Assembly: GCA_041740355.1 (NCBI GenBank)
Contig: JBGSMD010000030.1
Coordinates: 64,001 to 128,000 of the forward strand
Length of the DNA stretch: 64,000 nucleotides
From: Bdellovibrionota bacterium
GTDB lineage: Bacteria; Bdellovibrionota_C; UBA2361; CALJRW01
Direction of reading: 5' to 3'
Shown: one piece after another, positions 1 to 64,000 of the stretch
Position numbering within the stretch: position 1 is the first letter of the stretch
How the letters are laid out: each line of letters opens with the position of its first letter
Notes under the pieces: generated by a model
The model's input: only the letters and a program-made list of their open reading frames with translations
Told to the model about the DNA's origin: nothing
Database searches by the model: none
Program-made: the position numbers and the translations under genes

Positions 1-2733
1 CCCACAAGCAATTATGTTGATGCGGTTAATGGAGAAGTAACTCTTAGTTGGTCAGTGGTGGATGATGCCATTGGTTATTTAGTAAGAGTTGATGAAATTA
101 GTAATGATACTCGAACTAGAGTTTTTAATTCAGATAATTATTTGGAGACATCTTACAACTTAGATGTTGATTATAATAAGACATATGAATTTTGGGTTCA
201 TTCTAAGGCTAGTAATTTTGATATTAATAACGAGGATACATATAGTGAAAAAGCAGTAAGAGTATTTACTGTTAATAAGCAAGTAGCTACGCCTAAACCT
301 TCTCCAACTGCGACACCTAGTCCTACCCCAAAAGTGACGCCATCACCGACTAGTACTCCAAGACCAACTGCGACACCTAGTTCTACTCCAAAAGTGACGC
401 CATCGCCGACTACTACTCCAAGACCAACTGCGACACCTAGTCCTACTCCAAAAGTGACGCCATCACCAACTAGTACTCCTAGACCAACTGCAACTCCCGC
501 ACGATTTACAGATCCAATTATTTCACCACCTATTAGTAGAAATGTTGTTGCAATAAACAATCAGGTCGAGGTTCGTTGGAATCCAGTGACAGATTCAGAC
601 GGCTATTTACTAAGGGTAGATAAGATCGTTAATAATACGCGAACTCGAATATTTACTTCTGAAAATTATGCTTTTACCTCATATCCAGTATCGGTTCAAA
701 ATAATACAACATATGATTTATGGGTACATTCCAAAACAGCAAATTTTGATTACAATAACCTGGCTTCTTATAGCGAAGCAGTGCATGTAATTTTTACGGT
801 AACAGGTTCAACCTCTACACCATCTCCATCACCGACGAGTACTCTAGCGCCACCAGCGACTCCAGTTAACAATTGCATTGGTGAATCAACTCAAAGTTGC
901 ACGATTACAAATGGCACTGGATTAAAAACTAGAAGTTGTGCAGCAAATAATAATTGGTCAGATTGGTCTACTTGTTCAGTTGTTAGCTGTAATAGTGGCT
1001 ATGCTTCGAATGGAACAGCTTGTAATGCGACTGGCAGTGTTACAATGAATGTTGGTGCCCCACAGCTATTATTAAGTAATTTTAATACAAGTCACTTCTC
1101 TGACATGTCTTCACCAACTCTAAGAAAGTCAGCTACTGAGTTTTATACTTGGACTGGAAACGGAGATTATTCATTTAAAAAATTTAGTGGAACTTTAGCT
1201 AATCCATTTCAGACACAAATTTGGTCTGACACTAATAAACGTTGGGATTATACAGGAATTAAATTTGATTTAGGCGGTGTCACTCCAACTGGCCAGACTT
1301 ATTATCGGCCGTGGATGGCAAATGTTTATAAGCATCCAGATGGAACTTTAATTGGGTTTGTACATATCGAAACTGCAGTTTACGATGATAAAGCTAGATG
1401 TCGCTATAGACAAGGAATCGCAATTTCAACAAATGGCGGTGATAACTGGAAATATGTTGGAGATGTTCTTAAGCCACAGTTCGATGGATTCTCAAATTTA
1501 GGTGGTACGCCGTTGTTAATAGTTGGGGATTACTTTTATCAATACTTTAATGAAGTACCAAATGGTAGTCCAAGGATTCCAGCTGTTGCTCGTGCTAAAA
1601 TTACTGAAGTAGTAAATGCAGCTAAGTTAGGTACTGTTAGTCCTTGGAAAAAATATAATAATGGCAATTGGAATCAAGATGGTTTGACAGGAGTCGCATC
1701 TAATATTACTCCTTACCCAGATAGGTATGATATGCATACGGATGCTGTATATAGTGCGGCACTTGGAAAATATTTGCTTGTTGCCTGGGAACAGGTTGGG
1801 TATGAATATGCTGATAATCCAGCCAAAGGAAGAAAATTTGGGGAAATTTATCCTGATAATAGAGGACTTTATATTTATACATCGACTGATGGTGTCAATT
1901 GGGGAAACCGAGTTAAAGCCTATACTCCAGTTAATGCCAAAGAAGAAAATCCTTATCCATTTTTTGGTGGACTAGAAGCTGGATCTTCAGATGATTTTAA
2001 TGTGTTGGGTGGTAATTTCTTTTTATATTTTCCGGATCGAATTAATCATAAATTTTTCCGAATTCCGATCACTTTTTCAGGAGTAAGTTCAAGTAAAGCA
2101 CCAAGTACCGTCAAAAAAATTATGCCCTTAGGTGATTCTATTACCTATGGGACTTTTCCTGGAGGTTACCGTAAGGATCTTGCAAATTACTTATCAACTA
2201 ATGGAATAAATTTTGACTATGTTGGAGCGTCACAATTAAATCCTGCTAACGGAGTTGACCCAGATCATAATGGTTACCCAGGGTATCGTACGGATCAAAT
2301 ACTGTCTAAATTGCCAAGTTGGTTAGCTCTAAATCCCGAAATGGTTCTCCTACATTTAGGAACAAATGACTTAATGCAGGGAAAAACGACTAGCTTTGCA
2401 ATCAATAATCTAAAATCGATTATTAATTTAATAACGACCAATGCTCCACATCGAAGAGTATATGTGGCAACGATAGTTCCAATAATTAATGCTGGGGATC
2501 GAACACCCGCACCTGGGGTTGTCGAAAGTTACAATGCGCAGATACGTAATTTAGTTCAAACTTCTGTGAATGAGGGTCGTAAGGTAACACTTGTCGATAT
2601 GAATAATTCTGCAATCTTTCCAGTTAATCCCATTATGAATGCCGCTCAGCCCGGAGATGGAATTCATCCGGGTCAACAAGGATATACGGAAATGGCTAAG
2701 TTATGGATGGCTGCAATTCGAAGTTATCTATAA
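1..2733 (+). CDS. 5'-truncated modular extracellular protein: FN3-like domains, Pro/Thr linker, Cys-rich module, beta-propeller glycoside-hydrolase-like domain, C-terminal SGNH esterase
   Basis: Frame is open from base 1 ([20 protein letters not shown]...), so the start lies upstream. Two similar W...GYL.RVD...Y..WVHSK units; BNR-like STNGGDNW and STDGVNW; SGNH blocks GDSIT, LGTND, DGIHP. Confidence 0.8.
304..498 (+). repeat. 60-bp coding tandem repeat (~3.2 copies) encoding [20 protein letters not shown]
   Basis: Near-identical 60-nt units start at 304, 364, 424 and 484 (partial). Confidence 0.95.
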
Positions 2734-2748
2734 TTTTATAAGAAGAAA

Positions 2749-3432
2749 CTATTCTTGGAGATTTTCAGTATTCCCAGAAAAATCTTTCAAAAGTCTAAAT
2801 CCTGTGCCAAAAATTCTTTTAATATATTCAGTTAGCTGCCCACGATTTCTTAATTTATCACCTTCATTTAGGCGGAGTGCAATAGCCTGTCTCAAATCAT
2901 TATTTTCTAGTTGGTCGGCTAGTCTATTTACCAAGGGGATCCCACTAGCCGAAATATAGTGAGGAAGATAATCTTTACAAAAGGCAAAGTTTCGCAGGCG
3001 TATTCCCTTTGCAACTTCTCTTAAATATTCTTGATTATTTAATAAAATTCTAACATCATAATCTGGGATTCTTTCTAACTGCTCGGCTAATGTTCTGAAG
3101 TTTCCAGAACCAAAAGTTTCTTCTGTTAATTTAATTAATTTTTGATCCTTTGAAAATATTCCATCCGTTGCTATCTCCCTAGTAAAGGGGAATAAGTTTG
3201 CCTCTCTAAGATTGCTCGCGATATTTAACAAAAGTTGTTCAGTTTTGGAACCTAATAATCTTATGGGAGTACTCTCACGGTGGAAGTCAATTTTTAGCGA
3301 GAGCTCCACAAGTTCGTGCGGACCTATCTCCAGATTGTTTAATTTAATTGGTGCAAAAACTTCCGAAGTTAAATCAAGTCTAATAAATTGCGGATACGAT
3401 TGATCCAACTGTTCTTCTAAATCGGGAAACAT
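2749..3432 (-). CDS. hypothetical protein
   Basis: 227-aa ORF with ATG start; no recognised motif. Confidence 0.6.
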   Translation of the reverse strand: MFPDLEEQLDQSYPQFIRLDLTSEVFAPIKLNNLEIGPHELVELSLKIDFHRESTPIRLLGSKTEQLLLNIASNLREANLFPFTREIATDGIFSKDQKLIKLTEETFGSGNFRTLAEQLERIPDYDVRILLNNQEYLREVAKGIRLRNFAFCKDYLPHYISASGIPLVNRLADQLENNDLRQAIALRLNEGDKLRNRGQLTEYIKRIFGTGFRLLKDFSGNTENLQE

Positions 3433-3656
3433 TATTGAGTGTATAAATTTTAACCGTGAAACTCTACCTAATAAATGTTCTTAGTCAATTTTGCTCGCTT
3501 TGTTGGATAATTATAAGAAATTATTGTTTTAAAAGAGAAGTTTTCTTATGACAGCAATGAATAAAACAAATAATTAAATTGAAAGGATTAAAAGATAGAA
3601 TCAAGATAGAAATGTTTTAAAGGTGAGAAATTTAACCTGCTTTTTTTTGTCTAGTT

Positions 3657-3708
3657 GCTTAGATAGTGCTGTTAGTTGGCATAATTCACTGAACAACAGT
3701 ATCTAAGC
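3657..3708. repeat. imperfect inverted repeat (miniature element remnant)
   Basis: GCTTAGATAGTGCTGTT ... AACAACAGTATCTAAGC. Confidence 0.55.
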
Positions 3709-3722
3709 TTCTTAGCGTTTTA

Positions 3723-3790
3723 TATAGTTATGACAAAAACTAATTTCCGAATATTTAAAAGTTAGTTTTGTGATTTTTGTCATAACCGTA
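3723..3790. repeat. Correia-like palindromic element (GTTATGAC subtype)
   Basis: GTTATGACAAAAA ... TTTTTGTCATAAC; close reverse complement of 58888-58953. Confidence 0.85.
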
Positions 3791-3813
3791 TGATTTTATA
3801 ACGCTTGCGGGGG

Positions 3814-3868
3814 ATAGTAAGCCCCAAAAAATAATTCCGAACGGAAATTACTTTTTGGACTTACTATA
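3814..3868. repeat. Correia-like palindromic element (AGTCCAA subtype)
   Basis: ATAGTAAGCCCCAAAAA ... TTTTTGGACTTACTATA; close reverse complement of 58835-58887. Confidence 0.85.
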
Positions 3869-3885
3869 TAATTTTAATTTAGGGA

Positions 3886-4455
3886 TTAGAAGCTAACTTT
3901 AGGAGCAACTTTTGCAGCAGCTGCTTCTCCTGCATCAAGCTCAAAGAATTCTTTAATAGTGAATCCACCAATTCCAGCAACAATATTATTAGGTACTTGC
4001 TGAACGCTAGTATTGTATTCACCGACTGAGTCATTATAATGCTGTCGGGCAAAACTTATTCTATTTTCTGTGGAAGTAATTTCTTCCTGAAGTTGAGCAA
4101 AATTTTGATTTGCTTTTAAATCTGGATAGCTTTCAGATACAGCAAAAAGTTGTCTCAAGGCTCCTGTTAATTGGTTTTCTGCAGCAGCTTTCTCGGCCAT
4201 ATTGGAAGAGCCTAGAGTTGAAGCAGCATTTCTCGCAGCAATAACTTTTTGTAATGTTTCTTGTTCGTGACTGGCATAACCCTTAACAGTTTCTACTAAG
4301 TTTGGAATTAAGTCATATCGGCGTTTCAATTGCACATCAATTTGTGACCAAGCATTTTCACAAGCAATTCTTTTTCTTACAAGCGTGTTGTAAATAGCCA
4401 TGAAACTGAGGACTAGCACAACTACTGCGGCAATAACTATTAAGACAATAGACAT
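3886..4455 (-). CDS. lemA: LemA family protein
   Basis: AWSQIDVQLKRRYDLIPNLVETVKGYA..E, ESYPDLKANQNF, ENRISFARQHYN; N-terminal TM helix. Confidence 0.97.
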   Translation of the reverse strand: MSIVLIVIAAVVVLVLSFMAIYNTLVRKRIACENAWSQIDVQLKRRYDLIPNLVETVKGYASHEQETLQKVIAARNAASTLGSSNMAEKAAAENQLTGALRQLFAVSESYPDLKANQNFAQLQEEITSTENRISFARQHYNDSVGEYNTSVQQVPNNIVAGIGGFTIKEFFELDAGEAAAAKVAPKVSF

Positions 4456-4973
4456 TAGTTTTCTCCTAAAACTTTGATTGTTACAGAATCTTCGGCTGTA
4501 AACTCTGGTTGATTAATATCAAATTCCCGACTGTTACTAATTAGCGGATCATCGACATCAGCATCAACTTCCAGTTGTCCACCTTTTAAATCATTTAATG
4601 CTCTCAATTGAACTTCTAGCGTTGCTTCATCGAAGTCTTCGAAGTTCTCAGAGGAAATAAAGAACACTAAATAGTTTTCTCCATCTGCTGTTTGATTGAA
4701 GTTGGGAGTGGCATCTTCAGGATCATCTTGAAAGTCAATTGTTGCGGAAGAAGGGACATACGATAGGCTATCTGGGTAGCGGATCTTAATTATTAAATCA
4801 TTAAGATTTGTGTCCGAGATCTTAATTTGTACCCGAAGCCGATCACCAGTATCAATAGTAGTTGGTGTCACCTCAAGTTGAACGTTTGCTGCACCGATAA
4901 AATCAGTGTCGTCGCTTCCACTACTACCGCAGGAAGATAGTAAGGCTATAAAAATTAGTAATAAATATTTCAT
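4455..4973 (-). CDS. acidic lipoprotein with probable beta-sandwich (cohesin/DUF11-like) domain
   Basis: Lipobox LSSC; YPDSLSYVPSS; stop overlaps the lemA start. Confidence 0.7.
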   Translation of the reverse strand: MKYLLLIFIALLSSCGSSGSDDTDFIGAANVQLEVTPTTIDTGDRLRVQIKISDTNLNDLIIKIRYPDSLSYVPSSATIDFQDDPEDATPNFNQTADGENYLVFFISSENFEDFDEATLEVQLRALNDLKGGQLEVDADVDDPLISNSREFDINQPEFTAEDSVTIKVLGEN

Positions 4974-5176
4974 TAATCTCAGATCTTAGAATTAAGCAAT
5001 ACATTACCTTTGAGAGTTTATTTTGACAACTATAATAGCACAAGAATTAGCTTATTTCGACTAAAATAACTTACAAAATATCAGACTTCGAGATTGAGTT
5101 TTAAGAAAAGCTGAGTGTTGGAGCGTAGATCCATCTTAGGTTGATCTCTTTAAGTCTTTTCGGTAACTTTCACCAG

Positions 5177-6949
5177 ATGAGTGAACCCAAAAAAATCCTA
5201 TTAGGCTTAAATATAGTCTGTGTCTTAGCAATGATCGCCTATTTGGTATTATTTGGTTACAGCCTTTCTCCATATTGGTTTCATCAAGACTGGGTTACCG
5301 ACGATAGCTTTCAGCAGATTTATCCCTTCCTAAAAGTTCATCAACCAGAATTATTTGCAGGAGATTTAATCACTGATGTGATGGAAGGATATTTAGCCCC
5401 GGCGCATTATTGGCTAGCCTACGGAATCACTTATTTAACAGGCAGTCCAATTATGATGAGTCATTGGATGATGCTGCTTCAAGTAGGATTAAGCGTTACC
5501 TTTTTATTTTGCTTTGTAAAAAAAATTGCTGATTTGCCTTCAGCCTGCCTAGCTACTATTTGGTTTGTAAATACTAGAACTTTAATACAGCGAATGACGG
5601 GAGGGTTGCCCCGTGGTTGGGCTCCAGTAATAATTTGTGGATTTTTATATTTTTTAAGTCGCCGCAATCATTACGCCGTACTTGTACTCTTACTAATTGG
5701 TTGCTTACTTAATCCTCCCGCAACCATTGTCGTAGCACTGACCTATGGGATTTTCCTTTTTGTAAACTTATTCACTAAAGAGCGAGAGATTTTCATCAAG
5801 CCGTTTATAGTTTTATTATTACTTAGTCCTTTATATGTATTTGTGACTGCTCAAGTTGTAAAACGTCCAGAAAGTGTTGGGCAAATGGTGACTTACGAAC
5901 AAGCATTGAAATTGCCTGAGATGCAAAGACCAGATGGTCGTTTTCCATTTGCACCACTTTTAGATTTACCAACTGAATTAAAACTTTATGCCTTTGATGC
6001 TTTTAAGCATCGATTATCAAACGGATTTGCTTGGCAGCGAGAGTATTGGATCGGAAGCGTAAAGTTTTTTAAAGATAATGGAGCATTTTTCTTTCTGCAA
6101 ATTTTCAATTTAATATTAATAATTGCACTTATTAAAAGAAAATCAGCAGTAGGCTTAGAATTATTATGTTATTTTTCTGGGATAGTTATAGTTTATCTAT
6201 TGTCACGATTACTAGCTTTTAATCTTTATGTACCAGATCGGCATTTATTAATTCCACTGGGTATATTTTGGATTACTGCCTTTAGCAGTCTCATTACGAG
6301 AACATTTGCAAAGCAAATAGGGGATACCTTTCAACAAACTAAAACTTCACTTTGTTTGTTGATACTATTAGGATTTCTAATTGCGCTTAGCAATGGTCAT
6401 GGAATGTATGGAACTGCAAACTTTAATTATTCTTTGTATAAAAAGGGCAAAGTCTTCTCCTGGATTCGAAAGAACACTCGCCCAGAAGTTTTAATCGCAG
6501 GGCATCCACAGCATCTTGATGCTTTAATGTTATTTGGAGAAAGAAAAGGGTACATTACCTATGAAACCTCGCACCCTTTTTACTCAAAGTATTTTACTGA
6601 ATGTTTAAGGAGAAATGAAATTAGTCTTAATGCTCATTATGCTAAGACGCTTCAAGAAGTTTATGATCTGCTAGCTCCTGAAAAAATTGATTATTTTGTT
6701 TTTGATCGCAAACGTTTTTATCCTGAGAAGTTGGCAAATGAGAAATATTTTGCACCATTAAATCTTATGGTTAAGGAATTAACTTCTCGGGACTATCAAG
6801 ACTATGCCTTTAAAAAGATCCCTCGTGAAGTTAATGCTGCTCAGTTTCCTTATTTAGTGTTTAGAGATGATTTTTCAGTGATGATTGATGTTGCTAAGCT
6901 TGGTCAGTATTTAAAAACTATTCAATTAGAGCAGAATGCTAAGATTTAA
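5177..6949 (+). CDS. polytopic membrane protein, probable GT-C fold glycosyltransferase
   Basis: Many TM segments, acidic DD pair after TM1, PDRHL motif, C-terminal WIRKNT...IDYFV soluble domain. ATG at 5177 preferred over TTG 5141. Confidence 0.6.
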   Translation: MSEPKKILLGLNIVCVLAMIAYLVLFGYSLSPYWFHQDWVTDDSFQQIYPFLKVHQPELFAGDLITDVMEGYLAPAHYWLAYGITYLTGSPIMMSHWMMLLQVGLSVTFLFCFVKKIADLPSACLATIWFVNTRTLIQRMTGGLPRGWAPVIICGFLYFLSRRNHYAVLVLLLIGCLLNPPATIVVALTYGIFLFVNLFTKEREIFIKPFIVLLLLSPLYVFVTAQVVKRPESVGQMVTYEQALKLPEMQRPDGRFPFAPLLDLPTELKLYAFDAFKHRLSNGFAWQREYWIGSVKFFKDNGAFFFLQIFNLILIIALIKRKSAVGLELLCYFSGIVIVYLLSRLLAFNLYVPDRHLLIPLGIFWITAFSSLITRTFAKQIGDTFQQTKTSLCLLILLGFLIALSNGHGMYGTANFNYSLYKKGKVFSWIRKNTRPEVLIAGHPQHLDALMLFGERKGYITYETSHPFYSKYFTECLRRNEISLNAHYAKTLQEVYDLLAPEKIDYFVFDRKRFYPEKLANEKYFAPLNLMVKELTSRDYQDYAFKKIPREVNAAQFPYLVFRDDFSVMIDVAKLGQYLKTIQLEQNAKI

Positions 6950-9197
6950 TTTGCTACAATTTATTGTGATCTTTTTGATTGCTAGCCTTGTGGCATTTAT
7001 GGCTTTGGGTACGGCCTACCCCAAGATATATTCACCTTTAGATCCGCAAGGTGCCTTTTCTAAGATTGATTACGATCGCTGGATTATTGATGGGGCTGAA
7101 ATTCGCTTTAATAATCTTTTAGCTAGGGGAAATCGTATTACTTTTCATTTCAGTGAATGGCACCCGGAGAATTTACCCAAGCCTCAAGTTCAGGTTTTTG
7201 TTTGTGATCAGCTAGCTAGTCAATTTGAAGTGACCCCGGGACTTAAGCAAGATGTTTTCTTAAAGGGTTCCTGTGAGCCAAGAGTGATTAGACTTCAAAG
7301 TAGTAATGCTTTTGTAGCAAGTGCGAGCGACCTTCGACCATTAATTGCTAAATTAGATTATCTTGAACTTAAGGGGAAAGGCGGATTGGTATATTCCAGT
7401 TTAGTAAAAACTATTCAATTAGCTAGTTTTGTTTTTTTAATTGCGATCTTGGCGATTGCTATTGTTCCTGGATTCCTTGGCTGGCTCTTGGCGTTAGTAG
7501 TAATCCTTGGGTCATATCTACTAATCTGTAAATATTATTTTCTAAACTTACAAGTCTTAGGGAACTTCTATTTTTGCTTAGGATTATTTTTTATTGGACT
7601 ACTAGTTGCTAAGTTAAACTTGCGGACAAGTTTGCAGTTCCCATATTTCCCAAGATTAACAACTAATAGTTTTTTATTAATTACTGCTGCTTTTATTTTG
7701 GGGGCAGTTCTTCGTTTCTATGACATCGATTTTGGTTTGCCTGCTAACTTTCACCCAGATGAAGTCCCTAAGTATAATGCGATTGAGCGGATGCGCTACC
7801 ATGATGATTTTAATCCCAGGTATTTTTTACACCCAACACTCTTATTATATAGCGCCTATTTCTTTAATGTAATCTTACGTTTTTTTACTAATCCGGAAAT
7901 TCCTTGGATGGAGACGCTGATCTTAGCGGGTAGAATGATGAGTGCGACTGCAGGCAGTTTAAGCATTATTTTAACTGCTTTAATTGCTTGTAAATTATTT
8001 AACAAATCAGCGGGAGTAATTAGTGCTTTTTTAATTGCTGTTTTCCCTTTGCATGTAACTTGTTCACGCTATCTAAAAGAAGATGCACTATTAGTTTTTT
8101 TTATTCTTTTAGCTGTTTATTTTGTAGTTCGAAGTATTCAGGAAGATAGAGCAGGCGGATTATTACTTGCCGGATTAGCTGCTGGTTTTAGCGCCTCAGT
8201 AAAATACACCGGCATAGTCTCCGTAATGATCTTAGTCGGAGCTCCATTTTTACGATCTGAAACATTAATACCTAATAAACATTTTTTGAAATGGACTGTT
8301 CGAGCAATCTTTATTTTACCATTAGGCTTTTTGTTGGCCTCGCCTTATACCTTGCTAGATTTAGGAAAATTCCTTCAAGACTTTAATTATGAACGTAGCC
8401 ATATGGCTACTGGGCATGATGGATTAATTACAGCCGGATCTCAAATATGGACTTATCATTTAATGAGAAGCCTTTGGAATGGGATGGAGCCTTTAACATT
8501 AGCATTCGGAGTTATTTCACTAGGATATTTACTTTACCAAAAGAAAATCAAGTATTGGTATCTGATTGCGCTGTTTTTGCTTTATTATATTCCAGCGGAG
8601 TATGTTAAGGCGAAGCCAGCACCACAGCCAGAGCGTTATGTTATGCCTTGTTTGCCATTTATCGCGATTGCTATAGGAGTAATGTTTAGTGAGTTAATTA
8701 AGACTTCGAGTTCACAATTTCGAAAGATTTTCTTGATTCTTTTACTAGCAGTGGCGCTACTTTTCCCTAGCATTCGGTCGATGCGCTTAGCGCAAGATTT
8801 AAAACCAGATACGCGCGATCTAATGGCGGTCTGGATTGAACAAAATGTATCCAAAGGAAGTAAACTCTTAATCGATTTGCCTGCCTATCAAGCGCAATTA
8901 GCTAAGGATCATTTCCAGGTTACTGAATTAACTAGAAATTCCATTTTAGAAGAATTAAGTCCTGAATCACTTCGTGCCACTAATGCTGATTATTTATTAT
9001 TATCTAGTTTGTTCTACGATCGTTACTTTTCTCAGCCTGGTATCTCGCCTCATCTCAGAAGTATTATTCGCAACGTCTTTAATACTTTTCCTGTTGTGAA
9101 GGAATTTGAAGCTAAGTCTGGTACCTATGGATTTAATAATCCTAAGTTAACTTTATTAAAGCTTTCTCCAAAGGAACCAACTAATTTAAAAAATTAG
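6936..9197 (+). CDS. ArnT/PMT-family (GT-C) glycosyltransferase
   Basis: LRFYDIDFGLP..FHPDE, LILAGRMMSA, SVKYTG, ERYVMP.LPF. Confidence 0.85.
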   Translation: MLRFNLLQFIVIFLIASLVAFMALGTAYPKIYSPLDPQGAFSKIDYDRWIIDGAEIRFNNLLARGNRITFHFSEWHPENLPKPQVQVFVCDQLASQFEVTPGLKQDVFLKGSCEPRVIRLQSSNAFVASASDLRPLIAKLDYLELKGKGGLVYSSLVKTIQLASFVFLIAILAIAIVPGFLGWLLALVVILGSYLLICKYYFLNLQVLGNFYFCLGLFFIGLLVAKLNLRTSLQFPYFPRLTTNSFLLITAAFILGAVLRFYDIDFGLPANFHPDEVPKYNAIERMRYHDDFNPRYFLHPTLLLYSAYFFNVILRFFTNPEIPWMETLILAGRMMSATAGSLSIILTALIACKLFNKSAGVISAFLIAVFPLHVTCSRYLKEDALLVFFILLAVYFVVRSIQEDRAGGLLLAGLAAGFSASVKYTGIVSVMILVGAPFLRSETLIPNKHFLKWTVRAIFILPLGFLLASPYTLLDLGKFLQDFNYERSHMATGHDGLITAGSQIWTYHLMRSLWNGMEPLTLAFGVISLGYLLYQKKIKYWYLIALFLLYYIPAEYVKAKPAPQPERYVMPCLPFIAIAIGVMFSELIKTSSSQFRKIFLILLLAVALLFPSIRSMRLAQDLKPDTRDLMAVWIEQNVSKGSKLLIDLPAYQAQLAKDHFQVTELTRNSILEELSPESLRATNADYLLLSSLFYDRYFSQPGISPHLRSIIRNVFNTFPVVKEFEAKSGTYGFNNPKLTLLKLSPKEPTNLKN

Positions 9198-9216
9198 GTT
9201 ACGTGAAAAGTTATTT

Positions 9217-11463
9217 TTAAAGATTCTTAAAATTTGGATTATCAATTCTGACTGCTAAGGTAGTGTTGCGGCGTTTGGCTAATGTCCTTTGGCAAGCAAT
9301 TTGTAAGGCCCGCTTACTACCAACAATAATTAATAATTTTTTTGCACGAGTCATTGCTGTGTAGAGTAGTTGTCGATCTAGTAGAATAAATTGTGATTCA
9401 TGTAAGACAATAATTACACATGGTATTTCAGAACCTTGTGAGCGATGGATCGTCATCGCGTAAGAAAGAGAGATTTGAGAAAGATCGCTTTTTTGATAAC
9501 GTACATGACGTCCATCCCAAAGTTCGATAATTGCTTCACCTGTTTGAGAATTGAGATCTTTAATTACACCTTGGTCACCATTAAAAACACCTTCTGGGTC
9601 AATTTGATAATTATTAACTCTTTGGCAAATACGATCACCAATCGCATAATATTGTTCACCAAGTTGAAGTCTAGCTTTATTTTCTGGAGGATTAATTCGC
9701 GCTTGAAGTTTCTGATTTAAGATTTCTGAACCAACCGGTCCTCTATTTGTGGCAGTAAGTAGCATGATTTGATCATTATTTATTCCAAATTTTTGAGGAA
9801 TTTGTTCAGCATAAAGGCTTTCCACTAAATTGGTGATTTCATGAGTTTCACGACGAGGAATTAAATAAACATCACTAGTTGTGTTGCCATCCGGAACTGG
9901 GATTTCTGGAAGTATTCCTGAATTTACTTGATGAGCAAATTCGACTATTGCTGATTTATTAGACTGACGAAAAATCTGATTCAAAACTATTCGAGGGGTA
10001 AGATCACTAGCGAGAATATCAGCCAGAACTTTTCCAGCACCAACCGAAGGTAATTGATCCTGATCCCCTACGATAATTAATTTTGTATCCTGATTTATGG
10101 CACTAAATAGATCTCGGGCTAGCAAGAGATCAATCATTGAAGCCTCGTCAATGATTAACAAATCTAACTGTTGCTCGTTCTCTAAATCTTCTTCCGTAAA
10201 CCTAATTGGATTGGCCAGATTATGTACAAAGGATTTTTTGATTGGATCAAAGCCGAGTAAGCGATGAATTGTGCTAGCAGGAATTTGGCACACTTCGCTG
10301 AGTCTTTGAGCAGCTTTACCCGTTGGGGCAGCAAGTTTGATTGTTTTATTAGCATTTTGAAAAATTTCTACGATCGAACGAACTAATGTTGTTTTACCAC
10401 AGCCTGGACCACCAGTAATAACTAAAAGATTTTGTTTGGCAGCTATATGTAATGCGTTAACCTGTTGTTCGCTTAAAGTAATTTGCTTCTTTTGAAGATT
10501 TTTTTCCAAAACGGCCGGTAGGAGTTCTGAAATATCTAATTTTAAATTCGATAAAACTGCTTTTTGCTGAATAAACTTGGCTAGATAAACTTCCGCATCA
10601 TAAATATTTTTTAAGTAGATTTTTTGATCTTCAACAATCACTTTATGATCAAAGACTAATTGTTCAATACTGGTAGTTAAGTCTTCAATCTCTTCAATTT
10701 TCAAAAGATATTTAGTGCGTTCATAGAGTTGATCTAATTCTAGAAAACAATGTCCATCATCTTGTAATTTAACCAGAGTAAAATAAATTCCTGCTTGGAT
10801 GCGAAGTGGACTGTGTAGATCCATGCCAGTATTTAGGGCAATTTGATCGGCACGATTAAATCCAAAGCCAGGTAAGTCTAAAGCAAGTTTATAAGGATTT
10901 GTTTTAATTACATCTAAGGCTTGTTCTTGATAGGTTTCAATAATTTTTTGAATTTGAAAATTACTTAGGCCTAATTCCATTAAGTAGCGACGCAACTCGA
11001 GGTGTTGGTTATGTTTGCCAAAAGTTTCTTGGATATCTTGAATGGTCTTTGGACCGATTCCCACCACTTCATTTAATCGAGATGGTTGTTGTTGGATAAT
11101 CTTGTAACTATCATCTCCAAAACGTTGATAAATATCTCCCGCTTTTTTTTCTCCAATTCCCGGAAATAAGCCGCTACTTAGAAAGTTAATCATACTTTCT
11201 TTACCTGACGGTGCTACTTGCTCCCAGAAAGCAACTTTAAACTGGCGGCCAAATTTAGGATGTTTAGCATATTGTCCACGAAGTAAAAGTTCTAATCCTG
11301 GGACTGTTGGGAGAGAATTTCCCACGACCGTTAAGGTCATTGGTGAATCAGCCGTTTCAAATTCCAAGATTGTAAAACCAGAAGTTGAATTACTAAAAGA
11401 TACTTTATTGATTTTGCCACGAATCAAAGTATTATTATTGGAGTTAAAAGAATTGTCGTTCAT
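9217..11463 (-). CDS. recD2: ATP-dependent RecD-like DNA helicase RecD2
   Basis: HPKFGRQF N-terminus, HhH region, GGPGCGKTT, DEASM, GDQDQLPSVG, YAMTIHRSQGSE. Confidence 0.96.
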   Translation of the reverse strand: MNDNSFNSNNNTLIRGKINKVSFSNSTSGFTILEFETADSPMTLTVVGNSLPTVPGLELLLRGQYAKHPKFGRQFKVAFWEQVAPSGKESMINFLSSGLFPGIGEKKAGDIYQRFGDDSYKIIQQQPSRLNEVVGIGPKTIQDIQETFGKHNQHLELRRYLMELGLSNFQIQKIIETYQEQALDVIKTNPYKLALDLPGFGFNRADQIALNTGMDLHSPLRIQAGIYFTLVKLQDDGHCFLELDQLYERTKYLLKIEEIEDLTTSIEQLVFDHKVIVEDQKIYLKNIYDAEVYLAKFIQQKAVLSNLKLDISELLPAVLEKNLQKKQITLSEQQVNALHIAAKQNLLVITGGPGCGKTTLVRSIVEIFQNANKTIKLAAPTGKAAQRLSEVCQIPASTIHRLLGFDPIKKSFVHNLANPIRFTEEDLENEQQLDLLIIDEASMIDLLLARDLFSAINQDTKLIIVGDQDQLPSVGAGKVLADILASDLTPRIVLNQIFRQSNKSAIVEFAHQVNSGILPEIPVPDGNTTSDVYLIPRRETHEITNLVESLYAEQIPQKFGINNDQIMLLTATNRGPVGSEILNQKLQARINPPENKARLQLGEQYYAIGDRICQRVNNYQIDPEGVFNGDQGVIKDLNSQTGEAIIELWDGRHVRYQKSDLSQISLSYAMTIHRSQGSEIPCVIIVLHESQFILLDRQLLYTAMTRAKKLLIIVGSKRALQIACQRTLAKRRNTTLAVRIDNPNFKNL

Positions 11464-11482
11464 AAAGAAAGTTGACTGCCTT

Positions 11483-12223
11483 ATGCCAAAAAAAATAATT
11501 CTGACCAGAAGTACTGAAGATAATCAAGTTTTGGCTAAGCAGTTATTAGCATTAAATTATAGTGTTATCGAGTTTCCGGCAATTAAAATTGTAGATAACT
11601 TCAATTTAAATCAAGCAATCCAAGTTGAACAATATGATTGTTTAGTTTTTACCTCTGGGAAAGCAATTCAAGCCACAAGACGTTATTTTGAAAACCAGCA
11701 TGTAATTGTACCACAGACTACTTTGATTGCTGTTGTGGGACAAGCGTCGGCGAAAGTTTTTGAGGAATGTTTCCGAAGAAGACCAGAGATAGTAGCAAGA
11801 AATTCTAATAGCGAATCTTTAGTCGAAGATTTAATTCTTAAATTAGCTACTAAACAAAAAATTTTATTTTTAAGTGGCAATTTAAGCTTAGATATATTGC
11901 CTCGAAGATTGCGAGAACAAGGCTTTGCCGTAGATTTATTAGAAGTTTATCGTAATTTGATTCCAAAAGTTGAATTGCCTAGCCTAAGGGAAATATTGGC
12001 CGAGAATCCTGCAAATTTAATTTTTCCATTCTACAGCCCTTCAGCAGTGAATAATTGTATTATATTACTAGGTAATGACTCAGCTCTTTTGAATAAAGTT
12101 CAGATTATTAGTGTTGGTGCAAGAACAACTGCGCAGCTTTCAGTGCACCAACTTGTTCCAAAAGTTGAATTAACAAATCCTAATTCTCAAGATTTAATTT
12201 CTGCACTATTAACTCTTATTTAG
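11483..12223 (+). CDS. hemD: uroporphyrinogen-III synthase
   Basis: IILTRS, VFTS, VVG, VYRN, FYSPSAV, SVGARTT. ATG 11483 preferred. Confidence 0.88.
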   Translation: MPKKIILTRSTEDNQVLAKQLLALNYSVIEFPAIKIVDNFNLNQAIQVEQYDCLVFTSGKAIQATRRYFENQHVIVPQTTLIAVVGQASAKVFEECFRRRPEIVARNSNSESLVEDLILKLATKQKILFLSGNLSLDILPRRLREQGFAVDLLEVYRNLIPKVELPSLREILAENPANLIFPFYSPSAVNNCIILLGNDSALLNKVQIISVGARTTAQLSVHQLVPKVELTNPNSQDLISALLTLI

Positions 12224-12698
12224 GAAAGAGGATTGCTTGTGATTTAATAGATATCTTATCTTTCCAATAATCAATATAACGAGCAGTATTTTCTAGGTAT
12301 ATTTGGAATTCCTGATTTGTGATCCTTAAGCGTTTTTTGCCTTTATTTTGGATTGCAAAATCAGCATCTAGTAATACTGTTAGATGTTTTAAATTAGCAT
12401 TACGACTTTTCCAATTAATGTCACAAGTGTTAAGCTCGTATAAAATAAATGGGATAATGGACATTTCAGCGGAGTCTGACACTGAAGATGGAAAGCCACG
12501 AGATCCTAAATATTTTATAATTAGTTGGATTCGCTCGGCGCGCTTTTCCATTAATGGATCCAAAAAGATGATATATTTTGTATTTAGCTCTTGTTGGAGT
12601 AATTCAATAATCTCCTCAGCCGTAAACAAATCTCCCCAGATCCGAAATTTAATTTGATCAATAAGTTGAGAAAAAATATTAGAATTATTAGAAGCCAT
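12216..12698 (-). CDS. hypothetical protein
   Basis: 160-aa ORF, ATG start. Confidence 0.55.
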   Translation of the reverse strand: MASNNSNIFSQLIDQIKFRIWGDLFTAEEIIELLQQELNTKYIIFLDPLMEKRAERIQLIIKYLGSRGFPSSVSDSAEMSIIPFILYELNTCDINWKSRNANLKHLTVLLDADFAIQNKGKKRLRITNQEFQIYLENTARYIDYWKDKISIKSQAILFPK

Positions 12699-12879
12699 AG
12701 GGGAGAAAAAACCTTAACTATGATTATTTTATGGCTAAATTGAGAAATAGTACAGACATTGAATTAAGCTTGATAAAGATCACACAAAAATTCGCAACTC
12801 CCAGTATATAAATAAGAGTGAGTCTTATGCCGATGCTGTGAGTATTTACAGTAATAAATCTTCCCTATATATTAGCAAA

Positions 12880-14160
12880 ATGATTGATTTAAACCACTTA
12901 CGAACAAACCCCGAATTATATGAAGCTGCCTGTAAAAGCAAAGGTGTCAATTTTAATATAACTGAGTTTTTAGAACTCGATCGGGAGTACCGTGTTTCCA
13001 AACAAAAAGCAGAAGAGATGCGTTCTCGTCAAAATGCCGTTAGTAAAGAAATGCCCAAACTTACAGGCCTTGCCAAGGAATCTAAGTTAATGGAAATGAA
13101 ACAACTGGCTAATGAGTTAAAAGATTTTTCAACAAATCTGGGAGAGTTAGAAACTAAATGGGGGCGCATGCAACTGCTAATCCCAGCGGTGCCTTTAGCC
13201 ACAGTTCCCCATGGTGTGACGGACGCAGATAATGTGGAAAGAAGAACTTGGGGGACAATTCCAGAATTTGATTATGAAATTAGAGATCATGTTGCCTTAG
13301 GAGATCTTTTAGATATTATTGATATTCCACGTGGAGTTAAAGTTGCTGGCGCTCGTAATTACTTTTTGAAAGGTGCTGGGGCAATGATGCAACACGCGAT
13401 TCTTTCACTAGCGATGGAGGTACTTGAGCAGGAAAATTATACAATCATGGATTGCCCACACTTAGTCTTAAAAGAAAGTATGGAAGGAACCGGGTATTTT
13501 CCTGGTGGTGAAGAAATGGCATTTCATTTGGATAGTCGTGACGACAATCATTATTTGATTGGTACTTCTGAAGTTTCTGTTTGTTCCTATCACAAAGATG
13601 AGATTTTAGATCTAGCAGAATTGCCCTTAAGATATGCTGGTTATTCACCTTGTTATCGCCGTGAAGCAGGTACTTATGGAAAGGATACTCATGGTTTGTA
13701 TCGAGTGCACCAGTTCTATAAAGTAGAGCAAGTTGTGATCTGCAAAGCCTGTCCCGAGGAATCAGCCCGTTTACATCAAGAGTTGTTAAATAATGCGGAG
13801 AAAGTTTTACAGCTTTTAGAATTACCATATCGTGTAGTTGATGTTTGTACTGGTGATATGGGCCAAGGACAAGTTTATAAAAATGATATCGAAGTTTGGA
13901 TGCCATCAAGAAAGGCTTATGGCGAAACTCATAGCTGTTCTACGTTCTATGACTTTCAAGCAAGACGTTTGAAGTTAAGATACAAAGATCAAGATGGTAA
14001 TAATGTACTTTGCCATACACTTAATAATACTTGCGTAGCTTCCCCTCGAATTTTAATTCCACTTCTTGAACTGAATCAAAATGAAGATGGCAGTATTAAT
14101 ATCCCAAAAGCTTTGCAAAAGTTTATGGGTGGAAAAACAGTAATTAAACCAAAGAATTAA
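12880..14160 (+). CDS. serS: serine--tRNA ligase
   Basis: N-terminal coiled coil, LIGTSEV, CYRREAG, LYRVHQFYKVE, DFQARRL, HTLNNT. ATG 12880 preferred. Confidence 0.98.
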   Translation: MIDLNHLRTNPELYEAACKSKGVNFNITEFLELDREYRVSKQKAEEMRSRQNAVSKEMPKLTGLAKESKLMEMKQLANELKDFSTNLGELETKWGRMQLLIPAVPLATVPHGVTDADNVERRTWGTIPEFDYEIRDHVALGDLLDIIDIPRGVKVAGARNYFLKGAGAMMQHAILSLAMEVLEQENYTIMDCPHLVLKESMEGTGYFPGGEEMAFHLDSRDDNHYLIGTSEVSVCSYHKDEILDLAELPLRYAGYSPCYRREAGTYGKDTHGLYRVHQFYKVEQVVICKACPEESARLHQELLNNAEKVLQLLELPYRVVDVCTGDMGQGQVYKNDIEVWMPSRKAYGETHSCSTFYDFQARRLKLRYKDQDGNNVLCHTLNNTCVASPRILIPLLELNQNEDGSINIPKALQKFMGGKTVIKPKN

Positions 14161-14162
14161 AT

Positions 14163-14912
14163 TTGATTGCAACAAGCCAAGCTCTGATCAAATCATTTGC
14201 AGATTTACATGCCAAGAAGATAGGCTTGCTCGGAGGAACTTTCGATCCTCCGCATTATGGGCATCTGCAAATTGCTAAGGAGAATAAAAAACGTTACCAA
14301 TTAGATTGTGTCGTCTTTATTCCAGCAAAGAAAAATCCACTTAAAGATTCCGGGCCGATTGCCAGTGATGCGGAGCGAATTAGAATGCTTGAATTGTTAG
14401 TTGCAGGAGAAGAAGGTTTGTTTGTTTCAAATTTAGAAGTTATTAGTTCAGAGCCATCATTCACTTTTAATACACTTCAAAAAATCAAATCGGAAATAGA
14501 CCCCAAGGCAGAATTACACTTAATTTTAGGTACTGATAACCTTTTCGACCAAAATGGCAAACATACTTCTCTGCCTTACTGGAAAAATATGTCGGAGATT
14601 TTTAAATTAGCTAATTTAAGTTTTGTAGCCCGAGATAGTTTTAAACCAGAAGAGCTAAGTTTAGTTGATCGCGAAAAATATAGTTTAGAGGAATGGCAAG
14701 AAATTGAAAGAAATATAATCCCCTTAAACTTATCAATCTCAGCAACTCAGATTAGAACAGGCATCTATCAGCCAGATTTCCCAAAAGATATCCTCCCAGT
14801 AAAAGTGTCTGATTACATTACTGCTAATAAAATTTATCTGCCCAAGGCAAATAAATTATCTAAAGCTTTGCTTCAATTTCCTAAGTTTTCTGTCCATAAT
14901 GACGACCTGTAG
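14163..14912 (+). CDS. nadD: nicotinate-nucleotide adenylyltransferase
   Basis: GGTFDPPHYGH, LGTDN, ISATQIR. Confidence 0.93.
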   Translation: MIATSQALIKSFADLHAKKIGLLGGTFDPPHYGHLQIAKENKKRYQLDCVVFIPAKKNPLKDSGPIASDAERIRMLELLVAGEEGLFVSNLEVISSEPSFTFNTLQKIKSEIDPKAELHLILGTDNLFDQNGKHTSLPYWKNMSEIFKLANLSFVARDSFKPEELSLVDREKYSLEEWQEIERNIIPLNLSISATQIRTGIYQPDFPKDILPVKVSDYITANKIYLPKANKLSKALLQFPKFSVHNDDL

Positions 14913-15618
14913 ACTCTTTGAATTCTTTACGAAATTGTTTAATATTTTTCAGTCTTGGCATTACCGCACGATTCCATTTCGATTTAGTTTTTTTTAAGTC
15001 AGCAATTATCTCCGGTTCATATTTGCCAAATTGAGAATTCTCAAATTCACGGCTAAGTTTGCGAATAGTATTTAAGCGAATTTGAAGACCCGGTGGTAAC
15101 TTCCCATTGTACCCAATAACTACACGCAGATCATCTTTGAAATGCTTTTTTAGATCTTTCAATGTTTTAGATACTACTAGAATATATTCAGTTCTTAGGG
15201 CACCAACGAAACGTAGTGTTTCACCCGAAGCTTTGTTAAGTAGATCAGGAGTAATGATTGGTTGTAATTGTGAAAGTAATTTGTGAACTGAGTGGTGGTC
15301 TTTCCAATTATGATGAAAATCAATTACATCTAACAAAAGCTTCTGAACTTGTGGATTGTTAATTAACTTTGGCTGCTTAATAATTATAGATGCAATTTTA
15401 TCTGTTACTAATTCTGATTTACCAGTTAATTTATTCCTTATTGAATGATCGTAGTGAGGTAGCTGTTGGAGCTCGTGAATAGCCGCTACAAAACTTCTCT
15501 GACGTAAGTCTTGAGGACTAGCAGCTTCAATAATTCGGACACCAAGTCTAGGTTCTTCTTTGGTAGTTTTAGCTTCACTTAGACTCTGATGAGCTCTATG
15601 TAATACCTTTAAAATCAT
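14881..15618 (-). CDS. basic hypothetical protein
   Basis: Long ORF, ATG at 15618; 3' end overlaps nadD by 32 bp. Confidence 0.55.
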   Translation of the reverse strand: MILKVLHRAHQSLSEAKTTKEEPRLGVRIIEAASPQDLRQRSFVAAIHELQQLPHYDHSIRNKLTGKSELVTDKIASIIIKQPKLINNPQVQKLLLDVIDFHHNWKDHHSVHKLLSQLQPIITPDLLNKASGETLRFVGALRTEYILVVSKTLKDLKKHFKDDLRVVIGYNGKLPPGLQIRLNTIRKLSREFENSQFGKYEPEIIADLKKTKSKWNRAVMPRLKNIKQFRKEFKESTGRHYGQKT

Positions 15619-15922
15619 AACTTCATTTTTTAAAAAATTTAACCTTCTCAAATTAGAGAATGATTTTTAATAAGAATGTACATCGCGTTCTAAGTAACGC
15701 GGAGTAGTATATCTGTTATTAAATTATTAAGGAATAATGTGTGGTTTAAACTAGATTAAATTTAAATTTTCCTAAGAGAGACTTAACAGCTTGAAATAAC
15801 TAGATAAATCAATATGCATTCCTGATAAGTTGAGTCTGTGAATGTCGTAATCCAAATTACTTATTTTCTATTCAATTTTTAGCCTGTATTGCAAGGGCTA
15901 GTTTTCTAGGCATTAAGATGAT

Positions 15923-15975
15923 TATAGTTATTACAAAAAGTCATTCCCTATGGAACGAACTTTTTGGACTCTATA
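15923..15975. repeat. Correia-like palindromic element (hybrid ends)
   Basis: TATAGTTATTACAAAAAGT ... ACTTTTTGGACTCTATA; similar to 47771-47824. Confidence 0.75.
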
Positions 15976-15977
15976 TG

Positions 15978-16105
15978 AGACCTGCTTAAAATCTCATTTT
16001 TTTACGAGGCCAGCAATTTTGCAAATTTTAACTTACTGAATTTATTAAATCTTATTTTTGCAAAATTGCTATCCTGATTAACAATCAAGGGTTTTAAGCA
16101 TGTCT
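15978..16105. mobile_element. 128-bp MITE-like element
   Basis: Terminal IRs AGACCTGCTTAAAA / TTTTAAGCATGTCT (13/14) and perfect internal IR AGCAATTTTGCAAA / TTTGCAAAATTGCT. Confidence 0.65.
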
Positions 16106-16170
16106 TACTATATAACTTTAGTTTCTTGTGAAGCTTTAAGCTTTTAAAGATAAATGTTAAATTACTTTTT

Positions 16171-17211
16171 ATGCTTTCAGAATCATTACTAATTAAATCA
16201 TATCGAGGTCAACCTGTTCCCAGACCACCAATTTGGCTAATGCGTCAGGCGGGACGTTACTTGCCGGAATATTTAGCAGTTCGAGCTAAGTATTCAATTA
16301 ACGAGGTAATAAATAATCCCGACCTTGCTTTTGAAGTTACAATGCAACCTATCCGTCGCTTTGGTTTTGATGCCTCAATTGTTTTTGCTGATTTACTAAC
16401 ACCACTTCAAGGTTTGGGTTTTAAATTTGATTTTTTAGAATCTATTGGACCAAAGCTGGAAGCACCAATTAAGGATGTTCGTGACCTAGAAAGGCTTACT
16501 ACATTTATACCAGAAGAAGCTGTGGCTGGAACTTTGGATGCGATTAAATTACTATCTGCCGAGCTGCAAAAAACATCCACACCTTTAATTGGTTTTGCTG
16601 GAGCGCCATTTACGGTGTCTTCCTATTTAATTGAGGGGAAGAGTAATCCGAAGCTAAATCTTACCAAAAAATTCTTTTTTGAAAATCCTGAGGCTTGGGC
16701 AAAATTGCAGGAACATCTGGTCGTGGCCTTAACAGATTACCTTCTGGCTCAAGTCCAAGCTGGATGCCAAGCATTACAAATCTTTGATTCTTGGTTGGGT
16801 GGAATGAGTCTCCGGCAATATCAAATTTTTGTTAAACCTTATTTGGAAAAATTAATTACTAACTTAAAAGCTAAGACCGATTGCCCAATTGTTTTTTTTG
16901 GAACTGGACTTTATCATTTATCTTCAGAGCTAAAGAATCTAAATGTGGAATGTCAGGGGGTGGATTGGAGACAAAGTTTAACAGTTGCCACTCAAGCCCT
17001 TGGTGGTAAATTTTGTTTACAAGGTAACCTTGATCCACTAATGCTTTTTGCCGACTGGCAGCAAATCGAAATTGAAGTTGATCAGATCTTACGAGAAGCA
17101 GAAGGACTTTCTGGATTTGTTTTCAATTTAGGACATGGAATTCTTCCACAGACTCCGATTGCTAATGTGGAAAAGTTGGTCGAAAAACTTAAAAATTACG
17201 GCTCTAGATAA
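16171..17211 (+). CDS. hemE: uroporphyrinogen decarboxylase
   Basis: PIWLMRQAGRYLPEY, IGFAGAPFT, QIFDSW, FNLGHGI. Confidence 0.98.
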   Translation: MLSESLLIKSYRGQPVPRPPIWLMRQAGRYLPEYLAVRAKYSINEVINNPDLAFEVTMQPIRRFGFDASIVFADLLTPLQGLGFKFDFLESIGPKLEAPIKDVRDLERLTTFIPEEAVAGTLDAIKLLSAELQKTSTPLIGFAGAPFTVSSYLIEGKSNPKLNLTKKFFFENPEAWAKLQEHLVVALTDYLLAQVQAGCQALQIFDSWLGGMSLRQYQIFVKPYLEKLITNLKAKTDCPIVFFGTGLYHLSSELKNLNVECQGVDWRQSLTVATQALGGKFCLQGNLDPLMLFADWQQIEIEVDQILREAEGLSGFVFNLGHGILPQTPIANVEKLVEKLKNYGSR

Positions 17212-17849
17212 TGATACAAATTGAAACTATAGAAGTAACTCCAATTCAACAAAATTGTCGGGTTGTCTATGACACTGAAAGTAAATCAGCCGTAGTTGTT
17301 GATCCTGGTGGAGACGTAGATTTAATCGTTAATTTCCTTAATTCCCAAAGCTTGAAATTAGAAGCAATTTGGTTAACTCACTCGCATTATGATCATTGTG
17401 GGGGTGTTGCCACGTTACTTAAGAAATTACCAGTTAAGTTATTTGGACATATCGAAGGTCGTTTGTTTCGTGAAGCTGTAGAGTATTCTGCTTCCCGCTT
17501 TGGTGGACGAGCAAAGGATATGAGTAATTGCCCTGAGCCTGATGTTTATCTAAATGAAGGGGACAATCTTCAAGTTGGTGGACATAAATTTCAAGTATTT
17601 TACACACCGGGACATGCACCTGACCATCTAGTTTTTTATTATCAACCACAAAACACCCTAATTGCAGGGGACACGGTCTTTCGTCAGTCAATAGGTCGAA
17701 CAGATTTACCAGGTGGAAACTATCAGTTGTTAATTGAGAGTATCCGTAATAAAATCCTAACACTACCTGAGAAAACCGAGATCTTACCTGGCCATGGTCC
17801 AAACACAACTGTTGGCTTCGAAAAATCCTATAATCAATTTTTAAGGTAA
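17211..17849 (+). CDS. MBL-fold metallo-hydrolase (glyoxalase II / YcbL-like)
   Basis: THSHYDHCGG, TPGHAPDH, GDTVF..SIGRTDLPGG, PGHG. Confidence 0.93.
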   Translation: MIQIETIEVTPIQQNCRVVYDTESKSAVVVDPGGDVDLIVNFLNSQSLKLEAIWLTHSHYDHCGGVATLLKKLPVKLFGHIEGRLFREAVEYSASRFGGRAKDMSNCPEPDVYLNEGDNLQVGGHKFQVFYTPGHAPDHLVFYYQPQNTLIAGDTVFRQSIGRTDLPGGNYQLLIESIRNKILTLPEKTEILPGHGPNTTVGFEKSYNQFLR

Positions 17850-17955
17850 TCAGGTTAGACTTAAATTCAGTCTTTAGTGCCTAGATTGCACTATGCTTAT
17901 GAGAGTCTCCAAAGGAGATCTGTTAAAGAAATTTTATTCAGTAAATTAAATAGTT

Positions 17956-19164
17956 ATGGCTTATTCACATGTTGGTAGAAATAAAGTTTTACTAGGAGTT
18001 TCTGGCTCAATCGCAGCTTACAAAGCCCTAGAGTTAGTGCGTTTGCTTGTTAAGCGTGGATTAGAAGTCAAAGTAATTATGACGCAGTCAGCAGAAGAGT
18101 TTATTCGTCCGCTTAGCTTTGAAACGTTAACAAAAAATCCCGTAGTAACTTCTTTATGGGATCCCTTGGCGTCAGACTCAATTAATCATGTGGAGTTGGG
18201 CTCATGGGCCGATGTCTTTGCAATTGTTCCAGCTACGGCAGAAACAATTTCCGGCTTGGCTTATGGACAAGCGAATAATGAGATCTTGGCCACTGCTCTA
18301 ATTACTAGGGTTCCGATGATGATTGCGCCAGCCATGAATACGAATATGTATACTCATCCAGCAACACAAGCGAACTTGCAGATTCTTAAATCACGAGGAG
18401 TTGAAGTAATTGAACCAATCGAAGGGGACTTAGCCTGTGGATGGAATGGAACTGGATGCTTAGCGGATGTCTATGAAATCCAGTATCGAATCTTAAGAGC
18501 TTTAACAGTTCATGATTATGCAGATAAGAAAATTGTTATTACTGCTGGGCCAACTAGAGAGATGATTGATCCAGTACGATTCATGACAAACCGCTCTTCC
18601 GGTAAGATGGGGATAGCATTAGCTAAAGAAGCATATTTAAGAGGAGCCGATGTTGAATTGATTCATGGACCAATTCACGTTCGGGTTCCTGCTGGCATAA
18701 AGTTAACTCCTGTGCTTTCCGCTGATGATATGAAGGAAGCAGTTCTTAATTCCTTTACTCCCGAAGTTGATATCGTAGTAATGGCAGCAGCAGTAGCTGA
18801 TTACAAACCAAAACATGCCGAAGATTCTAAGATTAAGAAAACTGGGGACTGGAAGAGTCTGGAACTAGTGCCAAATGATGATATCTTGCAAGTGCTTGGA
18901 GAGAAACGTGGTAAAGATGGTAGTCCAAAGTTAGTTGGCTTTGCCGTGGAAACATGTGATGAAGAGCAATTAATCGAGTTTGTTCATCAAAAAATTGCCC
19001 GTAAAAAAGTTGATTTAATAGTTGGAAATTTGGCGCATGAATCTTTAGATCGCGAAACTAATCATGTTTGGATTGTTGATAAGATTGGAAGAAGTGAGGA
19101 GGTATCTACTACATACAAAAGTAGAATTGCCCGAAAGATATTAGACTTTGTTCATAAGTTATAG
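17956..19164 (+). CDS. coaBC: bifunctional phosphopantothenoylcysteine decarboxylase/ligase
   Basis: GVSGSIAAYK, APAMNTNM, LACG, TAGPTREMIDPVRFMTNRSSGKMG. Confidence 0.97.
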   Translation: MAYSHVGRNKVLLGVSGSIAAYKALELVRLLVKRGLEVKVIMTQSAEEFIRPLSFETLTKNPVVTSLWDPLASDSINHVELGSWADVFAIVPATAETISGLAYGQANNEILATALITRVPMMIAPAMNTNMYTHPATQANLQILKSRGVEVIEPIEGDLACGWNGTGCLADVYEIQYRILRALTVHDYADKKIVITAGPTREMIDPVRFMTNRSSGKMGIALAKEAYLRGADVELIHGPIHVRVPAGIKLTPVLSADDMKEAVLNSFTPEVDIVVMAAAVADYKPKHAEDSKIKKTGDWKSLELVPNDDILQVLGEKRGKDGSPKLVGFAVETCDEEQLIEFVHQKIARKKVDLIVGNLAHESLDRETNHVWIVDKIGRSEEVSTTYKSRIARKILDFVHKL

Positions 19165-19169
19165 CCTTA

Positions 19170-19676
19170 ATGGAAGATATCGAGACTCAATTAATTACAA
19201 GTTCTAAATATTACTTTGCGGATTATCCGGAAGGAATACCCTTAGAATTAATGCTCAAGGCGCAAACTACTGCCAAAGAAAAGGCTAGAAATTTAGTTGC
19301 TAGTCAAAAAACAGAATTAACGCCTTTCATTTTTTTAGTTGATTTTCAGAATACAAGTAATCCGGCGAGCCAAGAGTTAACTATTTTCTTAGATCAGATC
19401 ATTAATCAGGGGTTAAATTTACAGACTCCTAATTATCAAATCATTACAATCGAAAAATTTGATCCAAAAATTTACAATGAATGCTCACGACTACTAGTAG
19501 TCTTTGGTGCGGAGTCATTGCTAAGACTCTCGATTAAACGTGAGTTTTCGAAAGTACGTAACCTAATTATTCCCAGAGAAAGATTTGATTTATTAATTAC
19601 TGATAGTTTGTCTGAAATTAAAAATAACCCAAAAATCAAAAAACAATTTTGGGAGGTTTTAAAAAAATATGCTTAA
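19170..19676 (+). CDS. hypothetical protein, possibly a degenerate uracil-DNA-glycosylase-fold / HolD(psi)-like protein
   Basis: Lies between coaBC and nfeD; LVVFG and C-terminal SLSEIKNNPKIKKQFWEVLK resemble the UDG family 4 / psi C-terminus; catalytic motifs absent. Confidence 0.5.
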   Translation: MEDIETQLITSSKYYFADYPEGIPLELMLKAQTTAKEKARNLVASQKTELTPFIFLVDFQNTSNPASQELTIFLDQIINQGLNLQTPNYQIITIEKFDPKIYNECSRLLVVFGAESLLRLSIKREFSKVRNLIIPRERFDLLITDSLSEIKNNPKIKKQFWEVLKKYA

Positions 19677-20964
19677 ATTTATTTTAAATTTATTTTTAAT
19701 TTTTTTACTGCCGGGATTGGTAATGGCAGCTCCTCAACCACATGTCGCTTTAGTCGACATGGATATGATGATTTTGCCCGGCACCCAGGGTTATTTAGAG
19801 AATAGCATTCAGCAGGCTAAAACTAGTGGAGCTAAGTTAATTATCCTTAAATTAAATACTCCAGGTGGAATAATTCAAACTTCCCAAGAAATGATTCAAG
19901 GTATTTTTGAATCACCAGTCCCAATCGTAGTTTTTGTCTCACCAACCGGGGCGACTGCTACTTCCGCTGGAGTTTTTATTACGATGGCTGGACATGTCGC
20001 AGCAATGTCTCCGGGAACAAGTATCGGAGCTGCTCATCCAGTAAGTGGAGAAGGTAAAGATATCGAAGGTGATATGCGCCTGAAAACCGAGAACATGACA
20101 ATCGCTATGGTCAAATCAATTAGTGAACGGCGTGGTCGAAACGTTGAATGGGCAGAAGATTCCGTGAAAAATAGTTCTTCAATTACTGCCAATGAAGCAC
20201 TGTCCAAGAAAGTAATTGATTTTGTGGCTAAAGACTTATTGGACCTTCTAAAACAACTTAGTGGGAAAAAAATCATTTTAAAGGATCAAGAATTTAAAAT
20301 TGAAGATTATTCAGAGCTACCAATCGTTGAGTATCAAATGTCTTTTAAAAATAAAGTGATTAATGTCATGTCCAATCCAAGTGTGGCTGCTCTCCTCTGG
20401 CTTGGAGCGACAACGGGACTTTCGATTGAGTTGTATAGTCCAGGAGCAATCTTACCAGGAGTTGTTGGAATTATCTGCTTAATTTTAGCCTTAGCTGTAA
20501 TGCAAATTATACCAATTACGCAAACTGGAATGATCTTGTTCGGAGTAGGAGCTTTGATGTTAGCTTCGGAAATGTTTATTCCTAGTGGAATTCTTGCTAT
20601 CGGAGGAATAATTGCGATGGTTCTTGGGTCGATTTATCTGATCGATCCAACAGCAGCACCCGGCCTTTCCGTTAATTTAAATTTAGTTATTCCGGTGGCG
20701 GTTTGTGCTGGTATAATTGTTCTTTGGATTATGAGAGAACTACTTAACGTTAAGAATAACTCAGCAGTGACCGGAATGCCAACCTTAGTTGGGGAAAGAA
20801 CCGTTATTGACGAAAATTATTTGAAGAGAGAGACAATTTTTATAAATGGGGAAATTTGGAAAGTTGAGTTGCAAAATGACTCGCCACCAGTGATAGAAAA
20901 TGATACGGTAGAGGTGCTCGAAGTTAAAGATGGGCTAATCTTAGTAGTCAAAAAAGTTGAGTAA
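19669..20964 (+). CDS. nfeD: NfeD family membrane-bound serine protease (ClpP-like domain, TM domain, OB fold)
   Basis: LNTPGG, ATSAG, IGAAHPV, RGRNVEWAE, ELYSPG, INGEIWK. Confidence 0.93.
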   Translation: MLKFILNLFLIFLLPGLVMAAPQPHVALVDMDMMILPGTQGYLENSIQQAKTSGAKLIILKLNTPGGIIQTSQEMIQGIFESPVPIVVFVSPTGATATSAGVFITMAGHVAAMSPGTSIGAAHPVSGEGKDIEGDMRLKTENMTIAMVKSISERRGRNVEWAEDSVKNSSSITANEALSKKVIDFVAKDLLDLLKQLSGKKIILKDQEFKIEDYSELPIVEYQMSFKNKVINVMSNPSVAALLWLGATTGLSIELYSPGAILPGVVGIICLILALAVMQIIPITQTGMILFGVGALMLASEMFIPSGILAIGGIIAMVLGSIYLIDPTAAPGLSVNLNLVIPVAVCAGIIVLWIMRELLNVKNNSAVTGMPTLVGERTVIDENYLKRETIFINGEIWKVELQNDSPPVIENDTVEVLEVKDGLILVVKKVE

Positions 20965-21007
20965 TGTCATTTTCTCAATCAAAAATGGATTTAAAAAATA
21001 AAAAAAT

Positions 21008-21751
21008 ATGGGAACCACATTAATTATATTAGCAGTTTTTCTAGTAATTGTTTTTATGAACACAGTTCATGTTCTTCCTGAATATGAAAGGGCTGTAGTA
21101 TTTACACTGGGAAGATTAGGGGGTCTAAAAGGTCCAGGATTAATTATTGTTGTGCCGTTCTTTCAAAAAATTGTTCGTATTGATATTCGAACAATTACTA
21201 TGGATGTTCCTTCGCAAGATATTATTACAAAAGATAACATTACTGTTAAAGTAAATGCTGTGCTTTATTACCGAGTAGTAGATCCTTCAAAAGCTTTAGT
21301 GCAAGTCGAAGACTATCACTACGCTACAAATCAATTAGCACAGACAACGCTTCGAAGTGTATGTGGTGAGGTGGAGTTAGACCAGTTGCTTTCCGAACGA
21401 GATGACATTAACCAAAGAATTCAAACAATCATTGATAAGCAAACAGATCCATGGGGAGTAAAAATTTCTTTAGTAGAAATTAAGAACATCGATTTGCCAC
21501 AAGAGATGCAAAGAGCGATGGCTAAACAAGCTGAAGCTGAAAGAGAAAGAAGAGCAAAAGTTATTCAAGCGGAAGGGGAGTACCAAGCTGCTACTAAACT
21601 AACCGAAGCTGCTGCCATTATGGCAACTGAGCCAATTACAATTCAGCTGCGCTACTTAGAGACTCTTCGAGATATTTCTGCGGAGAATAGTTCAACGGTT
21701 CTTTTTCCGATTCCATTAGATTTCATGAGAGCCTTCATGGATAAGAAGTAG
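21008..21751 (+). CDS. slipin / SPFH (stomatin-like) protein
   Basis: [43 protein letters not shown]; follows nfeD. Confidence 0.96.
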
Positions 21752-21758
21752 GTCAAAG

Positions 21759-22763
21759 TTGGATTTTTTTAATTATCAGTTACCTGCGGAAAGAATTGCG
21801 CAGCGACCAGTTTATCCTTATGATCAGGCAAAGCTATTAATAGTAGATCGCGAATTCGATCAAATGCGCGTTGATAGTTTTTCTAATATTGCTAACTATT
21901 TAAGAGCAAATGATTTATTAATCTTTAATAATACAGCGGTTAGACCTTCTCGGCTTTTTGGAAAGCTAAGTACTGGTGGTCATCTTGAATTATTACTTGT
22001 TAGGAGTTCCAAAGAATCTACATGGTGGTGTTTAGCTAGGCCCCTCAAAAAACTGCTTCAAGGTAAAATTTTATATTTTGAGGAAGGTTTAGAAGGTATT
22101 GTTTTAGAGCAGAATACGCAACAAGTACTTATCGAATTTAATTTGACTGATGATCGGATTAAAGAAATCGCGCTGATGCCAATTCCACCATACATCCGAA
22201 GGGGGCATGGTGACAAACAAGACCTCATTGATTATCAAACGTCCTTTGCTGAAATTGAAGGATCGATTGCGGCTCCAACAGCAAGCCTACATTTTACTCC
22301 GGAGTTGCTTACAAAGTTAAAAGCAAAAGAAATTTCTCTGGAGTATTTAACCTTACATGTGGGTACGGCAAGTTTCTTACCTTTGCAATTTAATGATCAA
22401 GATTCAATAACACCTCCTGGGTCAGAAGATTTTTGGGTTAACGAAGATTTGATTAAGAAGATTTTGCAAACAAAAGCAAATCGAGGTCGTGTCATTGCTG
22501 TGGGGACAACGGCGGTAAGGGCCTTAGAAAGTAGTAATTTAACAATCAATAATTATCATGGTTCAACTGAACTCTTTATTCAACCTGGCTATAAATTTAA
22601 AGTAATTGATGCTATGGTCACCAACTTCCATCAGCCTAGTACAACACATTTAATGTTAGTTCAGGCCTTTCTGGGATATAATTTAATTAATGAGAGCTAT
22701 AAATTTGCCTTGGAAAATGAATTTAGGTTTCTGAGTTATGGAGATGGAATGCTATGTCTTTAA
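21759..22763 (+). CDS. queA: S-adenosylmethionine:tRNA ribosyltransferase-isomerase
   Basis: LPAERIAQRP, MPIPPYIRR, AAPTASLHF, VGTT, TNFHQP, FLSYGDGM. Confidence 0.97.
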   Translation: MDFFNYQLPAERIAQRPVYPYDQAKLLIVDREFDQMRVDSFSNIANYLRANDLLIFNNTAVRPSRLFGKLSTGGHLELLLVRSSKESTWWCLARPLKKLLQGKILYFEEGLEGIVLEQNTQQVLIEFNLTDDRIKEIALMPIPPYIRRGHGDKQDLIDYQTSFAEIEGSIAAPTASLHFTPELLTKLKAKEISLEYLTLHVGTASFLPLQFNDQDSITPPGSEDFWVNEDLIKKILQTKANRGRVIAVGTTAVRALESSNLTINNYHGSTELFIQPGYKFKVIDAMVTNFHQPSTTHLMLVQAFLGYNLINESYKFALENEFRFLSYGDGMLCL

Positions 22764-23881
22764 ACACCCACCAATTAATTAAACAAGATGGCACTGCTCG
22801 TCTAGGTAATTACACAACTTTACATGGGATTTTTGAAACTCCCAATTTTATGCCCGTGGGAACTAAGGCCAGTGTTAAAGGTGTCGATGTTCAAAGGCTT
22901 AGTGAGATTGGTACTCAAATAACTTTAGTTAATACCTATCATTTATGGTTAAGGCCTGGTCCTGAATTAATTGAACAATTTGGTGGGATTCATAAGTTTT
23001 GTGGTTGGTCAGGACCAATCTTGAGTGATAGTGGTGGATTTCAAATCTATAGCCTAAAAGCAATTCGTAAATTAGAAGAAGAGGGAGTAACTTTTAAGTC
23101 TCACCTAGATGGTAAAGTGTTATTTCTGTCTCCCGAGAAGGCCATTCAAATTCAGGAAGCTTATGGTGTTGATGTGGCGATGGTTCTTGATGAATGTCCC
23201 GATGCCACGCTCAGTTGGCAAAAGATTTCGGACTCGCTTGATCGAACGTTGCGTTGGAGCGAAAGATGTTTAGCTGCTAGGCGCAAACAAACTGCAATTT
23301 TTGGAATCACCCAAGGAGCGCTTTATCCTGATTTACGTCAAAAATCAGCGGAAGTTTTAGCAGCTCAAAACTTTGATGGTTTGGCAATTGGTGGCCTAAG
23401 TGTAGGAGAAACTACGGATCAGATGTACGAAGTTTTGAGTTATCACGTTGATCATTTACCAAAAAATAAAATTCGTTACTTAATGGGAGTTGGGACTCCT
23501 CAGGATATCACTGAAGCAGTTTATCGTGGTATTGATTTGTTTGATTGCGTGATGCCGACGCGTTCGGGACGCTTTGGAAGGGCATTTGTTTCCGGCGATC
23601 AGCCATATATTAATGTAAAAAATTCTCAGTATGCCACCTTAGACCAGGCAATCGATCCAAATTGTGATTGTTTTGCTTGTCGCACTTATTCTTTAGCCTA
23701 TGTACATCATTTATTTAAAGTTGATGAAATGTTGGGCCCTCAATTGCTTAGCATTCATAATCTTCGCTACTATTTGAAATTAATGGAAAATATTCGCGCG
23801 GCAATTAAAGCTGATACTTATGATAAGTTTCATCAAGAGGAACAAAGTCGCTGGAAAAATTTTCGCTTAACTAAGTCATGA
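22754..23881 (+). CDS. tgt: tRNA-guanine(34) transglycosylase
   Basis: TPNFMPVGT, NTYHL, DSGGFQ, GGLSVGE, RYLMGVG, FDCVMPTR, CDCFAC...HN zinc site. Confidence 0.98.
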   Translation: MSLNTHQLIKQDGTARLGNYTTLHGIFETPNFMPVGTKASVKGVDVQRLSEIGTQITLVNTYHLWLRPGPELIEQFGGIHKFCGWSGPILSDSGGFQIYSLKAIRKLEEEGVTFKSHLDGKVLFLSPEKAIQIQEAYGVDVAMVLDECPDATLSWQKISDSLDRTLRWSERCLAARRKQTAIFGITQGALYPDLRQKSAEVLAAQNFDGLAIGGLSVGETTDQMYEVLSYHVDHLPKNKIRYLMGVGTPQDITEAVYRGIDLFDCVMPTRSGRFGRAFVSGDQPYINVKNSQYATLDQAIDPNCDCFACRTYSLAYVHHLFKVDEMLGPQLLSIHNLRYYLKLMENIRAAIKADTYDKFHQEEQSRWKNFRLTKS

Positions 23882-24327
23882 GATTATTATTCCTGATAGT
23901 ATTGATCTTAGCTAATAGCATCCAGGCGGAAAGTGCTGTTAAAGAATTGAATTTAACTAGTAGTGCCAGCAGTTATCATGAGGATTTACCAATCACTTTG
24001 ACTGTAAAGTTTAAACTTAATGCTGGATGGCATATCTACGCGAAAGAGCCCGGTAAGTTTGGTTTGCCAACGGAATTCAGTTTAAAAAGTTCCAGTAAGA
24101 TTAACTCAGACGAATGGCAATATCCTAAAGCAGAAAAATTTGAAGAGCTTACAGGGGATATCACTTTTGGATACAGAGATTCTGCCGAGTTTAATTTGCA
24201 AGTAACTCCTGAGTATAACTTTAAAAAAAATCTTGATTTTGAAGTAGACGCTAAGTGGTTGGCCTGTAATCAAGAACTCTGTGTGCCTGGTCAAAAGATT
24301 TTAAGTCTAAGTTTGCCTTACAAATAG
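23878..24327 (+). CDS. exported stand-alone DsbD N-terminal-domain protein
   Basis: Signal peptide; GWHIYAKEPGKFGLPT; WLACNQELCVPG. Confidence 0.85.
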   Translation: MRLLFLIVLILANSIQAESAVKELNLTSSASSYHEDLPITLTVKFKLNAGWHIYAKEPGKFGLPTEFSLKSSSKINSDEWQYPKAEKFEELTGDITFGYRDSAEFNLQVTPEYNFKKNLDFEVDAKWLACNQELCVPGQKILSLSLPYK

Positions 24328-24330
24328 CAC

Positions 24331-24840
24331 TTAGGTATCTTCGTGATGTAAGTGATCATCTTCCGGATCGATCATTTTATTTTGATTTCTAAAAGATCTT
24401 TGCTTGATAAAAGTCCAAGTAATAATTCGTGATACCATAATCACAACTAGGCTGATAATCACAGCAATAATCGCCAGTGGAGTTTCTCCCAGTCCAGTTA
24501 AGATTCCAACTGCGGCTGTAAACCAAATGTAGGCTGCAGTGGTAAGCCCATTTACCGTTCCTCCGGAACGAAAGATTGTACCAGCACCAAGAAATCCAAT
24601 ACCTGTAACAATTTGAGCTGCAATTCTTCCGGGATCAGCACCAGGGACATCTTCCGCAATAATCTTAGAGGTAATTGTGAAAAGACAACTTCCTAAACAA
24701 ATTAAACTAAATGTTTTAGGGCCAGAAGACTTTTTAGAAACTTTACGCTCTAAACCGACAATTCCACCTAGTAGCGAAGCAATTAACAACATGCTAATCT
24801 CATGAGAGAAATGACTGGTAATTTCAATTATATAATTCAT
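24331..24840 (-). CDS. mgtC: MgtC/SapB family membrane protein
   Basis: VGLER, DPGRIAAQIVTGIGFLGAGTI, GLTTAA. Confidence 0.93.
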   Translation of the reverse strand: MNYIIEITSHFSHEISMLLIASLLGGIVGLERKVSKKSSGPKTFSLICLGSCLFTITSKIIAEDVPGADPGRIAAQIVTGIGFLGAGTIFRSGGTVNGLTTAAYIWFTAAVGILTGLGETPLAIIAVIISLVVIMVSRIITWTFIKQRSFRNQNKMIDPEDDHLHHEDT

Positions 24841-24956
24841 TACCGAAGTTTAGCTTGTTCTGTTTGTTTTCAAAATAGGAATTTTTATAGTAATTCTCTA
24901 TAGTATTGAATTATTTTCTTCAGCATAGTTGGCCAATCGTTTATCCAAATCCTTGA

Positions 24957-26303
24957 ATGATATTAGTCATACTTTTTTTAGTTATTCTAATTGTCCTGAC
25001 GGCACTATACGTGGCAGCAGAGTTTGCCGCCGTTGGTGTTAGGCATACCCAGATTAAGTCTTATGCTGATAATGGTAACGCCTTAGCAAAAAGATTACTT
25101 CCGATATTAGAAGATGCCCGAGGCCTAGATCGCTACATAGCTTGTTGCCAAGTTGGTATTACATTAACCAGTCTGATTTTAGGAGCAATTGGTCAACTAA
25201 GTTTAGGTAGGTTTTTGGGCGATATGATTATTTCAATTTTTGAAATAACAGCAGTCCAAGCTTACTCCATCTCCGCATTAATTACCTTGATCATCTTAAC
25301 TGTCTCTCAAGTGATTTTTGGAGAACTGATCCCAAAATCACTTGCTCTGCAGTTTCCTATTAAAACTGCCCTTTGGACCGTCATTCCGATGGAATGGTCC
25401 TTGAGGTTGTTAGGGCCATTTATCACTTTTCTGAACGGTAGTGGAAATATTTTATTAAAATGCATTGGGATCCAACCAGCGACGCACAGTCATATCCATT
25501 CGCCCCAAGAAATAGCCATGTTGATTGCGGAAAGTAGGGATGGTGGTTTTTTGGAAGAAGAAGAATTTAAGAGATTAAATCAGGCTCTTACTTTATCATC
25601 AAAAACAGCGCACCAGATTATGGTGCCAAGACAGGAAATTAGAGCAATCGATATTGATTTGCCAATTGAGCAAATTGTTAAAAATTTAGTGGACAGCCCC
25701 TATACCAGATTACCAGTTTATCGTGATACGATTGATAAAGTTATCGGTGTTGTTCGAGTTAAAGATCTTGTTACAAAGTATTCACGTGAAGAAACATTTA
25801 GTTCAATTGCCGAGTTAATTGCTCCAGTAACCTTAGTGCCAGAATCAATCAGTGCGGAAAGAGTCTTAACATTATTACGAGAAAAAGGGGCACACCAAGC
25901 TCTGGTTGTAGATGAACATGGATCTCTTAAAGGTTTGATTACCTTAGAAGATGTTTTATCAGAATTATTTGGCGAAATCGCCGATGAATTTAAAGTTAAA
26001 GGTGAAGCGAATTTTGAAGTATTAGGACAAGATCGGTTTAGAGTTCCGGGCAAAATTCGATTAGATCATTTAGCAAGCAAAACGGGGATTGATTTTCAGG
26101 GAGATGCTGACACGCTTAGTGGCTATCTTGTGGAAAAATTGGGTTTTTTGCCAAAAGGAAAAGAAATCCTAGAGGTAGATGGTTGGCGAATTAGAATTGA
26201 AAAAGTTAAAAACCATGTTGTTAGCACAGCTGTTATTCGTAAGTTGAAAGTTGCTGATATAATTTCTGAAGCCATGAGCTCTGATCTTCAGGAGAAAGAA
26301 TGA
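24957..26303 (+). CDS. hemolysin-family CNNM-CBS-CorC protein (paralog 1)
   Basis: AAEFA, QVGIT, GELIPKSLA, IMVPR, YTRLPVY, VVDEHG, TLEDVL. Confidence 0.93.
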   Translation: MILVILFLVILIVLTALYVAAEFAAVGVRHTQIKSYADNGNALAKRLLPILEDARGLDRYIACCQVGITLTSLILGAIGQLSLGRFLGDMIISIFEITAVQAYSISALITLIILTVSQVIFGELIPKSLALQFPIKTALWTVIPMEWSLRLLGPFITFLNGSGNILLKCIGIQPATHSHIHSPQEIAMLIAESRDGGFLEEEEFKRLNQALTLSSKTAHQIMVPRQEIRAIDIDLPIEQIVKNLVDSPYTRLPVYRDTIDKVIGVVRVKDLVTKYSREETFSSIAELIAPVTLVPESISAERVLTLLREKGAHQALVVDEHGSLKGLITLEDVLSELFGEIADEFKVKGEANFEVLGQDRFRVPGKIRLDHLASKTGIDFQGDADTLSGYLVEKLGFLPKGKEILEVDGWRIRIEKVKNHVVSTAVIRKLKVADIISEAMSSDLQEKE

Positions 26304-27580
26304 CCGCAACATTAATTATTCTATTACTTTTATTATTAAACGCCTTATTTGTCTTGGCAGAGTTTGCGCTTTTAGCTGCCCCTAAAACTATTATCGAAGG
26401 TCGTGCTAATCAAGGCGAGAAGCTCGCTCGCAAGGTTTTAGATTTAATAGAAGATCCAAAGCTTCAAGATCGTTATATTGGGACTGCGCAGTTAGGTATT
26501 ACTTTGGCCAGTTTAGGACTGGGGATGTATGGTGAGCATGTTTTAGCGAATTGGTTTTTTCAGCAATTTGAATACCTGGGGTTAACGGCGATCGTTGGAA
26601 TTCATGCCGCCGCCACCATTCTTTCTATTTCGGTTCTAACATTTCTTCACATTGTTCTGGGAGAAATGATTCCTAAGTCGATTGCTTTACAAAATAGTGA
26701 AACTCCCATGATGATCATTGCTAGACCAATGATTTTTATAAATTTCTTGTTATATCCATTTGTTGCTATCTTAAACTGGATTAGTTATTTCCTGTTAAAA
26801 ATCTGCGGAATTAAGCGTGAAGAAGCCTCCTCACGTTTTTATACTCCTGATGAGTTAGAGATGATTGTTGAAAAAAGCCAAGAAGTAGGTTTAATTCATA
26901 AAGACTCTGGACAAGTAATTAAAGACTTACTGAAGTTTGGTGATCTAACTGCTTACTCGGCAATGACCCCTCGAGTGCATGTTGCTGGAATTCCTGTAGG
27001 CGCTGATTATGCCAAGTTGCGAGAGATAATTGGAGAAGATTCTCATACTCGCTATCCAGTTTATGATGAAAATTTAGACCACATTGTTGGTGTAATTCAT
27101 ATTAAAGAAATCCTTTCCATTTTAATCAATAAAAATTCGATTAGTGCAGATGCTGTCCGTAGCATTCCCTATATTCCAGAGAACACCCCTTTGGACTCAG
27201 TCTTCAATACAATGAGGAATGAACGTGCCCAAATGATCGTGGTGATGGATGAACATGGAGGAACTTCCGGGATAATTACGATTGAAGATTTATTCGAAGA
27301 AATTGTTGGTGAAATTGAGGAAGGGAATAATGAAACTCCTGACGAGGAGGATCCATCCACGATAATTGTAGTTGGAACAGAGCGACTAGATGAAGTCGCG
27401 GAAAGTTTAGGTTCAATTCTAGAACATGAAGATGTCGAAACTGTTAGTGGGTTAGTTTTATCTCTTCTTGGTCGCCCTCCAGTTATTGGTGATAAAGTTC
27501 ATTTTCAAGGATTAGAATTTAAAGTTTTAGAAATTGAAGGGCATGGTGTCTCTGAATGTCGAGTAAGGATAATAGTTTAA
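26300..27580 (+). CDS. hemolysin-family CNNM-CBS-CorC protein (paralog 2)
   Basis: AEFA, QLGIT, GEMIPKSIA, MTPR, HTRYPVY, DEHGGTSGIITIEDLFEEIVGEI; ATGA overlap with paralog 1. Confidence 0.93.
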   Translation: MTATLIILLLLLLNALFVLAEFALLAAPKTIIEGRANQGEKLARKVLDLIEDPKLQDRYIGTAQLGITLASLGLGMYGEHVLANWFFQQFEYLGLTAIVGIHAAATILSISVLTFLHIVLGEMIPKSIALQNSETPMMIIARPMIFINFLLYPFVAILNWISYFLLKICGIKREEASSRFYTPDELEMIVEKSQEVGLIHKDSGQVIKDLLKFGDLTAYSAMTPRVHVAGIPVGADYAKLREIIGEDSHTRYPVYDENLDHIVGVIHIKEILSILINKNSISADAVRSIPYIPENTPLDSVFNTMRNERAQMIVVMDEHGGTSGIITIEDLFEEIVGEIEEGNNETPDEEDPSTIIVVGTERLDEVAESLGSILEHEDVETVSGLVLSLLGRPPVIGDKVHFQGLEFKVLEIEGHGVSECRVRIIV

Positions 27581-27589
27581 AAGGGAGAT

Positions 27590-28630
27590 ATGAATTTAAT
27601 CAAATTATTTTTTATTTGCTTGGTAGTTTTTCCATTTTCAGCATTTGCAGATCGGAAAATAAAAATTGGTATCAGTTTACCATTGTCAGGTGAAGTGTCA
27701 TATATGGGTAATGACATCAGAAACAGTTTGGAATTTATTAATAAAGAGATTGGAGGTGATAAGTTTGAACTTGTTTTTGAAGATGACAAATGCCAACCAA
27801 AGGAAGCTACAGCAGTCGCTAATAAATTAATTAATGTTGATCAGGTGAAGGCGGTACTTGTTAGTTGTACCATGTCGATTATACCAACAGCGACTATTTA
27901 TCAAAAAAGTAATATTCCGGTAATTGTCACCTTAGGATCGTCATCACAAATAGCTAAGCTCGGAGCTGGCATATTTCGAGTTAGTACTAATGATTACTTT
28001 GCAGCAAAAAAATACTATGAAACTACAATCAAAGATCATCGAAAAATTTTAGCTTTAGTTGATGAGAATGATTATTCCATAGCATTCTTTAATGATCTAA
28101 AAAGTTTTTTCCAACCCCATCAAGAAATTAAACATGAATTCTTTAAAGTTGATAATTTAGATTTTAGAAGTCTTGTTCTTCGCAATAAAAGTTATAATCC
28201 TGATGGGATAGTAATCCTTCCACTTAGTCAGGAGCCGCTGATCAGTTTAATCAGACAAATTAGAGGACAGGGCCTTAATCAAAAAATTTATACAGCGTAC
28301 ATGCAGTTTCCGAACGGTATTTTAGCTGGAATTGAAGGTGATGGGGTTTATAATTTGATTAATACTAATATATCACAAAGTTACACTGAAGCTGGTAATA
28401 ATCTTTATCAAAAATTTTTATCATTATACCCAAAACCAAGCTATGATTTAACGTTTGTCGGATCGATCGAAGCTTATCGATCAATAACTCAAGCAATCCT
28501 TAATTCACCAGATGATATTAATAATTATTTAACTTCGGCAACTTTCAATGGTTTAATTGGTAATTGGAAATTCAATAAAGATCGGGAAGTTGATTTTTGG
28601 AATTTTGAAGTACAGAAAGTTTCGAATTGA
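27590..28630 (+). CDS. ABC transporter substrate-binding protein (LivJ/LivK-like), orphan
   Basis: Signal peptide, IKIGISLPLSG, EDDKCQPKEA, DFRSLV, FNGLIG. Confidence 0.85.
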   Translation: MNLIKLFFICLVVFPFSAFADRKIKIGISLPLSGEVSYMGNDIRNSLEFINKEIGGDKFELVFEDDKCQPKEATAVANKLINVDQVKAVLVSCTMSIIPTATIYQKSNIPVIVTLGSSSQIAKLGAGIFRVSTNDYFAAKKYYETTIKDHRKILALVDENDYSIAFFNDLKSFFQPHQEIKHEFFKVDNLDFRSLVLRNKSYNPDGIVILPLSQEPLISLIRQIRGQGLNQKIYTAYMQFPNGILAGIEGDGVYNLINTNISQSYTEAGNNLYQKFLSLYPKPSYDLTFVGSIEAYRSITQAILNSPDDINNYLTSATFNGLIGNWKFNKDREVDFWNFEVQKVSN

Positions 28631-28658
28631 TATTATGTAATTTAAAAAATACCAATAT

Positions 28659-30536
28659 TTAATTTTTTAAAAGAATTAAGGCGCGCTTCAACTTCCGTTT
28701 AGCAACTTTTGGATTGTTGTTTTTTGCATTTTGCAATGCATTCTTAAGAAGTCTTCGGATTTTTGTTTTCATTTCAGTAGATAGCGCTAAATCGGATTTT
28801 ACTAATTGAATAAGATCCTTAATTACACGAGTACCTTTTCGATTCTTAGAAATAATTAATTTAAATTCTTCGATGGCACTTTGTATTTCCTCAATAATTA
28901 AACAATCAAAAATGTCATTATTGTTAGCGTCTAAATCTAAAAATCCACAACCACATGCGCCTGCTTGGAATTTTTCAGGGTCGGAAGTACACTGATCAAG
29001 TGGATTCGAAATATGTAGAAATTGATTGGAAGTACTATATTCAAGATTTAAAGCCTCGGACCAAAAAATGTGGGCACTGCCAGTACTATCGACAATCAAT
29101 TGAGGCTCAGAAGCGGAAAAAGTTGTTAAATCTAGGTTAGTTTTAGCAGATAAATTATTAAAGGTATTATTATGAGAATTCCAATAAAGAATATCACTAT
29201 TATCATTGAGTGAAGTAACAATAGCTTCGATTGCCACGTGACGAATATCGTTCTCATCTATATGTAGTTTAGGAGCGCCATAAACCCCCCTAATTGTAGG
29301 ATCTAAAGTTGTGACTGGAGTTAATCCCGTTACACTGTCCCATAAATAAACATGATAATCATTATCTAGAGGATCAAAATTGGTTTTGGTATTAAATCCA
29401 ACAATTACATTTCTGCCACTATTATCCAAAGCTAAAGTTGGAGCGGAGACATCATTTTCGAAAAAATCATAATTAGCCGTGATGTTTGTGACCGCTGAAC
29501 TTTTAGTTTCAAAATAAAATAATTGTAACTCTCCACCTTCAAAAGTATTTTCTGTCCAAGCTAGATAGGCCTCTCCATTATTATCTACAAGTAATTTTAA
29601 GTGATCGACAAAAGTATTCTCTTTAGATAACTCTACTATTCCTGATAAATTTTGAATGCTATTAAAATCATAGAAAAAGACTTCGGAATCATCATTAATC
29701 GTATTTGGAGCAATCCAGGTAATATAAGCTTGGTCATTAAAATGATTGTAAATGATATCATTAGTGACATCAGGAAACCATGCAGGTGGGTTCTCTGTAA
29801 TAGTTTGTAAGAGAGTATGGTCATCGCTACTCCAATGATAAAGCTCTTGTCTAAAGGGAGAGTTACTAACATTAGTCCACAAAGCGATATTAACCTTACC
29901 TAGAGAATTTATTATAAAATCAAATTGAACAGTATAATAATCACTGTTTAAGGCTAGGTCGGCAGTTATATTTGATAGTATTTCTGTACTTCCATTCCAA
30001 TAGTATAAGTCACCATTAAATGTTGTCCCATCAGAATGAATCCACAAAATATGAGGTTTGTTATTTGCATCTAATTTCATGTCGACAGTATCAACCTTAT
30101 AAAATGCACCGAATCCATTGGGATCATTTAGCAGTGAGGTTAGGTTCAATATTCCTGTATTTGAGTTGTAGTAAAAAACATTTTGATTTTCCATCCAAGA
30201 GATATGCACTACATCATCAGTGGATATTTTGATTACAGCTGCATCGATGAATCCAGATTGATTCGCACCTGTCAGATCAGAAAGATTAATAATAGAGTCT
30301 GTTGAGTTATTAAAATAAATTAAATCACTCACATTAGAGCTATTAAATTCCTTCCAGATAGCGTGAGTAGTATTTATTGAATCTAAGGCAATTTTACCCT
30401 CTACCGAAGAATTAAAGCTAATTTGATCGTCAACTAAATCGCTGACATTTTTATTGGTTTCGGATAATGCTAGATTAGCGAATAGAAAAAAGTATACTGT
30501 TAAATAAGATATGTTTATTAAAGTTTCTTTCATCAT
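28659..30536 (-). CDS. secreted beta-propeller-like repeat protein with C-terminal Cys/Asp (TSP3-like) motif and basic tail
   Basis: About 8 repeats of N[LI][ST]...D..G..H[IL].W...[LV][FY]YW; DQCTSDPEKFQAGACGCG..D.D....IFDC; Lys/Arg-rich end. Confidence 0.65.
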   Translation of the reverse strand: MMKETLINISYLTVYFFLFANLALSETNKNVSDLVDDQISFNSSVEGKIALDSINTTHAIWKEFNSSNVSDLIYFNNSTDSIINLSDLTGANQSGFIDAAVIKISTDDVVHISWMENQNVFYYNSNTGILNLTSLLNDPNGFGAFYKVDTVDMKLDANNKPHILWIHSDGTTFNGDLYYWNGSTEILSNITADLALNSDYYTVQFDFIINSLGKVNIALWTNVSNSPFRQELYHWSSDDHTLLQTITENPPAWFPDVTNDIIYNHFNDQAYITWIAPNTINDDSEVFFYDFNSIQNLSGIVELSKENTFVDHLKLLVDNNGEAYLAWTENTFEGGELQLFYFETKSSAVTNITANYDFFENDVSAPTLALDNSGRNVIVGFNTKTNFDPLDNDYHVYLWDSVTGLTPVTTLDPTIRGVYGAPKLHIDENDIRHVAIEAIVTSLNDNSDILYWNSHNNTFNNLSAKTNLDLTTFSASEPQLIVDSTGSAHIFWSEALNLEYSTSNQFLHISNPLDQCTSDPEKFQAGACGCGFLDLDANNNDIFDCLIIEEIQSAIEEFKLIISKNRKGTRVIKDLIQLVKSDLALSTEMKTKIRRLLKNALQNAKNNNPKVAKRKLKRALILLKN

Positions 30537-30884
30537 TTGCTTTAATCTCAATTCAAATACGCTAAAGATTTAAATTGCATTCTTTTTGATTCCTTAACGG
30601 AAATCCTTATATATAATAAATAGCAAGATTTTTGATGCATTTTAGGCATGTTCAGATTCAGAGTAATCACAAACATTCTTGATTAGAATCTTTATTTAAA
30701 AGACTTAAATATGAATAATAATTAACTTTTTTAAATGATTAATTATTTGAAAATTACCTTATTTTCTTAACTTCAGCTCTTAATTACTTAGGTAAAATTC
30801 CTGATGAGTTTTTTCTTACCCTACATTCTATTTCATTAAAGTCACAAAAAGTAATGAGACGCTAAGTGCTGTGGTTAGATCGTG

Positions 30885-31397
30885 TTACTTTTCCAGAAAC
30901 TCTACATTTTCGGCACTTTGAATGATCCACTCTGTTCCAACTTTCTTTAATTTTAAAATCAATTCTTGAGCAAAGTCCTCGCTTGTGGCATTACTTTTTT
31001 CTTTGATTTTGGCAACGGCAGTTAAGTTAACCTCGGCACTATTTCCAGTTATTGTAATTTTTTGATCTTTAAAATCTAAATCTAATGAATCAAGATAGCT
31101 CCGAGTCAAAGTCGCAAATTTTACTAGTTGATCATGATTGTAAATTTTTTCCTTCTCTCCACTTGGAGTCTTTAGGGTAATTTCAGTTTGCTCCGCAAAA
31201 TGATTTGCCAATTCTTTAGCTTTTTTAATCTGCTCAAAGGGGTGCAATGTTTTTTGTTGGAAACTTGCTTGGTTAGCAACTTGTCGCAGGGTTCGTTTAA
31301 TTAAATCTTGATCGTTTACAAAAACAAAACTTTTGAGAAACCAGAAAGATAAAATAAGGCCAAAGCCTAAGAGGAATTTAGTGTTAACTTTTACCAT
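30885..31397 (-). CDS. membrane-anchored NTF2/SnoaL-like protein
   Basis: N-terminal TM; ITITGNSAEVNLT...LKLKKVGTEWII. Confidence 0.6.
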   Translation of the reverse strand: MVKVNTKFLLGFGLILSFWFLKSFVFVNDQDLIKRTLRQVANQASFQQKTLHPFEQIKKAKELANHFAEQTEITLKTPSGEKEKIYNHDQLVKFATLTRSYLDSLDLDFKDQKITITGNSAEVNLTAVAKIKEKSNATSEDFAQELILKLKKVGTEWIIQSAENVEFLEK

Positions 31398-31822
31398 AAA
31401 AAAACCACCTTTCCGATTATTCTTGATTGTTTGACTCTTCCATAGTCAATTATTTTTGATAGGTTCTGATTGTAAATTATAACAAAAAATTCAAATTCTT
31501 CATTTCTTCTTTCAGAATAATTGAAACTAGCAGGCAATAGCAATTCAGAAATTGACTTATTAAGTGATAATTGGCCATTAGAAATTTCAACCGTATCCAA
31601 AGGTTTCGCTATAACTTTAGCAAGTGTAGTCACATTTTCACCAGCGAGCTTAATGGCAATAGTTTGATTTAGATTAGGGGTAGCACAGACCTTACAAATC
31701 AACCCAAGTTTAAATGGTTTCAAAAGATATATAGGTTTGATTAAATATAAGCCAATAGTGACTGTTAGGCAGATAATTATTAATAAACGCCAAATCTTTA
31801 TTTCTCTTAAAATTTGGGTCAT
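31391..31822 (-). CDS. degenerate signal peptidase I (S26)-like membrane protein
   Basis: AKVIAKPLDTVEISNGQLSLN and DYGRVKQSRIIGKV match SPase I boxes D and E; catalytic Ser and Lys not evident. Confidence 0.6.
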   Translation of the reverse strand: MTQILREIKIWRLLIIICLTVTIGLYLIKPIYLLKPFKLGLICKVCATPNLNQTIAIKLAGENVTTLAKVIAKPLDTVEISNGQLSLNKSISELLLPASFNYSERRNEEFEFFVIIYNQNLSKIIDYGRVKQSRIIGKVVFLW

Positions 31823-32171
31823 AGAAATTATGTTTGTCTGCTAAAATTGAATATTCACCAGGTAGCGAGCAATTGGCTATGGTGCTTAACTTGACTTGCT
31901 AATTATCAAGTAATTGCTATAAATTACTACAGTTAATTTAATGTTGCCTTTCACGTAGTAGGTAAAAATATTGCTGAGATTTTTAAAAAGTTAGAAGTTC
32001 TAGTTGTTTCATGGTTAAAATTTAAATGATTTTGTCCATGAGTTTTAACCAACTAGTGTCTCTACGCTTAATTTACTTTGTAAATTGACTCCTTAAAGGA
32101 ATTTAAACTTTCTCCACAAGAATACCTGAAAGGTTCGATTTAACTATTTATTATGCCTAAAAACCTTAGTT

Positions 32172-32522
32172 ATGACTAAATACCTTACTTTATTATCCAT
32201 CTTCTTACTTATTTCCACAACCGAGCTATTAGCGCAACAACCTGTAGCTACTGATTTGCCATTAACAGTTAAGTTAATGCAGATGGCTCCGATGTTTGTG
32301 ATAGTTTTCATGATTTTCTATTTCTTGGTTGTTAAGCCGCAAAACCAAAAATTAAAGACTCACCAACAATTGCTTTCAGATTTGAAATCTGGTGATCGTG
32401 TCATTACAACTGGTGGGATCTTAGGTAAAGTTGCTTCGATTGATGAAGAATCCATTAGCTTAGAGGTTGCCCCAAACGTTAAAATAAAGTTTGATAAAGA
32501 GTTTATTACAAAAAAAGTTTAA
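32172..32522 (+). CDS. yajC: preprotein translocase subunit YajC
   Basis: IFYFLVVKPQ, LKSGDRVITTGGILGKV; precedes secD. Confidence 0.96.
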   Translation: MTKYLTLLSIFLLISTTELLAQQPVATDLPLTVKLMQMAPMFVIVFMIFYFLVVKPQNQKLKTHQQLLSDLKSGDRVITTGGILGKVASIDEESISLEVAPNVKIKFDKEFITKKV

Positions 32523-32524
32523 TT

Positions 32525-34096
32525 ATGAATTCTAATTTAAAAAATCGAGCCATAATCTTTTTTGCTGTTGTGATTATAGCAGCCTTGTTCCTATTCCCAA
32601 CAGTAAATTCTGCCTATCGCAGTATCACTGGCCAAGGAGTTGCAGGGGAAGATAGCATTGTTAGTAAATGGTTTTCTAAGCCCATTTCTTTAGGCTTAGA
32701 TCTAAGTGGTGGAGTGCATTTAGTTTATCAGGTAGTTGGCGAAGAGGCTGTTACTTCTCGTCTCCAAACTGCGGCATCATCTTTTCGCGCGGAACTTAGA
32801 GCCGAGAAAATTGCTGTTACTAAAGCTCGTGTAACTCCAGGAAATTTATTAGAGATTAATTTACTCAGCTCTCGTCACTTGGAGAAAGCTAAAGAATTAA
32901 TGATCTCAAGTAATCGTGGGTATGAATTTGTTTCTGATGAGCAAGTCGGGTCAGGCTCAAAGCTTGTTTATCGAATCAGTGAATTAGAGCAAGTTAAGAT
33001 TAAGGACTCGGCCGTTAATCAAGCGATTGAAACCTTACGTGCTCGGGTTGACCAATTCGGTGTTGCGGAGCCATTAATACAAAAAGTTGGAACGGATCGA
33101 ATTTTACTGCAAATGCCTGGCATTCAAGATATTGAAGCAGTGAAAAAAGTAGTTGGAAAGATTGCAAAATTAGAATTTCGCTTATTACCTGGTAGTGGTG
33201 CTACGACAGATAATGTCAGTCTAAAAGATCGGGAAGGAGCTCCAATTCAAGTTGAAGACAGTGTACAAATGTCTGGGGAGTCAATTGATAATGCCACGGT
33301 CGGTTTCGATCCAAATGGACGAGTTGAGGTAATGCTAAGTTTCAATTCTGATGGAGCTAAAAACTTTGCTAATATTACGGGGTCAAATGTTGGTCGTAAT
33401 TTAGCAATTGTGCTGGACGGAGTTGTTTATTCTTCTCCTACAATTAATGAAAGAATTGCTGGTGGACGTTGCAGTATTACTGGAGCATTTCAAATTGAAG
33501 AAGCTAAGGAATTAGCACTTGTTTTAAGAGCAGGTGCATTACCTGCACCGCTTAAAGTTTTAGAAGAAAGAACAGTTGGTCCAAGCTTGGGCGCCGATTC
33601 AATTCGTAGCGGAGTTATGGCGATCTTAATTGGATTCTTAGCAATTCTCACTTTTATGGTTATTTATTATAAGAAATCTGGATTTGTTGCTGCTATTATT
33701 TTACTAGTTAATTTGTTTTTAATCTTAGGAGCTTTGTCCGCTTTTGGTGCAACATTAACTTTGCCGGGGCTAGCAGGTTTAGCTTTAACTATTGGTATGG
33801 CTGTTGATGCTAATATTATTAGCTTTGAGCGAATTAAAGAAGAGATGCGGAATGGTTCAGATCGCGACGCTTCAGTTTCAGAGGGATTTGCTAAAGCACT
33901 CAGTGCTATTTTAGATTCTAACTTTACTACACTTCTTGCTGGTGTGATTCTTTTCTATTTTGGAACTGGACCAATTCGAGGCTTTGCTGTGACTCTATCG
34001 ATCGGGGTACTTTCAACTGTTTTTTGTGCAACTTTCGTTGCTCAATTAGCTTTTGATTATTTTTCACTGAAAAATAAAAAAGGACTGTCGATTTAA
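32525..34096 (+). CDS. secD: protein translocase subunit SecD
   Basis: LGLDLSGG, RVDQFGVAEP, LRAGALPAP, VGPSLG, IGMAVDAN..FERIKEE. Confidence 0.98.
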   Translation: MNSNLKNRAIIFFAVVIIAALFLFPTVNSAYRSITGQGVAGEDSIVSKWFSKPISLGLDLSGGVHLVYQVVGEEAVTSRLQTAASSFRAELRAEKIAVTKARVTPGNLLEINLLSSRHLEKAKELMISSNRGYEFVSDEQVGSGSKLVYRISELEQVKIKDSAVNQAIETLRARVDQFGVAEPLIQKVGTDRILLQMPGIQDIEAVKKVVGKIAKLEFRLLPGSGATTDNVSLKDREGAPIQVEDSVQMSGESIDNATVGFDPNGRVEVMLSFNSDGAKNFANITGSNVGRNLAIVLDGVVYSSPTINERIAGGRCSITGAFQIEEAKELALVLRAGALPAPLKVLEERTVGPSLGADSIRSGVMAILIGFLAILTFMVIYYKKSGFVAAIILLVNLFLILGALSAFGATLTLPGLAGLALTIGMAVDANIISFERIKEEMRNGSDRDASVSEGFAKALSAILDSNFTTLLAGVILFYFGTGPIRGFAVTLSIGVLSTVFCATFVAQLAFDYFSLKNKKGLSI

Positions 34097-34100
34097 AACC

Positions 34101-34136
34101 ACCGTCATTCATTTTTTCTTAAAAATGAATGACGGT
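34101..34136. repeat. perfect 16-bp stem-loop between secD and secF
   Basis: ACCGTCATTCATTTTT-TCTT-AAAAATGAATGACGGT. Confidence 0.9.
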
Positions 34137-34162
34137 TAGTATAATTTAGACAATTTAAAACT

Positions 34163-35056
34163 ATGGAACTGATTTCAACTAAAACAAATATAAATTTTCT
34201 AAGTAAAGCAAAATATGCGATTGCACTATCAACTGTGCTTATCGCTTATTCATTATTCCTTTGGTTTTCAATGGGTGATACTAAGTACGGAGTTGATTAC
34301 ACTGGAGGTAATGAATTTATTATTTCTGCGCCATCAGCTAGCACGGATCAAATTAGAACAAGTTTAAAAGCTTCTGATATTGATGGTGCTGTTGTTCAAG
34401 AATTTGAGAAAGGTAGTGGAGAATATTCCATTCGTCTTTCCGCTAATTTTCAAGATACTCAAGTTCTTCAAGATAAAATCCTTACAAGTATTAAATCAAT
34501 TGAAGCTAATACTAAAATACTTAGTTCCAACTTTGTGGGACCTACAATTGGTGAAGAGTTAAGACGAAGTGCAATGATTGCTATTATTATTGGCTTAATA
34601 GGTATGTTGGCTTACATCTCTTACCGATTTGAGTTTGCTTTTGCGCTAGGGGCTGTTGTTGCTTTGACGCATGACGTAATCATTTCTTTAGGTGTTTATT
34701 TGTTTTTTGATTTGCCACTGAGCATGGCAACACTTGCGGCGGCTATGTCGATAGTTGGTTATTCCGTAAATGATACAATTATTATTTTTGACCGCGTTCG
34801 TGAAGAAATGACGAAACGAAAGGAGTTTGTGCTTGATGAAGTAGTTAACTACAGTGTTAATGCAACTTTATCTCGTACTATCATTACAAGTTTATTAACT
34901 CTTTTCTCAGCATTAGCCCTTTATGTTTTCGGTGGCGGAGCAATTAAAGAATTAGCCTTATTTCTTGTTGCTGGTATTATTGTTGGTTCTTACTCGACAA
35001 TCTTCATCGCATCTCCCGTTGCTCTTGCTTGGGAAAAATGGCGCGCGGGAAAGTAA
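34163..35056 (+). CDS. secF: protein translocase subunit SecF
   Basis: GVDYTGG, VGPTIG, YISYRFE, HDV, GYSVNDTIIIFDRVRE, GSYSTIFIASP. Confidence 0.98.
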   Translation: MELISTKTNINFLSKAKYAIALSTVLIAYSLFLWFSMGDTKYGVDYTGGNEFIISAPSASTDQIRTSLKASDIDGAVVQEFEKGSGEYSIRLSANFQDTQVLQDKILTSIKSIEANTKILSSNFVGPTIGEELRRSAMIAIIIGLIGMLAYISYRFEFAFALGAVVALTHDVIISLGVYLFFDLPLSMATLAAAMSIVGYSVNDTIIIFDRVREEMTKRKEFVLDEVVNYSVNATLSRTIITSLLTLFSALALYVFGGGAIKELALFLVAGIIVGSYSTIFIASPVALAWEKWRAGK

Positions 35057-35133
35057 TCTGATTTTAGCGAAAATTATCATCATTGGCGCTATTTAGAGTT
35101 AGGCATCACCTGTACTAAAGGGGAAATTTACTA

Positions 35134-36774
35134 ATGAAACTCAAAGTAACTGTTGCACAAATCACTAGTGATCCAGCTTGCTTTGAGGAAAATTTTCATA
35201 AGATCTCTAATGCTATTACTAAGGCTAAATCTGAAAATTCACAGTTAGTAGTATTCCCTGAGCTCGCTCTCTGTGGTTATGCTCATTTAGATCTAGCTAA
35301 AAGAGATAGTTTTCTAAAATCCAATCAAGAGTATCTTCAGCGACTACTTCCTTTAACAAAAAATCTAGCAGTAATAATTGGATTTGTGGACGCAGATTTT
35401 AATACACTGCAAGCTGAAGGAAAACCAATCCTATATAATTCTGCCGCTGTAATTGAAAATGGAATTTTAAAATCAATTATTAGAAAACAGCTACTTCCAA
35501 CATATGATATCTTTTTTGAAGAAAGATATTTTCGATCTGGAGCTGCTTCCAAGGTAATTACTATTGCTGGAGTAAAAGTCGGAATCGGAATTTGTGAAGA
35601 TCTCTGGGATCAAGGTTATAATCGTCAGATATATGAAAATTTAATTGCTGATGGCGCTGAGTTATTAGTTAATATTTCGGCCTCACCTTTTGAGCCAGCT
35701 AAACTTAGCAAGCGACTCGATTTAGTTCAACAGCTAGGAGAATTACCATTTATTTACACAAACCTAACTGGTTCGTTTGATGGCTATGACGGGGAAGTTG
35801 TTTTTGATGGGCAAAGTTTTATTAGCGGTACTAAAGGAAAATTATTTTACCTAGCCCCTGCTTGCCAAGAATCAATTTCTACAGTTGATCTCTCTGTTTC
35901 TGAACAAATTACATTTAATTTAGAAAATCCCCTGAAGGAGATTACTCAGGCTTTAATTTTAGGAATCCGTGAATACTTTCGGCGTTCTGGCTTAAAACGT
36001 GCTTATATTGGCTTGAGTGGGGGAATTGATTCGGCCCTAACAGTTGCTTTAGCAGTGCAGGCCTTAGGACCCACGAATGTAATCGGTATAACGATGCCAT
36101 CAGAGGTTACCTCTAAGGAAACAAAATCTGATGCACATCTCGTAGCAAATAATTTAGGAATTAAAATAGAAGAACGTCCTATCAAAAGTATGTATCAAAA
36201 TTGGTTAACTGATTTTCGTCAGATACATGGTTTTGAGCCAGAGCGTTTAACAAAGCAAAATATTCAAGCACGTTTTCGTGGAATGATTTTGATGGAATAC
36301 ACTAATCAAGATCGTGATGGCTTAGTCCTTAGTACTGGAAACAAAACTGAGTTAGCATTAGGATATTGCACGATGTACGGTGATATGTGTGGTGGACTGG
36401 CTGTAATTGCGGATCTTAGTAAGTTAAAAGTTTATCAGCTTTCAGATTATATTAATAAATCAAGTCATAAGGAACTTATTCCGCAAACTACAATCGATCG
36501 CCTGCCAACAGCAGAGTTAGAACTAGATCAAACTGATGCTGATAACTTACCAGCTGATTATGACATTCTCTCTCCATTAGTTGATGATTTAGTAGATCAT
36601 GAATTATCATTAGATCAATTGGAGCTTAAGTATGATCCAAGAATTATTCGCGAAACAGCCAGGCTGTTAAAGATCAATGAATTTAAGCGTCGCCAAGCTG
36701 CCCCTGGAATTCGTGTAACTGGTAAGGCTTTTGGTGTAGGCCGACGAATCCCAATTAGCCATGGGTCATACTAG
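35134..36774 (+). CDS. nadE: glutamine-dependent NAD+ synthetase
   Basis: CN-hydrolase domain (FPEL, K.LLPTY, ICEDLW) plus GLSGGIDS, QNIQAR, TGNKTE, PTAEL, EFKRRQ. Confidence 0.97.
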   Translation: MKLKVTVAQITSDPACFEENFHKISNAITKAKSENSQLVVFPELALCGYAHLDLAKRDSFLKSNQEYLQRLLPLTKNLAVIIGFVDADFNTLQAEGKPILYNSAAVIENGILKSIIRKQLLPTYDIFFEERYFRSGAASKVITIAGVKVGIGICEDLWDQGYNRQIYENLIADGAELLVNISASPFEPAKLSKRLDLVQQLGELPFIYTNLTGSFDGYDGEVVFDGQSFISGTKGKLFYLAPACQESISTVDLSVSEQITFNLENPLKEITQALILGIREYFRRSGLKRAYIGLSGGIDSALTVALAVQALGPTNVIGITMPSEVTSKETKSDAHLVANNLGIKIEERPIKSMYQNWLTDFRQIHGFEPERLTKQNIQARFRGMILMEYTNQDRDGLVLSTGNKTELALGYCTMYGDMCGGLAVIADLSKLKVYQLSDYINKSSHKELIPQTTIDRLPTAELELDQTDADNLPADYDILSPLVDDLVDHELSLDQLELKYDPRIIRETARLLKINEFKRRQAAPGIRVTGKAFGVGRRIPISHGSY

Positions 36775-36845
36775 TTCTCCCCTTTTGGGTCGCATTAGAT
36801 AAACTAATTATCATTTGCAATTCTTGGCGTCCCAAAAGGGGAGAA
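36775..36845. repeat. 71-bp element with 19-bp terminal inverted repeats (possible MITE or bidirectional terminator)
   Basis: TTCTCCCCTTTTGGGTCGC ... GCGTCCCAAAAGGGGAGAA (18/19), 33-nt spacer, between convergent nadE and fadJ. Confidence 0.75.
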
Positions 36846-36964
36846 TTGGGAAGCAGAAAGAACGTATTGTAAACCCAAAACTAAATTCCTAAAAAGAGTT
36901 GATCGGATCACAATATAGGTATTCGTGATTTCACTAAGATTAATTGATGCTAGTAATTAATCTT

Positions 36965-39082
36965 CTACTCATAAAATCCGATTCCTTTTTCCGCTCTCGT
37001 TAGAATCCCTGTTACCGGTCGAAAGCGGGCATCGATCTGACGCTCTAAGCTTTGCATCATATGTACTAATTTAGCAGCGCCAATACTGTTGGCATAGTAA
37101 ATTACTCCACCCCTAAATGCTGGAAAGCCTGTACCCATAACAGTTCCTAGATCGATTTGCCTGGCAGCATCACGTCCAGGAGTTCCTGCCACGCCTTCAT
37201 CTAAGCACAGCACTGCTTCATTAATTAAACTTAGAATTAAACGATCTTGAATATGCTGAGTATCGTTTGGTTTGAAGGTTTTAATTTCTAAGATGTCATA
37301 TACTTTCGGATCTAAAACTGCTTTTTTAGTTTGATAGTTATAGAAACCCAAGGAACTTTTCTTTCCAATCCGATCTGCTAACAGTAATTTTTCAACATGA
37401 TTAGGTGCCGCCATTCTTTTGCCATAACCATTAATCATCGTTTTGTAGACATGACTAGCAACGTCTAATCCTATTTGGTCAAGGAGTCTAATCGGACCCA
37501 TTGGTAACCCAAAGTTTAAAGCAGCATTATCGATATCAGGAATTGTGAAGCCATCTTGTAATAAAAATGCTGCTTCGTTTAAGTAGGCACTGAGAATTCG
37601 ATTAACTAGAAAGCCAGGAACATCTTCTACGACGATTGGAAATTTACCGATTTTCGTAGCTAGGGCGGCAATTAAACAAATAGTCTGATCACTAGTTTGA
37701 TGACCACGAATAATTTCAACTAAGGGTAACTGTGGGACTGGATTAAAGAAATGCATTCCAACAACCCGTTCTGGATTAGGGATATGATTGGCAATTTCAG
37801 TAATAGAAAGCGATGAGGTATTAGAAGCGATGATGGCATTAGGCGCAACTCGACAAGCAGCTTCCTCTAGGATTATAGATTTTAATTCTAAGTTTTCAAA
37901 AATTGCTTCGATTACAAAATTTACTTTTGCTAAGGCATCTTCCGTGTATTCTGTTATGCCCCTGACGCTTTGTAGGATATTTGCTTGATCCTGCTCAGTT
38001 AGTGATTGTCTGTAACTTAAATTCTTTTTTATTGTTTCTAGTCCGGCATTAATTGCTTCTTGTTTTGTATCTTTAAGAATTACAGGGTATTGATTGCGAG
38101 CTAATTCCCCCGCAATCCCAGCACCCATAATTCCAGAACCAATAACTAAAGTATTTAGATTCTTAATATATTCTTTGGCAGACTTTCCAATTCCTTTAGC
38201 ATTTTCAGAAAGGAAAAATAAATTTGCTAATGCCTTACATTCGGGTGTAACAATCAATTCACCTAGTCCACGTGCTTCATAAATGAACCCTTTAGTCTTG
38301 CCTTCCGCTAGTCCATATAGCACACAGTCTAAAGCTCTAAGCGGTGCAGGATAGTGTCCATTCGTTTTTTTTAGTAAATCTTTTTTAGCAATATTCGCAA
38401 CAAAGTTACGGATAAAAGGTATCTTTGTAATTAAATTATCCTTAAAGCTCATTCTTGGTTTTACAGAACTTGGATTGTTGATTAATCCTTCGGCAGCAGT
38501 AATTAAATCCTTGTACGCAACTACCGCATCTACAAGGCCTACTTTTTTCGCTTTCCAAGAACGCAGTACATTCCCAGATAGAATAATTTTTAAAGATTCC
38601 GTTAATCCAATTAATCTGGGCAGTCTTTGAGTACCACCAAATCCAGGTAGAATTCCAATCTTAACTTCCGGAAGTCCAATTGAACTTTTATCATTGTCCG
38701 AGATAACTCTAAATGAGCAGGCTAGTGCTAATTCACAAGCGCCACCAACGCAAGGACCACTAATTGCAGCTACCGTTTTAATTGGCAAATTCTCAATTAG
38801 ATTAAAAACATCTTGTCCTTTTTTCGCCAGGGCTTGACCTTCGTTTGCATCAGCAATCGCTTGAATCACGTTAATATCAGCACCAGCTGAAAACATCCCC
38901 TCAGAATTTCCAGCAATGATCAAACCTTTTGGTAGGTCCTTGGCAATTGAGATTAATGTTTCTTCTAGTTTTTCAAGTCTTTCACGGCTAAGGATAATTA
39001 CTTTTTCCTCTGGTAGCCCTAGCCGAATTAAACCAATACCGGAAGAAAGTTTTTCATATGAAATCAGATTGTAACTAGTCAT
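36965..39082 (-). CDS. fadJ: fatty acid oxidation complex alpha subunit (enoyl-CoA hydratase / 3-hydroxyacyl-CoA dehydrogenase)
   Basis: FSAGADI, GLPEVKIGILPGFGGTQRLPR, GSGIMGAGIA, ASNTSSLSI, GMHFFNPV, GFPAFRGG. Confidence 0.92.
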   Translation of the reverse strand: MTSYNLISYEKLSSGIGLIRLGLPEEKVIILSRERLEKLEETLISIAKDLPKGLIIAGNSEGMFSAGADINVIQAIADANEGQALAKKGQDVFNLIENLPIKTVAAISGPCVGGACELALACSFRVISDNDKSSIGLPEVKIGILPGFGGTQRLPRLIGLTESLKIILSGNVLRSWKAKKVGLVDAVVAYKDLITAAEGLINNPSSVKPRMSFKDNLITKIPFIRNFVANIAKKDLLKKTNGHYPAPLRALDCVLYGLAEGKTKGFIYEARGLGELIVTPECKALANLFFLSENAKGIGKSAKEYIKNLNTLVIGSGIMGAGIAGELARNQYPVILKDTKQEAINAGLETIKKNLSYRQSLTEQDQANILQSVRGITEYTEDALAKVNFVIEAIFENLELKSIILEEAACRVAPNAIIASNTSSLSITEIANHIPNPERVVGMHFFNPVPQLPLVEIIRGHQTSDQTICLIAALATKIGKFPIVVEDVPGFLVNRILSAYLNEAAFLLQDGFTIPDIDNAALNFGLPMGPIRLLDQIGLDVASHVYKTMINGYGKRMAAPNHVEKLLLADRIGKKSSLGFYNYQTKKAVLDPKVYDILEIKTFKPNDTQHIQDRLILSLINEAVLCLDEGVAGTPGRDAARQIDLGTVMGTGFPAFRGGVIYYANSIGAAKLVHMMQSLERQIDARFRPVTGILTRAEKGIGFYE

Positions 39083-39471
39083 ATTAAGTAAAGCAGTAAT
39101 AGATTTATGAGGTACTGAAAAAATTACACAGTATTTGATTTTCTGCGACTAAAAATGACTACGCCATTATTTAGGTCGCTCTACGACTTTTCGTTTTAGA
39201 CAAAACTTAATGTCGCTGGATACAATAATAGCCTAGAAATGCTTAATTCATAAGATACAAAGTTAGTATTTTCAACAATTTTTACTCTTTTTTGTGATAT
39301 ACTAGCTGACTTTGAAAACTACCATTTAAATCTGTTCACCTAGCATCTCAAGCACAGCATACTCTAAGCGACTTTCTTGGGGTCTTTAGTTTTTATACTT
39401 ACAAGCTAAGCTTACTAACTGAGGGGGTTTAATGATTCTAACCTTAGTGGCGACAGGCTTTTAAAAAATTC

Positions 39472-40476
39472 TTAATCAAGTTTGATATAGTAAAGCGGAT
39501 GGTCACTAGCATCTTTATCGATTGCCAGCATTTTTACTGAGATTTTTTTCCGTTCCGACTTAGACATTTGATCTAAGCTTTGTTGCGATATCAAAATATC
39601 ATCAATTCTTTTAAATTTTTTGAAGGGCTTTGCTAATTGCTTCGGACCAATCTCAGCTTGTTGTAAAAGACTGATGTATTCTGCTTGATCTGAGAACTTT
39701 AAGTTGCAACTGGCGGTATGGTCTTTAGAAAGCGAGCAAAGTTTTTGTTGAAAGTGTGAAAGGTCTAACTCTCCCGCAAGTACTTTAGAACTTGCCGAAT
39801 AATTATCACTATTACGGTCTCCAAGTAGGATGAATACTCGAGTAGGATTTTGGTTTTCTACCTCTCTTGCAATATCATACAAACCCTGCGCCATTTGCAC
39901 GCGATCATACTCAAAACCAAATTTAGCACTATCAAAACTATTAAATGCTGCAATCGATTTAAAATGAAAATTAAACAAAGTTAATTTCCTTCCCGTTCTT
40001 ATTTCTGTAAGATCTATTCGCAGTGGACCTCGGGAAAAATATCGGTTTTTCTCCCAACGAGTTATTGGTTTTAGTAGGTAATAGCTATATGATAAAGCAA
40101 AGTCTAAATGAAAAAGATCTGCTCTGAAAATGTATCCTTGTTTTGATAATGGATCGTTCGATCTGCCCGAAAGTACCAGATACTTTTTTTTTGTTAACTC
40201 TGCAAGGCTTGAGGCTAATAGTTCTAAAACTTTCACAGCTTCTGATGGATTTTTAGAAATTACTTCTTGTGTAGCAATTAAATCACATTTTGCCTGCCAA
40301 AACCTTTTGGCCAGGGCCAGTCTTTGTTTATCTAGTTGTGCCTCTGATTTTTCTGTTCTTTCCGCTACTGTCTTTACATATCCAAAATTTCCTAGGTTCT
40401 GAGTGCAGATTCTTATGGAAGCATAGGATGGTTGAGCTAATAAGAAGCTAATGAATATAATAAACTTGAGAAACAT
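39472..40476 (-). CDS. exported endonuclease/exonuclease/phosphatase (EEP) family protein
   Basis: Signal peptide; TQNLGN, DLIATQEV, NFHFKS, LGDRN, RIDDI, ASDHPL. Confidence 0.85.
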   Translation of the reverse strand: MFLKFIIFISFLLAQPSYASIRICTQNLGNFGYVKTVAERTEKSEAQLDKQRLALAKRFWQAKCDLIATQEVISKNPSEAVKVLELLASSLAELTKKKYLVLSGRSNDPLSKQGYIFRADLFHLDFALSYSYYLLKPITRWEKNRYFSRGPLRIDLTEIRTGRKLTLFNFHFKSIAAFNSFDSAKFGFEYDRVQMAQGLYDIAREVENQNPTRVFILLGDRNSDNYSASSKVLAGELDLSHFQQKLCSLSKDHTASCNLKFSDQAEYISLLQQAEIGPKQLAKPFKKFKRIDDILISQQSLDQMSKSERKKISVKMLAIDKDASDHPLYYIKLD

Positions 40477-41091
40477 TTAGGCAACTTTAAATTTACGACG
40501 GGAGACAACTCTTTCTAGAGATCTCAAATATAAATCAACTGGGGTATCACTTGCTAGTGCTGATTTTACTCGGCTGATGGCTAAAGATCCAATCAGAATG
40601 GCATCAACTATATCTTGGTGTTTCTTTAGGTTTTCAGAGGAAGAACTAAAACCAATTCGTTCTAAATTATTTTTTTGAGTTTTTTCAACTATTCCTACGG
40701 CCAGATCTTTAACGATGGTTCGTTCTAACTGTTTGCCCCGTAATCCCATAATTTCGTATTGAATTGTTCGGGGGTTAATTCTTCCAGGAACCTGAATATT
40801 TAATTCTCTAGCAAGAGCTTCAAAGATACACCTTACTTGTTCAACTTTAAAGGCAGCAGAGGGATCTTTCATTGAGGTGGGAGACTCACAGATTAAAATG
40901 TCATCTTTTGTTAATTTAAGATTTTTTAAAAGATCATTTACTTGAGTTTGTAAGTTGTCTAGGCGGATGGCTAGAGTATGAATGGAAGGAAGTGGTTTAA
41001 TTTTACCCACACCCAATAATCGTTCTGATTGGACATCAAATAGTGCCCAACCAGTACAAGTTATACTTGGATCAATAGCTACTAATCGCAA
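40477..41091 (-). CDS. divergent RuvC-like Holliday junction resolvase
   Basis: LVAIDPSITCTGWA, ICESP, INPRT, HQDIVDAILIG give the RuvC D-E-D-D pattern; no ruvAB nearby. Confidence 0.8.
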   Translation of the reverse strand: MRLVAIDPSITCTGWALFDVQSERLLGVGKIKPLPSIHTLAIRLDNLQTQVNDLLKNLKLTKDDILICESPTSMKDPSAAFKVEQVRCIFEALARELNIQVPGRINPRTIQYEIMGLRGKQLERTIVKDLAVGIVEKTQKNNLERIGFSSSSENLKKHQDIVDAILIGSLAISRVKSALASDTPVDLYLRSLERVVSRRKFKVA

Positions 41092-41142
41092 TTAAACCCT
41101 CTGGAAATAAAATTTGTGGAGGGCGAGCGTAATCTTGGTATT

Positions 41143-41172
41143 TTTATCAGACTTAGCCCTGGCGAAGTCTGA
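41143..41172 (-). repeat. 30-nt hairpin element, covariant copy
   Basis: Minus strand TCAGACTTCGCCAGGGCTAAGTCTGATAAA, aligned to the family consensus with compensatory stem changes. Confidence 0.7.
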
Positions 41173-41259
41173 AGCCAAGTTACGCCGTAGAAGACAAAAC
41201 CAATACTCACCGCCGAGTTGCGTCGGGTTTGGTAGTATTTTCTACGGCAAAACCTGTTT

Positions 41260-41319
41260 TCCACCTCCGCTTCCCCCTTCGCTAAAGCTGCGGAGGACAA
41301 GAAAGCTATGGCGGACAAG
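41260..41319 (+). repeat. two nested 30-nt hairpin elements
   Basis: Outer TCCACCTCCGCT|AAAGCTATGGCGGACAAG is interrupted by inner TCCCCCTTCGCTAAAGCTGCGGAGGACAAG (41272-41301). Confidence 0.9.
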
Positions 41320-41346
41320 GTAACAGGATTTTGCTCGTTCCCCCTT

Positions 41347-41375
41347 CTTTTCATTTTATTATCAAAAATGAAAAG
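41347..41375. other. AT-rich hairpin just downstream of recA
   Basis: CTTTTCATTTT-N7-AAAATGAAAAG; no clear U-tract on the minus strand. Confidence 0.5.
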
Positions 41376-41391
41376 CTGTGAGTATATATCC

Positions 41392-42489
41392 TTATGCTAC
41401 TTTTTTTGTAGTCTTTTTACCTTTGACATCATCTTCTTTTTCCAGGCCCGCAGGATTTTCAATTAGATTAAACGCTACTTCTTTTGCGCTGGGCTTGTCA
41501 TTACCAACATCTAAAGTTTCCAAAATTAATCTCTTCATCTCTTGAGTTAGTTCTGGATTCTGAGTCATGTATTCCTTAGCACCTTCACGTCCTTGTCCCA
41601 GTCTTTCTCCTTTATAAGAGTACCAAGCGCCAGACTTATCGATAATGCCTTGGGTCACACCAAGATCTAGAATCTCGCCAATTTGATTAATACCTTCATT
41701 GAAGATGATATCAAACTCAGCTTCACGGAATGGAGGAGCAACTTTATTTTTTACAACCTTCACACGAGTTCTGCTGCCACTAACAACATCATTCTCTTTA
41801 ATTGAAGCAATTCTTCGGATATCCATCCGAACACTACTGTAAAACTTCAGTGCATTTCCACCAGCTGTTGTTTCGGGCGATCCAAACATCACACCAATCT
41901 TCATTCGAATTTGGTTAATAAACAGAATTGAACAATTTGCTTTATGAGTATGAGCCGTTAACTTTCTTAGGCCTTTACTCATTAAGCGGGCTTGCATCCC
42001 AGGTTGCATGTCAGTCATTTCGCCATCAATTTCGGCACGTGGTGTTAAGGCTGCAACTGAGTCGATAATTACGAATTGCACTGCACCAGAAAGAATTAAT
42101 GCTTCACAAATTTCTAATGCTTGCTCTCCACAATCTGGTTGGCTGACTAATAATTTAGAAGTATCAACACCAAGTTTTTTAGCATATCCAACATCAAGTG
42201 CGTGTTCGGCATCAATAAATACTACTGTTCCACCAGTTTTTTGAACTTCAGCAGCGATGTGCAGTGCTAGCGTTGTTTTACCTGAGGATTCTGGTCCATA
42301 GATCTCACAGATTCTTCCTTTAGGAAGACCGCCTATTCCTAGGGCAATATCCAAACCCAAACTTCCTGTTGAGTAGGATTCAATTTTCTCATGTGGCTTA
42401 TCACCTAAGTTCATGATTGTGCCTTTGCCATATCTTTTTTCGAGTTGGCTAATAGCAGTCTCTAATTCTCTTGTTTTATTGTCTGTCAT
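41392..42489 (-). CDS. recA: recombinase RecA
   Basis: [55 protein letters not shown]. Confidence 0.99.
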
Positions 42490-42561
42490 GTTTATTTCCT
42501 TTTACAAATACTGCAAGTCATTTAGCGATTAGCTAAAGTCTTAAAATCTTTTTAAATATTA

Positions 42562-43188
42562 TTAATGTAATTCTCTCATTATTCCGATTACTCTTCCCTG
42601 AACTGTTACGCTATCTAAGGTAATTGGTTGTAGAGTAGGGTTAGCAGGTATTAGCATAACTTGCCCGCTCTTTAATCGACGATATTTTTTTAAAGTTGCT
42701 GTGCCATCATCTAAAAGTGCCACAACAATTTGTCCATTCTCTGCCGTATCTTGCTTACGAATTACAACAATGTCGCCGTCACAAATGTGCTCATCAATCA
42801 TTGACTCTCCGCTAACTTCCAAGCAATAAATTTCACCTTTGCCATTAATCATGCTTGGTGGAATATCAATCATTGTTTGTTGCTCGATGGCTTCAATCGG
42901 ACGACCGGCAGCAATTACTCCGGCAAGTGGAACTGCTGTTGGACTCATCTCTGGGGAATCACAATCAATTAACTCAATTGCTCCATCATCGCCTCTTTGG
43001 ATAAAGCCTTTGCTTTCTAGTCTTTCTAAGTGAAAGTGAGCAGTAGAAGGGGATTTTACTCCAATTGATGTGCAGATATCTTTAAGGGTTGGCGCAAAGC
43101 CATGCTCTGCCATGAAATTTCTTAAGAATTCCAATGTTTTACGTTGTACAGGGGCGAGACTACTAGTTTTATGGGAGTTAGTGCTCAT
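42562..43188 (-). CDS. lexA: SOS repressor LexA
   Basis: wHTH (APTLKDI...SPSTAHFHL), cleavage site IAAG.P, VSGESM, ATLK. Confidence 0.97.
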   Translation of the reverse strand: MSTNSHKTSSLAPVQRKTLEFLRNFMAEHGFAPTLKDICTSIGVKSPSTAHFHLERLESKGFIQRGDDGAIELIDCDSPEMSPTAVPLAGVIAAGRPIEAIEQQTMIDIPPSMINGKGEIYCLEVSGESMIDEHICDGDIVVIRKQDTAENGQIVVALLDDGTATLKKYRRLKSGQVMLIPANPTLQPITLDSVTVQGRVIGIMRELH

Positions 43189-43204
43189 AATATTTGAATA
43201 TCTT

Positions 43205-43252
43205 AAAATCCGTTAGGATTTTGTTATATCCAAAAATACTAGAAACCGTCAA
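43205..43252 (-). promoter_or_regulatory. sigma70-type lexA promoter with adjacent palindromic operator candidate
   Basis: Minus strand TTGACG-N18-TATAAC, immediately followed by AAAATCC-N4-GGATTTT (43205-43222). Confidence 0.6.
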
Positions 43253-43348
43253 GAGGTTATTTTAAATATTTACTCCTCAAGTATTTCCTTCTACTAATTA
43301 GGCAAGTAATTTCATGACCTTAGCTATTTCATTAGATTATTGTATTGA

Positions 43349-43726
43349 TTATTCCTCTCGCCAAATCATTTGAAAAAAATCTGGGTCAACAGATTTTGCT
43401 GGGGAAGAGACCGGCAAAATCTCGGGAAACTGGCTAAGAATCGCCGCGACACCTAATTGAATAGCGCATGGTCTCCCCCCCAAGTAAGGCAAATTATCCT
43501 TGGTTGTAAGAAATGTTTCATAATTAAATGTTTTAGCTTGGTAACTATCTAAATCAACTTGACCATTTACTAAAGTAACATCATGAATTGTTCGGCAGTG
43601 ACCATCGGTAACATTTATAACTAGTGTATGTCCTGGAGTCGCAGTAGATCTAAAAAGCGAAGTTTTTTTGCCTTCAATTGTTGCCTCATGAATGCGGCCG
43701 TCAGAATCTGGTGCTTTAAAAATCAT
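43349..43726 (-). CDS. hypothetical protein
   Basis: 125-aa ORF, ATG start. Confidence 0.5.
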   Translation of the reverse strand: MIFKAPDSDGRIHEATIEGKKTSLFRSTATPGHTLVINVTDGHCRTIHDVTLVNGQVDLDSYQAKTFNYETFLTTKDNLPYLGGRPCAIQLGVAAILSQFPEILPVSSPAKSVDPDFFQMIWREE

Positions 43727-43830
43727 AATATTTACTACTTATTAATAAGATTTATAACATGATATCAAAATTCAGATGCTAAGCAATTTTAAAAAAACAA
43801 AGCAGCTAAGTCTGGTTAAACTTCTTACCT

Positions 43831-44604
43831 TTGGCTATATTGCAAATGGTGTTAAAACTTAAAATTACTAAAATTTGTGTAAATAAGGCTTTTTTGCTCA
43901 ACCTTCAAAAGACAGTACTCTTAATTCTAATTGTCCTTAGCCTATCTTCCTGCTCAATGTTTTACACAACTGAGCGAAATTACATTTATCAAGTAAAGCT
44001 AGGAGATACACTCGCTAGTATCGCCGCAAATTTTCAGATGGATTTCCGAGAATTAGCCCGCTATAACAGGATTACGAACGCTAATCAGATTATTGTTGGC
44101 CAGGTTTTAGAAATACCACTAAGTGCCCAAGTTAATGTAACTAGAAGGTCTGCTAATCCAATTGAGTTTGCCAAACCGGCCAAGTTTTTTAGAAAAAAAG
44201 GTAAATCTAACCACAATCTTCTAGCTTGGCCAATCAGAACTAATAAAGCTCGTCTAAGCTCAGACTATGGCTGGCGTTGGGCGAAATTTCATGAAGGCTT
44301 AGACATTGCTGCAGCTACTGGCACACCAATCTATGCTGCGCATTCTGGTCGCGTAATGATGAGTGGATATCAAATAAGTGGTTATGGTAAAATGTTAATT
44401 ATTCAAAAAGATAATATGCTAACCGTTTATGCCCATAACAGCGTTAACTATGTTGATGTTGGTCAGAATGTTAGTGCTGGACAACACATTGGCGATGTTG
44501 GTGCGACAGGGAAAGCCACAGGGCCGCACTTACACTTCGAAGTACGTTTCCGTAATTCCGATCGTAAATTTGTATCAGTTGATCCTGGAGAGTATCTGCC
44601 TTAG
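43831..44604 (+). CDS. LysM + peptidase M23 lipoprotein (NlpD-like)
   Basis: Lipobox LSSC; YQVKLGDTLASIA; HEGLD, YAHN, ATGPHLHFE. True start is probably slightly downstream. Confidence 0.92.
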   Translation: MAILQMVLKLKITKICVNKAFLLNLQKTVLLILIVLSLSSCSMFYTTERNYIYQVKLGDTLASIAANFQMDFRELARYNRITNANQIIVGQVLEIPLSAQVNVTRRSANPIEFAKPAKFFRKKGKSNHNLLAWPIRTNKARLSSDYGWRWAKFHEGLDIAAATGTPIYAAHSGRVMMSGYQISGYGKMLIIQKDNMLTVYAHNSVNYVDVGQNVSAGQHIGDVGATGKATGPHLHFEVRFRNSDRKFVSVDPGEYLP

Positions 44605-44622
44605 AATAAAGGAATTAATTAA

Positions 44623-44696
44623 GTCCTCGTAGCTCAGCTGGATAGAGCACTAGTTTCCTAAACTGGGGGTCGGATGTTCGAATCATCTCGGGGACA
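44623..44696 (+). tRNA. tRNA-Arg(CCT)
   Basis: Acceptor GTCCTCG/CGGGGAC, D arm GCTC..GAGC, anticodon loop TTCCTAA, T loop TTCGAAT; CCA not encoded. Confidence 0.95.
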
Positions 44697-44734
44697 CTTT
44701 GACTTAAAGCGGAGATACTGTTTGGAAAAGTTCA

Positions 44735-44750
44735 CTTGTCGCGCCGAAGC
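44735..44750 (-). repeat. partial 30-nt hairpin element
   Basis: Minus strand GCTTCGGCGCGACAAG matches the 3' half of the family. Confidence 0.55.
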
Positions 44751-44893
44751 GACTTCAGATAGCTTGTAAAAATTTAAAGCTAGTTAGCAAAGATCGAGGT
44801 TTACAAGTCAACGTTTAATCGAAAAACTTAAACTTTATAATTAATAACTGACTTACTAAACATACCAAGTGAAAGTTAGATTTATTACCTAAT

Positions 44894-45925
44894 ATGCAAT
44901 ATTTAAAACTAAAATATTTATTGAGTTCCTTTTTCATATTTTTATCTTTAATAAATGATTCGTTTGCTGAGACCTTTCCAGAAATGAAGCTAATACCTGC
45001 TGGAGAATTCCAAATTGGTTCGCAGTCTGATGGTTCAATGCCAAATGAAAAACCTGTGTATCCAGTAAAGATAGCTAGTTTTTTGATGGACGAAACTCCG
45101 GTAACAAATCTATAATTTGAAAAATTTGTCCAAGCTACAAAGTTTCTTACGACTGCCCAACAGCCTTTAGATTGGGAAGAGCTAAAAAAACAAGTTCATC
45201 CAGAGACACCTAAACCTCCTGAGGATATTCTTAAACCAGGGTCATTAGTATTTGTTCCGCCTGACCATGCTGTTGATGTGGGTCACTTAGAGAATTGGTG
45301 CTTCTTGGAAAAATCCGCAAGGACCAAATAGTAATGTCAACGACAAACAAGATTATCCAGTTACTCAGGTTGGGATGATGCCAAAGTATATTGCGCTTGG
45401 GCTAAAAAACGCTTACCGACTGAAGTGGAGTGGGAATATGCGGCACGCGGTGGAAAATCGAGTGCTCGTTATTTGTGGGGTAATGAGTTTAAACCTAATG
45501 GAAAATGGATGGCAAATACATTCACCGGAACTTTTCCATTTAACAATACAATAGAAGATGGCTTTGAAAAAACTTCACCAGTAAAAGCTTTTCCTGCAAA
45601 CAATTATGGACTTTACGATATGGCTGGAAATGTCTGGCAGTGGACGGCAGATCTTTACAGTGTAAATTCCCACGTTGAGGCAGCCAGCGAAATTAAAAGC
45701 AAACAGTTGTCTTGTCATAGTAATCCACAAGGCCCTAAAGAAACATTCAATCCTATCCGCGCAGTTCCAAATTCCCCAGAGCGAGTAATCAAAGGGGGAT
45801 CTTTTTTATGTCATGTAAGTTACTGCGAAAGTTATCGGCCTTCTGCGCGTCGCGGCACACCACCTGATACAAGTTCAGAGCATGTGGGATTCAGATGTGC
45901 CAAAGATAGCAAATCAGAAATCTAA
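44894..45925 (+). pseudogene. formylglycine-generating enzyme (sulfatase-modifying factor) pseudogene
   Basis: FGE motifs spread over three frames (IPAGEFQIG, DETPVTN*F, GASWKNPQGP, WDDA..YC.W..KRLPTE.EWEYAARGG, RVIKGGSFLCHVSYC); in-frame TAA at 45113 and frameshifts near 45298 and 45370. Confidence 0.9.
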
Positions 45926-45981
45926 ATTTGTTTCTCTAGTATCTTTGATAAAAATTCTTGATTAGGGCATTTTTTAAAAAT

Positions 45982-46129
45982 AGTAATAACAAAAAATAAT
46001 TTACTGCCTGCCTAGCCGAAGCTTCAGCGAAGGCTGGTTAGTAAATTGCATAGCTAAAAACAACATTAATAGTGAGTTCAAGCAAAATCGTTAATCATTT
46101 AAAGTAATTTATTTATTGGACTCACTATA
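45982..46129. repeat. left copy of long inverted repeat (composite; contains 30-nt element 46008-46037 and Correia-like palindrome 46069-46129)
   Basis: 45982-46047 equals the reverse complement of 49987-50052 at 65/66; 46046-46129 resembles the reverse complement of 49829-49911. Confidence 0.9.
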
Positions 46130-46311
46130 TCTTACTATCTCCTAAAAATATGCAATTTATCCTAAGTAAAAATCTGCTTGTTAATTGCAAATTTTTGAAG
46201 TAATTCAAAGTATAATGTAATTGTCTTTTGCCATTAAAGATCAAGCAAAAGTCTTATTCACAAACAATTTGATCTAAACGGATCTCAAATTTAAAAATAA
46301 GAGGAAACAAA

Positions 46312-47715
46312 ATGAATTTCAAAGACACTAAATTCCATTTCTTCCGAGAAGTTATCGCAGCTTCAATTTACGGAATATTGGCTTTAACATCAATTTCTAA
46401 TTTAGTTATCGCCGAAGAAGACACTTCTGCTGTGCAGTCTGATCAAGTGCAAATGGAAACAAGCCAAACTCAAGGCATTCTTCCTCTTCCAGATTATACA
46501 GGAGACATATGGAAAAGAAGTTTTCTAACTGGTGATTGGGGTGGAACTCGCACTGCTTGGGCGGAAAATGGAATCCAAATGGATTTGAATTATACTCAGA
46601 CTTTACAATCGGTGGAAGATGGAGGGCGTAATGAAAACTCAGCTTATAACGGTACGCTCGACTACAATGCAATTTTCGATTTACAAAAAATGGGAGTTTT
46701 GCCTGGAGCAATTGTTAAAGTTCGTGCTGAAACAAATTATGGTGAATCTGCAAATCGTAATTCAGGTGCGATCCTTCCAGTTAACACTGATGGGTTTTTT
46801 CCACTGACTGAACCACTTGATCAAGATATTCCGATAACTCTCACCAATTTAACATATATCCAGTTTTTATCAGAACAGTTTGCTCTAATGCTTGGTAAGT
46901 TTGACACACTCGATGCCGATACTAATGAGTTTGCTGGAGGACGAGGCACAAGTCAGTTCCAAAATTCAAACTTCGTTTTTAACTCTGCGGTCGCGCTTAC
47001 ATCTCCATATAGTACTTTAGGAACAGGGGCAATCTGGATGCCCTCTAAGAACATAACGGTCAGTAGTACAGTTTATAATACTAACGATTCTTCACGATCT
47101 ACGGGCTTCGATGATGTTGGTGATGGAGGATCTTGGGCAACTGAACTTCAAGCTAAGTATCGCTTGAAAAATTTACCGGGGGGGCAGAACGTCGGCTACA
47201 TTTATTCATTTAACAATGAGTTTTTTGAGCTTAATGGAAGATTCTCATTCCAACCAGGACAAGGTATTGTTGCTCCAAGAACTGATAAAACTTGGTCTGC
47301 GTACTGGAGTGGTTGGCAGTATCTTTATGTAGAAAATCCAAATGATGCACCAATTGATACAACTAATGGAAAAGTTGATCAGCAGGGCTTTGGATTATTC
47401 TCACGTTTTGGATTTGCGGATGATGATGTTAATCCAGTTGATTGGTCTTTAAGTGGTGGTCTAGGAGGAAAAGGTATCATCCCTAGTCGCGATGATGATA
47501 TGTTAGGGCTTGGGTACTTCTATACAAGCATCCAGAATGATAGATTTAGCGGAATTGATCTGGTCGCAGATTATGTAGATGGCTTAGAAGCTTTTTATAG
47601 CTTTGCTATTACGCCAGCTGTTAATCTGACTTTTAATGTGCAGAGTATTAAATCTGTCCAAAATAATCTAGATGAAGCAACAATACTCGGGTTGCGCTTA
47701 GGAATGCGTTTCTAA
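46312..47715 (+). CDS. carbohydrate-selective porin, OprB family
   Basis: LTGDWGGTRT.W.E.GI, GKFD..D, F.NSNF, EAFY, C-terminal GLRLGMRF; RBS AGAGGA. Confidence 0.9.
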   Translation: MNFKDTKFHFFREVIAASIYGILALTSISNLVIAEEDTSAVQSDQVQMETSQTQGILPLPDYTGDIWKRSFLTGDWGGTRTAWAENGIQMDLNYTQTLQSVEDGGRNENSAYNGTLDYNAIFDLQKMGVLPGAIVKVRAETNYGESANRNSGAILPVNTDGFFPLTEPLDQDIPITLTNLTYIQFLSEQFALMLGKFDTLDADTNEFAGGRGTSQFQNSNFVFNSAVALTSPYSTLGTGAIWMPSKNITVSSTVYNTNDSSRSTGFDDVGDGGSWATELQAKYRLKNLPGGQNVGYIYSFNNEFFELNGRFSFQPGQGIVAPRTDKTWSAYWSGWQYLYVENPNDAPIDTTNGKVDQQGFGLFSRFGFADDDVNPVDWSLSGGLGGKGIIPSRDDDMLGLGYFYTSIQNDRFSGIDLVADYVDGLEAFYSFAITPAVNLTFNVQSIKSVQNNLDEATILGLRLGMRF

Positions 47716-47770
47716 TTTGTAATCCATCGCTCAGTTATTTTGTAGATTATTGATTGCTGATAGTGGTAGA

Positions 47771-47824
47771 TATAGTTATGACAAAAAGTAATTCCCTAAG
47801 GAAATTAATTTTGGAATCTCTATA
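47771..47824. repeat. Correia-like palindromic element abutting a start codon
   Basis: TATAGTTATGACAAAAAGTAATTCCCTAAGGAAATTAATTTTGGAATCTCTATA, ending 6 bp before the ATG at 47831. Confidence 0.8.
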
Positions 47825-47830
47825 TTTACC

Positions 47831-48907
47831 ATGACATTTAGGCACTTCTTTATTTTATTATTAGTTTCTAGCTCATTATTAGCAGAAGAAAAATTCCAAG
47901 TTGGAAATATTTTGCCTTTATCAGGCGCGTACCATGAGTATGCCCATGAATGTCAGGAAGGTTTCAAAATGGCAGAACGGGAATCTTCCGATCTGTTAAA
48001 GCAAAAGATCCAATTTTTAGTAGAAGACGATCAATCGACCCCCAAGGGGGCTGTGAATGCACTTCAAAAATTATTAATTAATAAAAATTTATTAGCAGTT
48101 AGCCTTTTTAGCAGTTCCCCCGTGTTAGCTAATCAATCTAACCTTGTTACAAATCGTTTGCCTATGTTAGGACTTTCAGGACACCCCGATTTTTTGCCAA
48201 ACAATCCTTATGCAGTAAGTAACTGGCAAGAAACGTCGACAGAAGCGAAAGCTTATTTTAATTGGTTAACGGAAAATAATATTAAATCACTGGGAATCGT
48301 CACTTTTGAAAATGATTATCCTTTAGCCGTTAGAAAATACTTAAAGGAGTGGAGTGAGAAATCTGGGATTTCAATTTCCTTTGATGAAGAAGTTGTTGAT
48401 AGTGTCGATTTCAGGGCACTAATAGCAAGAATCAAGAAAAATCCCCCGGAAGTTTTTATGGTTAACTTGCTAGCCGGAACATTTGTTCCCTTTGTTCGTC
48501 AATTAAGAGAACAAGGCTATCAGGGGAAAATTTTATCTCTGAATGCTAATGGACGAAATGAGTATTTAAAGTCAATTGGAATAGAAGCTTCCAATGGTAT
48601 AATTTTTTTCGGACCAAACTATCATCAAGAATATTTTTTAAGTAGGCTTGCTCCAAATGTTTTGGAGGAAATGCCTCTGTCCTATGTTTACACTTGTTAT
48701 CTTGGTATGAAACTAATTACCACTAAGTTGGAAAAACGCTTAGAATCAAACACTCTAAGCAAAGAAAATTTTCTTCAGGATTTAATTTCGGCAGAATCTT
48801 TTATGATCGACGATCAAAAAATAGGCATTAAGAATCGCCGGATAAATTTTGATTTTGCAAAAATGGTGGCGCAAGAGGGGAGAATAGTCCATGATAGTGT
48901 TGATTAA
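47831..48907 (+). CDS. ABC transporter substrate-binding protein (LivJ/LivK-like), orphan
   Basis: Signal peptide, VGNILPLSG, EDDQSTPK, DFRALIARIK; paralog of 27590-28630. Confidence 0.85.
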   Translation: MTFRHFFILLLVSSSLLAEEKFQVGNILPLSGAYHEYAHECQEGFKMAERESSDLLKQKIQFLVEDDQSTPKGAVNALQKLLINKNLLAVSLFSSSPVLANQSNLVTNRLPMLGLSGHPDFLPNNPYAVSNWQETSTEAKAYFNWLTENNIKSLGIVTFENDYPLAVRKYLKEWSEKSGISISFDEEVVDSVDFRALIARIKKNPPEVFMVNLLAGTFVPFVRQLREQGYQGKILSLNANGRNEYLKSIGIEASNGIIFFGPNYHQEYFLSRLAPNVLEEMPLSYVYTCYLGMKLITTKLEKRLESNTLSKENFLQDLISAESFMIDDQKIGIKNRRINFDFAKMVAQEGRIVHDSVD

Positions 48908-49014
48908 TTTATTAACTTGAGTTCTACATTAGATTCGTAACGAGATATGCAAAGTGATTGAATTTCACAAGCTTAAATTATTAAAACTTTAGACACACTT
49001 TATAAGAATTAAAT

Positions 49015-49554
49015 ATGTTAAAAAAAGGCATTTGTTTTTCATTGTTTCTTCTCGGATTATTTTATTTTAATCCAGTAAGTGCCGATCTTAATAATGGAGA
49101 TTGTTCTCTTGAATGGCCAAAAAATTGGGAAGTAACATCAATGCCTCAATTTAGAGATGATCATGATAACTCCTTTGGTGGAAAACGATTTCGGGCGATG
49201 TTAAAAGACAATGAGGATCTAAAAGTTGCTCTGGAATTTACCTGTATTCCTTTAGCTAATAGAAAACTAAGTTTAGAAGGAGAGTTTGAAGCGGCTTCAA
49301 AAGCAATTGAGGCAGGATATCAAAAGATGGGACTGGAGGCGCAGTTTAGTCCAGCAACAAAAAATCCCCTAAACCAATCATCCACTCTGGAAACAGAAAT
49401 TACTGTCAGTGCTCCAGAAATAACTCTTAAACAAGCCTTGTTAATTGCGATTGATTCTCAATATCTTTATTCGCTTAGCTACACAGGTGTAGAATCTGAA
49501 TTTCAAAATAATCTTAAGGCCTATCAGGAAGCTCGGGCTAGTTTAGCTAAGTAG
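49015..49554 (+). CDS. exported PsbP/DcrB-like (DUF4946-like) protein
   Basis: Signal peptide, SLEWPKNWE, YLYSLSYTG, C-terminal helix. Confidence 0.55.
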   Translation: MLKKGICFSLFLLGLFYFNPVSADLNNGDCSLEWPKNWEVTSMPQFRDDHDNSFGGKRFRAMLKDNEDLKVALEFTCIPLANRKLSLEGEFEAASKAIEAGYQKMGLEAQFSPATKNPLNQSSTLETEITVSAPEITLKQALLIAIDSQYLYSLSYTGVESEFQNNLKAYQEARASLAK

Positions 49555-49828
49555 TCATATTTTTAATTAACCTTCATTTTAAGATGTGAGTCTTAATTAC
49601 ATAGCCTAAAGCCTTAAAAAATGAGGATATTTTAACTGTCTCGATAATACAGATTTAATCAAATGAGTAGATCGGCAGGCCCTAATTTTTTTCTTGATTA
49701 TTCAATTATTATTTAGTAAATAATTTGCCCAAATATACTTGGTAAAGTTTGTCCATGTTTGAAACAGCCTCTTACGAGGCAGCTTTGCAAAACAAGCAAT
49801 TCTTGTTTTAAGGCTGACTGGCATATTC

Positions 49829-50052
49829 TATAGTTAGTCCATAAAATAATTACTTTAAAAAACCAAGGATTTTGCTTGGACTCACTATTTATGTTGTTTT
49901 TAGCTATGCAAACTTGAATACTTGTCCGCCATAGCTTTAGCGAAGGTGGGAATCCAAGATTTGCATTAGCCGTAATGACTCTGTTTAATTTACTAACCAG
50001 CCTTCGCTGAAGCTTCGGCTAGGCAGGCAGTAAATTATTTTTTGTCATTACT
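49829..50052. repeat. right copy of long inverted repeat (Correia-like palindrome 49829-49888 plus a branched element with 30-nt insertions at 49921-49950 and 49997-50026)
   Basis: Reverse-complement match to 45982-46129 with an extra ~75-bp segment (49912-49986). Confidence 0.9.
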
Positions 50053-50091
50053 TTTATATGTTTTAGTGTCCATTTAAATTTGGAGATTCCA

Positions 50092-51048
50092 ATGCACTTG
50101 CGGTCTTATTGTAAGTTATTATTCCTTTCTTTTCTAATCTCCCTAAATTCTTTTGCTCAACCATCAAATCAAGAGATTCGTAGTGAATTCGATCAACGTG
50201 TTAATGCAGGTGTGAATGCGGTTACATTATTTAATTCAGATATGTCTGTATCAGCAGGTAATTATAAATTTGATGATACAGAATCAGATGCTAAATTTGA
50301 TTTATTTAAATTGCCCTATCAACATAAATTTGAGGCCCTTGATAATGGAATGAAGCCTGAGTTAAATTTGCTAGTTGCAAATTCTAAGATTACTAGTTCA
50401 CCAGAAATGCAACCTTCCGCCATTGGGATTAATGATTTCTCCGTAGTTGAAACCAATAGTTTTCAAGCTGGAGTTGGGTTGGCAATTCCAATTTTGGATC
50501 GACTGTCAATTATCCCAAGGGGGTCAGCAACTTATAGTCACTTAAAACGTAGCTATGATTTTAATAATAGCTTTAGCCAGACAAATCTTCAGCCCTACGA
50601 CAGAGATGCCTATAATACGAGTATCGATATCATGACCTACACGCCTAGTTTAGAGCTCCGCTACGAAACTAACGAAGAAAATTCCGGCAACTATGCAGTT
50701 TATACCCGATACAGCCAGTTATATAATCATTCTTTCGCCACGAAAAGTAGATTTGCTGATGTTGACTCTGATTCTGGTTTATTACAAAGTGGTCTGGAGT
50801 ATAATCAAAAATTAGCAAATAAAGTTTTAGATCGAGAAGTTTACTTTAAGCCTTACTTTGTTCAAACTAATTTGTATGGAGAAGCTAGGGAAGCACTAGA
50901 TGTTAGCTATTTTCATGAACTTGGTTTTAGTTTTAATATGATGGAAAAAAATCCTGAATTTATTTTAAGCCAGTATAATATCGGATTGTCTTATACTTAT
51001 GGAGAAGAATTTGATGGTATTAAATTTGAATTAGGATTTAAGCTTTAA
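50092..51048 (+). CDS. outer-membrane beta-barrel (solitary autotransporter barrel-like)
   Basis: Signal peptide, alternating beta-strand pattern, ends FELGFKL; GGAGA before ATG 50092. Confidence 0.65.
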   Translation: MHLRSYCKLLFLSFLISLNSFAQPSNQEIRSEFDQRVNAGVNAVTLFNSDMSVSAGNYKFDDTESDAKFDLFKLPYQHKFEALDNGMKPELNLLVANSKITSSPEMQPSAIGINDFSVVETNSFQAGVGLAIPILDRLSIIPRGSATYSHLKRSYDFNNSFSQTNLQPYDRDAYNTSIDIMTYTPSLELRYETNEENSGNYAVYTRYSQLYNHSFATKSRFADVDSDSGLLQSGLEYNQKLANKVLDREVYFKPYFVQTNLYGEAREALDVSYFHELGFSFNMMEKNPEFILSQYNIGLSYTYGEEFDGIKFELGFKL

Positions 51049-51111
51049 ATTTACAATTTTATATTTGATGGCGACTCTTTTGATTAGCCAACTTATTGTT
51101 TTTACTAAATT

Positions 51112-53505
51112 ATGAATATAAAAATAAAACAAACTTTGCCTGTTATTTTCATGAGTATAATTATACTCGTATCTTGTTCACCTTTAGAGAAATCCTCTAA
51201 TCCGCAACATAAGGTAGATCAAAGTTTTGATCGCAGCATATTGCCAATCAAGGAACCAAAAGCACCAGTTTACACCGAACTTGATGCTCGAAATGCTACA
51301 CCACCAGCACGTTTTGAAGTTACTGCTCCTGATAAAGCACCAAACATTGTTGTTGTCTTGATAGATGATATTGGATTTGGACATTCCAGTGCATTTGGCG
51401 GTCCAATTAACATGCCAACACTTGATCGTTTAGCAGGTAACGGATTGAAATATAATCGCTTTCATACGACGGCTCTTTGTTCTCCAACACGCACAGCGCT
51501 ACTTACTGGTTATAATCATCATTCCAATAATGCCGGTGCAATTATGGAGGTAGCAACTGCTTTTCCTGGGAATACCGGCATTAGACCGCAATCAATTACT
51601 CCCGTTGCTAACGTTTTAAAAATGAACGGCTATAATACAGCTGCTTTTGGAAAGTATCATGAAACTCCACCTTGGGAGGGATCTGTTTCTGGTTCATATG
51701 ATCGCTGGCCAACAGGTTCTGGTTTTGAAAAATTTTATGGGTTTATTGGTGGTGAGACTAATCAGTTTCACCCAATGTTGTATGATGGGACTACTCGGGT
51801 TTATCCTGATGTTGAGAATAAGGATTATCATTTCACTAATGACATGACCGATCAGGCTCTTACTTGGATGAATACTCAGCAGTCTCTTACTCCGAATAAA
51901 CCTTTTTATATGTATTTTGCAACTGGTGCTACTCATGCTCCACACCATGCACCAAAGAGCTACATTGATAAGTATAAAGGAAAATTTGCTGGTGGATGGG
52001 ATCGTTTGCGAGAAGAAACCTTAGTTAGACAGAAAGCCTTAGGTGTTGTTCCGCAAGATACTGTTTTAGCAGCTAAGCCCGAGGCCATTAAAGACTGGGA
52101 CAATTTAACGGCTGATGAAAAAAGACTCTTTGAAAAACAAATGGAAGTCTTTGCTGGATTTGCTGAACATACTGATGCGCAAGTCGGACGACTAGTTGCT
52201 GCCTTAGAGGAACGAGGTGAGTTAGATAACACACTTTTTTTCTATCTAGTAGGAGACAATGGTTCTAGCGCTGAGGGAGGTATGATTGGCATGTATAATG
52301 AAAATACATATTTTAACAGTGTGACAGAAACATTAGATATGCAACTTAAAGTTATTGATGAACTAGGATCGGAGAAAGCCTATAATCACTTTGCAGCTGG
52401 ATGGGCAGTTGCTGGAAACACGCCATTTACTTGGACCAAACAAGTTGCCTCTAATTTTGGCGGAACTCGCAATGGTTTAGTTGTTCATTGGCCAGCTGGA
52501 ATCAAATCTAAGGGTGAAGTTCGTTCACAATTTCATCATGTGATTGATGTAGCTCCAACTATTTATGATGCTGTTGGCGTTCCGGCACCAGAGATGGTTA
52601 ATGGTGTGAAGCAAGCTCCGATTGAAGGAGTTACTATGGCTTATTCTTTTGATGAAGCTAGCGCCACAGATACTAGAAAGACTCAATATTTTGAGATGGT
52701 GGGTAACCGTGCAATTTATCATGATGGTTGGTTTGCAGGAACAATTCACAAGGCTCCTTGGGAAGCACAGCCAAGAGGTCCTTTGCTTGATGATGTTTGG
52801 CAACTATACGACGTAAATGCTGATTTTAGTTTGTCAAATGATTTAGCGAAGGAGAATCCAACGATGCTCAAAAAACTTCAAGCTAAATTCATGGATGAAG
52901 CAGAGAAATATCATGTCTTGCCGATTGACGATCGTTCAATTGAGCGATTTGATCCAACAATTGCTGGGCGTCCTGACTTAATGAATGGTCGTACCAAATT
53001 AGTTCTTTACCCAGGTGCTAAAGGTATTCCTGAGAATGCCTTCATCAACATTAAAAATAGGTCTCTATCACTTACGGCAGAAGTAGATGTTAAAGATTCA
53101 GCTTCTGGTGTTCTAATATGCCAAGGTGGAGATTTCGGTGGATGGTCGTTGTATATGAAAAATGGCCGACCTCATTATACATATAACTGGGTTGGCTTAG
53201 AGTCTTACACAATTGCAGCTGATCGAGCAGTTCCATCAGGCAAACATACAGTCAAATTCGATTTTGACTATGATGGTGGTGGTCGTGGGGCAGGTGGTCT
53301 GGGAACTATTTACATTGATGGTGTTAAAGCCGGAGCTGGAAGAATTGCTAAGACAAATGCTAATACTTTTGGAATTGATGAGTCAGCAGATGTTGGAGTT
53401 GATGAAAACACATCCGTTGTACCGGCCTATGGATTTAGAGAGAAAAATAAATTCACAGGAGAGATTGCTAAAGTTACAGTGGAAACATTCCCTGCTAAAC
53501 CATAG
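51112..53505 (+). CDS. arylsulfatase (Cys-type, lipoprotein) with C-terminal LamG-like domain
   Basis: Lipobox LVSC; PNIVVVLIDD, HTTALCSPTRTALLTG, GKYH, GDNG. Confidence 0.96.
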   Translation: MNIKIKQTLPVIFMSIIILVSCSPLEKSSNPQHKVDQSFDRSILPIKEPKAPVYTELDARNATPPARFEVTAPDKAPNIVVVLIDDIGFGHSSAFGGPINMPTLDRLAGNGLKYNRFHTTALCSPTRTALLTGYNHHSNNAGAIMEVATAFPGNTGIRPQSITPVANVLKMNGYNTAAFGKYHETPPWEGSVSGSYDRWPTGSGFEKFYGFIGGETNQFHPMLYDGTTRVYPDVENKDYHFTNDMTDQALTWMNTQQSLTPNKPFYMYFATGATHAPHHAPKSYIDKYKGKFAGGWDRLREETLVRQKALGVVPQDTVLAAKPEAIKDWDNLTADEKRLFEKQMEVFAGFAEHTDAQVGRLVAALEERGELDNTLFFYLVGDNGSSAEGGMIGMYNENTYFNSVTETLDMQLKVIDELGSEKAYNHFAAGWAVAGNTPFTWTKQVASNFGGTRNGLVVHWPAGIKSKGEVRSQFHHVIDVAPTIYDAVGVPAPEMVNGVKQAPIEGVTMAYSFDEASATDTRKTQYFEMVGNRAIYHDGWFAGTIHKAPWEAQPRGPLLDDVWQLYDVNADFSLSNDLAKENPTMLKKLQAKFMDEAEKYHVLPIDDRSIERFDPTIAGRPDLMNGRTKLVLYPGAKGIPENAFINIKNRSLSLTAEVDVKDSASGVLICQGGDFGGWSLYMKNGRPHYTYNWVGLESYTIAADRAVPSGKHTVKFDFDYDGGGRGAGGLGTIYIDGVKAGAGRIAKTNANTFGIDESADVGVDENTSVVPAYGFREKNKFTGEIAKVTVETFPAKP

Positions 53506-53532
53506 TTAAGGTCACTTAATTATAAGTAAGAT

Positions 53533-53569
53533 TTGCGGTACTCAAGACTCCTTGTCTTGAGTACCGCAA
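53533..53569. terminator. perfect 16-bp hairpin between convergent genes
   Basis: TTGCGGTACTCAAGAC-TCCTT-GTCTTGAGTACCGCAA. Confidence 0.75.
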
Positions 53570-53630
53570 TCTAAAAATCTTGTTTCCTAAATTTATTCTA
53601 CTTAGAAGCTAATACTTCAAGTCAAAATAA

Positions 53631-54005
53631 TTATTTTTCAAACCAAACTTTATTTTGAGACTCTGGGTCACCATTATAATTTACTAGGATTTCCTCACCT
53701 TTTTTGATTGCTTTAATTGCTTTGAAAGTAATTGTCTTGGAAGTATAGTTTGTTTTATAACGAGCATTAGGTTGATAGGAGTGGTTATAAATTGAGCCGT
53801 AACCTAGTGCAATTGCACTCCCCTGATCCTTCCAAGAGAAATAATAGTTATATAATTCAGTACCATCAATTTGCTTAGTGTCATTCTGGTTTAGTATGAT
53901 AACGGGGCAGACTTCAATAACTTCTCCAATCTCAATTTTCTCTAAGGCAAAAACTCCTTTCTTGTGAAGCTTACTTTTTTTGATGGTGATTTTCATTCCT
54001 ACCAT
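53631..54005 (-). CDS. stand-alone SET domain protein
   Basis: GVFA, IEVCPV, LGYGSIYNHS..PNA, IKKGEEILVNY. Confidence 0.93.
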   Translation of the reverse strand: MVGMKITIKKSKLHKKGVFALEKIEIGEVIEVCPVIILNQNDTKQIDGTELYNYYFSWKDQGSAIALGYGSIYNHSYQPNARYKTNYTSKTITFKAIKAIKKGEEILVNYNGDPESQNKVWFEK

Positions 54006-54055
54006 GATACTCGATTTATTTTTGTATTACTTATACATTATTTTGAAATAATTTT

Positions 54056-55162
54056 TTACTCTTTAATGATTAAATAGCGTTCCGAAAATTCATTATTAGC
54101 AACAGCGTTAATCCAAGTATTTCCCCCGTATGACTTAATAATTGCTTTTTTAAATTCCTCTGATCCTGCAACTCCTTCGGCTCTAATGCTTGTGAATACG
54201 TCTTCCACAGTAGTTAAGTTTTTACTTAACATCATTTCCTTTATTGCCTGGGCAGTAAGAGCTTTGGATAATAGATAATTAGGGTTGCTAGAGGTAAGAA
54301 TTCTACTTGCTTCAGCTATTAGGAGTTCGCCATCGCAGACATGGTAAGAACAATAATCAGAGAAAGCTTCTGATAAATGAAGGACTGATAATTTATCGGT
54401 AATTTTACCTGTCCATAATGCAACCGGAACTTTTTGTCTGAAAAAAGCATTTGCTAATTCATTGACAATTGTTTGAGTTTTCATGGCTTCGAATAAAACC
54501 GGGTCGTTTTTTGCACGAAGCTTGATTGCCTCTTCAAAGATTAAGATTTTTTCCACTTTGCCGGTTTCCGCTGTGATGGTTTGCCCAAAAAATAAGGCAT
54601 CATTTTTTAAAGGCCAGAACTTAGTTTTTCTTACATCGGGAGTAAGAGCCTTTTCTACCATCAAAACAGGAACAGCATCTAAATCCTTGAGTCCTAGTTT
54701 GCTAAAAAGCTGAGTTTGCCGATCGACATTGGCGGAGGTTCCGGAAAAGAATCGAGTATTTATAGCAAACTCATCATCTTTGACTCTAATCAAGACATGC
54801 AACAATCCCAAGCTATGCTTAGCTAAAACTTGGTTTACTTGATATAAGTATTCAGAGATAGCAGTTTGGTTTTGGCCAGCTGGTAGTTTCGGGCAAGCAA
54901 ATGCCTGAAGCTCAGGTTGAATTTCAGTTAAACAACGAATGTATTCCTTCTCGGCAAGCTCAAAAGAATAACCCCGCTTATTTTTAAATACTTCTGATTG
55001 TCTTTCATAGAAATCTAATATTTTTGTCTGTAAAGCTACTTCTTTAGCTTTTAAATCCAATACATTTTTAGTTTTAATTTGTTCTTCAGCCCTAATCTTT
55101 GGCAGGCTAGCTCCAATTGTGGCCAGAGACAGATTAGTTAAAAAGTTACGGCGCGATATCAT
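54056..55162 (-). CDS. Tat-exported hypothetical protein
   Basis: MISRRNFL twin-arginine signal; NELAN...EAFSD segment. Confidence 0.7.
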   Translation of the reverse strand: MISRRNFLTNLSLATIGASLPKIRAEEQIKTKNVLDLKAKEVALQTKILDFYERQSEVFKNKRGYSFELAEKEYIRCLTEIQPELQAFACPKLPAGQNQTAISEYLYQVNQVLAKHSLGLLHVLIRVKDDEFAINTRFFSGTSANVDRQTQLFSKLGLKDLDAVPVLMVEKALTPDVRKTKFWPLKNDALFFGQTITAETGKVEKILIFEEAIKLRAKNDPVLFEAMKTQTIVNELANAFFRQKVPVALWTGKITDKLSVLHLSEAFSDYCSYHVCDGELLIAEASRILTSSNPNYLLSKALTAQAIKEMMLSKNLTTVEDVFTSIRAEGVAGSEEFKKAIIKSYGGNTWINAVANNEFSERYLIIKE

Positions 55163-55307
55163 TATAAAATTTATTAATATAATCCAATTCAGGGAGAATT
55201 ATTTTAACAGATTAAAGTCCTTAATCAATTATTCTTTAGATGGAAGAATTAAACATCCGGATCTCGTTTCAATAGACTTTCTCAACTCCAAGTAGTAAAA
55301 CTAAGGC

Positions 55308-56672
55308 ATGACCCATTCTATCTTCTATGACTTAGAAACCAGCGATTTAAATTTCATCGGGCAAATCCTGAACTTTAGTTTTATTGTAGTTGATGCTGAA
55401 TGGAAGGTGATTGATGAGTTTAGTTCTGAAATAAAGATTACTCGATTACAGCTTCCAAGAGCGAGGGCAATTGCCGCTAATCGGATTAATGTTATCGAAC
55501 ACCAAAAAAAAGCTAAATATACCGAAGCCAGTGCCATGGCTAGAATAGCAGAGTTCCTGCAAGATTTTGTTGTGAATTGTGGTTCAAGTTCCGGGCAATT
55601 AATTGGATTTAATTCAGCTAATTTTGATTTGCCTTATTTACGAACGAGTTTAATTAGAAATGGACATAGTCCATATTTCAAAGTTCATAATCGTGATTTG
55701 TTTATCCTTGCTCAAAAACTTTGGATTACGAATGAAGATTTTCGTAAGAAAATTTTAACATATGCCGAAGCCAATTCTTTAACTGCAAATTTAAAATTAG
55801 AGACTCTTTGCAAAGCGCATAATTTACTAGAAGGTAAACAGTTGCATGAAAGTAGAGACGATGTTTTGCTAACAATTGAATTGGCTAAGAATTTACTTAA
55901 TCTTTATGGAGCAGATGTTCGAAGTTTTGAGCCTTATGAAGGACGAACGTTACATCGCAAACCTCGTGGTTCTGTTTATCAAGTAAAAACAGGGATTCAT
56001 AAGTTAGAACCTGTTGTTAGCCACTACACTCTACTCCAAGCTGAGAATAAGAGTGCCTTATGGGTTGATTTAGATCACCTAAAGAAATGTATGGAAGGAG
56101 GGAAAGAATTAAAGTCAGCCGTTAGGTGGATTAAATTTGAAGCTAAGATTTTTATTACTGATGGAGTTGAAGTTTTAGATCCGGAGTACGTTGCACTAGC
56201 AAATCAGGCACAGGAAGAATTTAAAGATTTACAAATTGATAATTTTTTTGAAAAAACTACCTGTGACATAGAACAATTTATTTACCGAATTCCATTTGAT
56301 AGCTTCAGGTTATTGGCTAAATATATGCAAGATCCCAAAGGTTCAGGGCAGTTAAGTAATGACGAAAAAGATTTGGTGAAGCGTTATCGCTTAGCTAATT
56401 ATGAATTAGGCTCTGGGGATGATGCTAAGATTTATTCAGCTCTAAAGGAATATGCTGAATATCGCTATGGTGGACAAGCACAGCTAGCTAATACCATTAA
56501 TACTGATTTACAAGGCAAAGAAAATCCGAAAGATTTTCACCCAACAATAATTGATCTAATTGCCGAAATAGATCAAGTCGCGAATGAAGATCCTGATAGT
56601 GCCAGTTTAATGCAAAGCCTTGGTGAGTTTTATCGAAAGTCAGAAATTTATAACCTACTAAAAGCAGATTAA
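55308..56672 (+). CDS. DEDDh 3'-5' exonuclease, exonuclease I (SbcB)-like
   Basis: IFYDLETSD, GFNSANFDLPYLR, LKLETL, HESRDDV; length similar to ExoI. Confidence 0.8.
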   Translation: MTHSIFYDLETSDLNFIGQILNFSFIVVDAEWKVIDEFSSEIKITRLQLPRARAIAANRINVIEHQKKAKYTEASAMARIAEFLQDFVVNCGSSSGQLIGFNSANFDLPYLRTSLIRNGHSPYFKVHNRDLFILAQKLWITNEDFRKKILTYAEANSLTANLKLETLCKAHNLLEGKQLHESRDDVLLTIELAKNLLNLYGADVRSFEPYEGRTLHRKPRGSVYQVKTGIHKLEPVVSHYTLLQAENKSALWVDLDHLKKCMEGGKELKSAVRWIKFEAKIFITDGVEVLDPEYVALANQAQEEFKDLQIDNFFEKTTCDIEQFIYRIPFDSFRLLAKYMQDPKGSGQLSNDEKDLVKRYRLANYELGSGDDAKIYSALKEYAEYRYGGQAQLANTINTDLQGKENPKDFHPTIIDLIAEIDQVANEDPDSASLMQSLGEFYRKSEIYNLLKAD

Positions 56673-56717
56673 GATTAGTCTGATCTTAATCCAGTTATGG
56701 TAAACAAATGCTAGCAA

Positions 56718-56777
56718 TCCGCCTTTGCCAAGGCTTCCACCTTCGCTGAAGCTTCGGCAGACAAGTCGGCGCGATAG
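56718..56777 (+). repeat. two nested 30-nt hairpin elements
   Basis: Outer TCCGCCTTTGCCAAGGCT|TCGGCGCGATAG is interrupted by inner TCCACCTTCGCTGAAGCTTCGGCAGACAAG (56736-56765). Confidence 0.88.
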
Positions 56778-56812
56778 TTTTCTTTGGTTTTTTAAAAAAC
56801 CAAAGAAAACTA
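56775..56812. repeat. perfect 38-bp palindrome containing the antiporter stop codon
   Basis: TAGTTTTCTTTGGTTTTTT|AAAAAACCAAAGAAAACTA. Confidence 0.92.
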
Positions 56813-58807
56813 AATTAATAGGTACTTATCGAGTGCTTGAATCTTTTCAATATTTCCAAAAATATAAATAATATCATCTGGTAGAATTTTTTCTTCAGCA
56901 GTAATTTGAGTAATAAACTGATCTCCACGTTTAATTGCTAGGATGTTAATTTCAAACTCTTGGCGAATATTACTTTCGGCAAGTGATTTACCAACGATTC
57001 GATTCTTTCCTTGTTGAACTGTGAGAGTCGAGATTTCCATGTTAGGTAGGTGGAGCACAGGAGAAATTTGATTTGCAGGCAAACGAAATAGTTCATAATT
57101 CTGAGATCTGATTTGTTGCGTGAATAATTGGATCTCATCATTTGGTATCAAATATTTACGAAGGACACGATTAAAGATTTCAATTGAGGTCTCAAATTCT
57201 TCAGGGATAATTTCATCAGCACCCAATTTAATAGATTCTGGGATTTCTTTAATAAAACGTGTGCGCACAATTAAGTAAGCATTGTGAGTAAGGGATCTAA
57301 CTTTAGTAATAATTAATTTAGTTGCTAAGGGGTCAGAAATTGCAATTACTACTACGCGTGCTTCAGGTACGTGTAAGTGTTGTAAGATAGTTTCATGCGT
57401 TGCATCTCCAAAAAATATTGGCTCGCCAGATTTTTTTGCTTCTTCAATGGAATCGGGATTAAGTTCTACAATTACATAGGAAATACCTGCTTGCTTAGCA
57501 GCCTTGGCTAAATTTTGACCATTTATTCCATAGCCAATAATTACTAAGTGATCTTTTAGTTTTTGACCATCTTGATCCGTTACTTCAGGGAATTTTCGGC
57601 TATTATTAATCACCTTTAATCTTTCTCTCACTCTTATTGGCAGAGGGCGTTTTAATAACCAGTTTGAAATTCTACTTGCTGAACCGATCACAAAAGGAGT
57701 GATCCCCATCGTTAGAATAGAAATTGCTAAGAAGTATTGGTAGACCTCGGGAGTTAATACTTTGTAATGCATACCAGTAGCGGAGAGTATAAAAGCAAAC
57801 TCTCCTACTTGAAACAGCATTAAGGTAGACATGATCACGGTTCTGGCCGCGTAACGTAAGATAGCCACAGTTGCGGCGATTACTAAACTTTTAACAACTA
57901 CAACGCCTAGGGTGAAAACTAAGATTGCCGGAAAATTTTTAATTACAAATGATAAATCAAGGAGCATTCCGATGGAAACAAAGAAAAAACTAACAAAGAT
58001 CTCCCTAAATGGTAAGACAATTGCAGCTGCCTGATGATGGTAATCCGATTCAGAAATTACTAAGCCTGCAAAAAACGCACCAAGTGCCAGGGATAATCCA
58101 ACCGAGGAAGTAAGCCACGCTGTGGCAAAGCAAAGAACTAGAATGGTCATCATGAATAATTCGTTACTTCTAGTTTTAACTACTTGAGTTAATAAATAAG
58201 GAACTACAAAACGAGCAAGGACAATAATTATTCCAAGAACACTGGCAAATTTAACAACCATCAAGAAGAGCGTCATGGGAATATTCTCTGCTTGTCCGGC
58301 AAGAATCGGAGTAAGTAACATCATCGGGACAACAATAATATCTTGGAAGATCAAGATACCAACTGAGATTCGTCCATGAGGGGAGGTAATCTCACCATTA
58401 CTATGTAAGATTTTTAAGACAATTGCTGTACTACTTAGGGATAGTAGAAACCCCATAAAGATTGCTTGATTTAAGGCGAGACCAAGGATGTAACTGACCA
58501 GTGCGGTTACTAAGATTGTTCCACCCACTTGCAGTAATCCACCACCGATGACAGTTTTACGAATTGCAACTAAACTTTTTAAGGAAAATTCAATCCCGAT
58601 AACGAAGAGAAGGAAAATAACCCCAATCTCAGCTAGTAATTCTACTTCATGTGTAGCATGAATAAACCCTAATGCTGATGGACCGATCAGTGCGCCAGTT
58701 ATTAAGAAGCCTAAAATTGCTGGGAGCTTTAATTTCTGAAAAATTAGAATCGTAAAAACCGAACAGGCAAGAATGATAACGATCTCGGAGAGTAAAGGAA
58801 TATTCAT
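56810..58807 (-). CDS. CPA2 cation/H+ antiporter with TrkA-N and TrkA-C domains (Kef/YbaL type)
   Basis: LAEIGVIFLLFVIGIEFS, LSSTAIV, IFQD, QVGEFAF, IIGYGING, GDAT, C-terminal RCK-C. Confidence 0.93.
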   Translation of the reverse strand: MNIPLLSEIVIILACSVFTILIFQKLKLPAILGFLITGALIGPSALGFIHATHEVELLAEIGVIFLLFVIGIEFSLKSLVAIRKTVIGGGLLQVGGTILVTALVSYILGLALNQAIFMGFLLSLSSTAIVLKILHSNGEITSPHGRISVGILIFQDIIVVPMMLLTPILAGQAENIPMTLFLMVVKFASVLGIIIVLARFVVPYLLTQVVKTRSNELFMMTILVLCFATAWLTSSVGLSLALGAFFAGLVISESDYHHQAAAIVLPFREIFVSFFFVSIGMLLDLSFVIKNFPAILVFTLGVVVVKSLVIAATVAILRYAARTVIMSTLMLFQVGEFAFILSATGMHYKVLTPEVYQYFLAISILTMGITPFVIGSASRISNWLLKRPLPIRVRERLKVINNSRKFPEVTDQDGQKLKDHLVIIGYGINGQNLAKAAKQAGISYVIVELNPDSIEEAKKSGEPIFFGDATHETILQHLHVPEARVVVIAISDPLATKLIITKVRSLTHNAYLIVRTRFIKEIPESIKLGADEIIPEEFETSIEIFNRVLRKYLIPNDEIQLFTQQIRSQNYELFRLPANQISPVLHLPNMEISTLTVQQGKNRIVGKSLAESNIRQEFEINILAIKRGDQFITQITAEEKILPDDIIYIFGNIEKIQALDKYLLI

Positions 58808-58834
58808 AATGTAATAATGCCTTGCCGTATAGAA

Positions 58835-58953
58835 ATAGTGAGTCCAATAAGTAGTTTCCGCAGGGAATTACTTTTTGAGGTTTACTTTAGTTATGACAAA
58901 AAATCACAAAACTAACTTTCCAATATTCGGAAGTTACTTTTGTCATAACTATA
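58835..58953. repeat. tandem pair of Correia-like palindromic elements
   Basis: ATAGTGAGTCCAA...(58835-58887) followed by TAGTTATGACAAAA...TTTTGTCATAACTATA (58888-58953); inverted counterpart of 3723-3868. Confidence 0.88.
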
Positions 58954-58954
58954 A

Positions 58955-59168
58955 ACCTGAGTTTTGGATAAGCTTTCTGTTACAAAAGTTGAACTAGTTG
59001 GAATTGCTGTGAAAAATCACAAATTGGTACTCGCTGTGGCGTGCCTTACACACCTCCGTTCCAATTTATGATTTTACTTCGCACTTCACAATTATTAAAA
59101 ATCTTCAATTTTTAATAATTTCAACTACTTCACCTTTCTCACAACGAATTCTTATCCAAAACTCAGGT
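58955..59168. mobile_element. 214-bp MITE with IS982-like ends
   Basis: Perfect 18-bp TIR ACCTGAGTTTTGGATAAG, flanked by TATAA direct repeats (58950-54 and 59169-73). Family assignment is from recalled IS982 end sequences. Confidence 0.85.
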
Positions 59169-59234
59169 TATAACTTGATGGAAGCAAGTATAACGAATAT
59201 CAGCTTGATTGCCCAGACTGTAAGCAGATCCTGG

Positions 59235-60842
59235 TTAGGAGCTACATGATAGTGAGGCACACCCTGGTTTTGTCCTTGCCCATTCAGGGCGTCGGGCAAA
59301 GAATTTCTTGGTAAATTCATTTTCTTGATACGGTGTTTTAAGGGCCTCCATGATGGAATCAAGCTCTGCGCGATCGCCGACTGCTAATTTCTCTAATGCT
59401 TCTTGAACAATGTAATTTCGTAGAATAAAATAGGGGTTATTATTATTCATTAATTCTATTTTTTTGGATGTTGCTAAGGGATTTTTTGCCTGTATCGCTA
59501 AATAAGACTTAGTCCAATCAACTAATGGCTTAGAAACTTCGGAGAGTAATTCTTGTTGATAAAAAGCAGGTTGAAGTAGGGCTAGGATTTCTTCGTTAGA
59601 AAGTTGAGCATCTTCAGACTTTTCCAAGATTTTGGCTAGTTGTCGATAAAAAATTGTGGGATCAGTTTCCGTTGCTCGAAGGGCAGAATCAAGTTCTGTA
59701 ATTAACACTGTACTATGCTCGGCATTTAAATCATCAAATCCAAGCTTGGCAGACATTGATTTAAGGATCTCTTTTTCAAAAGTTTGCTTGTAAATATCTA
59801 ATCCGGCAATTAGTTCAACTTCTGATTCAATTAGTGGTTCTAGTGCTTCAGCAAGTTTAGTTAAATTCCAAAAGGCTATGTTGGCTTGATTACCAAAGCG
59901 GTAACGGCGAAATTCATTATCGGTGGTGTTGGGAGTCCAGTCCGGATCGTAAACATCTAGCCAACCATAGGGCCCATAATCAATAGTCATTCCCAGAATT
60001 GAAAGATTGTCAGTGTTCATTACCCCATGAACGAATCCAACTCGTAACCACTCTGCCATTAATTTGGCTGTTCGTTCACAGACTAAGGTAAACCAATTGA
60101 GATATTTGTCTGTGGTCAGATTATGAAATTCTGGGTAGTGGTATTCTATTGTATAATCAACTAAACCTTTTAGTAGTTTAAATTCACCTGAAGCTGAAAG
60201 TATTTCATAATGTCCAAATCGTAAAAAACTAGGTGCAATTCTGGTAGTAATTGCTCCAGGTTCTAATTCTGGGTGACCATCATAAAATAAATCTCGCATT
60301 ACTTTTTCCCCTGTTAAGGTGCAACAGAGCGCGCGAGTTGTCGGAACATTTAAGTAAAACATTGCTTCGCTACAAAGAAATTCACGAAGGGAAGACCGAA
60401 GCACTGCACGGCCGTCAGCTCTTCGGGAATATGGGGTTGGCCCGGCACCTTTTAATTGAATTTCCAGTCTTTGATTTTTAGAATTAATTACTTCACCCAA
60501 GGAAATTGCACGACCATCACCCAATTGTCCTGCCCAGTATCCAAATTGATGTCCCCCATAGCGCGTGGAGTAAGGAAGCATTCCGGTAAGCATTTTATTA
60601 CCGGCAAATACTTCTGCCTCCAATCCAATTGGATTAGAAGGAGAATCTAAGTCAAGTAATCTTCCAGTTGATTTCGACCAAATTAATATTTCTGGTTTAC
60701 AGACTGCGGTTGGTGCATTCTGGCAGAAAAGGATTTCTGGAGTAGCTCGAGAAGTAGAATCGTTTGTTAGTTCTCCGGGGAAGTTAGAAATAAAGCTATT
60801 ATCAAAGCTAAGCTTTTCAAGGTTCGACTTACTCATAAACAT
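59235..60842 (-). CDS. selO: protein adenylyltransferase SelO / YdiU
   Basis: YGGHQFG..AGQLGDGR, QLKGAGPTPYSRRADGRAVLRS, GFVHGVMNTDN, IDYGP, C-terminal CASLSCSS. Confidence 0.97.
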   Translation of the reverse strand: MFMSKSNLEKLSFDNSFISNFPGELTNDSTSRATPEILFCQNAPTAVCKPEILIWSKSTGRLLDLDSPSNPIGLEAEVFAGNKMLTGMLPYSTRYGGHQFGYWAGQLGDGRAISLGEVINSKNQRLEIQLKGAGPTPYSRRADGRAVLRSSLREFLCSEAMFYLNVPTTRALCCTLTGEKVMRDLFYDGHPELEPGAITTRIAPSFLRFGHYEILSASGEFKLLKGLVDYTIEYHYPEFHNLTTDKYLNWFTLVCERTAKLMAEWLRVGFVHGVMNTDNLSILGMTIDYGPYGWLDVYDPDWTPNTTDNEFRRYRFGNQANIAFWNLTKLAEALEPLIESEVELIAGLDIYKQTFEKEILKSMSAKLGFDDLNAEHSTVLITELDSALRATETDPTIFYRQLAKILEKSEDAQLSNEEILALLQPAFYQQELLSEVSKPLVDWTKSYLAIQAKNPLATSKKIELMNNNNPYFILRNYIVQEALEKLAVGDRAELDSIMEALKTPYQENEFTKKFFARRPEWARTKPGCASLSCSS

Positions 60843-60882
60843 ATAGTATACTACGTCGCTCTAATTTACTATTAAACATAAA

Positions 60883-61494
60883 ATGTCTGTTTCTGCGGTC
60901 CAAAAGGACCAAGTTGTTATTTCTCCGCTTGTTAATCTTGCCACTACCAATCTGGCATCTTACCAAAGCACTCTTGGTAATCTGGCTCGTGTTCTTAAAA
61001 ATGTTAATTGTACAGTGCTTAGTAAAAGCATTAGTGACTTATTTATTAATCCTAAAAACCAAGAAATTTTAAATGATCCCAAAATTAATACCCTGGCTAG
61101 TAAGTTAGTGCAGGGATTTTTGCATTTGCAGCGGGAATATTTAACGGAAGCTTTAACTTACCTTTCCCTTCACACTTCTAAGTTAAAGCTACAGGGGGAG
61201 GAAACTATTCCTGCAATTTCTGATACTAGCCTTAAGTCGGCGATTCGAGTCCTTGGCGTTCCAAGATTTGAAGATAGATTTAAAAAGCGAATTATTATTA
61301 ATCTTGTTGAAGCACTTTCGGATCCTGCTATTCGTAAAGAAATTAAGTTAAGTGGCGAATCTGATTCAAAGAATCAAGAGAATCTTAGAACTTACCTATT
61401 GGTTGAAGCTACATTGAAATTTCGCGATGAGGTTATAGATCTTGTTACTAGGCAAGATCTTAAACAATTCAATTCAAAAAATTCAATTAACTAA
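60883..61494 (+). CDS. hypothetical helical protein
   Basis: 203-aa ORF, ATG start. Confidence 0.6.
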   Translation: MSVSAVQKDQVVISPLVNLATTNLASYQSTLGNLARVLKNVNCTVLSKSISDLFINPKNQEILNDPKINTLASKLVQGFLHLQREYLTEALTYLSLHTSKLKLQGEETIPAISDTSLKSAIRVLGVPRFEDRFKKRIIINLVEALSDPAIRKEIKLSGESDSKNQENLRTYLLVEATLKFRDEVIDLVTRQDLKQFNSKNSIN

Positions 61495-61528
61495 GTACAT
61501 TTAGGCAGGTACTAAATTTATTTCTAAA

Positions 61529-64000
61529 CTAACTGTCTGTATTTTCTGCTGGTAAAGTTACCTTAGGTTTTTGTTTATACCATCCCCCATTAGTAGTGTA
61601 GGCATCAAAGCCCCACTTAACCCAGTGGATAATTGATGCAGCTAACCAAAGAGCCCAAAGTAGCATTAGGATTCTGTAATACCAAATATCAAAAGCAAGA
61701 AACCAAGGCATTGGAATGGATCCAGTCGTTAAATCCTGATACCAATTAAGACTAAAACTACTGGAATAATTTCCAGCAATCTTCATCACTGGGGATCCAA
61801 GGAGTCCTGTTTTAATTGCTTGGTATAATGCTTGAAATGCCCAGAAAGACCAGAAAGCTAAAAAGATTTGCATTAATGGAAATCTTAAAGTGTGATTAGA
61901 AAGTTTGGTTTTTGCTCGGAGGCCAAGAAAAACAAACCATGTAATTACCATTAGATTGAGGCCGATGTTTACCTGACTTAATCCGATTAATAACAAGCAC
62001 CACTGATAAAATTTAAGTGGCAGATCTTTAAAACGGCTGAGAATAAATGCTAGGAAAATAGCGAGAGGAAAATATCCCCAGAAAAGAACGGCTGGGCCGT
62101 AATTCGTTCCACCAGTTGCAACTACCCAACTTCTTTCTGATAATTGATAATTTAAATTTAAATTTGCGGTCGGGGCATTAAGTTTAATTTCAGGTAATTT
62201 GTAATATTTATTAAGAGCTTTTTTCTCACGCCACTCGATATCAATTGTTTGCGAACCAGGAATTAAATTCAAATCTATTTTACTAGAATCAGCTTTAAAT
62301 GACTGCGCTAGTTGATTAATCTTAACACTGGTAATTTCAATACCAACTGGCAGATCAAGAGGATGAATTTCTCCTTTACTAGACTTAATCAAAAAATTAA
62401 GGGAATATTTTTGTAAATCTTTACCAAGATTTGCTGTTAGGTTCAAAGATTCAATTGTTTTGGTTGTACCAACAATTCCAATTGGCTTCTCAAGTTTTAT
62501 GGCTAAACTTTCACCGGGCCTAGGATGCCATTCGGGAATTTCTTGGTTGAAATAAATCCTTGGTGTTCCGGTGTAATCAAAATGCCAAAGATTGCTAGCA
62601 CTTAAATACCAAATCTCATTCCAAATTTTATTATTAGCAGCTGTCAGCTCAACTTTGTCAGTCGCTTTTAAAATAGATTTAAAAGTTTTTTGGTATTCAT
62701 TAGGCTTAAATTCAGCAATTAAGTCGCCATTTTTTACTTCAACTCCCGGAGTAACTAATGATTCATCCTTTAGGAGGGCATAGCGAATTTCAAAGCTACT
62801 ATTAGCAGGGGAAATCCTTTGAATGGTAGTAGTAATAGTGGCATCATAAGCTAATTCAATTTGCCGACTAATCGTAAATTGTTGTGCAAGTTTTAGTGGT
62901 TTAACAGTGTCTTTTTCGTTACTATCGGGCGCAGATTTTTGTGCAATTGTTTTTTGAATTTTAGTTAAACTAATTACTTGATCAACTTTTCCGGAGTCAC
63001 TAATCCCCGTAACTATCCAATCTTTTACTTGGAATTTTCCATAGCTAGGAATTACAGGGAAGGCCAGATTTATAGTTTCTCGATCTTTTAGTGTCCCTGA
63101 TAGTACTAAATTATTAATTCCCTGTTTAAGGGCAACTAATAATAATTCTCCCGATGTTTTTAGTCGTAGTGCTTCACTAGTATCGTTGATGGTAATCTCT
63201 TCTACCGAAAAATCTGTTCTATTAAAAGGTAGCGTAAAGTAGGAATCGCTTAAGCTATGAACTTCAAAACTCAATTTGAATTTCTGCTCCTCAAGATCAA
63301 TCTCAAACTGAGCAATATTTGCACAATTTGGTAAACATTCGGGAGCTTCTTGTTGATTCTTACTGACATAGTTAGATAGATCCTGAAGAATGCGATCGTT
63401 TGGAAAGATGCCATTAGGGTCTGCTTCTTGAGCCATGACCTCTGTTTGGCTAATGAGTAAACAAAATAAAATTGCCAGGCCTTTTGACATCGGGATCCTG
63501 AAAGGTAAAGAATTAAATAAAAATCTTGCTAGTAAAAGCATGATTAAAATCGCTCTTAAAAAGCTGAGGAAAATATTTTGAGTCGGGGAAATTAAACTAA
63601 ATTCAATTTTTTGATCTTGAATCACAGGAGTTCTCCATCCAAAGCTGTATGAATTGCTCGATTGCCAGTTAGAAACACCCCGACCAGTTTGTACGGCTTG
63701 ATCGATATTGGTTTGATAAAGTTGTTTAGCAACGTTTACCTTACTTTCCTCGCTCTCGTATGTAGCAGATTTTTTCATACGAGAGAGTGAGCCAATCAAA
63801 CCACCAGAGGCAGAAGGCATATCTGCAGACTCCATTATCTGCGAGGCTGGGGCAACAGAATCTGCTCTTCCTTCAAAATTACCATAAGCATAATCAGCTT
63901 CTTGATTAAAATAAACTCCTTTTAGTTGGGGGTGAATGGCGAGCTTGATGTCATTAAAAATTGCCACCAGAACAAAAAGTGCCGTGCCAGCAATGATTGT
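61529..64000 (-). CDS. large membrane protein of unknown function (5' end outside window)
   Basis: Frame is open to base 64000; VQTGRGVSNW, internal TM then CLPNCA, GPAVLFW, C-terminal TM bundle YRILMLLWALWLA. Confidence 0.8.
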   Translation of the reverse strand, partial: TIIAGTALFVLVAIFNDIKLAIHPQLKGVYFNQEADYAYGNFEGRADSVAPASQIMESADMPSASGGLIGSLSRMKKSATYESEESKVNVAKQLYQTNIDQAVQTGRGVSNWQSSNSYSFGWRTPVIQDQKIEFSLISPTQNIFLSFLRAILIMLLLARFLFNSLPFRIPMSKGLAILFCLLISQTEVMAQEADPNGIFPNDRILQDLSNYVSKNQQEAPECLPNCANIAQFEIDLEEQKFKLSFEVHSLSDSYFTLPFNRTDFSVEEITINDTSEALRLKTSGELLLVALKQGINNLVLSGTLKDRETINLAFPVIPSYGKFQVKDWIVTGISDSGKVDQVISLTKIQKTIAQKSAPDSNEKDTVKPLKLAQQFTISRQIELAYDATITTTIQRISPANSSFEIRYALLKDESLVTPGVEVKNGDLIAEFKPNEYQKTFKSILKATDKVELTAANNKIWNEIWYLSASNLWHFDYTGTPRIYFNQEIPEWHPRPGESLAIKLEKPIGIVGTTKTIESLNLTANLGKDLQKYSLNFLIKSSKGEIHPLDLPVGIEITSVKINQLAQSFKADSSKIDLNLIPGSQTIDIEWREKKALNKYYKLPEIKLNAPTANLNLNYQLSERSWVVATGGTNYGPAVLFWGYFPLAIFLAFILSRFKDLPLKFYQWCLLLIGLSQVNIGLNLMVITWFVFLGLRAKTKLSNHTLRFPLMQIFLAFWSFWAFQALYQAIKTGLLGSPVMKIAGNYSSSFSLNWYQDLTTGSIPMPWFLAFDIWYYRILMLLWALWLAASIIHWVKWGFDAYTTNGGWYKQKPKVTLPAENTDS

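Follow-up and report, generated by a model that had tools for sequence, protein, structure and literature searches.

Between recA and a divergent RuvC gene of a Bdellovibrionota bacterium lies a spacer whose sequence is predicted to fold into a four-way junction, and the locus raises the question of whether this Holliday-junction-like structure belongs functionally to the enzyme encoded next to it or came to lie there by another route. The window, that is, the whole stretch of DNA analysed, comprises 64,000 nt, and all positions refer to it. The initial annotation, made from the letters of the sequence, had proposed a structured, mobile element of ssDNA or RNA at 41118-41343 that mimics a Holliday junction and is possibly processed by the adjacent enzyme. 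Our results show that the folded stretch is the core of one copy of a MITE-like repeat of about 200 bp, and we put at roughly 0.8 the probability that we are dealing with a non-autonomous mobile repeat of MITE type, one copy of which has this stretch as its central domain. The features to which the argument refers are listed below; those within the repeat have no strand assigned.

40477-41091, minus strand: divergent RuvC gene, 204 aa, TTG start, a neighbour outside the element
41093-41388, no strand: the whole repeat copy, with boundaries from the alignment of 30 genomic copies
41097-41123, no strand: left terminal hairpin (HL), a 12-bp hairpin present in the MFE fold of 23-29 of the 30 copies
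41124-41128, no strand: 5' side of the closing stem (P0), CGAGC, pairing with 41333-41337
41129-41183, no strand: arm 1, a basic hairpin of 4+6 bp which bears at its apex a cassette of some 33 nt (about 41140-41172)
41184-41248, no strand: arm 2, the long central hairpin, from the MFE fold and the alignment of copies
41249-41332, no strand: arm 3, a basic 10-bp hairpin with two nested hairpin cassettes of about 30 nt at 41260-41320
41333-41337, no strand: 3' side of the closing stem (P0), GCTCG, pairing with 41124-41128
41338-41386, no strand: right terminal hairpin region (HR), ending in the right terminal motif GAGTATA
41392-42489, minus strand: recA (Pfam RecA, E 5.8e-133), the upstream neighbour, outside the element

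The four-way fold itself is robust on both strands. Over 41100-41360, the plus strand has an MFE of -94.8 kcal/mol, with a closing stem, three hairpin arms and no unpaired base at the junction, compared with a mean of -68.6 (sd 4.5) among shuffled sequences (z = -5.84), and the minus strand reaches -95.0 (z = -5.17); on each strand none of 200 shuffles was as stable. The stretch 41118-41343 has a GC content of 50.9% against 36.3% for the genome, and GC dinucleotides sit at the four corners of the junction (41127-28, 41184-85, 41247-48 and 41333-34). The fold, its coordinates, its GC-richness relative to the surroundings and the fully paired junction with a GC dinucleotide at each branch point, all of which had been read from the sequence at the outset, are thereby confirmed. 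Other parts of that reading have to be adjusted. The span first given describes the core, but conservation extends beyond it, over about 41093-41388; the closing stem holds as the 5 bp next to the junction, but its outer six pairs, as first drawn, compete with the terminal hairpin, whose inner arm (GGAGGG) is the same sequence as the outer part of that stem; and the proposed 2-bp branch migration is compatible with the GC corners, but the exchangeability simply follows from the fact that the four GC dinucleotides are self-complementary. The apex of arm 2 contains inverted copies of both terminal motifs by our own reading of the alignment, and 41203-41213 at this apex is complementary to 41375-41385 in the right terminal motif. 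Within HR, 41347-41357 pairs with 41365-41375 in an inner A+T-rich hairpin, which is followed by the right terminal motif.

The stretch is far from unique in its genome (G000). BLAST against this genome gave 82 matches that clustered into 57 places, nhmmer and BLAST together delimited 30 full or near-full copies with common ends, and a covariance model of the core, the search that the initial annotation had advised, recovered 31 loci in G000, five loci in the sister genome G001 (nine matches with both strands counted) and diverged relatives elsewhere. According to the alignment of copies, the window copy occupies the entire recA-ruvC spacer; counted from AACCC through GAGTATA (41095-41386), it measures 292 nt and is flanked by TA at both ends. 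Among the 28 copies with both ends, 12 are 196-202 nt long, 11 are 227-243 nt and three are 258-263 nt, and the extremes are the window copy, which is the longest at 292 nt, and one deletion form of 171 nt. Copies occur in both orientations, 29 of 30 lie outside crude ORF calls and are intergenic, and the window copy is crossed by no ORFs other than mechanical ones of 69-90 aa. The copies vary by optional modules of about 31 nt, a length that is not a multiple of three. Their terminal inverted repeats begin TA-AACCC and are imperfect in G000, where 9 of 12 positions match by our own reading, and in most G000 copies TA precedes the left end and closes the right end. Searches of Rfam 15, over the whole window at gathering score and permissively over 40900-41600, gave no relevant family for the element and two sub-threshold chance matches, and ARAGORN found no tRNA or tmRNA in it. 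The only sequence of the window that matches Rfam at gathering score is a tRNA at 44623-44696. In the literature searched, on Bdellovibrio MITEs and on nested or structured bacterial MITEs, no description of this repeat family was found, which does not prove that there is none.

Comparison with the sister species indicates that the repeat has moved. The recA-ruvC spacer is 24 nt long in G001 and 300 nt long here; four of four further G000 sites examined are empty in G001, which makes five of six sites examined overall, and in the reverse direction three of the four G001 copies correspond to empty sites in G000, the remaining one being the same shared site in both tallies. Together with the 31 loci, these filled and empty sites bear out the proposal of a structured, mobile element and show it to be repeated. 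In alignments of filled and empty sites, the coding flanks are 71-83% identical and a TA/TATA target duplication is inseparable from the TA end of the element itself, because the empty sites in G001 are too diverged. Across 91 genomes of the order, BLAST found the full element only in G000 and G001, the covariance model at E ≤ 1e-5 found diverged relatives in G006, G011, G034 and G080, and at E ≤ 0.01 the element core appeared in 17 of the 91. The diverged relatives have mirrored arms and perfect 12-nt terminal repeats, the latter read as a perfect pair in G011, G006 and G080, and G011 holds about ten asymmetric 'half' copies beside symmetric ones. As regards the assembly, contigs from two DNA runs break inside the repeat and the joints found come from other copies; in the second run, one contig links the recA end with the right-hand portion of the element.

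Given this anatomy, the cloverleaf-like fold can be explained simply. The unit consists of imperfect terminal inverted repeats, a hairpin inside each end and a centre of near two-fold (dyad) symmetry, in which each half of a long inverted repeat carries its own small palindrome. When a single strand of DNA or RNA folds, the two halves pair to form the closing stem and arm 2, and the two internal palindromes fold out as arms 1 and 3, giving rise to a four-way junction because a dyad-symmetric repeat has a palindrome in each half; the GC corners are part of the conserved half-repeat sequence. One copy would have inserted between recA and the single divergent RuvC gene of the lineage, with movement probably depending on a transposase that works in trans and uses A+T-rich TA sites. 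At this locus, the element is likely to be co-transcribed with recA and ruvC, and its end may provide a ribosome-binding site, AGAGGG, 5 nt before the TTG. If this account is right, the repeat would be a MITE-type family new for Bdellovibrionota.

The class assignment agrees with bacterial MITEs in that the element is small and non-coding, has dispersed copies and terminal inverted repeats, and occurs at filled and empty sites, but not in A+T-richness or in the possession of a parent IS or transposase with matching ends. The G+C content is 42.3% for the elements and 45.2% for the window copy compared with the genomic 36.3%, whereas the available text of PMC2229807 counts A+T-richness among the features of bacterial MITEs, with exceptions such as YPAL. 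From the same text, RUP of pneumococcus, linked with IS630-Spn1, offers a parallel in its TA target sites and in a transposase working in trans, as proposed here (PMC2229807), and YPAL/RU-2 of Yersinia in its insertion at or next to dyad symmetry (PMC2229807). The contrast with RUP is that the IS630-type gene of this genome has ends other than those of the element, and the contrast with YPAL is that the preference for hairpin apices is seen here for the small cassette alone.

The search for a mobilising enzyme found no transposase with matching ends in G000 and no pair of element ends enclosing an ORF in G000, G011 or the metagenome scan, negatives that are limited by the tendency of MAG assemblies to break at repeats. 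The metagenome scan, made with a 15-mer, returned mostly chance matches; among 80 loci inspected, nine carried the core motif close to an end and no locus was two-ended. Several candidates were rejected on inspection. The one IS630-type gene, located at contig ends, has termini that differ from those of the element; the Y1 genes have flanks that resemble neither the element nor the cassette and gave no BLAST matches; and the long-range end pairs in G000 and the 'solo' ends in G011 proved to be neighbouring short copies and asymmetric short copies, respectively, rather than large elements.

The alternative that survives best is a variant of the main explanation and differs from it only in the enzyme: a tyrosine (HUH/Y1) transposase would move the repeat as single-stranded DNA via its hairpins, in the manner of REPIN/RAYT or IS200/IS605, in place of a DDE transposase with TA duplication. 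It is attractive in that each end has a hairpin immediately internal to it and the ends differ from one another in this genome, in that the small cassette prefers hairpin apices, and in that the genome contains six Y1_Tnp matches, five of them above the Pfam cut-off. The protein family is also found in 74 of the 91 genomes of the order, often in several copies. Both the repeat and REP/REPIN sequences are palindromic and extragenic with symmetric doublets and single 'half' forms, as far as the available parts of PMC3116915 and PMC3337134 describe them, and the half copies of G011 stand beside the symmetric ones much as single REPs do beside REP doublets; Y1-type transposase genes reside in the same genomes as the element. 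Nevertheless, the flanks of the Y1 genes have nothing in common with the element or the cassette, and the two terminal hairpins differ in sequence, unlike ends that are bound by a single Y1 enzyme. The Y1 genes are multi-copy here, whereas RAYTs are typically single-copy according to the available part of PMC5581495, the unit is several times the size of a REP, and no REPtron-type arrangement was seen around the Y1 genes. Occurrence of the family barely tracks that of the cassette (31 of the 33 cassette-bearing genomes and 43 of the 58 others), a comparison that gives no usable signal because the genomes are related and are not independent. We therefore regard mobilisation by a Y1 enzyme as unlikely.

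The non-autonomous MITE-type reading also has to be weighed against a role of the element mainly as RNA, in which it would be a structured cis-regulatory or small-RNA family that here tunes ruvC expression after recA, whether as a stabiliser, as a site of processing or as a hairpin that hides the ribosome-binding site. Among 14 close copies, 92.1% of cells pair, compared with 33-44% in slid controls, and the 5-bp P0 forms in the MFE of 12-14 of the 30 copies; 16 of 30 copies retain all four GC corners, and any one corner taken singly is retained in 24-27. The close copies show no covariation (one double-change pair, with 394 of 500 shuffles doing as well), and they therefore lend no support to selection on the fold after insertion; RNAalifold, run on full elements, failed to return the four-way fold owing to competition from alternative pairings. 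In an alignment that also includes diverged relatives, and that was fitted to the model, holds both strands of most loci and has related sequences as rows, both partners have changed in 35 of 50 pairs, a number that none of 500 shuffles attains (24.0 ± 2.7), and the covariation score stands at 0.252, where shuffles give 0.114 and slid controls 0.040-0.066. Diverged relatives in other families thus appear, from these sequences, to retain the four-way core via compensatory changes, so that covariation among homologs, on which the initial annotation had staked its proposal, is found between families but not among close copies.

This compensatory pairing of the arms across families would suit an RNA function, and further observations point the same way. 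The outer arm of HL reads AGAGGG on the minus strand, 5 nt ahead of the TTG of the RuvC gene, and the end of the element thereby gives a Shine-Dalgarno-like sequence within a hairpin; HL of the window copy is weak on the minus (mRNA) strand, at -6.0 kcal/mol, with only three of the 29 HL-bearing copies weaker; and of 29 right ends, 21 point towards the start of a gene. The copy shared by G000 and G001 is identical at 180 of 201 positions compared with 325 of 476 in its flanks, and its last ~75 nt show no difference in the alignment. The flanks beside the shared copy are also well conserved, which takes weight from that comparison, and close copies without covariation, no orientation rule of copies relative to genes and hairpins no weaker in copies beside gene starts (7 versus 23 copies, p = 0.80) likewise speak against this role. 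The promoter and terminator scan of 40950-41550 gave nothing above chance, with a single promoter-like site, a yield not exceeding that of shuffles, and nothing resembling a terminator.

Neither does the fold single out one strand. The initial annotation had placed the G-T wobbles on the plus strand, antisense to recA; three pairs of the fold are indeed fixed G-U pairs on that strand, but neither folding energies nor mismatch counts indicate a strand preference, as G-T exceeds A-C by 155 to 106 across copies and becomes 99 to 106, symmetric between strands, without two fixed wobble positions.

Correia elements (CREE/NEMIS) of Neisseria provide a precedent for promoter and RNase III effects of such repeats in the available texts of PMC2649163 and PMC2229807, and the likeness extends further. 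As far as the available accounts of them go, both are small, non-coding intergenic repeats with terminal inverted repeats and a terminal TA, both adjoin gene starts or ends and are able to supply expression signals there, and neither has a known cognate transposase; both also form stable stem-loops when transcribed, in the present case by predicted fold (PMC2649163, PMC2229807). The Correia element, in those accounts, is one long hairpin, whereas the present element, at 200-292 nt, has a branched four-way core and two terminal hairpins, is GC-richer than its genome and carries optional cassettes of about 31 nt. On balance, a primarily RNA-based role appears somewhat less probable still than a Y1 enzyme as the mobiliser. 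Whatever its role, the insertion is a natural one that splits a tight recA-ruvC pair and replaces a putative ribosome-binding site, and it could serve to probe how repeats rewire SOS-linked operons.

The optional modules of the MITE-type repeat deserve separate consideration. The initial annotation had noticed insertions of 30 nt at the apices of arms 1 and 3, and modules of about 31 nt are indeed found there that are missing from basic copies; in the alignment the arm 1 cassette is present in 6 of 30 copies, and contigs from other copies skip 41138-41174 and 41257-41323. The inserted sequence is that of a small hairpin cassette distinct from the repeat itself. This cassette occurs in 33 of the 91 genomes of the order, across 18 genera, with a nearly invariant 23-nt core, occupies apical positions in at least four unrelated hairpin hosts, and nests inside its own loop. 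In arm 3 of the window copy, an outer left unit (41260-41271) and an outer right unit (41302-41320) enclose an inner cassette (41272-41301).

The BOX elements of Streptococcus pneumoniae and the enterobacterial BIMEs combine constant end modules with a variable number of a short internal module. This modular build is common to them and the present element; unlike theirs, its variable module is a hairpin at arm apices, nested when doubled (L1 L2 loop R1 R2) and not tandem.

Because the core is nearly invariant across genera, the position is apical in unrelated hosts and the cassette nests within itself, our results raise the speculative idea, to which we give little weight, that structure-directed integration into hairpin or cruciform tips in DNA might be the way in which the cassette, and conceivably the repeat as a whole, spreads and builds branched junctions stepwise. 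The abundant Y1/HUH family of 330-340 aa would be the obvious candidate for the enzyme, not yet tied to the cassette, and excision could involve a nuclease with specificity for junctions or hairpins, RuvC among them. Tip integration, if true, would be a new mode of mobility for micro-elements, with a secondary structure and not a sequence as its target. An order-wide, nearly invariant hairpin cassette at hairpin tips is in itself a useful remainder of the analysis.

As for the neighbouring gene, its 204-aa product had no Pfam match, gave nothing useful in PDB searches by single sequence and no PDB match by profile, and reached only E 0.0044 and 16.9 bits against NCBIfam RuvC, far below the cut-off of 163. 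Its identification as RuvC comes solely through the fold search. The AF2 model has a pLDDT of 90.6, and the ten best Foldseek matches in the PDB are all bacterial RuvC proteins (best E 6.7e-9), with target-normalised TM-scores of 0.72-0.80 and the complexes 4ld0 and 6s16 among the matches listed. By this model, the protein has a RuvC fold, and D7, E69, D160 and D163, which we take to be the RuvC catalytic tetrad, are invariant across 11 orthologs. No second RuvC was detected in G000; it is the sole RuvC-like gene detected there and not a paralog, as had been supposed.

RuvC-family enzymes cut four-way junctions. The proposal that the adjacent RuvC-fold enzyme cuts, resolves or mobilises an element mimicking a Holliday junction with a homologous core, so that the adjacency would be functional, fits this activity, the perfect junction with its 2-bp exchangeable GC core and the RuvC fold and invariant residues of the neighbour, but we consider it highly improbable, as 30 of the 31 element copies lie elsewhere in the genome and one adjoins the RuvC gene, the recA-ruvC site is empty in the sister species, none of 17 other RuvC-like loci has the element within about 1.5 kb on either side, the gene is universal (31 of 31 genomes searched) where the element core is patchy (17 of 91), and all GC corners are retained in 16 of 30 copies only. 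The many unlinked copies and the empty sites in relatives, which the initial annotation had named as findings that would keep the element and remove the RuvC link, are thus what was found, the suggested co-occurrence with this RuvC clade did not appear, and its own caution that the adjacency might be chance was justified: that a copy landed beside the RuvC gene appears to be accidental. The element resembles Holliday junctions and cruciforms, the substrates of RuvC, in its four-way junction, stacked arms and short exchangeable core, and differs from them in folding within one strand of a repeat and in showing no genomic association with RuvC. A Holliday-junction-like fold beside a RuvC gene should accordingly not be read as a substrate-enzyme pair. 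The RuvC-like gene gives one match per genome in all 31 genomes of the order that were searched, a divergent RuvC that escapes Pfam and is yet present in every one of them.

The sequence at 41118-41343 has a G+C content of 50.9%, versus 36.3% in the source genome (G000; 3.27 Mb in 74 contigs, of which the window is C30:64001-128000, and whose deposited close relatives are Bdellovibrionota MAGs), and lies within the following gene arrangement:

42562-43188, minus strand, lexA
41392-42489, minus strand, recA
300-nt spacer from recA to the 204-aa ORF, holding 41118-41343
40477-41091, minus strand, 204-aa ORF (RuvC-like) with a TTG start
39472-40476, minus strand, 334-aa ORF

For the plus strand of 41100-41360 the minimum free energy (MFE) was -94.8 kcal/mol, in a structure whose closing stem and three hairpin arms meet without an unpaired base at the junction. 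None of 200 dinucleotide-preserving shuffles equalled this energy (mean -68.6, sd 4.5; z = -5.84), and the minus strand of the same interval reached -95.0 kcal/mol (z = -5.17). Reading the sequence confirmed a GC dinucleotide at each of the four branch points (41127-28, 41184-85, 41247-48 and 41333-34), on which the initial annotation had built a junction capable of 2-bp branch migration; the four corners stand, and the migration is explained by the self-complementarity of GC. All four corners were retained in 16 of the 30 copies described below, and each singly in 24-27 of them. The 11-bp closing stem proposed earlier takes up GGAGGG, which is usually part of the left terminal hairpin. The apices had correctly been described as accepting insertions of about 30 nt without loss of the fold, since the window copy carries one module in arm 1 and a doubled module in arm 3. 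Searches of 41118-41343 for Rfam families, tRNA and tmRNA gave no match.

This fold is the core of one copy of a repeat. Within its own genome the stretch had 82 BLAST matches, and a separate BLAST in G000 gave 91 HSPs at 57 places, of which about 30 were full units and the remainder solitary copies of the arm-3 module. By nhmmer with a short copy, together with anchoring on the conserved ends, 30 loci were delimited, with both ends recognised in 28; among these 28 copies, 12 measured 196-202 nt, 11 measured 227-243 nt and three measured 258-263 nt, the others being the window copy (292 nt) and a 171-nt deletion form. The conserved unit extends from TA-AACCC (~41093) to GAGTA-TA (~41388) and therefore fills the whole recA-ruvC spacer. 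When each of the 30 copies was folded singly, a common plan emerged:

Left terminal hairpin, 12 bp, in the MFE structure of 23-29 of 30 copies
Junction-closing stem, 5 bp, in 12-14 of 30 copies
Arm 1, 4+6 bp
Arm 2, 18+7 bp
Arm 3, 9-12 bp
Right terminal hairpin, about 4-6 bp enclosing 12 bp

Alignment of the copies resolved the length increments of ~31 nt into optional modules, situated at the arm-1 apex (6/30 copies), at the arm-3 apex (11/30, doubled or partly doubled in two) and in the 3' closing region (four copies), with one further module in a single copy.

Within the genome, 14 close copies whose columns averaged 90% identity paired in 92.1% of cells, versus 33-44% with partners slid, and held no covariation, with one double-change pair and 394 of 500 shuffles doing as well. 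Over the 30 copies the mismatches comprised 155 G-T and 106 A-C, or 99 versus 106 after removal of two fixed wobble positions, a near-equality that is the expectation for neutral decay from a folded master copy without a preferred strand. Among 91 genomes of the order, the full element was found by BLAST only in G000 and in a sister species of the same genus (G001); a covariance model located diverged relatives in four other genomes (G006, G011, G034 and G080) at E <= 1e-5, and matches in 17 of the 91 at E <= 0.01. In an alignment of 44 matches, which was fitted to the model, holds most loci on both strands and consists of related rows, 88.0% of cells paired (shuffles 78.0%), both sides had changed in 35 of 50 pairs (shuffles 24.0 +/- 2.7) and the covariation score was 0.252 (shuffles 0.114, slid controls 0.040-0.066), each value being reached by none of 500 shuffles. 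Every pair of arm 1 and of arm 3 (ten in each arm) showed compensatory changes. From these sequence comparisons we conclude that the hairpins have been maintained over long times, whether as DNA or as RNA.

The relatives also account for the four-way shape. Their element is dyad-symmetric over its whole length: the terminal repeats match perfectly over 12 nt, a hairpin lies inside each end, the closing sequences mirror each other, and arm 1 is the reverse complement of arm 3. When each half of a long inverted repeat contains a small palindrome of its own, the strand must fold into a closing stem, arm 1, a central arm and arm 3, and the GC corners are part of the conserved half-repeat sequence. 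Inverted copies of both terminal motifs could be read by eye in the alignment at the arm-2 apex, where G011 carries a longer insert of 69 nt, and this looks like nesting. G011 also contains about ten asymmetric copies (L092-L101), which agree with the symmetric element from the left end through the terminal hairpin and closing sequence to arm 1, and stop soon afterwards in a different motif finishing GGTATA. These may be 'half' units, and the symmetric element an inverted doublet of them.

Comparison of the two species indicated that the family has been mobile. In G001 only 24 nt separate the recA stop from the RuvC-like TTG, which is preceded by an AGAGGA belonging to the gene itself; in G000 the distance is 300 nt. 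G001 also lacks the element at four further sites filled in G000, two each on C20 and C63. Conversely, three of the four G001 copies occupy sites that are empty in G000, and since filled and empty sites differ in both directions, the family must have moved in both lineages after their split; the empty G001 sites are too diverged to separate a TA or TATA duplication from none. The remaining copy is shared (G000 C12:61715-61914 and G001 C24:39640-39842, locus L062), with 180/201 positions identical in the element and 325/476 in the flanks, and no difference in the alignment over its last ~75 nt, which take in the closing stem and hairpin of the right side as well as the right end. A conserved gene start follows 28 nt downstream of this copy, whose right end may serve that gene's expression; because the adjoining intergenic flanks are also well conserved, the copy was taken as no evidence on selection.

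By crude ORF calls, 29 of the 30 G000 copies are intergenic, flanked by divergent genes in 10 cases, tandem genes in 10 and 5 (the two orientations) and convergent genes in 3, with one side missing in 2, so that no orientation rule relative to genes was apparent among them. Of the 29 copies with a gene called on the right side, 21 pointed their right end toward a gene start; the left end did so in 15 of 29, without bias. Given the crude gene calls, the right-end bias hints at most at an outward-acting signal or an insertion bias. Other short repeat families, with many copies in G001 too, were found directly beside the element at L047 (G000 C20:7500-25000, at 14616-14815) and L048 (G000 C63:80000-94000, at 3938-4281), and several kinds of small repeats appear to accumulate next to one another in the intergenic regions of the genus.

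Two kinds of transposase gene in G000 were considered as sources of mobility, and neither could be tied to the element. The one IS630-type DDE transposase gene, at a contig end (C8:19189-20267; DDE_3, E 1.3e-32), shares ~140 nt with four other contig ends (C9, C10, C11 and C18), and is therefore a multi-copy IS that broke the assembly; it was rejected as parent since its termini differ from those of the element. By eye, its terminal sequence looks like that at the ends of a different, second family of short repeats. Five Y1_Tnp (HUH) genes above the Pfam cut-off (321-341 aa; C16:249390-250415, C51:14138-15163, C51:22114-23139, and further genes on C26 and C63) have flanks unrelated to the element. 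This Y1 family occurs in 74 of the 91 genomes with up to 19 matches per genome, an abundance that is unusual for this transposase type. The searches found no ORF lying between two ends of the element.

BOX elements and BIMEs are modular, and the element resembles them in this respect; it is also like Correia elements in habit and like REPINs in having symmetric and half forms. Bacterial MITEs are described as small, non-coding, dispersed and A+T-rich, with terminal inverted repeats and TA ends (PMC2229807). The element agrees with most of the features given there, being small, non-coding and dispersed, with terminal inverted repeats, TA ends and filled and empty sites, but differs in not being A+T-rich and in having no known parent. 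It is filed as a further member of this known kind.

The initial annotation had proposed a Holliday-junction mimic possibly processed by an adjacent RuvC paralog. The 204-aa protein had no Pfam match and scored 16.9 bits against the NCBIfam RuvC model (cut-off 163); an AlphaFold2 model from 11 orthologs (pLDDT 90.6) had only bacterial RuvC among its top ten PDB matches (best 4ld0_B, E 6.7e-9, target-normalised TM-score 0.77), and D7, E69, D160 and D163 are invariant in the orthologs. The gene is present once per genome in all 31 genomes searched in the order, and a search of G000 with Pfam RuvC (PF02075) found nothing else, so that the protein is read as the lineage's ordinary, divergent RuvC instead of a paralog. 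The link itself is refuted on terms that the annotation had named, because only 1 of 31 copies is adjacent to the gene, the sister-species site is empty, and the gene is universal whereas the element is patchy; the adjacency is best read as chance. Among 18 RuvC loci, the covariance model of the repeat core matched only that of G000. The gene has recA upstream in G000 and G001 only; at all 12 loci examined (L009-L020) a homolog of the 334-aa ORF comes next after it, in what looks like a conserved gene pair. In the 334-aa ORF the N-terminus is hydrophobic, and the ExeM/NucH extracellular nuclease family gave a weak match (E 1.4e-5) that stayed far below cut-off.

At this locus the element would lie inside a minus-strand recA-ruvC transcript, and its last bases would supply the AGAGGG 5 nt before the ruvC TTG, placed within the terminal hairpin. 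This hairpin is weak on the mRNA strand in the window copy (-6.0 kcal/mol); terminal hairpins are generally no weaker in copies adjoining gene starts (p = 0.80), and a promoter and terminator scan of 40950-41550 gave no signal above chance.

What deserves a second look is a cassette that recurs across the order at the tips of hairpins. This cassette, the module of arm 3, forms an independent hairpin of ~30 nt and is present at 62 sites in G000 (for example 41260-41320 and 41140-41172 in the window, and C38:36780, C6:63345 and C11:48750), and its 23-nt core, allowing up to two mismatches, occurs in 33 of 91 genomes, spread over 18 of 39 genera; G000 has 46 matches, and a reversed-pattern control had none in any of the 91. 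Presence of the Y1 family does not usefully track the cassette across these genomes. The flanks reach a folding energy of -12 kcal/mol or lower at 17 of the 62 sites, versus 0.6% of 2000 random positions. Hosts identified by eye are the element, several hairpins resembling terminators, and two further families of repeats, often with the cassette exactly at the apex, so that independent insertions are much fewer than 62. In our alignment, arm 1 of the window copy carries as its module this cassette turned the other way, with its stem compensated. Doubled cassettes are nested inside their own loop (L1 L2 loop R1 R2), with L2/R2 in 8 of 13 multi-unit sites.

Follow-up and report, generated by a model that had tools for sequence, protein, structure and literature searches.

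Copies of a 30-nt hairpin in the window

The stretch of DNA analyzed here (the window, 64 kb) harbors eight full copies of a 30-nt hairpin element and one partial copy, all of which were verified at the positions given by the initial annotation. Relative to the consensus proposed there, the copies at 41143..41172, 46008..46037 and 49921..49950 and the partial copy at 44735..44750 reside on the minus strand, the other copies on the plus strand. In the region 41122..41337, two bulged hairpins that are related to each other stand in inverted orientation, and each bears one insertion in its loop. One loop is occupied by the copy at 41143..41172, a divergent member with a weight matrix score of 18.5 versus 30-39. 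The other contains a nested pair (41260..41319), whose outer copy (41260-41271 plus 41302-41319) is interrupted after position 12, within its own loop and following GCT, by the inner copy (41272..41301).

Thirty-seven nucleotides downstream of a tRNA-Arg(CCT) gene (44623..44697, plus strand) the partial copy begins, in the same orientation as in the tRNA-hairpin-nuclease cassettes described below. It is possibly a relic of such a cassette; no nuclease remnant was found near it. The copy at 46008..46037 is located at the apex of an AT-rich hairpin within a larger repeat unit (45979..46130, plus strand), which is related to uninterrupted repeats at positions 3810, 15923, 47771 and 58835 of the window. 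A second copy of this host repeat (49830..50055, minus strand) harbors two elements, a canonical one in the loop of a bulged hairpin (49921..49950) and another (49997..50026) that is carried on the duplicated host unit. As the latter is identical to 46008-46037 and both lie inside a larger inverted duplication (45979-46116 versus 49841-50055), they were counted as one insertion event.

A second nested pair (56718..56777) comprises an outer copy (56718-56735 plus 56766-56777) that adjoins the foot of a perfect, terminator-like palindrome (about 56775-56812). The hairpin at this junction reaches only -0.2 kcal/mol, hence it is not an apex site. Here the inner copy (56736..56765) follows GCT after position 18 of its host, within the 3′ arm and outside the loop. 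Excision of 41272-41301 or 56736-56765 restores an outer copy of 30 nt, which affirmed the self-nesting and the preceding GCT described in the initial annotation.

All copies in the window are intergenic and several are situated between or after genes, as might be expected if convergence had repeatedly produced a terminator or functional RNA hairpin and slippage had nested it. The nested pairs, however, are not tandems of period 30 (23 and 21 of 30 positions mismatch), and at 56718 the inner and outer copies, which differ at ten positions, belong to different common loop classes. Slippage was therefore rejected. The argument for self-nesting rests on the recurrence of two fixed registers, after positions 12 and 18, and not on the nesting rate, which was modestly above that of swapped controls (2/128 versus 7/1269 at score 20).

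A widespread family with filled and empty sites

The 30-nt unit is mobile and widespread. A genome scan listed at least 122 loci from at least 22 named phylum-level groups, and the weight matrix detected 177 copies in the window plus these loci but none in block-shuffled sequence. The ends are fixed, conservation being limited to positions 1-30, and enclose a 26-nt hairpin and a 4-nt tail. Stem pairs covary across the family. The copies fold weakly under standard DNA energies (-1.7 to -7.9 kcal/mol). A target duplication was absent in 114 of 128 copies, similar to swapped controls, and the ends are asymmetric without terminal inverted repeats; features of a MITE are thus missing. The tail is CAGG in 20 of 128 copies, CAAG in 19, CAAA in 9 and TAAA in 7, and otherwise varied. 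GCT precedes the insertion site of 13/128 copies compared to a background of 1.8%, which is a bias only and not the fixed tetra- or pentanucleotide of IS200/IS605-type elements. Six scan loci (L010, L027, L088, L097, L111 and L058) are probably chance coding matches. The element had no match in plasmids and only chance matches in phages, and the literature searched did not contain a description of it.

Comparison of orthologues revealed both filled and empty sites. Of 120 mercuric reductase homologues, 17 dispersed over the tree possess an exact 10-residue insert, and at least nine gain or loss changes, all in one orientation, occurred at this one loop. Independent gain or precise loss has thus been repeated at orthologous sites. 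Such inserts are missing from 92%-identical orthologues, and the suggested in-frame insertion into genes is supported. The differences between orthologues are single 30-nt units, not inverted doublets, and the inserted peptides differ between alleles in the manner of family variants. The copies occupy unrelated genes and repeats with exact ends and without flanking homology. Further short palindromic inserts are present in the same protein loop as those of the 30-nt element. A search of solved structures with the synthetase of locus L052 gave nothing at the set threshold. The filled and empty orthologues largely refute the functional RNA or terminator hairpin, for which Rfam disclosed no match either; in spite of the chance coding matches among the scan hits, which fit it, we regard this explanation as highly improbable. 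As to the claim that the element is actively spreading, mobility was corroborated; as to timing, the data show only that insertion was recent enough to distinguish proteins of 92% identity.

The initial annotation had also proposed targeting by structure. Within the window this holds true, since four of five independent sites lie at a hairpin apex. Their junction hairpins reach -4.8/-5.6, -7.6, -10.0 and -10.8 kcal/mol, whereas only 3.2% of 250 random intergenic junctions reach -4 kcal/mol. Across the family, however, apex targeting did not stand up: three tests on the cross-phylum sample gave little or no enrichment; a first scoring scheme had been too loose for use. Junction energies of -8 kcal/mol or below were found for 11/128 copies versus 22/502 swapped flanks (p 0.05) without any excess at -2 to -6, and exact stems at p≤0.01 for 5/128 copies versus 5/253 controls. 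When all short loci and six hits probably due to chance were excluded, a folding z≤-2 was obtained for 1/39 intergenic sites versus 38/345 controls.

A GIY-YIG nuclease gene linked to the hairpin

In the initial annotation the element was interpreted as a REP-like substrate, mobilized in trans by an HUH tyrosine transposase (RAYT/TnpA) and directed to hairpins. HUH chemistry rejoins single-stranded DNA naturally, and a hairpin with a 4-nt tail lacking target duplications would suit such an enzyme. Moreover, some GTAG and CGTC repeats are located inside palindromes (PMC3733652). Yet GTAG precedes the top strand in 0/128 copies and the reverse strand starts with CCTG, CTTG, TTTG or TTTA, so that a conserved GTAG or CGTC tag is absent, and the tail is variable. 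The 33 open reading frames with an HUH motif in 1.3 Mb of loci included a single Y1_Tnp, 1.7 kb from a copy and not flanked by hairpins. Together with the occurrence of single units rather than doublets and the lack of a general apex preference, these data make mobilization by an HUH enzyme improbable.

Linked to the hairpin is instead a small GIY-YIG nuclease gene. In about 1.3 Mb of loci, all four such genes begin 5-19 nt past a family hairpin, which lies on the reverse strand before each start, and all four are downstream of a tRNA gene; by comparison, only 2.6% of the long loci is within 150 nt of any copy. Besides these four DNA loci, the linkage is based on protein read-through: translated element sequence was detected in 16/24 N-terminally over-called nuclease homologues versus 0/60 control pieces. 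With long homologues a pre-set peptide test did not discriminate (14/111 versus 15/109), and discrimination was obtained only with peptide patterns chosen after viewing them. Thirteen of 134 copies reside at most 200 nt downstream of a tRNA gene, against a background of 0.7%.

The product is a 79-residue SLX1-like nuclease with conserved catalytic Tyr, Tyr, Arg, His and Glu. Its fold matches HIGLE/Slx1, the nearest solved relatives being UPF0213 and Slx1/HIGLE. Most of the longer homologues (n=120) list the GIY-YIG domain alone, and a fusion to a ligase or polymerase was never recurrent. No copy lies near four plasmid genes for more distantly related single-domain GIY-YIG proteins. No close relative of the nuclease was found in plasmids or phages, no model for it in NCBIfam, and no gene for it in the window. 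The RuvC-like open reading frame at 40477-41091, which adjoins the first copy, follows lexA-recA; it most plausibly encodes a junction resolvase and was set aside as mobilizer. The hairpin in front of the nuclease gene could simply be a ribosome-binding or autoregulatory site.

Possible mobilization and relation to known repeats

In our best reading, to which we assign about even chances, the element is a non-autonomous single-stranded DNA element mobilized in trans by the SLX1-like nuclease, which would be supplied from the tRNA-hairpin-nuclease cassettes. The working strand would be the reverse of the one initially chosen, with the tail ahead of a hairpin that contains purine-purine mismatches and a mini-loop of the CTTG/TTTA type. 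The nuclease would bind the element while single-stranded, cleaving some 4 nt to the 5′ side of the stem as well as at its 3′ foot. Ligation or repair by the host may then incorporate the freed 30-mer at single-strand breaks, most of which, in this genome, would arise at other hairpins. As 30 nt preserve the reading frame, survival would favor surface loops of proteins, and also intergenic hairpin loops. GIY-YIG enzymes, where characterized, act by DNA hydrolysis and are not known to form a covalent intermediate; the joining step is therefore without a known catalyst. The related SsnA has a hairpin repeat of its own and cleaves single-stranded DNA a few nucleotides upstream of it (PMC11893778), and a tail set by such a cut distance would be variable, as observed. 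A wider proposal, comprising a hydrolytic 79-residue nuclease as transposase of an element that ranks among the smallest mobile DNAs, spread on tRNA-linked cassettes across phyla, 10-residue inserts in proteomes and further element families, with nucleases of their own, behind the other palindromic inserts of the same protein loop, is tentative and probably does not hold in full.

Alternatively, the element may be the recognition site of the nuclease in single-stranded DNA restriction or autoregulation, in the way that NTS serves SsnA. The nuclease would then be a partner and not a transposase, and copies would arise otherwise, e.g., by homing-like recombination or break repair. In the SsnA study, transformation was reduced at NTS and movement of the repeat by the enzyme was not demonstrated (PMC11893778), and patchwise allele conversion could likewise produce the one-orientation changes in the mercuric reductase loop. 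On the other hand, the unrelated locations with exact ends and no flanking homology, and the family-like variation of the inserted peptides, argue against this alternative, which we consider rather unlikely.

The NTS/SRM-Ssn system (cd10448; PMC11893778) resembles the one described here in its oriented hairpin repeat of about 30 nt and its adjacent small single-domain GIY-YIG gene, and its authors suggest a domesticated mobile element. However, the SRM motif occurs in 0/128 copies, nowhere in the window and not near the four nuclease genes. SsnA has 94 aa, whereas the 79-aa nuclease resembles Slx1/HIGLE, a sister clade according to the authors' reply to reviewers (PMC11893778), and its gene comes after a tRNA and a 5′ hairpin. 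NTS are rare in genes (2%), whereas for the element in-frame inserts as well as filled and empty sites were established here.

REP/REPIN-RAYT sequences are also short non-autonomous palindromes with a hairpin and four unpaired bases, and REPs are also known in frame within genes (PMC3733652), but the element has no GTAG tag, consists of single 30-nt units and is not linked to RAYT. Its sequence is nearly the same across many phyla, in contrast to REPINs, for which an almost exclusively vertical inheritance has been described (10.1101/2021.07.10.451892). CGTC-tagged REPs and Rickettsia palindromic elements resemble it in being inserted in frame into proteins and in having no known dedicated transposase (PMC3733652), but their sequence is different; none of four diagnostic peptides is listed in the intragenic table of that study. 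Non-autonomous IS200/IS605 derivatives likewise lack target duplications and have a subterminal hairpin; the element differs by one hairpin instead of two ends, a total of 30 nt and no strict target tetranucleotide.

The element accounts for 10-residue inserts that recur in proteins of uncultured bacteria and for false extensions of their N-termini, and it assigns a candidate substrate to the sparsely characterized bacterial SLX1-like nucleases. The finding bears on how short palindromic repeats without RAYT, such as CGTC REPs, Rickettsia elements and NTS, multiply. For one repeat whose filled and empty sites have been demonstrated, there is a candidate enzyme of 79 residues with predicted positions of cutting, which makes the matter accessible to tests with oligonucleotides. 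If the enzyme supports insertion, this would be a new chemistry of single-stranded DNA editing, and a hairpin moved by a nuclease would represent a new route by which very short DNA elements spread.

Distribution and insertion into genes

A single scan of the GTDB genomes with the 19-nt core of the element yielded at least 122 loci belonging to at least 22 named groups of phylum level in addition to unnamed groups. The analysis covered 128 listed hits with full flanks (L054 was omitted since it overlaps L053), about six of which are probably chance coding matches that were kept in the set. Outside the search pattern, conservation in the listed loci spans positions 1 to 30 and stops beyond; part of the hairpin core was fixed by this pattern, so its conservation is no independent test. 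Compensatory stem changes and the lack of a target duplication, both reported by the initial annotation, were corroborated: pairs 1:26, 3:24 and 12:15 were complementary in 97, 117 and 121 of the 128 listed hits (shuffled means: 53, 87 and 66), and 114 of the 128 sites revealed no duplication, as in controls. GCT directly preceded 13 of these sites (background: 1.8%). Four of the six reading frames of the element are nearly never stopped. With a weight matrix derived from related loci, at least 177 copies were detected in the window and the listed loci, compared with none in block-shuffled sequence; five intact window copies scored 30–39, the divergent copy at 41143 gave 18.5. In three loci (L051, L056, L110), variants starting with CCA overlap the 3′ end of a tRNA and exhibit a compensating change on the opposite arm. 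The window's 46008/49997 copy is a variant of this kind.

Orthologous sites that are never empty had been named as an argument against mobility, and in-frame insertion had been thought feasible. Empty sites do exist in the mercuric reductase family, and in-frame copies were found in a mercuric reductase, a queuine transglycosylase and an Xaa-Pro peptidase, the last showing a 10-residue gap against two solved structures; the listed loci contain more in-frame candidates. The copy of locus L038 resides within a Patescibacteria mercuric reductase gene, whose product is 92% identical to an empty homologue. The 120 homologues include 75 of 467 aa. An exact 10-residue insert of the element family is present at residue 127/128 in 17 homologues, and the 20-residue insert of one further homologue can be read as one copy nested in another, with the break behind codon 6. 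In a 55-row tree (18 filled, 37 empty, insert columns removed), drawn from 116 near full-length proteins with 11 carrying other inserts left out, the filled/empty trait needed 11 changes, at least nine of them forced, counts that do not separate gain from loss. A single clade of filled proteins was rejected (p-AU 8e-54). Allele conversion could contribute to the scattered distribution. The same loop is also hit by unrelated short inserts of 8, 16 and 17 residues. Besides the insert of the element itself, recurrent short inserts (7, 8, 10, 16, 17 and 18 residues) at residues 124–130 and 332–337 of the homologues P0121–P0240 suggest that more families of small mobile palindromes share these hot spots. 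The 30-nt element is real, widespread and demonstrably mobile.

Nested copies and target sites

Every previously named copy was present at its place in the window, all of them in intergenic regions. Copies 46008 and 49997 are identical and part of one larger inverted duplication, so the window comprises five independent sites that are not nested, plus two self-insertions. As had been described, removal of the inner copy restores a 30-nt outer copy at both nested structures. An origin by convergence or slippage is highly improbable. The nested pairs mismatch at 23 and 21 of 30 positions at period 30 and are thus not 30-nt tandems; slippage would require two separate duplications joined at one junction. 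Moreover, inner and outer copies are separated by 5 and 10 differences, and those of the 56718 pair belong to different loop classes, both frequent among family members (57 and 19 of the 128 listed hits). Slippage, which the annotation had held against its own reading, was therefore rejected. Among the listed loci, self-insertion again follows position 12 (L008, L050) or position 18 (L078), matching both registers of the window copies, at a rate just modestly exceeding controls.

The proposed targeting of hairpin apices held in the window, where four of the five independent sites are inside hairpin loops, far over the intergenic background, but across phyla this preference nearly disappeared: clear apex cases among the listed loci are a handful (L019, L098, L025, L049, L102), and the in-gene sites there are not hairpins. 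As the position-18 self-insertion also lies in the hairpin arm and not in the loop, structure is a local or partial determinant, beside a weak GCT bias. Three of the four window hosts resemble members of a single family of bulged hairpins, with insertions in both orientations; the fourth belongs to a repeat whose relatives at 3810, 15923, 47771 and 58835 are uninterrupted.

The bulged hairpins (41122–41337 and 49895–49975) contain an element copy in the loop of each known instance, and neither the window nor the listed loci yielded an empty one. Copies 46008 and 49997 are hosted by another family of AT-rich hairpin units (ca. 55 nt) with conserved ends, occurring single, paired or nested (3723–3871, 15923–15976, 47771–47823, 58835–58953, 45979–46130, 49830–50055), which may be MITE-like. 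In L001, L011, L098, L104, L108 and L109, copies are located within or immediately ahead of another GC-rich hairpin repeat with C-run/G-run arms, some of them at its apex and others offset to the 5′ side by a short constant distance. The window also contains a RuvC-like ORF downstream of lexA-recA (40477–41091) without Pfam or NCBIfam match, whose nearest Atlas clusters are mostly viral, a formylglycine-generating-enzyme-like gene split into several ORFs (44894–45925), probably a pseudogene or an assembly error, and 60-nt tandem repeats (304–497) encoding a Pro/Thr linker of the first large ORF.

Candidate mobilizing enzymes

In agreement with the annotation, no transposase was found among the 52 ORFs of the window. 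Its suggestion of an HUH/RAYT enzyme was not supported, as the 33 HUH-motif ORFs of the listed loci included one Y1 transposase, which is not flanked by hairpins; an HUH enzyme acting in trans is unlikely. A six-frame search of the listed loci disclosed at least four small GIY-YIG genes (two read across a break), all downstream of a tRNA gene and each beginning 5–19 nt past a reverse-strand family hairpin with fixed or variable loop. Element copies lie downstream of tRNA genes more often than expected (13 of 134 listed copies within 200 nt; background 0.7%), and four of the 13 start at the tRNA 3′ end. The nucleases comprise 79 aa, possess conserved catalytic residues and a confidently predicted fold (pLDDT 95), and match HIGLE and Slx1 best. 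Over-called gene models gave independent support for the linkage of hairpin and nuclease, since the translated element was recognizable in 16 of 24 N-terminal extensions and in 0 of 60 controls. In 110 much longer homologues, hairpin-end peptides (57) and tRNA read-through (51), patterns picked after inspection, exceeded shuffles (ca. 6–7); a pre-set peptide test on longer homologues was flat. At L009 (9994–10030), the 3′ arm of the hairpin provides a GGAGG-like ribosome-binding site 5 nt ahead of the nuclease start codon, and the element may for this reason also control translation of the gene. No GIY-YIG gene was found in the window, whose partial copy, 37 nt behind tRNA-Arg in cassette orientation (tRNA gene, hairpin, nuclease gene), may be a cassette relic. 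No element copy was found near four plasmid-borne GIY-YIG genes that are more distantly related. That the element is a recognition site of the nuclease, spread by another route, appears rather doubtful.

On the reverse strand, the unit consists of the 4-nt tail, a stem, purine-purine mismatches, a stem of 2 bp and a loop of the CTTG/TTTA type. In DNA, loops of this kind and sheared G-A pairs are stable, and standard folding, which gave weak energies for the copies, overlooks them. According to PMC11893778, SsnA, a related single-domain enzyme, cleaves ssDNA upstream of its own hairpin repeat, at a distance of a few bases. Applied to the element, this geometry would set the tail end, and a cut a few bases from the hairpin would account for the incomplete conservation of the tail. 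In the favored reading, held at even odds, the 79-aa nuclease would release the 30-mer and the host would then join it by some route into single-strand breaks.

Neither the element nor its tRNA-linked nuclease was found described in the literature covered (subscription journals and bioRxiv supplements were outside its scope), and the literal core motifs matched no paper. The element may overlap with a minor family of PMC3733652, compared on the text of that paper without its consensus figures. It is a new variant among short palindromic repeats, with a candidate mobilizer from another enzyme class than initially proposed.
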